From contig JANKJI020000002.1 in assembly GCA_024626585.2 (NCBI GenBank), positions 247,889,332 to 247,915,602 of the forward strand: a stretch of DNA of 26,271 nucleotides, written 5' to 3'. Positions 1 through 26,271 of this stretch are shown here, one piece after another. The position numbers and the translations under genes are program-made. Position 1 is the first letter of the stretch. Each line of letters opens with the position of its first letter. The notes below the pieces were generated by a model, which saw only the letters and a program-made list of their open reading frames with translations, did not search any database and was not told where the DNA came from. The stretch is from Ginkgo biloba. Its lineage: Eukaryota; Plantae; Ginkgophyta.

Positions 1-1104
1 TATTCTTTTCCGATCTTTTTTTTTTTTGTCAATAGATCCCATAAAGCTTGTTTCTTTTGAGGAGAGGATAAATTCACATAAATATCTCTCATAGAGACTT
101 GGCTTGAAGGTTTAGAGGACAAAGAAGAAAATATAGTTTCTTTAGGAGAAAATTTTGCATCTAAATCTTTTAACAAACTATATACAACATGTTGTATATC
201 AATAATATAACACAAGGTTTTGTTTTGACATTGAGCATTAAGATTTGTCCAATTTTGAAGCTTGTGAGTTAATTTTTGTTCTTGATCTTTAGATTTCAAG
301 TTCTGGGCTTGATATTGACTTTTGTATTCTTCACCTAAAGAATATTTTTCAAATTTCGTAAAATCTAGAAATTGTTCTTCATGATAAATTTGTCTACCAT
401 ATTTTGGAGTAGTAGACCATTTTCCAGAAGATGAAGTTTCAACCATCATCATTTCAATAGTACTTTTATCTTTATGAATAACTCTAATGAGATGATGATA
501 ATCAGGTCAAATGGTTTTATCTGGATATTGTAAATGATTGCACACCATAGCCTTAGGATTATTTAATCCTTCAAAATCTTTGTCAAAACTGGAATGAGTA
601 AAATGTACAGACTTAGAATGGGTTAAGGGTTATACATGAGAAGAAGAAGTAGAGGGTTTGTCACTAATAGTAGAATCACTAAATATAAGAGAAGAAGATG
701 AAGGAGTGATTTCTTTAATACTATTAGGGGCATATAATATTATTTGAATCAAAGGCCTTTCGGGAGAGACATCAATAATCCATTATTTAGGTAACTTGAT
801 TTGAGACCATTGGATTGTCTCAAGAGCAATATTTTTATAATGGGGACTATTATGCATCACCACCCTACTACTATGTTCATGACCATGACAAATAGTAGGA
901 GAAAGGGTGTTGGTAGTGTGGAACATGACATGATAATGAAGAGAAAGCATGTGAGAATTAGGTAACATGCGAATACCAAAGTTAGAAATGTAAACTTTCA
1001 AAATTTGGTTAATGTTAGGATCAACAATAGAAATGGGAAAATTAGGAGAATTTGGTTCTATTAGAAAGGAGCATTTGATTTTGACACTCATCTTTTTAAT
1101 AAAA

Positions 1105-1490
1105 TGTTGGGATAAAGATATGAATTTTTTAGGGTAAATTTAACAATAAATAAATAGGTGACATATATGGATTGTACTTAGATATTATGGTGTGGAGAGA
1201 CACAAATTTAAGTAGAGTAGTTTGAAATCATCGAATAACTATAATTTTGATTAGATATATTTGATGGTGGAATAAATGTGCCCCTAAGTTTGTGTAAAGG
1301 CATTCAATTACCGATGGGATGCCAATCCCGCCTAAGTTTGTAAAGGCACTAGGCTATAAATATGTATGCATTTGAACACTAAGGGTGAGATTTGAGTGTA
1401 ATTTTATGTATTGAATATTGAATGAAATTATATTATTCCATATCTCAATTTTTTCTCTTTGAGAGATTGTTGATACATGTGATATTTCCT
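1105..1490 (+). repeat. Candidate 5' LTR of the plus-strand gypsy element
   Basis: Starts TGTTGGG, contains CTATAAATA (~1354) and an internal duplication CCTAAGTTTG(TG)TAAAGGCA, and is followed by a PBS-like TGGCATGCC. No matching 3' LTR found in the window. Confidence 0.35.
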
Positions 1491-1500
1491 TGGCATGCCT
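1491..1500 (+). promoter_or_regulatory. Degenerate primer-binding site (TGGCATGCCT, resembles TGGCACGCCC of Tat/Ogre-type elements)
   Basis: TGG-starting motif just after the LTR-like segment. It differs from the recalled consensus by C>T changes. Confidence 0.3.
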
Positions 1501-4500
1501 ATGTTTAGAATGACTATAGGAAGAAAGGTTGTAAGATGGGATCTAATATGATAGTTAGAGCATATAAAATATTGAAGAATCAATATTGGAAGTAGGATAG
1601 ATGTATTTTCTATCTATAAATAGACAATTCATTTGAGACAAAGAGGATGATCAACATTAAGGTAATAGAGATAGTGGTGAATTGATCTGAAACCTAGAAT
1701 GTGTATAGTGAAAGCAATATTAAGAATATAGGAATTCATGTGATTTAAACACATAGAAAACACATCATGTTCTCAGGTGGAAGTCATATTATTAAATGAA
1801 ATATCATCTTCATTAAAATTCNNNNNNNNNNNNNNNNNNNNNNNNNNNNNNNNNNNNNNNNNNNNNNNNNNNNNNNNNNNNNNNNNNNNNNNNNNNNNNN
1901 NNNNNNNNNNNNNNNNNNNNNCCAAAATTTTGAAGTATTGAAACTACCAGATAAAATAATCAACTACCAAGTTCTCTTCGAAATACCCTAGATATAAGAT
2001 ATACGAGGCTCTATTAGCCTTGAGCAGGAGGGAATAAAGTTCAAATAGGAAAACACTTGGTTGTATTCTCATTTATATTATAAGAGATAATCATTGGAAA
2101 TAATATGTGATGATAAGAACTCCTTAGAAGTTACTTTAATATAAAGTAACTCCACCCAAGAAGAAAAAAACCTTTATGCTTACCACAAAGAAACTAATGA
2201 ACCAAATGATAATGGAATCCTTCAATTTGGCATATCATATTTGAATTTATTAACTCTGATCTTGTAATCAAAGAGTGAAAAAATGGACTCAATGAACTAT
2301 ATTATTTTAATACTTATCGCATCATAGCAGAAGAACTAGATGATGAAAATGTGATACAAGTTCATCTTGTTAAGAAAGTCTTTAATGGATGCATAAATGA
2401 TTAAGAGAATTTAAAATGGTTCCTATATGTCACCTATGATATGGAAAAGGAACACATAATAAAAATATTTTCCACCACCTTGTGTGGCAATGCAAGATGA
2501 TGGTTCCAAAACCATCATGATAGATTTCACACTCGGAAGGATACATAGGTATTATTCATCACTTGCTTCAATCATAGAAAATTGCAATAAGAAAAATTAT
2601 AATATGATGGAACTTATTATATCATCTAGTTCCTACAAAGAACATGTCTCACCTAGGGGAAATTTCTTATCAATACAATAACCAACAAAGATGTGTTCAA
2701 ATTAAATGTTCATTAATCCATGTTATATGGTATCCTATATGAATGGTACATATACCAAGAAACTCGATTAGGAATCCAAGATTTGGAAAAAAAAGATACC
2801 AACTTATCCATATTTAAATTCAAGTTACAAGTCCACCAATAACCCTCTTTAGGTATATCATCCAAAATATGAATAATTTTACCTTCCATAATGTGACTAA
2901 AACTTTCCATCTAGCACAAGCACCAAATGAAGAAAGAACAACCACATTGCTTGATCATCTATTACAAAAAACTATGAAGGAATGGAAAATAATTAAGGTA
3001 CATCCTTGTTATGATCCAAGATAAATAGAATAACAAACTTATCATACAAAAACTCTGCACTTCGATGAGGAGGATCTAGGGAGAATGATTAAGATTAGCG
3101 ATTATTAGGACCAAAAAATAGTTGCCATGGCATATGATCTCTTTAGAAAGCATTTTTACAGATTTTCTTGGATGTATAAAGACCTAAAACATATTCGACT
3201 AGTGTTTATCTAAATCCATATTAAATTGGAAGATGACACCAGACAAGTAAGGCAATGACCTTACTATACAAACCCTAAATATAAGAGATCAACAAAAGAG
3301 GGAATTAATAAATTACTGCAAGATGGGGGTATATATCTAGTCAAGAAAAGTGAATGGGTATTACCCATTGTAATTAGTAAAAATAAGAATAGGAATATNN
3401 NNNNNNNNNNNNNNNNNNNNNNNNNNNNNNTAAACAATGTCATGAAGAAGGACCCATTTCCTATACCCTTCACTAAACAAGTTCTAGAGAATGTGGCTAG
3501 ATGAGAAATCTAATCCTTCACGAATGGTTTCTTCAAATAGAACCAAATTCAAATGCATATGGATGATCAAATCAAAACTAACTTCACTACAAAATGGGGA
3601 TCATTTTCATACCATTCCATTCCCTTTGGCTTAACTAATGCACCTACATCCTTCTCCCAGATCATTATAAAATTCTTTAAGGACTTCACCCATAATTTCA
3701 TAAGAATTTATCACACAATTAGTCAATTTTTGGTTTCATCTATAATCATATGATGCATTTATGCATAATTATACAATGATGAAGGAAAATAGGTATCTTG
3801 TTGAATTCAAGTAAGTGTTAGATGTTGAAACTATTTAGACAACTAATGGGCCATATTGTATGCAAGGAAGGCATGATGGTGGATCCATCTAAAGTAATAT
3901 TGATTGTAGATATTCCATCTCCAACTAATCCATCCTAGATCAAATCATTCTTGGGCCATATGAGATATTACCAAAAAATCATCAAGAGTTGTGAAAAGAT
4001 CACTAGTCCACTAGAGAAACTATTGAAGAAAGATAAACCATTTATTTGAACCTCAAAATGTTAAGAGTCCTTTGAGCTATTGAAAACAATATTAGTAGAA
4101 TCACCCATTCTAAAATTCCCTAAATGGGAAAAAATATTTTATTTACACATTGATGTGTCAATGGTAGCCATTGGTGCAATCTTGGCATAACTAGGAGCTA
4201 GAAAGATTGACCATATCATATAATATAAAAACCAGAAGTTGAGTCAGGATAAATTAAATTACTCCACAAACAAGTGCAAAGAACTTGATATGATATAATT
4301 AGTACATAATTTATAACATTACTTTCTTGGACATAAGTTTGAATTCTATTTATACCACCAATATTTAAAGTACATAGTGAATAAGACTATTCATGAAGGG
4401 AATTTGAGTAGATGGATTATGATTCTTTAGGAGTATGATTTTAAAATATTTCTCAAACTTATATAATCACACATTAGACTAGACCATTTATTAAGAGTTA

Positions 4501-7500
4501 ATAATGCTAAAAAGGAGGAGATTCATGATGAATTCCCCAACGTTTACTTATTCAAGGTAAGATCCATCCCATCTAACTTACAAGATATCATCAATTATCT
4601 ATCCATAGGACAAGCCTATTCCCACTACACCACCTCTCATAAGAAAAATTTAGCAAGGAACGAATGTCCAAATAGATTAATCAAAAAATATTTTTACAAA
4701 ATGGGCAAGGATGAAGTACTACGTACGTGTGTGCCACCAGATGATATACCAAATGTGTTTCGTGAAGCCCATGATGGCATCATAGGCGGCCATAACTCTA
4801 GTGATAAGACAACAAGAAAAGTCCTAATGATTAGTCTCTAGTGGACAAATTTATTTTAGGATGTTCACTAGTGATGCTAACATTACAATATATGCCAACA
4901 TGTCAGGAAATCAACAATTTAGGGATTCATGCCCCTTAATCCTATTCGCACTTAGTTACCCTTTTAAAAATGGGGAATCAAATTTTTTGGCCCAATAAAA
5001 CCTCCTGCACAAAATACACATGCATAATACATAATTTTTGTGACAAATTACATCATTAAGTGGGTTGAAGAAAGATCCACTCGGAATAACACCATAATGC
5101 AATTTCTATATGAGTGCATGTTGGTATGTTTTAGTTGCCCTATAGAAATGGTAAGGGATAGAGGGACACACTTCCTTAACAAGGTCATTGAATCCTTAAC
5201 TTCTAAGTTTATGATTCAACATCAAAAGAGTACAACCTACTATTTGCACTATAATGGATTGGTAAAGTCTACAAATAAAATTCTCTACAATGTGTTAACC
5301 AAGACCTATACAGAAGGAAGATGCGATTGGGCGGAGTGACTACATGTCGTATTGTGGGAATTTCACACCACTTACAAACTATCCATAAGCCATAATCCAT
5401 TCCAATTAATCTATGGGCAGGAAGCCTTTCTTCCCATTGAATTCCAATTACCTAGCCTTTGAATCTCCATTTAGGCTAAATAGGATGATTAATAGACCTT
5501 AAAAGAGTTACTACTACAACTTAATAAGATGGAATAAACACACACAATTATACTCTAACATCAAGAGGCAATGCAAAAGTACATGAAAGAAATGCATGAT
5601 CATAAGTTATGTGGACAAGGGTTCTAAGAAGGCAAAATGGATCTCTTATTCGATATCAAGTTCAAAAATATAAAAGGTAATCTCAATACATAGTGGCATG
5701 GCCCCTATGTCTTAACGCACTTGTATGAAAATGGTTTTTCCATCTTGGCAAAATTAACAAGGGAAGTTATTCCAAATTATCTTAATGGATCCTGACATAA
5801 ACTCTTTCAGAGTTAACCTTTCAGGGGTCATAAATGTTTTACCATATTGTACATATTTGTGAAATATTTCCCTTTTACTAAGAAAGACATATCTTCAGTT
5901 TTTTGACATTAACTATGAAAAGCACTTCAGTAGCAAATGATACATTTTTCTTAAGGCCTCACAAGCCACNNNNNNNNNNNNNNNNNNNNNNNNNNNNNNN
6001 NNNNNNNNNNNNNNNNNNNNNNNNNNNNNNNNNNNNNNNNNNNNNNNNNNNNNNNNNNNNNNNNNNNNNNNNNNNNNNNNNNNNNNNNNNNNNNNNNNNN
6101 NNNNNNNNNNNNNNNNNNNNNNNNNNNNNNNNNNTATGCCACAATGTGTGCCATTGCACAATTTCCCACATAGGCATAAGGAAAGAAACAAGGATTATAA
6201 AGCATAAATTCTAGGAAAACCAATAAGGGTATGGTAGTTGTCATGCTATTACAACAAAGTTCCCTCATGCATAGAAGATGAAATTCATCATGCAATCCTA
6301 AATCTTACGTGCTTATTATTAGAATGACAGGATTTTAAAAATTGATGGGTAGAGACATGCATGACAAGACACCTCATTAATGTTTCTACACTTGTGTCCA
6401 CATTCCTAAATATACATTCACAACATGATATAATCTTTGCACATGCATCATGTAGGATCCATACCTAAGGGATATTTCCAATTCTTGTATATCGCCTACT
6501 AATCCAACATGCTGAATGATGTCATGATTGGAAGATCATGCATCTTTAATGAACCCATATTGGGATGAACAATAACTATATAATGCCACCAAGTGGGGCC
6601 AAGTCCATATTAACATGCCTTACCTAATAACTCCATNNNNNNNNNNNNNNNNNNTACTAGTGTGATACCTATATAATAAGAAAACCAATGCCATGGAGAT
6701 CTTTATGGAGATCAATGTCAATGATGCCATCCCTAAAGGTTTTGATAAGTATTTATAGGATGCTTATAATATTTCTTATGGGCATCAAATCATGCCGTCT
6801 TAAGAAGAATTTTAGTGATTCACAACCAATACTCAAGCTCATATGATCCTCTTAGTTCCTAGACTAGTGCACCATACTAACTTAGTGAAGAATATTATTA
6901 ATGTCATGGAGCATGATGGATTCTATATTAATCGATGATTCATCAATTTTGATGTAGATTTGGTTGAGCAATTATTTGATATACCTAATGATGATAACTC
7001 GATCGATTTGGAATGTGATAAATGATGGTTTGACAAGAAAAAATAGGATACAACATTCCCTTTCCTAGAGGAGGCCTTATCCATAGTCAATGAAAATTCC
7101 ATGGTTAAGGTAGACCTGACAACAATCACTAATAGATCCTATAAAGGTTCTTGCTCTAGGAATCCTTAAGATCTATGGAGTTTTTGACATCTATTACATC
7201 CTATTAAAATGGATACAAATAATATATGATATTATCCAACATGATAGAATGTATAATTTTACTCTCTTATAATGCTGATAGCTTTTAATTAGCTATGTTG
7301 CAGCCTCATTGATATTTGGAGTTTTTATTTATAACTCCTCACATTCTAACTGATTGTAAGATGTTGATAACTATTAGTGCTTTGTGGATGGTTGTGTCCG
7401 AGGCATATCAACCTNNNNNNNNNNNNNNNNNNNNNNNNNNNNNNNAGGAATGATAACATATTTTAAGATGAAGATAATTGCAAAATATTTTGATCTTCTT

Positions 7501-8875
7501 GTGTAGAGAAAGTTTTTCAAGGATATGCTCATGTAAAATCACTACTATGTTACGATTAAAAGTGAAATAAGTACTTGGTTGTTTCCATAACATATGGCAT
7601 CCACAAAAAGTCAAATAGCAAGTGAAGACTCCAAATACCAGCACCCTCCTTGCAATGCTCTATAGATGAAATTATTTCCTCAATAACTCCCTCAACTTAA
7701 CATTTGAAATTATTCATTGATCATCTGATGGTCGAGGCCCAACCCATTTACATCATATTTGAAAATAAATGCCTTCTAAGCAATACTTGGATGATTTTCA
7801 TCTTTGTCTTATTGCACTTGCAACTGCATCTAGAGATGATGATGATCTGTTAAAATGCAATAGACACACATGGTTTAACTATTAATAATCATATACTTAT
7901 AATCATATATCCTAATGATCATATATATAGTGTATTTTTTTATAAGTATAACCATGCNNNNNNNNNNNNNNNNNNNNNNNNNNNNNNNNNNNNNNAGTTT
8001 TGGTTGAATAATGTGGTTTTGAAAATACTTTCTTCGTTTTGTGTTTTGAAAAGTTGCGGTCAATTCTTTATGAATATAATCCAATCGTGATTAACATCAT
8101 GGATTAGCAAATAGGTAGATCATGTTTATTTCATGCTTTAAAAGCAAACCAACAATGTACAAAGGCATTATGTTCCCACCGATGACAGGTATTATTGATA
8201 TTAATGGATATGNNNNNNNNNNNNNNNNNNNNNNNNNNNNNNNNNNNNNNNNNNNNNNNNNNNNNNNNNNNNNNNNNNNNNNNNNNNNNNNNNNNNNNNN
8301 NNNNNNNNNNNNATTTTGAAATCTCAACTGATCTGGATGGAGAGTTCATTAGTCATACTAAGAAAAGTGGGTAAAGAAATAGTGTTAGGTCGCATACACC
8401 TCCATATGACCCTGAGCCTCAATGAAAAAGGGATAAATGGATTAAAAAGGGTTTTAAAGGCCTTTTGGACAAAAAATAAAATGGAAATGTGATATAATGT
8501 CAACAATGGAGGAGTCTCCTTAAGCTTGAGGACTCTGGAGGAAAGTAGGGCCTGCTAAAACAATAAAATAAGCGACCAACAAGTGAGTACAGGTGGGACA
8601 AACCCCCCAACCCTAGACAAAAATGCGTACCTAAAAATATGTACAATAAGTACATGCCATCCGCGAAGCCATGTCAACAAATTCATTGACTGCAAAATCC
8701 AAAGAATATATATGGATATGGCATGGAAGATTCTAATTTGTCTTTATCACTACTAGTCCTAAACTTAATTTGTGTTTCAATCACAAAAAAGCCTCTTCAG
8801 ATTCCATTGTCCATTCAAATGGGGTGTCTTTGACTACAATTGGTATAATGGTCATTATAATAAAATAAGTGGATA

Positions 8876-9250
8876 GTGATCCTTTCGGTGACCTATGGGT
8901 TACAAAAATATTTCTTTTCAACTCTAAAAGTCAAAAAGTTGCAAATAACAACCAAGGTAGAAAAAAGGGTTGTTGTTTGTGACCTTAATAGTGATTTTCC
9001 TAATAGCCTTTTTGCAACCAATTATTTTTTGGGGTTATTTTTAGCAACCTTAATTGGAACTTCTTTTGCCACTTTTGGGGTGATTTTTAATGACCTTTTA
9101 AAGTATATAATAATGATCTTTTTAGCCATATTTTTAGCAATTTTTCATCAAATTTTAAAATTTAGACTAAATGACCAAAATTGACCACAACATTCATCAT
9201 AGGGTTGTAAAAAAGGTTGCTAATGGTAACCCAAAAAAGGTGGTACATAC
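8876..9250. repeat. Cluster of decayed short direct and inverted motifs, like CACTA transposon subterminal repeats
   Basis: Many copies of GCAACC/GTGACC/ATGACC and their complements GGTTGC/GGTTAC/GGTTGT, explainable as CpG decay of GCGACC/GGTCGC. CACTACTA occurs nearby at 8748 and 9592. Confidence 0.5.
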
Positions 9251-10026
9251 TACCCTTTTTACCACAACAAAACATTAGATTTATTTTCCTTAACTCTTTG
9301 TATATATTAAAAAAATGTTGATATATTATCTCAACATCATATTTTTATCAACTTTGGGATTTGTTAAAGAAAAAAGAAAACTTATCTTTTGGCTAAAGAG
9401 TTTATTTTTAATAATTTAGAGTATTTTTTCCATGATGACTTTTTATGCCTATTTTTGTAAGCTTATATACCGCCCAAAGCAAGTAAAAAAAAATCATTAA
9501 TTGCAAAATTTCAAAGTATTTATGAACATTAGCCAAACATATTTTAGAATGATTGATAAATAGTGTTGAAAATATTGCTAAATGCAACAATCACTACTAC
9601 AAAAAGATAGTAATTTATTTATTTTTCTTGAGAAAAAGTTAGTTTTATTATTTTAATTTACACATATAAGTATTAATTTCTTACTATTTCTTTCCCTAAA
9701 TTATGTCTACATTATTTTTAGATATTTTAGAAAATTGTTATGATGCTTGCATTTTACACCCTTAAAAAGTTATATTTATTGTGTGATGATTAAAAATAAA
9801 TCATANNNNNNNNNNNNNNNNNNNNNNNNNNNNNNNNNNNNNNNNNNNNNNNNNNNNNNNNNNNNNNNNNNNNNNNNNNNNNNNNNNNNNNNNNNNNNNN
9901 NNNNNGGATGATGCCATTTTCGCAAAGAAACTTTTACATTTTCAACCAATTTACAGCAAGGAACCGATGACAGTTTTTTTAAGAACAATTTTCTGTGATA
10001 AAATTCTAATTCCAAATTTTATTTTT

Positions 10027-10252
10027 ATTGCGTGCAATCCAACTTACTCGAGGCAAGCTAGCCAACGCACCAATAAAATTACTGGGGGCAATCCATCTTA
10101 CACAAGGCAAGCAGCCAATGAGCTAGTAATTAAGTGTTTATTACTGTGGGCAATTCATCTTACACAAGGCAAGCCATCCAACACGAAAGTAAAAACACGA
10201 AAAACTCTTCACTATGGGCAATCTAGCTTATACATGAGGTAAGCCAGCCAAC
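10027..10252 (+). repeat. Four ~40-bp direct repeats separated by dissimilar spacers
   Basis: Consensus ACTGTGGGCAATCCATCTTACACAAGGCAAGCCAGCCAAC at 10027, 10081, 10143 and 10211, giving periods of 54, 62 and 68 bp. Confidence 0.9.
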
Positions 10253-11699
10253 GTGCTTGTGAAAGAATTTGAATAAGAGAGTTTAATTTTTGACTTGAAA
10301 TGGTTATTTTGGCAATAAAATTGGGCTAAAATGGCTTAAAATAAACAATTGTTTATGAGTAGTGGTACCGAAGAACTTATGACTTGACAAATATTTAGTT
10401 ATCCATGAAAAAATGCATGAAAAATGCAAAAAAAAACTTTCTGGAATGAACTGTGTGAATTAACAAAAAATTAACACTCAACATAAAAATATAAACTTTT
10501 TGTTAGTAGGCAAAAAATTAACTTGACAAAGATTCTTATGAGAAAATGATGGAAAATTATTGATAATAAGTGACGAAATTTTATAAATGTTTAGACTTTG
10601 TGAAAAAAATAAAAATAAAAATAAAAACTACCATGTGTCTTCTATCGCTCGAATTACAAGTGATTTCAAACACTATCAATCAAATATCTTCAAAGTTGAT
10701 GGATTCACTATTCTTCATCCACTAGTAGCTCAAATTCAAAGTCCCCCTTTCAAAATCATGATTTTATAATAAAAAAATATGCTTCTTTTCACTCCTAGCA
10801 GTGGTCCTTGCACATCGCTCAAGCTTCTTGGGAATGTCTCCCCATCGGTGGCTCTATGGTTCTGTAGAGATATGAGACTAACCCACTACCAAATCATGAC
10901 CCATTTGAAGTTGTGCACCCTTCGTATACGTTTTGTGCACCATTGAGTAGAGATAACAATGCCAAGTCTCAATCACCTATTCAATACACCATCGCTTATG
11001 CAATAGTGATGTGTCATGCCTTCATTAGTTAAGCACTATACATCAATCATATTTAAGTGTCTCACATTTTGTATNNNNNNNNNNNNNNNNNNNNNNNNNN
11101 NNNNNNNNNNNNNNNNNNNNNNNNNNNNNNNNNNNNNNNNNNNNNNNNNNNNNNNNNNNNNNNNNNNNNNNNNNGAAGAAAGTCCTTTGATAACAACAAC
11201 TTCGATTAGATCAACTACAATTCCTAACGACCCATTGAAAAGTAGTCATAACAATGCATAACCCAAAAGGAAGTGCAGGATATGCAAATAAGCCCCATGG
11301 ACAAGTGTATGATATTTTGTCCTTGTGTTTACATACAATTTGAATTTGATTATAGGTTGAAAAAACGTCAAGGAAAAAATTACTTCTTACCTGTATATTT
11401 ATCCAACACTTGATCAACAAATGTTAACAAAAAGTGATCCTTACATGTAACTTTATTCAACAACAAATCCACACATTCATTACTTGCCACCTTTCTTTGG
11501 GACTACCACCAATGGAGACACCCATGACTATTAGATATGGGGTAAATCATTCCAATTGATAGCAATTTTTCTAATTCGCCTTTGGCGATTTGCATCATCA
11601 TTATATTAAGTCTCCTTTATGGTTGCCAAATAGGTTTAACATTATCCTTTGTAAAGATGCAATGTTGACAAATTGAAGATCAATTCCCTTCAAATTTGT

Positions 11700-12985
11700 A
11701 TGATTCTAAGCAAAAGCTCCTTTCTGTTTACTCAAAATATGAAAGAATCAGTTTCCTTCATTGCCTATGACACTGATGCCAATAAAAAGTGTTTTGTTGT
11801 CTCATAACAAAATGCATGACATGTAGCAACATGACTAACATAGTTTGTTGATTTTTTTGCTAAAATAAGATAACCAAATCTAACTAAGGAGTGGATTATC
11901 TATCTTGCAATAACTCGTAGTGTTCAACATCTTCATCCCCTTCTTTAAAAGAAGCAAGAACATCCATGGCCATCGTTTCATACATGTGTTCTTCCTCATC
12001 TACATTCCAATTGGAAGTGAAGAAATGGTAACTATCAGTCTCTTAATCAGACGATTCCTCAGATTCAATCCATTCTACTTGTTCATTAGATGATGTCTTT
12101 GTTGCTTGGGCAACGATTATAAAAGCACTTTTGCTTAGTATCATGAGCAATGGCCATTTTCTCAGTTGAACATGCATTTGCAACATCTGAAGTAGCAAGC
12201 TAGGGGTGTCCAAGGATACTGGGATATCCTTCAAGATCCTTTTTAGGTTGTAGCACTACAAAATTAGGTCGATACACGTAATTGGCAATTGAAANNNNNN
12301 NNNNNNNNNNNNNNNNNNNNNNNNNNNNNNNNNNNNNNNNNNNNNNNNNNNNNNNNNNNNNNNNNNNNNNNNNNNNNNNNNNNNNNNNNNNNNNTAATCA
12401 AAAGTTCCTGTGTGTTTGTTCAAAATATGAAATGCTTGCTTCCATACATTGTTTGTGAGATTGCTGCTAATAAAAAGTGTTTTGTTGTCTCCCATAGTAA
12501 GAGGCATGACATCTAGTTGAGTGACTAACACAAGGTGTTGATTTCTCTACTGAAATGAAAGCACCAAATATGACTGTAGAGTGGATACTCCACTTTGTAG
12601 TAGCTCACAGAGTTTAGCATCCTCACCCCCTTCACTGAAAGAAGTAAGCACATCCATGGCCATCATTTGATACATGTGTTCTTCCTCGTCTGCATTCCTA
12701 TAGGAGGTGAGGAAATGGTAACCATCACTATCTCCATGTGATTCCTCTTTAGACTCAATCCATTAGGCTTGTTCATTAGATGATGCCTTCACTAGTTGAG
12801 CAACCTTAAATAGAGTTAAGTACATTTGCTTAGTACCATGAACAATGGCCATTTTTTCGATTCGACACGTAGTCACATCTACGATAGCAAGCTAAGGGCA
12901 TCCAAGGAAAACGCGATATCCTTCAAGATCCTTTTTAGGTTGCAATGCTACAAAATTACTCAGGTATTACAAGTTGGCAATTGAA
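11700..12985 (-). repeat. Two diverged copies (~11700-12294 and ~12395-12985) of the same protease-RT linker, flanking a 100-N gap
   Basis: Shared blocks AATAAAAAGTGTTTTGTTGTCTC, CATCCATGGCCATC, TACATGTGTTCTTCCTC and GATATCCTTCAAGATCCTTTTTAGGTTG at an offset of ~690 bp, with many substitutions between the blocks. Confidence 0.9.
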
Positions 12986-14411
12986 ATCAAATATTATCCA
13001 ACGTCCCTTCTGGGTGGATAATGGATCTATCAGCAATTGTGAAACAATATGAGTTTTTCAAAGGACATACAAACCCAATGTTTTCTTTGTTGTGACTATC
13101 GTCATCTTCATCATTGCTCCTAGATCAATAAGCACTTTGAGAAGTGTGATAGTGCCAATGGAAATATCTACCAAAGGAGTTCCTGGATCACCACATTTTT
13201 TTACAAGTTCCTTACCAAGCAAAACATCAGATGTGGCTCCTACAACTTTGATTCAAGCTAGGGCTTTCTTTTGTTTCTTCCCCCTTTGTGTAAAGCTCCC
13301 TGATCTGCTACACATATATGGGTCTGTCCTTCATAGATTGAGTCAATGGAATGTGAATGAAAACGTTCTGCAATTCATCAGAAAAATTGGAATGATGATC
13401 CATTTTTGGTTCTTAGGGTTTCCTCGAACGTTGAGGAAAAGGCACAATGGTTTCTATTTGAGGAGGGGTTGACTTAGGGATGGAGAAAGAATCATATTAA
13501 TGATCAAGGGAATCATGATGTTCCTCAATCATACCATTTCTTTTTTTGAGTGGTTGTTGAGGTGGGGTCCTTAAATGAGTTTTCCTTAACAACCTAAGGT
13601 CACTCCGACACAAGAGGGAGAAATAGTTTCATTTGAGAAATTATTGGATGTTGGAAGAGTTGGCCATTCTAAGGTTTGATTGATATCAATAGAATAGGTG
13701 GCATATTGTTGTTTCATGTTTCCTACAAGGTTGGGGATAAGTTGCGCAGGTAGTGAAAAAGGAAGAGCCTTATTTACAGGTTGAGTAGTATCTAGTTGGG
13801 CAGATCGAATAAGCTAGGGCCCTAGAAGTGGTAAGAACTGGGGATGAATGATTGGTCGAGGAAACATACGTTGATTGCTTGGGTTTAATAATGGTTATGT
13901 TTCATAGGAGTGAAATCAATAATTATCAAGCCTAGATTGTTTGGGATGATACTGAGTTTGCATAGGGAAGGGTGGTCAGTAGGATGGGTTGAAATCCAAA
14001 CTACTACATAGATTATATTGAAAGAAATCATTCAGTGCCCTAAAATTGTAATGATACATACCAGGGGAATAGTTGGGTTGTAAAAATTGTGAATGTGGTT
14101 CATAATCCTATATTGACAACATTTATTCTCAATAGCGTTGGTTCTACATTCCCCTCCTATTCTGCATCTGTGTAGCATAAGTGTACAAACACATCTTCAC
14201 CCCCTTTTAGAGCAGCCTTGAGATCCTTATGCACTGGACAATTCTTTTCATCGTGATGTTCCTTGCAAATTTTGCATTGTACATGGAATGCATCAAAACA
14301 CTTGTTAATCGAATGTTTGTCTAAATTTTGGACAAAAATAGGCAAGGGTGTCAATGTGGCCAAATCTAGTTTCTTGTTATTCAACTGCAAGTTCGTTAAT
14401 TGTCTTGCCAT

Positions 14412-14504
14412 AGTCGGGGAGGCCCGAGAGACGGTGGTTTACCCCGTGGCAGATGTCAGCAATTCAAGTCCACTTATCTCCAGCCCGTGATCCTAGCCGA
14501 TACA
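14412..14504 (+). other. NUPT: plastid trnA-UGC group II intron 3' end, exon 2 and start of the trnA-rrn23 spacer
   Basis: AGTCGGGGAGGCCCGAGAGACGGTGGTTTACCCCGTGGCAGATGTCAGCAATTCAAGTCCACTTATCTCCAGCCCGTGATCCTAGCCGATACA matches the plastid rRNA-operon sequence as I recall it. It is a GC-rich island that interrupts the gag frame and has AT on both sides. Confidence 0.88.
14448..14482 (+). pseudogene. trnA-UGC: Decayed plastid tRNA-Ala(UGC) exon 2 (35 nt)
   Basis: GGCAGATGTCAGCAATTCAAGTCCACTTATCTCCA versus recalled plastid GGCGGATGTCAGCGGTTCGAGTCCGCTTATCTCCA: five differences, all G>A. Confidence 0.85.
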
Positions 14505-15334
14505 ATGGAAGACTATATCTCTTCTTTGAGGTCAACAAAGAGATTGCTTCGCTCAACATTATTTAGTCCTCCCAATGCTTGCCTTATTCGACTTAAGATT
14601 AACAGGAGGAAATGTAACAATTTTTGTTAATGCTCTTCCATCGCATTTCTTGGATGCTTATTAATACTGTAAGCAAAGCTCTTTGATTTTTTAGAATGAT
14701 ACATACTTCTCCTACAAACATTAAGTTAAACCACATTCAAACTCTAGGATTCATCTGCATCCAAACTCTAGGATTCATCCCAGCCAAAAACACTATCTTC
14801 AAATGGGATTTCTTCATGGACATGTTTTGGGCATTATCTGATGAGGTGATCCATGCTTTTGAGATAATCTTCAAGAAATCATTATTCTTCTTGCTTTAGG
14901 CACAGAATTTCTTTACAGAAATTTGTGGCTTGACAATATTCTTGATATTTTATGAGAAGAATTTTGAACATTTGCTCCCATGTGTTGATGGATCCCCTTA
15001 CAAGCTCATAGACCAACGTAATGCAACTCCTTTCAAGATTGATGGAAAAAGCTTCAACATATGGGCCTTTGTGAGGCAATCATAACTTTGATAGAGAACA
15101 TCAAATTTAAATAAAAAGACATCTAGATCCTCTCAACTTCTACCCCAAAACTACATAAGAGTAGCTAGTGCATTTGCAGTGATTGCAATTGGAAAAATGA
15201 TTGTCCTGATTTTGTTATTGAGAGGTTCCTCATTATCATTTCTTATTGCTACCATTTATTTCGTGATGATTTTAATGTCCTTTGACACACCTTTCTATTC
15301 TATTAAATTACCACAATCTAGTGATGGTATCACC

Positions 15335-15350
15335 GTCCCCAATAAGGCCA
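15335..15350 (-). promoter_or_regulatory. Degenerate tRNA-Asp PBS of the minus-strand element; candidate 5' LTR at 15355-15638
   Basis: The plus strand reads GTCCCCAATAAGGCCAAAAATG versus the Athila consensus GTCCCCGGCAACGGCGCCAAAAA-TG. The adjoining segment runs TGA...TCA. Confidence 0.5.
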
Positions 15351-15833
15351 AAAATGACCAATCTCTCTGAATTTTTAAATCTATCATTAAATTATCAACT
15401 CTGGCACAGTGATTTAAACAATGATGTTAGGATGGAATTTCCTCTGCCACATGATGTGGTTTTCAACAATAGAGTATGATACACAGAAAGAATTAACTTA
15501 CTATTTGGCTTAAGACCTACAAAACAAAAATAATCGCAACAATGCCTACTATAAAAATAAAAACACCAAGAAAAAGAAATCTAAGAGGAGAAATGGTACC
15601 TGGTGTTGGATGGGAATCCTTCCTTCCAACACTCATCAAAGTCATCCATGACATTGCTTAATCCATTTTCTTTTTGAGAAAAAATTACATGTAATTTTCA
15701 TTGCATCAAGAAAAATTATACATGATTGCCCAATGGTCAAAATGGCACATTGGTCGTTTACATAACAAATCACTTTTAACTACCTATCCTCAATTTGACT
15801 TGAAAAGAATATTTACAAATCTTGTTGTACACA

Positions 15834-16051
15834 AAGTTACCTTTAGGAAAATAACTTTTCTATTAAGAATAATGACCCAGTTAACTTCAACTTTTAGTGA
15901 AGGTAGCACAAAGCTACCCTTAATAAAGCTTTAAGGTAAGAAGAGTTTACTTTCACAATATACTGAAGCTAAGTTATAAAAGAAAGTTACCCTCAAAATT
16001 TATTGAAGGTAGCTTACAATTCGAAGTTATCCTCATAATACCAAGGCAATT
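15834..16051. repeat. Array of five to six imperfect palindromic units, AGTTACCYTCA-N~8-TGAAGGTARCT
   Basis: Best unit is 15984-16015, AAGTTACCCTCAA-aattta-TTGAAGGTAGCTT (arms match 11/13). Others start at ~15879, 15912, 15944 and 16024, with a partial one at 15834. Confidence 0.7.
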
Positions 16052-16570
16052 AAAAAAGACTAAAAAAAAGACTCCATTATAAATGTTTCTCATATTTGAA
16101 TGTCGCCACACGAGGTTTCATCATTTTTTACTCGAGCAACAAAACTGAGACAAACGAAAAGAATTGTACACACTGAATCATTTTACCTGCCCTTCACCAT
16201 AAGCCACTTCACCATAAGGATAGGCAAAACCTGTACTTACTACCCTTGATAGCGTGAATTTATCGGTATAACCTGATGGTTAAACGTTTTCATGTGGCAA
16301 TCCGCCGGCTTTAGACAGTTGGCATTCATTTTTCGGTGAAGCGGGCTATGCGGCCAACAATTTGCAANNNNNNNNNNNNNNNNNNNNNNNNNNNNNNNNN
16401 NNNNNNNNNNNNNNNNNNNNNNNNNNNNNNNNNNNNNNNNNNNNNNNNNNCAATTTCTCGCATGCATGCATACATCATTTACCATGGTCCATGCCATCTC
16501 TACATTGAAATTCAAATTCATTCAAATTTAAAATATGCGCCATCGATTCATCCAAATTCAGCGTACAGCC

Positions 16571-17065
16571 TGTGAGGATGTATTGGAGTGCTCGAAAGGA
16601 AGATAACATTATTGGGAAAGGAGGGGCAGGAATTGTGTAGAAGCGCTCAATGCCTGCAGGAGACGGTAAAAGAGGTTACCATGTACTGGTAGGGGTTCTT
16701 CTCATGATCATGGGTTTTCTGCTGAGATTCAAACTTTAGACAAGATTCGCCATCGCCATATAGTTAGATTGCTTGGATTTTTTTATAGCAATGAAAAAAA
16801 TCTACTGGTATATGAATACCTGCCCAATAGAAGCTTAGAATAGCTACTTCATGGTTTAAAAAAGGTGGGCATTTGCATTGGAATATAAAGTACCAAATTT
16901 CCCTTGACGCTACCAAGGGGCTTTGCTATTTACATCATGATTATTCTCCTTTTATTGTACACCGAGATGTTAAGTCCAACAATATCCCTTAGATTCCAAC
17001 TCTGAAGCCCATGTTGTAGATTTTGGGCTTGCCAACTTTTTACAAGATTCAGGTGCCTCTGAATG
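16571..17065 (+). pseudogene. BAM1: BAM1/CLV1-type LRR receptor-like kinase, kinase-domain fragment (subdomains I-VII)
   Basis: [126 protein letters not shown], with stops and frameshifts. Ends at a 100-N gap. Confidence 0.93.
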
Positions 17066-18076
17066 NNNNNNNNNNNNNNNNNNNNNNNNNNNNNNNNNNN
17101 NNNNNNNNNNNNNNNNNNNNNNNNNNNNNNNNNNNNNNNNNNNNNNNNNNNNNNNNNNNNNNNNNGACTCGACATGAAACACTTGTAAATGCAATAAAGA
17201 TCTAGCACTTAACAATGATAGATCCAATCCTAGTAACAAGTTCAACATGACACCATATAATTGTCTCACTCTCAGAAGCCCTTTTTCAAAGATATAAAAA
17301 TGACTAGAATATAACAAAATGGTAAAAATTTTCCATGAATTTGATAGGTAGATACACACCAAGAATTAATTGTTTTTTAGGATCGATGCCAATGTTGCAC
17401 AAATCTCAACCCTGACTGACCACTCCGAAGCTTTCATCCATGGACTGCACCATCCATTCGAGCACTACAAATGAACATGATCAAAATGCCTAAACCTAAT
17501 CCTGATGGGGTGCAAAATGGACATCAAACAATAGCATATTCAGATGCACAGCATTCACAACAAACCAGGTTAATCAGTGAAATTTATGAAAATTGAAAAA
17601 AGGTTCAAGATGGAGAAAAGACTAATCGGATACACTACTAAAGATGGCAGGAACATCTTACATCATATAGATTAAAGTATGCTTTTCTCTCCTACATTCA
17701 TAGTCTCAAACAGTGTTCTTGACCAAAGAATACTAATTAGAATTATTTCTTCACCAGACAGTAGAGTCTGGCAATGGAATATCCGGAACAAAATTCTGAA
17801 TGGATTTCATGTGCTTGAGCACTAAAATAATCTAGGTAAATCATGTACAAGACACACAGAATAAAAGACTAAAAGACCAGTTCTTTATCATAGACTTGAA
17901 AAGCTGTCTTATATGAATGGATGATTATGAAATTAGCTGTTGATCATTCTTGAAGATAAAGGATTGCAGCAACATACAGGCCAGCTGATAAAAGATATTT
18001 CTTTCACAATCTCCCCATTCCATAAAAAGCTGGCAAACCACAACCTGTCGGCATGCTTCATACAATGGACAATTGA

Positions 18077-18208
18077 TCAAGTATTGAATCCAGCACGCCG
18101 CCTTCTTGTTGCATTAGAAATAACTACTTGGCCTAGTTTGTCAACCTCGACTGGAAGTGTCCGCTCATTAACAGGAGCATAGTGACGAAACCATGCACCA
18201 GTGTACCA
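18077..18208 (-). CDS. CSY: Citrate synthase last coding exon [43 protein letters not shown]
   Basis: TTTTACAG acceptor and TGA stop. Matches the plant peroxisomal CS C-terminus YTGxWLRHY...DKLGQV..SNA.RRR.AG. Confidence 0.95.
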
Positions 18209-21200
18209 CTGTAAAATAAAATAGAACAAAGACAATTAAGACATTTGCATATACACCTGAACACATACAAGGCATAAATAAATGAAGAAATCTATCTTTT
18301 GAACCTGTTGTGGCCTCATAANNNNNNNNNNNNNNNNNNNNNNNNNNNNNNNNNNNNNNNNNNNNNNNNNNNNNNNNNNNNNNNNNNNNNNNNNNNNNNN
18401 NNNNNNNNNNNNNNNNNNNNNATATAAATGGGTAAGAGTTTATGCTATTGTTGATCCCATCGTAAATATAATATATTAAATGTCATATTAGAATGCAGAA
18501 ATTCAACCTTGGCAACTTGCATAGACTCTTTCGTGGAATCTTCCTTTGACTTAATCTGTTTTCTAAATGAAACATCTTAAACGTATGGTTAAAATTTTTA
18601 TGTTTGTTTAATATTCAGTTATTTTGTTATATTAAGACTTTTTCGTGATATTATAATTTCACACAACCCTTCCCACAGTCATTCGAACCCAATCTGTTTC
18701 TTGATCTTGTTTGCCTAATTCATTTCAAACTCGTAGAGAAGTCAATCATTTTGCCCTTACCTCGCCATTGTTTTTCCAGCATTCAATCCCATTCCATTTT
18801 GTTGAAAACTCGGCAACATCTTCAAATTCAGGACACACTAATGATAGTGAGAATGCATTTGAGGGAATTGCAGCAGTTCATCTATTCACAAGTGCCTCTC
18901 AATTACCCACCCTCTCTAACGGTCCCTACGATGTATTTATCAACCACCGTGGAAAAGATGTCAAAAAATCACTGGCCAGCAGTATCTATCATACTCTCGA
19001 ACTTTGTGGAGTGCGTGCATTTCTGGATTCAGAGGAACTGCAACACGGAGATTTCATACCTGCAAATATACAAGAGGCTATTCGCTTTGCTTCAGTCCAT
19101 ATTGCCATTTTTTCAGAGAACTATGCAGAATCGCCTTGGTGTTTGGAAGAGCTTTCTCTCATGTTGAAAACGGGGGGAAAGATAATTCCAGTGTTTTACC
19201 ATGTTAAGCCTTGTGCACTTCGCTACAATGAAAAAGGAGTGTACGCTCATGCCTTTGCCCAACATGAAGAGAAGGGGAGATATCCCTCAAAAAAGCTCTC
19301 AGAATGGAAAGGAGCGCTTAACAATGTTTCATTTCGATCTGGTTTCGAACTCAACGAGTTTAATGAGTAATAGATACTTCATTCACACTCCTTAATTTAA
19401 TTTATGTTTTTACATCAGTGTTTCTTTAAAGCTGGTTTTGTTTATATTTTGTACTGCACACACCTGATTTGATATTTTTCTTCACAAAGAGTTTTTTTTG
19501 GGCTTGTAATTGATATCAGCGACCAGGGAAGGTTGTTGAAGGGTATCATCAGCAATATACTAAAAGAGGTGAAAAGGGTGCCATTGGAGGTCGTCTAACA
19601 CCCTGTTGGTCTGGATGAAAGAGTAGAAGATTTCGAAAATAAAATAGCGGATTATTCTGTGATGCAGAGTGGGAATGTTAAAATTATGGGGATTGTAGGG
19701 ATGGGTGGATCTGGTAAAACCACTCTGGCAAAAGAGCTTTTTAACAGGAAGCGTTCTGCATATGACCGATCGAGTTTTTTGTCTGATGTGAGAGATGCAT
19801 CAGCCAAAAATGAGTTACAAAGATTGCAGAGACAACTGTTAAAAGATCTGGCGTGCATTGACTGTGAAATCAACAGCACAAGTGAAGGAAAAGGGATTAT
19901 CAGAGCTCGTCTGAATTATACTGAGATTCTTCTTGTTTTAGATGATATCGATCATGAGGATCAAATAGATTCTTTCATAGCCAGGGATGTACTGATCAGA
20001 TCTGATAGTAGTTTGATTATAGTGACTACCCGTGACAAGGGTATGTTAAGGCGCTCAGAAATCACAATGATGTATGAGGTAAAAGGACTTGATGCAAAGC
20101 ACGCCAGAGAGCTATTTTGTTGGCATGCGTTCCTTGAATCCCTTCCTCTCATTGGATTCGAAGGTTTGGTCGAGGAGTTCTTGAGTGTGGCAAATGGTTT
20201 GCCTTTGTCATTGAAAGTCTTTGGCGGGCATGTCTATGGAAACCATGACACAGATTACTGGGAAGCCGAACTTAAAAAGATCTCCAGGATATTGCCCAAC
20301 GACATAATAAGCATACTAAAAATAAGCTACGATGCTTTGGACGAGGAGGAAAAACAGATGTTTCTAGACATAGCTTGTTTCCTCATAGGCCACGATAAAA
20401 ACAAGGGCATCCGCATATGGAATGGATCAGGGTGGAGCGGTTCGCACAGTCTTCAAACCCTAGAGTACAAGTGCCTTGTCGAAATAGGTGATGAAAACTG
20501 TCTGAAAATGCACGACCATCTTCGGGATTTGGGACGAAACATTGCAGATCAAGCATGCGTTACACATTCAAATCTGGATCCGTGTCGTCTTTGGCGTTCA
20601 GAGCAAGGGACTAAATTTCTAAAGGGACAAATGGTATAATAATTAGCTTCCATCCTCTGATTTTATTGACATTGAGAGGTTTCTGTTTACTTTCTGTGAC
20701 TCAATTAAGGTTTAATTATATTTATTTCATAAATTTTATATTTTTAGAAAATAAAACATGTTCAAGGAGTTGTGGCCAAGGGGCATCAAGGTGAACCTTC
20801 CAAATGGTATGGAAGAATACCGTTGTTGGGAAGTTGTTTAAACAATCTTATAGATTCTAGCATTGGATTAAAACTTCTTGATGTCGGGAGTGATCATCAT
20901 GTGAAAAGAAAGTTATCACAAGATCTTCTATGGCTTCACTGGAGTGATTGTTCACACAGAAGCATTTAGTGGCTTTCATTGAAAAATTTGCGAGTTTTAG
21001 AACTGGATGGAGTGAATACCCAAAAGTTGTGGCATGATGCGCAGGTACCTTGTTTCTTGGGTTTTAGAACTGAATGCCATTTTACGCCATTCATCTATTA
21101 ATTGAGTTTAAAATTAAGGTTAATTATTATAACCATAAAAAAATGAAAATTGCTTGCAGGCTCCTTTACAGTTGAGAGAGCTGAAGATTTTCATGAAGTA

Positions 21201-24200
21201 TAAATGCAAGCCTGCAAACTTTCCACGATCAATACAGTTTCTCAAACATTTGGAAAAGATAGTCTTGAAGCATTGGAGGGGCAACAGTTTGCCAGAAGAG
21301 TTTTGTGGCCTACAATCTTTAAGGCATCTGACACTAGATAGGTGTTCTAAGCTGAGATCACTGCCAAAGCGTTTCGATGATCTGACAAACCTCCAATATT
21401 TACGTCTTGAAAACTGCTATGCATTAGTAATTTCGCAGTCATTCAATCAATTAACACAGCTTCAATATCTTGATTTAAGTTACAGCCGGAAAATCCAATT
21501 CCAACCAGACATTTTAGGAATAAAAGTTACAACGCTCGAGGAATTGAGCGTCCCACAGTGCTCCACATTCCCGCAAGAGTCCCTTATGCAAATCACACGC
21601 CAGGCGTCTCTAAGAAAGCTAGATTTACTTGGTGACTTTTATTTTAAACAAATGCCAGATGAGTTTTGGAGCCTTACTAACTTACAAGTTCTGAAGATTA
21701 GGAGTGCTTCCTTGGTCAGCTTGCCGCCTTCCCTCGGCAATCTGATACGCTTGACATACCTTCAACTGGAGTCCTGCACAAAACTGAAATGCTTGCCTGA
21801 ATCTTTAGGACAGTTGAAACAATTAACACATTTAATTATATCTGGTTCAGGAATTGAATATCTACCCACAATGTCTCATCTCCAACACATAACTCTAAGC
21901 CAGTCAAAACTACAAATCCTATCTATTTCTGGGGATGATTGTCCCAACCTTGAAACCCTCACCCTTTCAAACAATGAATGCTTAGAAGAGGTGGAAACCT
22001 TACCGCCATCCTTAGTGAAGCTGAATTTAAGGGGCTGCATAATACTGAAGAGAATATCGGGTACCTTTAGTCTGTCAAAGCTTCAAGAGTTGGACATAAG
22101 TGGCTGTCGTGAGCTAAAAGAGCTGCCAAGTGTGGTGCACTTGATTTCCTTGGGAACACTTGAAGCGATGGATTGTTGGAAGCTGCAGCGCATAGAAGGT
22201 CTGGAGCACCTGCAAAGATTACAATTTTTGTTCATTTCAGCAGACAAAGCAGTCATTTGGAATTGGATGCGGACACAGGTAATCAAACTTGCTCTTTGCT
22301 GTTTGTGCCAAACGATATAAATGTCTAGCTAATTTGAAGAGTCTGTAGCGGTGTCAGTCTATCGATAATTTCGTGGTAAAATTGCAGAGATTGCCGTTTA
22401 TATCGACTATAATTTTCAGAGGAAGGTCAGTACGTGGGAACGGTGTCCGTGTTGTGGAGTCGATTCTAAATTCCTTCAGCTTTGATTATAAGCCGGTTTG
22501 GTCCGCAGTTATCGTATGCAGTGCAATAGATATTATTGCCACCCGTGATTGGAAATACCGTCCTGATCTTCTCTGTTATTTGCCAAGACCATTCGATGAA
22601 ACTACCGAACATGGAGAATGGATACAGATAAGTATCATCCGGCCCAATTCTATGTTCAGATCCCGATTTAGAGTCAAGGATCAAATAGATAGGATGAGAA
22701 GAGCCCCCAAAAAATATCAAATAAAATAGGAAAAACATTAAAGGAGAAACTAGTTATAAAATAAGGATGAAGTTGAGGCATTATGTTATTATAAATAATT
22801 TGATAGACAAACACAGACACTATAAAGTATAAGTAACTCACTCAAATTTATGCCTCACATATACACCTTTTAAACATGGATTTCATATAGGTTATCATGA
22901 TAAGTTAACTCTTAGAAAGTTTCTTGCAAAAATAGTGCATCCATATGAAACAAACCCTCCAACTCACCTCTTCTGACCACACTACAACAACCTAAGCAAA
23001 ATTTATGAACACCTTTGGATAAGAACTAGCCACACAAGAAATTCCATAAGGTCAATAGAAGGAAACCATCACTTTGAAGGTTCAAAAAGTTCATCTTTAC
23101 ACAAGAACTAGCTGCTCAAGACCTCTATTGGTTTGATGGAATTAAGCGCTCACTAAAATAGTTAAAAAAGAGATCTGCTGGGACATACCTTGCCCAGCAC
23201 ACGTACAATCTGCTTGTCACGAACTGTCTTTGAATTGTAAAGATCCTGACCCTGTGAAAGAACTAGCCAGTTGTCAGTTCTGAAGCACACATATTCTCAA
23301 AGATAATTAAAAAACCCTCAAAAAATCCTAAATGCGGCAGGAAAAATCTTGCATCATTACAGTGCAAATTATTAGAAATAAACACAATCAATATTCAAAC
23401 ATAAGATTTAGGCACTGAGTCTTGGCTTGAGAATGGCAGAATAAATCAAGTTAAAAATAAATTGGGTAAGTCACATTGCTACCAAAAGAAAATAACTGAA
23501 TTAAAAAATGTGTGCATTATCTTTTGATGAGGAAGGTTTTGTCAGTCATTAGAGTCAAACACATTTGAACATTGGCTTGAAAAAGAACAGAGCAGTGTTT
23601 TCCCCCCCTCTATGGTAGCTTCAACTCTTATGTATAGTCATGAAGTATGAGCAAGCATCCCACCCACCCTCAAAAAAAAAAAAAAAACAGGGGGAGNNNN
23701 NNNNNNNNNNNNNNNNNNNNNNNNNNNNNNNNNNNNNNNNNNNNNNNNNNNNNNNNNNNNNNNNNNNNNNNNNNNNNNNNNNNNNNNNNNNNNNNNNNNN
23801 NNNNNNNNNNNNNNNNNNNNNNNNNNNNNNNNNNNNNNNNNNNNNNNNNNNNNNNNNNNNNNNNNNNNNNNNNNNNNNNNNNNNNNNNNNNNNNNNNNNN
23901 NNNNNNNNNNNNNNNNNNNNNNNNNNNNNNNNNNNNNNNNNNNNNNNNNNNNNNNNNNNNNNNNNNNNNNNNNNNNNNNNNNNNNNNNNNNNNNNNNNNN
24001 NNNNNNNNNNNNNNNNNNNNNNNNNNNNNNNNNNNNNNNNNNNNNNNNNNNNNNNNNNNNNNNNNNNNNNNNNNNNNNNNNNNNNNNNNNNNNNNNNNNN
24101 NNNNNNNNNNNNNNNNNNNNNNNNNNNNNNNNNNNNNNNNNNNNNNNNNNNNNNNNNNNNNNNNNNNNNNNNNNNNNNNNNNNNNNNNNNNNNNNNNNNN

Positions 24201-25426
24201 NNNNNNNNNNNNNNNNNCCCTCTTAAAACAAACATGAATCTAGGTGAACTGACTTGTTGGTGGGAAGCCAGTTAATCAAAATTTCTACGGAAAGGAGGTA
24301 AATCTGCCACATACAATCAACTCTGGTATGGTAGATTCTAGAAGAGATGATAACATCAATTTCCTAAATTAAAAGATTCCTCGAATTTTCTTTTGAATCA
24401 GAATGCTACTAGTTTCAATTAAACCACGAATATGAACAAACCTAAGTTCCCTACAAAGCTTCCACATATGGAATGGGTGCCGGAAAATAATAACCATAAA
24501 ACAGCTATGAAAAGGAAAATTTGGAAGGTGAAATGGCATACCCTCAATGCTGGATTAGCATCTGGATGAAATGTTGATAGTGCACTTATTGTACTAACCA
24601 GCATACCCATTGGGTGACCATCATGGGGCATTGCTGCTATAACAGCCTGCAAAAGCCAAAACCAAAAATCCATACTTGGCATCAACTATATACATTACAT
24701 CAATGCTACTCAGTGAACGAAAAATTCAAAAGAAGAATGAATACTAAAAATATGTAGTGATTTAATTAAAAATTATTGTTCACTATAGAGTGAAAAAGTA
24801 ACAAAGAAATAATATTCAATTTGCAGGCAACAATAGTGTCTCAGATTAACACAACAATAGTATGTAGGTCTGACATAATACAATACATACAGATTTGATT
24901 CAGAATTCCACTTAAGTTGTTGGACAAAAGAAAAGGTCAGGTTCAGATTATGATAGAGAAGAAAGGGGAACATACCAAAAGTCCCTCAGGCACTGCTGAG
25001 TGTTGAGAGACTGCAAATTCCCAATCTGTCAGCTGAGTTTCAGAGGGCAGATTCCCATACACTGAAATATACAAAGGAGGTAATTTAATAAGGAACTTAA
25101 AAACAAGCAGTCATTCTTCATTCATTTATAGTGTGTCAAGTTCATAATTTTCGGTCATTGTTACAGAAGTAAACTGTGACAGGATTATCATCCCATTTCA
25201 GCAATCATACCCCAATACAAATACAACAAAGAAAAAAAAGCACTTACGTAAAAGGTAAGCCACCTCAAGGTAGGTGCTTTTCTCAGCCAACTCCTCAATT
25301 GGATAGCCTCTATNNNNNNNNNNNNNNNNNNNNNNNNNNNNNNNNNNNNNNNNNNNNNNNNNNNNNNNNATTCAGATATCCTGGATCATAGAGCTTCAGT
25401 CCTTTGTCTTGGCCTCCGGTGGTTAA
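18077..25426 (-). CDS. CSY: Peroxisomal/glyoxysomal citrate synthase, spliced and partial (5' exon(s) presumably beyond the window; central exons not visible)
   Basis: Six exons in correct order with GT-AG borders and compatible phases: 25426-25248, 25061-24976, 24646-24542, 23251-23189, 18321-18305 (partial) and 18208-18077. They match Arabidopsis CSY2/CSY3-type sequence from recall and contain no internal stops. Confidence 0.95.
18305..18321 (-). CDS. CSY: Citrate synthase penultimate exon, 3' end only: (I)MRPQQ
   Basis: TTATGAGGCCACAACAG|GT, truncated by the 100-N gap. A 96-nt intron separates it from the last exon. Confidence 0.88.
18322..18421. other. Exactly-100-N gap, probably an unknown-size placeholder; others at 1822, 8213, 9807, 11075, 12295 and 17066
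   Basis: Exactly 100 N, cutting through a CSY exon. Confidence 0.9.
18422..18809 (+). promoter_or_regulatory. Putative TNL promoter/5' leader with W-boxes
   Basis: TTGACT at 18546-18551, AGTCAA at 18740-18745 and GACTTTT at ~18636. These motifs are short and could be chance. Confidence 0.35.
18810..19366 (+). pseudogene. TNL exon 1: N-terminal leader plus TIR domain
   Basis: [35 protein letters not shown] (catalytic Glu retained), [10 protein letters not shown]. Donor GA|GTAATA. Confidence 0.92.
19520..20633 (+). pseudogene. TNL exon 2: NB-ARC, with a premature stop near its start
   Basis: PLEVV*HPVGLD, P-loop GMGGSGKTT, kinase-2 [38 protein letters not shown]. Confidence 0.95.
20748..21044 (+). 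pseudogene. TNL exon 3: NB-LRR linker and first LRRs, with an in-frame TAG
   Basis: ..[37 protein letters not shown]|GT. Confidence 0.88.
21160..22278 (+). pseudogene. TNL exon 4: LRR array (open, 373 codons)
   Basis: Starts APLQLREL, with repeated LxxLxLxxCxxLxxLP. Confidence 0.95.
22388..22729 (+). pseudogene. TNL exon 5: post-LRR C-terminal domain, possibly 3'-truncated
   Basis: TTGCAG acceptor. [27 protein letters not shown], then a shift to A-rich sequence. Confidence 0.75.
23189..23251 (-). CDS. CSY: Citrate synthase exon [21 protein letters not shown]
   Basis: TTCACAG acceptor and GTATGT donor. 63 nt. Confidence 0.95.
24542..24646 (-). CDS. CSY: Citrate synthase exon [35 protein letters not shown]
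   Basis: TTGCAG acceptor and GTATG donor. 105 nt; contains the HPM motif. Confidence 0.95.
24976..25061 (-). CDS. CSY: Citrate synthase exon (L)[28 protein letters not shown]
   Basis: TTTCAG acceptor and GTATG donor. 86 nt; phase matches the previous exon (C|TG). Confidence 0.95.
25248..25426 (-). CDS. CSY: Citrate synthase exon [19 protein letters not shown]-[gap][22 protein letters not shown]
   Basis: TCACAG acceptor and GTAAGT donor. The 56-N gap sits where ~58 nt (TAPVRSSICYIDGDEGILR-like) is expected. Confidence 0.93.
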
Positions 25427-26271
25427 CTGTGATAAAAATATCATATTCATTTAACATTATTACAACTAAGGTTCAAATATTCAAGAACACATATTATGTA
25501 GGCAAAATCATAGACAGGGTGGGTTTGATCTAACAGTTTGCAGGTAGGACATGAACAAGCTGTCACAGGTTCAAGCCACATGGAGNNNNNNNNNNNNNNN
25601 NNNNNNNNNNNNNNNNNNNNNNNNNNNNNNNNNNNNNNNNNNNNNNNNNNNNNNNNNNNNNNNNNNNNNNNNCTTTCCAACAAGATTTGTTAACAGGAAA
25701 ACAGGTCAACCACATGATTGGTATCCTAGGAGAAAAGTAACATAGTAGTGTACCTTTTTGTACTGTTGATCATTAGCAAGGGTATCTTCCTTCTATGCCA
25801 AAAGAGTCTGATCTATGATTGGATTGGGCATTAAAGGTTCAAGGTTTCAGCCTCTCAAGGTTTGCAATCTATTTTTACTATTGAAATTATACAATATAAG
25901 GTAGCCCTTATGTATTTTGAAGAAGGACAAGGGTCAGTTCTCACTGGCAGATAAATTAAGGTAAAATGAGACAGGGTCTTTTGCCACTTCACACTGAGTT
26001 GTGTTAGCGATTCTGTTAAGCTTCACTCAAAATAAAATTGACTAAACGGTTCAAATTTTGAGGGTATCTTAAGAAACTGATTTTGCACTGCTATAATTAA
26101 CTTTATAGAATACATGTAATCTAGTTTGTGCACAGATTGCAGCCCTAATAAAGGCTGAGACAGACATTCTAAGCATACAGCAACATGATATAGGCCCGCT
26201 TCACACTCTAACTTTAGCTCTGTTGAAGTAGCTTGCAAAGTTCTTTAAGAAATCATCATGACACAAACAAT

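Follow-up and report, generated by a model that had tools for sequence, protein, structure and literature searches.

Nested genes are known in their hundreds in animals, and their expression is usually independent of that of their hosts (PMC3325483). In Ginkgo biloba, introns average 7,884 bp, with 12.45% exceeding 20 kb and repeats accounting for 65% of their length (PMC5118899). The same genome holds 585 NLR loci, 221 of which are TNLs (PMC11171428). Here, we analysed a 26,271-nucleotide stretch of G. biloba DNA (the window) that carries a TIR-NB-ARC-LRR (TNL) gene on one strand and parts of a citrate synthase gene (CSY) on the other. Like nested genes, the locus consists of gene-derived sequence with its own exons and introns, placed antisense within or beside an intron of an unrelated host. 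Unlike typical nested genes, the guest is a pseudogene, and the 3' host exons are linked to the rest only via an unsequenced gap.

The minus strand of the window holds part of a peroxisomal citrate synthase gene whose annotated model is Gb_06688. The closest known system is the plant peroxisomal/glyoxysomal citrate synthase of the Arabidopsis CSY2/CSY3 type. The prefix 'Gb' marks Ginkgo gene IDs, per Guan et al. 2016 (PMC5118899). Gb_06688 is a full-length model of 538 amino acids that carries PF00285 (citrate synthase), for which one window exon by itself reaches only E 0.0083, and it shares 72–82% identity with land-plant proteins named 'citrate synthase, glyoxysomal/peroxisomal'. Near its N-terminus is RLAVVSGHL, which we take to be a PTS2-like motif. 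Judged by its protein sequence, CSY is a GltA-like peroxisomal citrate synthase, putatively of the PTS2 type. The spliced models of CSY and the TNL were inspected one exon at a time. Six CSY exon pieces (listed as seven intervals) match Gb_06688 at 100% identity across 172 residues, uninterrupted, with canonical AG/GT borders and in correct order:

25370–25426, minus strand: CSY exon piece, residues 81–99; AG acceptor at 25427–25428; continues into a 56-N gap
25248–25311, minus strand: CSY exon piece, residues 120–141; followed by a GTAAGT donor
24976–25061, minus strand: CSY exon, residues 141–169; AG/GT borders
24542–24646, minus strand: CSY exon, residues 170–204; AG/GT borders
23189–23251, minus strand: CSY exon ..RVLGK, residues 205–225; AG/GTATGT borders; TNL on the same contig
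18304–18321, minus strand: penultimate CSY exon, tail ..MRPQQ, residues 491–495; GT donor
18077–18208, minus strand: last CSY exon, residues 496–538 and TGA stop; identical to Gb_06688

Only residues 81–99, 120–225, and 491–538 of Gb_06688 are in the window. Residues 1–80 fall outside it, and residues 226–489 (264 residues, the catalytic core) are missing from it while being present in Gb_06688. Thus, relative to the Arabidopsis CSY2/CSY3 type, the window has neither the N-terminus nor the catalytic core, and the His/His/Asp core of citrate synthase is not found in its sequence. The core exons do exist in the Ginkgo genome, since the full Gb_06688 model exists. That model also runs counter to a preliminary description of this locus, which expected automated annotation to overlook or fragment the host gene. 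With Gb_06688 as the query, no second Ginkgo CSY protein turned up among those of 296–941 amino acids, a contig look-up returned no record of a contig encoding Gb_06688, and the literature searched does not mention it.

Three gaps interrupt the CSY part of the window, and one ungapped spacer joins it to the TNL:

18322–18421, no strand: 100-N join of unknown size; falls within the penultimate CSY exon
23697–24217, no strand: 521-N gap within a CSY intron; no CSY residue lost
25314–25369, no strand: 56-N gap within CSY coding sequence; hides residues 100–119
22730–23188, no strand: spacer from the TNL stop codon to the ..RVLGK exon; 459 bp, no N; first part of the CSY intron that probably contains the TNL

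The contig that ends at 18321 does so within the penultimate CSY exon, so the adjoining gap hides CSY sequence, comprising at least the remainder of that exon. If this join is correct, all of residues 226–489 would be hidden there. We rejected the idea that the TNL simply deleted the CSY core, as a contig end that cuts an exon marks unassembled sequence and does not show a deletion. The exons on either side of the 521-N gap encode consecutive residues (204/205), making their order and orientation consistent. The flanks of the 56-N gap are 58 nt apart and residues 100–119 need 60 nt; the length given for this gap is thus wrong by about 2 nt, and no reading frame can be followed through it.

A single contig of 5,275 bp, free of gaps, carries both the TNL and the ..RVLGK exon, with no CSY exon between them, and CSY is transcribed from the ..RVLGK exon into the TNL. 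The gapless junction of about 460 bp previously claimed here is thus borne out. The 3' CSY exons are on a 1.2-kb contig attached solely via the fixed 100-N gap. Seven such 100-N joins occur within 18 kb, linking contigs of 0.2–5 kb, and the local order is accordingly weakly supported. The preliminary description had CSY exons flanking the TNL on both sides in correct order: the order stands, and the flank on the 3' side holds only across a join of unknown size, in which half of CSY is hidden as well.

We find that the TNL pseudogene probably lies in the CSY intron 3' of the ..RVLGK exon, with the rest of CSY in or beyond the 18322–18421 join. This position is the most likely one because the TNL is antisense to CSY and downstream of the ..RVLGK exon on the same contig. 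Residues 226–489 would then be encoded in that join or in the sequence beyond it. Nesting is an inference that places the hidden CSY exons in the gap, which is the only link to the 3' CSY exons.

A possible but clearly less likely alternative is that the window CSY is a partial or redundant copy, or that the 1.2-kb contig bearing the 3' exons is misplaced, so that the TNL merely abuts a CSY fragment. The copy could be a haplotig or a segmental duplicate, or its core exons could have been replaced by TNL-bearing DNA, with the working Gb_06688 located elsewhere or structured differently. The absence of residues 226–489 from the window, despite their presence in a genome-derived model, is consistent with this: the annotated Gb_06688 locus may be a different or better-assembled copy. 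Furthermore, the contig breaks fall within conserved CSY exons (18321; 25314–25369), as would be expected of a de Bruijn assembler where near-identical copies diverge, and very small contigs are linked by 100-N joins. In the 2016 Ginkgo assembly, 308 of 707 complete BUSCOs were duplicated (PMC5118899), a level of duplication that makes redundant or partial copies plausible. However, the uninterrupted identity of every CSY piece to Gb_06688, with canonical splice sites, argues against such a copy, as do the correct order and orientation across all three gaps and the lack of a second Ginkgo CSY protein in the size range searched. The exon cut at 18321 likewise reflects unassembled sequence and no deletion.

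The TNL occupies positions 18798–22729 of the plus strand and has five exons; its four introns are all GT-AG and leave the reading frame intact:

18422–18797, plus strand: AT-rich sequence 5' of the TNL; extends to the contig end
18798–19366, plus strand: exon 1 (TIR); frame open from 18705; start codons of homologues align at about 18798–18822
19367–19519, plus strand: intron 1; 153 nt, GT..AG, phase 2
19520–20633, plus strand: exon 2 (linker, NB-ARC, winged helix); TAA at 19596–19598
20634–20747, plus strand: intron 2; 114 nt, GT..AG, phase 0
20748–21044, plus strand: exon 3 (first LRRs); TAG at 20967–20969
21045–21159, plus strand: intron 3; 115 nt, GT..AG, phase 0
21160–22278, plus strand: exon 4 (LRR region); 373 codons, open
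22279–22387, plus strand: intron 4; GT at 22279, acceptor AG at 22347–22348 (70 nt) or at 22386–22387 (109 nt)
22388–22729, plus strand: exon 5 (C-terminal, no Pfam match); stop codon TAG at 22727–22729

Both candidate acceptors of intron 4 preserve the reading frame. The domain content is that of a TNL. The TIR domain (PF01582, E 4.6e-29) has the catalytic-Glu context ..SPWCLEEL.., and the NB-ARC (PF00931, E 4.7e-25) has intact P-loop, kinase 2, GLPL, and MHD motifs. These are followed by a winged helix (WHD_ROQ1, PF23282, E 2e-9) and an LRR region (LRR_14, PF23598, E 3.3e-25; LRR_4 and LRR_8, about 1e-21). Neither a C-JID, a post-LRR domain that is common but not universal, nor any other known C-terminal domain was detected, the last exon having no Pfam match at E<=0.05.

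The TNL shares its TIR, NB-ARC, winged-helix, and LRR architecture, its conserved motifs, and its intron positions with gymnosperm TNL immune receptors. Those compared are annotated as 'TMV resistance protein N-like' or 'Roq1-like' in Cryptomeria japonica and Taxus chinensis and also include Ginkgo Gb_40547 and Gb_02462; the NB-ARC region is 45–58% identical to theirs. No paralogue above 58% identity was found within the searched length range, and a protein search of gene models of 190–605 amino acids found none identical to the NB-ARC exon.

Unlike these receptors, the window TNL is disabled. No in-frame ATG was found between the stop codon at 18702–18704 and the TIR domain. In the VAKHPVGL linker, a TAA (19596–19598) stands in for the conserved Lys, a position at which nine of ten gymnosperm TNLs have Lys and one has Asn. 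The first LRR exon is broken by a TAG (20967–20969), at a position conserved as Pro or Ser in homologues (SLP[PS]WL). With no start codon and two nonsense codons, no receptor can be made. Thus, the TNL is a pseudogene of the TNL family with three disabling lesions, and presumably without function, contrary to the reading of it as a working receptor gene.

The TNL is a duplicated, non-processed copy made at the DNA level, as its introns are kept at the usual TNL positions. Like a processed pseudogene (retrocopy), it is a non-functional copy at a new site, but it differs in retaining four introns, all GT-AG, which rules out retroposition. Neither a poly(A) tail nor flanking repeats were seen. 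The intron count, the DNA-level arrival, and the retained upstream sequence (about 380 bp before the gap, against ~400 bp claimed) all agree with the preliminary description. A search for direct, inverted, and tandem repeats found no transposon mark or target-site duplication near the TNL, where the left border may be hidden by the gap, and Rfam has no match anywhere in the window. The copy lacks its former start codon and has two nonsense codons. Its inactivation was probably fairly recent, given that the introns and all domain motifs are still intact.

It had also been proposed that the TNL is a working, intron-hosted gene that is coupled to CSY expression through its induction, through antisense transcription, or through small RNAs derived from it. 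The antisense orientation close to a CSY exon, the intact NB-ARC and TIR motifs, and the upstream sequence are in keeping with this proposal. Nevertheless, we regard it as very unlikely: the start codon is lacking, two nonsense codons fall at conserved positions, and nested genes are usually expressed independently of their hosts (PMC3325483). Nothing in the sequence of a TNL with three disabling lesions gives grounds for linking defence induction to CSY. Slightly more improbable still is that the pseudogene is transcribed from its own upstream sequence, and that its antisense position within the CSY transcription unit yields dsRNA or NLR-type phased small RNAs dampening CSY, and with it fatty-acid respiration, under defence conditions. 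If the TNL pseudogene is intronic, its only transcription would be passive, within the CSY pre-mRNA, where it would form antisense intron sequence that is then spliced out.

Ginkgo is a gymnosperm with a 10-Gb genome. The presence of a TNL in or near a CSY intron is ordinary cargo of such a giant genome, in keeping with introns that average 7.9 kb. The locus calls for caution in annotation. Applied to the window, a gene predictor would splice the ..RVLGK exon directly and in frame to the final one, yielding a 'citrate synthase' without its core; the fern gene model P0050 shows exactly such a jump. Motif-based tools would count the dead TNL as an NLR locus. For Ginkgo, the finding is a further case of gene-derived debris in long introns, and a further locus among several hundred of the NLR family.

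Exons on the minus strand around the TNL copy belong to a peroxisomal citrate synthase gene (CSY). With a 35-residue exon as query, we recovered full-length plant citrate synthases from a representative protein library, and a word search with one plant citrate synthase (P0035) led to EukProt entry Gb_06688, of 538 aa. Ginkgo gene IDs begin with 'Gb' (Guan et al. 2016, PMC5118899). Within splice borders, all exon pieces in the window are 100% identical to Gb_06688 (172 residues in total), which identifies the DNA as Ginkgo biloba. Exon borders are AG/GT wherever visible.

CSY segments in the window, numbered as in Gb_06688
25426-25370, minus strand, residues 81-99
25311-25248, minus strand, residues 120-141
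25061-24976, minus strand, residues 141-169
24646-24542, minus strand, residues 170-204
23251-23189, minus strand, residues 205-225 (the ..RVLGK exon)
18321-18304, minus strand, residues 491-495
18208-18077, minus strand, residues 496-538 and the TGA stop

CSY residues 1-80 and 226-489 gave only chance words in the window (tblastn, E<=10; exact 5-mer scan). The absent block 226-489 is the catalytic core. At about residues 379-407, after ..NYDPRAK, Gb_06688 carries a 29-residue insertion seen in no other plant CSY examined. This is probably a retained intron kept by the gene predictor, and thus Gb_06688 would have been predicted from genomic DNA that held the core exons. The preliminary description expected annotation to miss or split the host gene; on the contrary, CSY is annotated in full as Gb_06688. 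The Adiantum fern model P0050 (238 aa, gene span 33 kb, NCBI GCA_022343405.2) skips the core, fusing the peroxisomal CSY ..RILGK exon directly to the last exon (YTG..), a jump that a gene predictor would also make in the Ginkgo window. Its N-terminus has no citrate synthase similarity, and the gene adjacent upstream is a reverse transcriptase/RNase H. An annotation artefact may explain P0050, or it may be a truncated copy.

The assembly behind the window is a short-read draft, of which a Hi-C-updated version exists (PMC6744486). Sixteen runs of N interrupt the window: seven are exactly 100 N (starting at 1822, 8213, 9806, 11075, 12295, 17066 and 18322) and nine have estimated sizes of 18-521 N. 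The ungapped pieces range from 0.2 to 5.3 kb. Because the 100-N joins link contigs of just 1-6 kb, local order and orientation are weakly supported. On the lower side of the 18322-18421 gap (100 N), the minus strand carries the end part of the penultimate exon of CSY (..MRPQQ and a GT donor); the other side is AT-rich non-coding DNA. The exon tail abuts the gap, so the contig end cuts the exon. The two sides are not continuous, genuine CSY coding sequence is missing between them, and '100' is a placeholder length. The gap at 23697-24217 (521 N) is intronic: one flanking exon encodes residues 170-204, and the other continues directly with 205-225. Order and orientation are therefore consistent, with no hidden coding sequence. 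The gap at 25314-25369 (56 N) lies within CSY coding sequence and hides residues 100-119 (60 nt) between flanks 58 nt apart. Its length in the assembly is wrong by about 2 nt, and the reading frame cannot be followed through it.

Elsewhere in the window, a 118-aa open frame (786-1139, minus strand) matches the Pfam viral movement protein family PF01107 (E 8.3e-6; 26 bits, cut-off 23). The probable source of this fragment is a caulimovirid-like element endogenous to Ginkgo. Decayed retroelement-like open frames occupy about 11000-15100 on the minus strand, with CCHC-knuckle-like sequence at 14160-14438 and reverse transcriptase-like words at 11214-11423. Two similar copies of a single segment, at 12046-12255 and 12550-12762, flank a 100-N gap. 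None of these pieces has a Pfam match at E<=0.04.

We favor, with some reserve, a TNL truly nested in the CSY intron after the ..RVLGK exon. As previously described, no gap separates the TNL from this exon, with the distance then put at about 460 bp; the two share one ungapped 5,275-bp contig, tail to tail and 459 bp apart. Transcription of CSY passes from the exon directly into the TNL, which is on the other strand, and the 4.77 kb from the exon to the contig end are free of CSY exons. Thus, if the CSY of the ..RVLGK exon is intact, the TNL lies in the following intron regardless of the scaffold join. Intactness is suggested by perfect exons with canonical splice sites, by their identity to the sole full-length Ginkgo CSY model found among proteins of 296-941 aa, and by 3' exons next door in the right order and orientation. 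The order of the exons is as first described; the 3' exons, though, are reached from the TNL only across the 100-N join. That the window CSY is a partial copy, or the contig misplaced, seems rather doubtful to us. It would account for core exons that are in Gb_06688 and not here, and for contig breaks inside conserved CSY exons, since short-read assemblers break contigs where near-identical copies diverge. Furthermore, many BUSCOs in the Ginkgo draft are duplicated (308/707). The intron after ..RVLGK would be at least 4.77 kb, an outlier because the other measurable CSY introns are short (about 90-1,300 nt).

The TNL retains the gene structure of an immune receptor. Its domains fall in successive open frames (Pfam: TIR, 4.6e-29; NB-ARC, 4.7e-25; Roq1-type winged helix, 2e-9; LRR families, to 3e-25), which four GT-AG introns join into five exons of about 1,140 codons.

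Introns of the TNL
19367-19519, plus strand, intron 1, GT-AG, phase 2
20634-20747, plus strand, intron 2, GT-AG
21045-21159, plus strand, intron 3, GT-AG
22279-22348 or 22279-22387, plus strand, intron 4, GT-AG

The four introns had been recognized at the outset, and their retention excludes a retrocopy, bearing out the argument against retroposition. The closest relatives, among proteins of 190-605 aa, are 45-58% identical and come from Cryptomeria, Taxus, Pinus and Ginkgo (Gb_40547 and Gb_02462).

Judged by its sequence, the TNL is a dead gene. From the upstream stop at 18702 to the start of TIR homology there is no in-frame ATG; in the alignment, start codons of 10 homologues from gymnosperms fall at 18798-18822, positions at which the window has F, N or S codons. 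An in-frame TAA (19596-19598) aligns to Lys of the conserved VAKHPVGL linker motif in nine of the 10 homologues and to Asn in the other, and an in-frame TAG in the first LRR exon (20967-20969) aligns to Pro or Ser of SLP[PS]WL. Inactivation looks recent, because the copy is free of frameshifts and has kept its P-loop, kinase 2, GLPL, MHD and TIR catalytic-Glu contexts intact. Two nonsense changes in about 3.4 kb, assuming that ~4% of random changes make stops, roughly suggest a neutral divergence of about 1.5%. At the rate applied to Ginkgo, 2.2e-9 per site per year (PMC5118899), this would be a few million years.

We propose that a DNA-level TNL duplicate landed in, or was carried into, the CSY intron and then decayed. 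Its only transcription would now be antisense, as part of the CSY intron that is lost on splicing, and it is most likely inert. No terminal or flanking repeats marking a transposon were found around the TNL; its left border may be inside the gap. The suggested coupling of defence to CSY has no sequence support: this copy cannot yield a receptor, and independence from the host is the general behaviour of nested genes (PMC3325483). A small-RNA effect of the copy is an unlikely candidate.

Mean intron length in Ginkgo is 7,884 bp; 12.45% of introns are longer than 20 kb, and repeats make up 65% of intron length (PMC5118899). The genome has 585 NLR loci, 221 of them TNLs, and in gymnosperms pseudogenes of NLRs are to be expected (PMC11171428). 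Fully nested models are discarded by some annotation pipelines (PMC7642918). The TNL, probably within CSY, is a further example of an already known kind.
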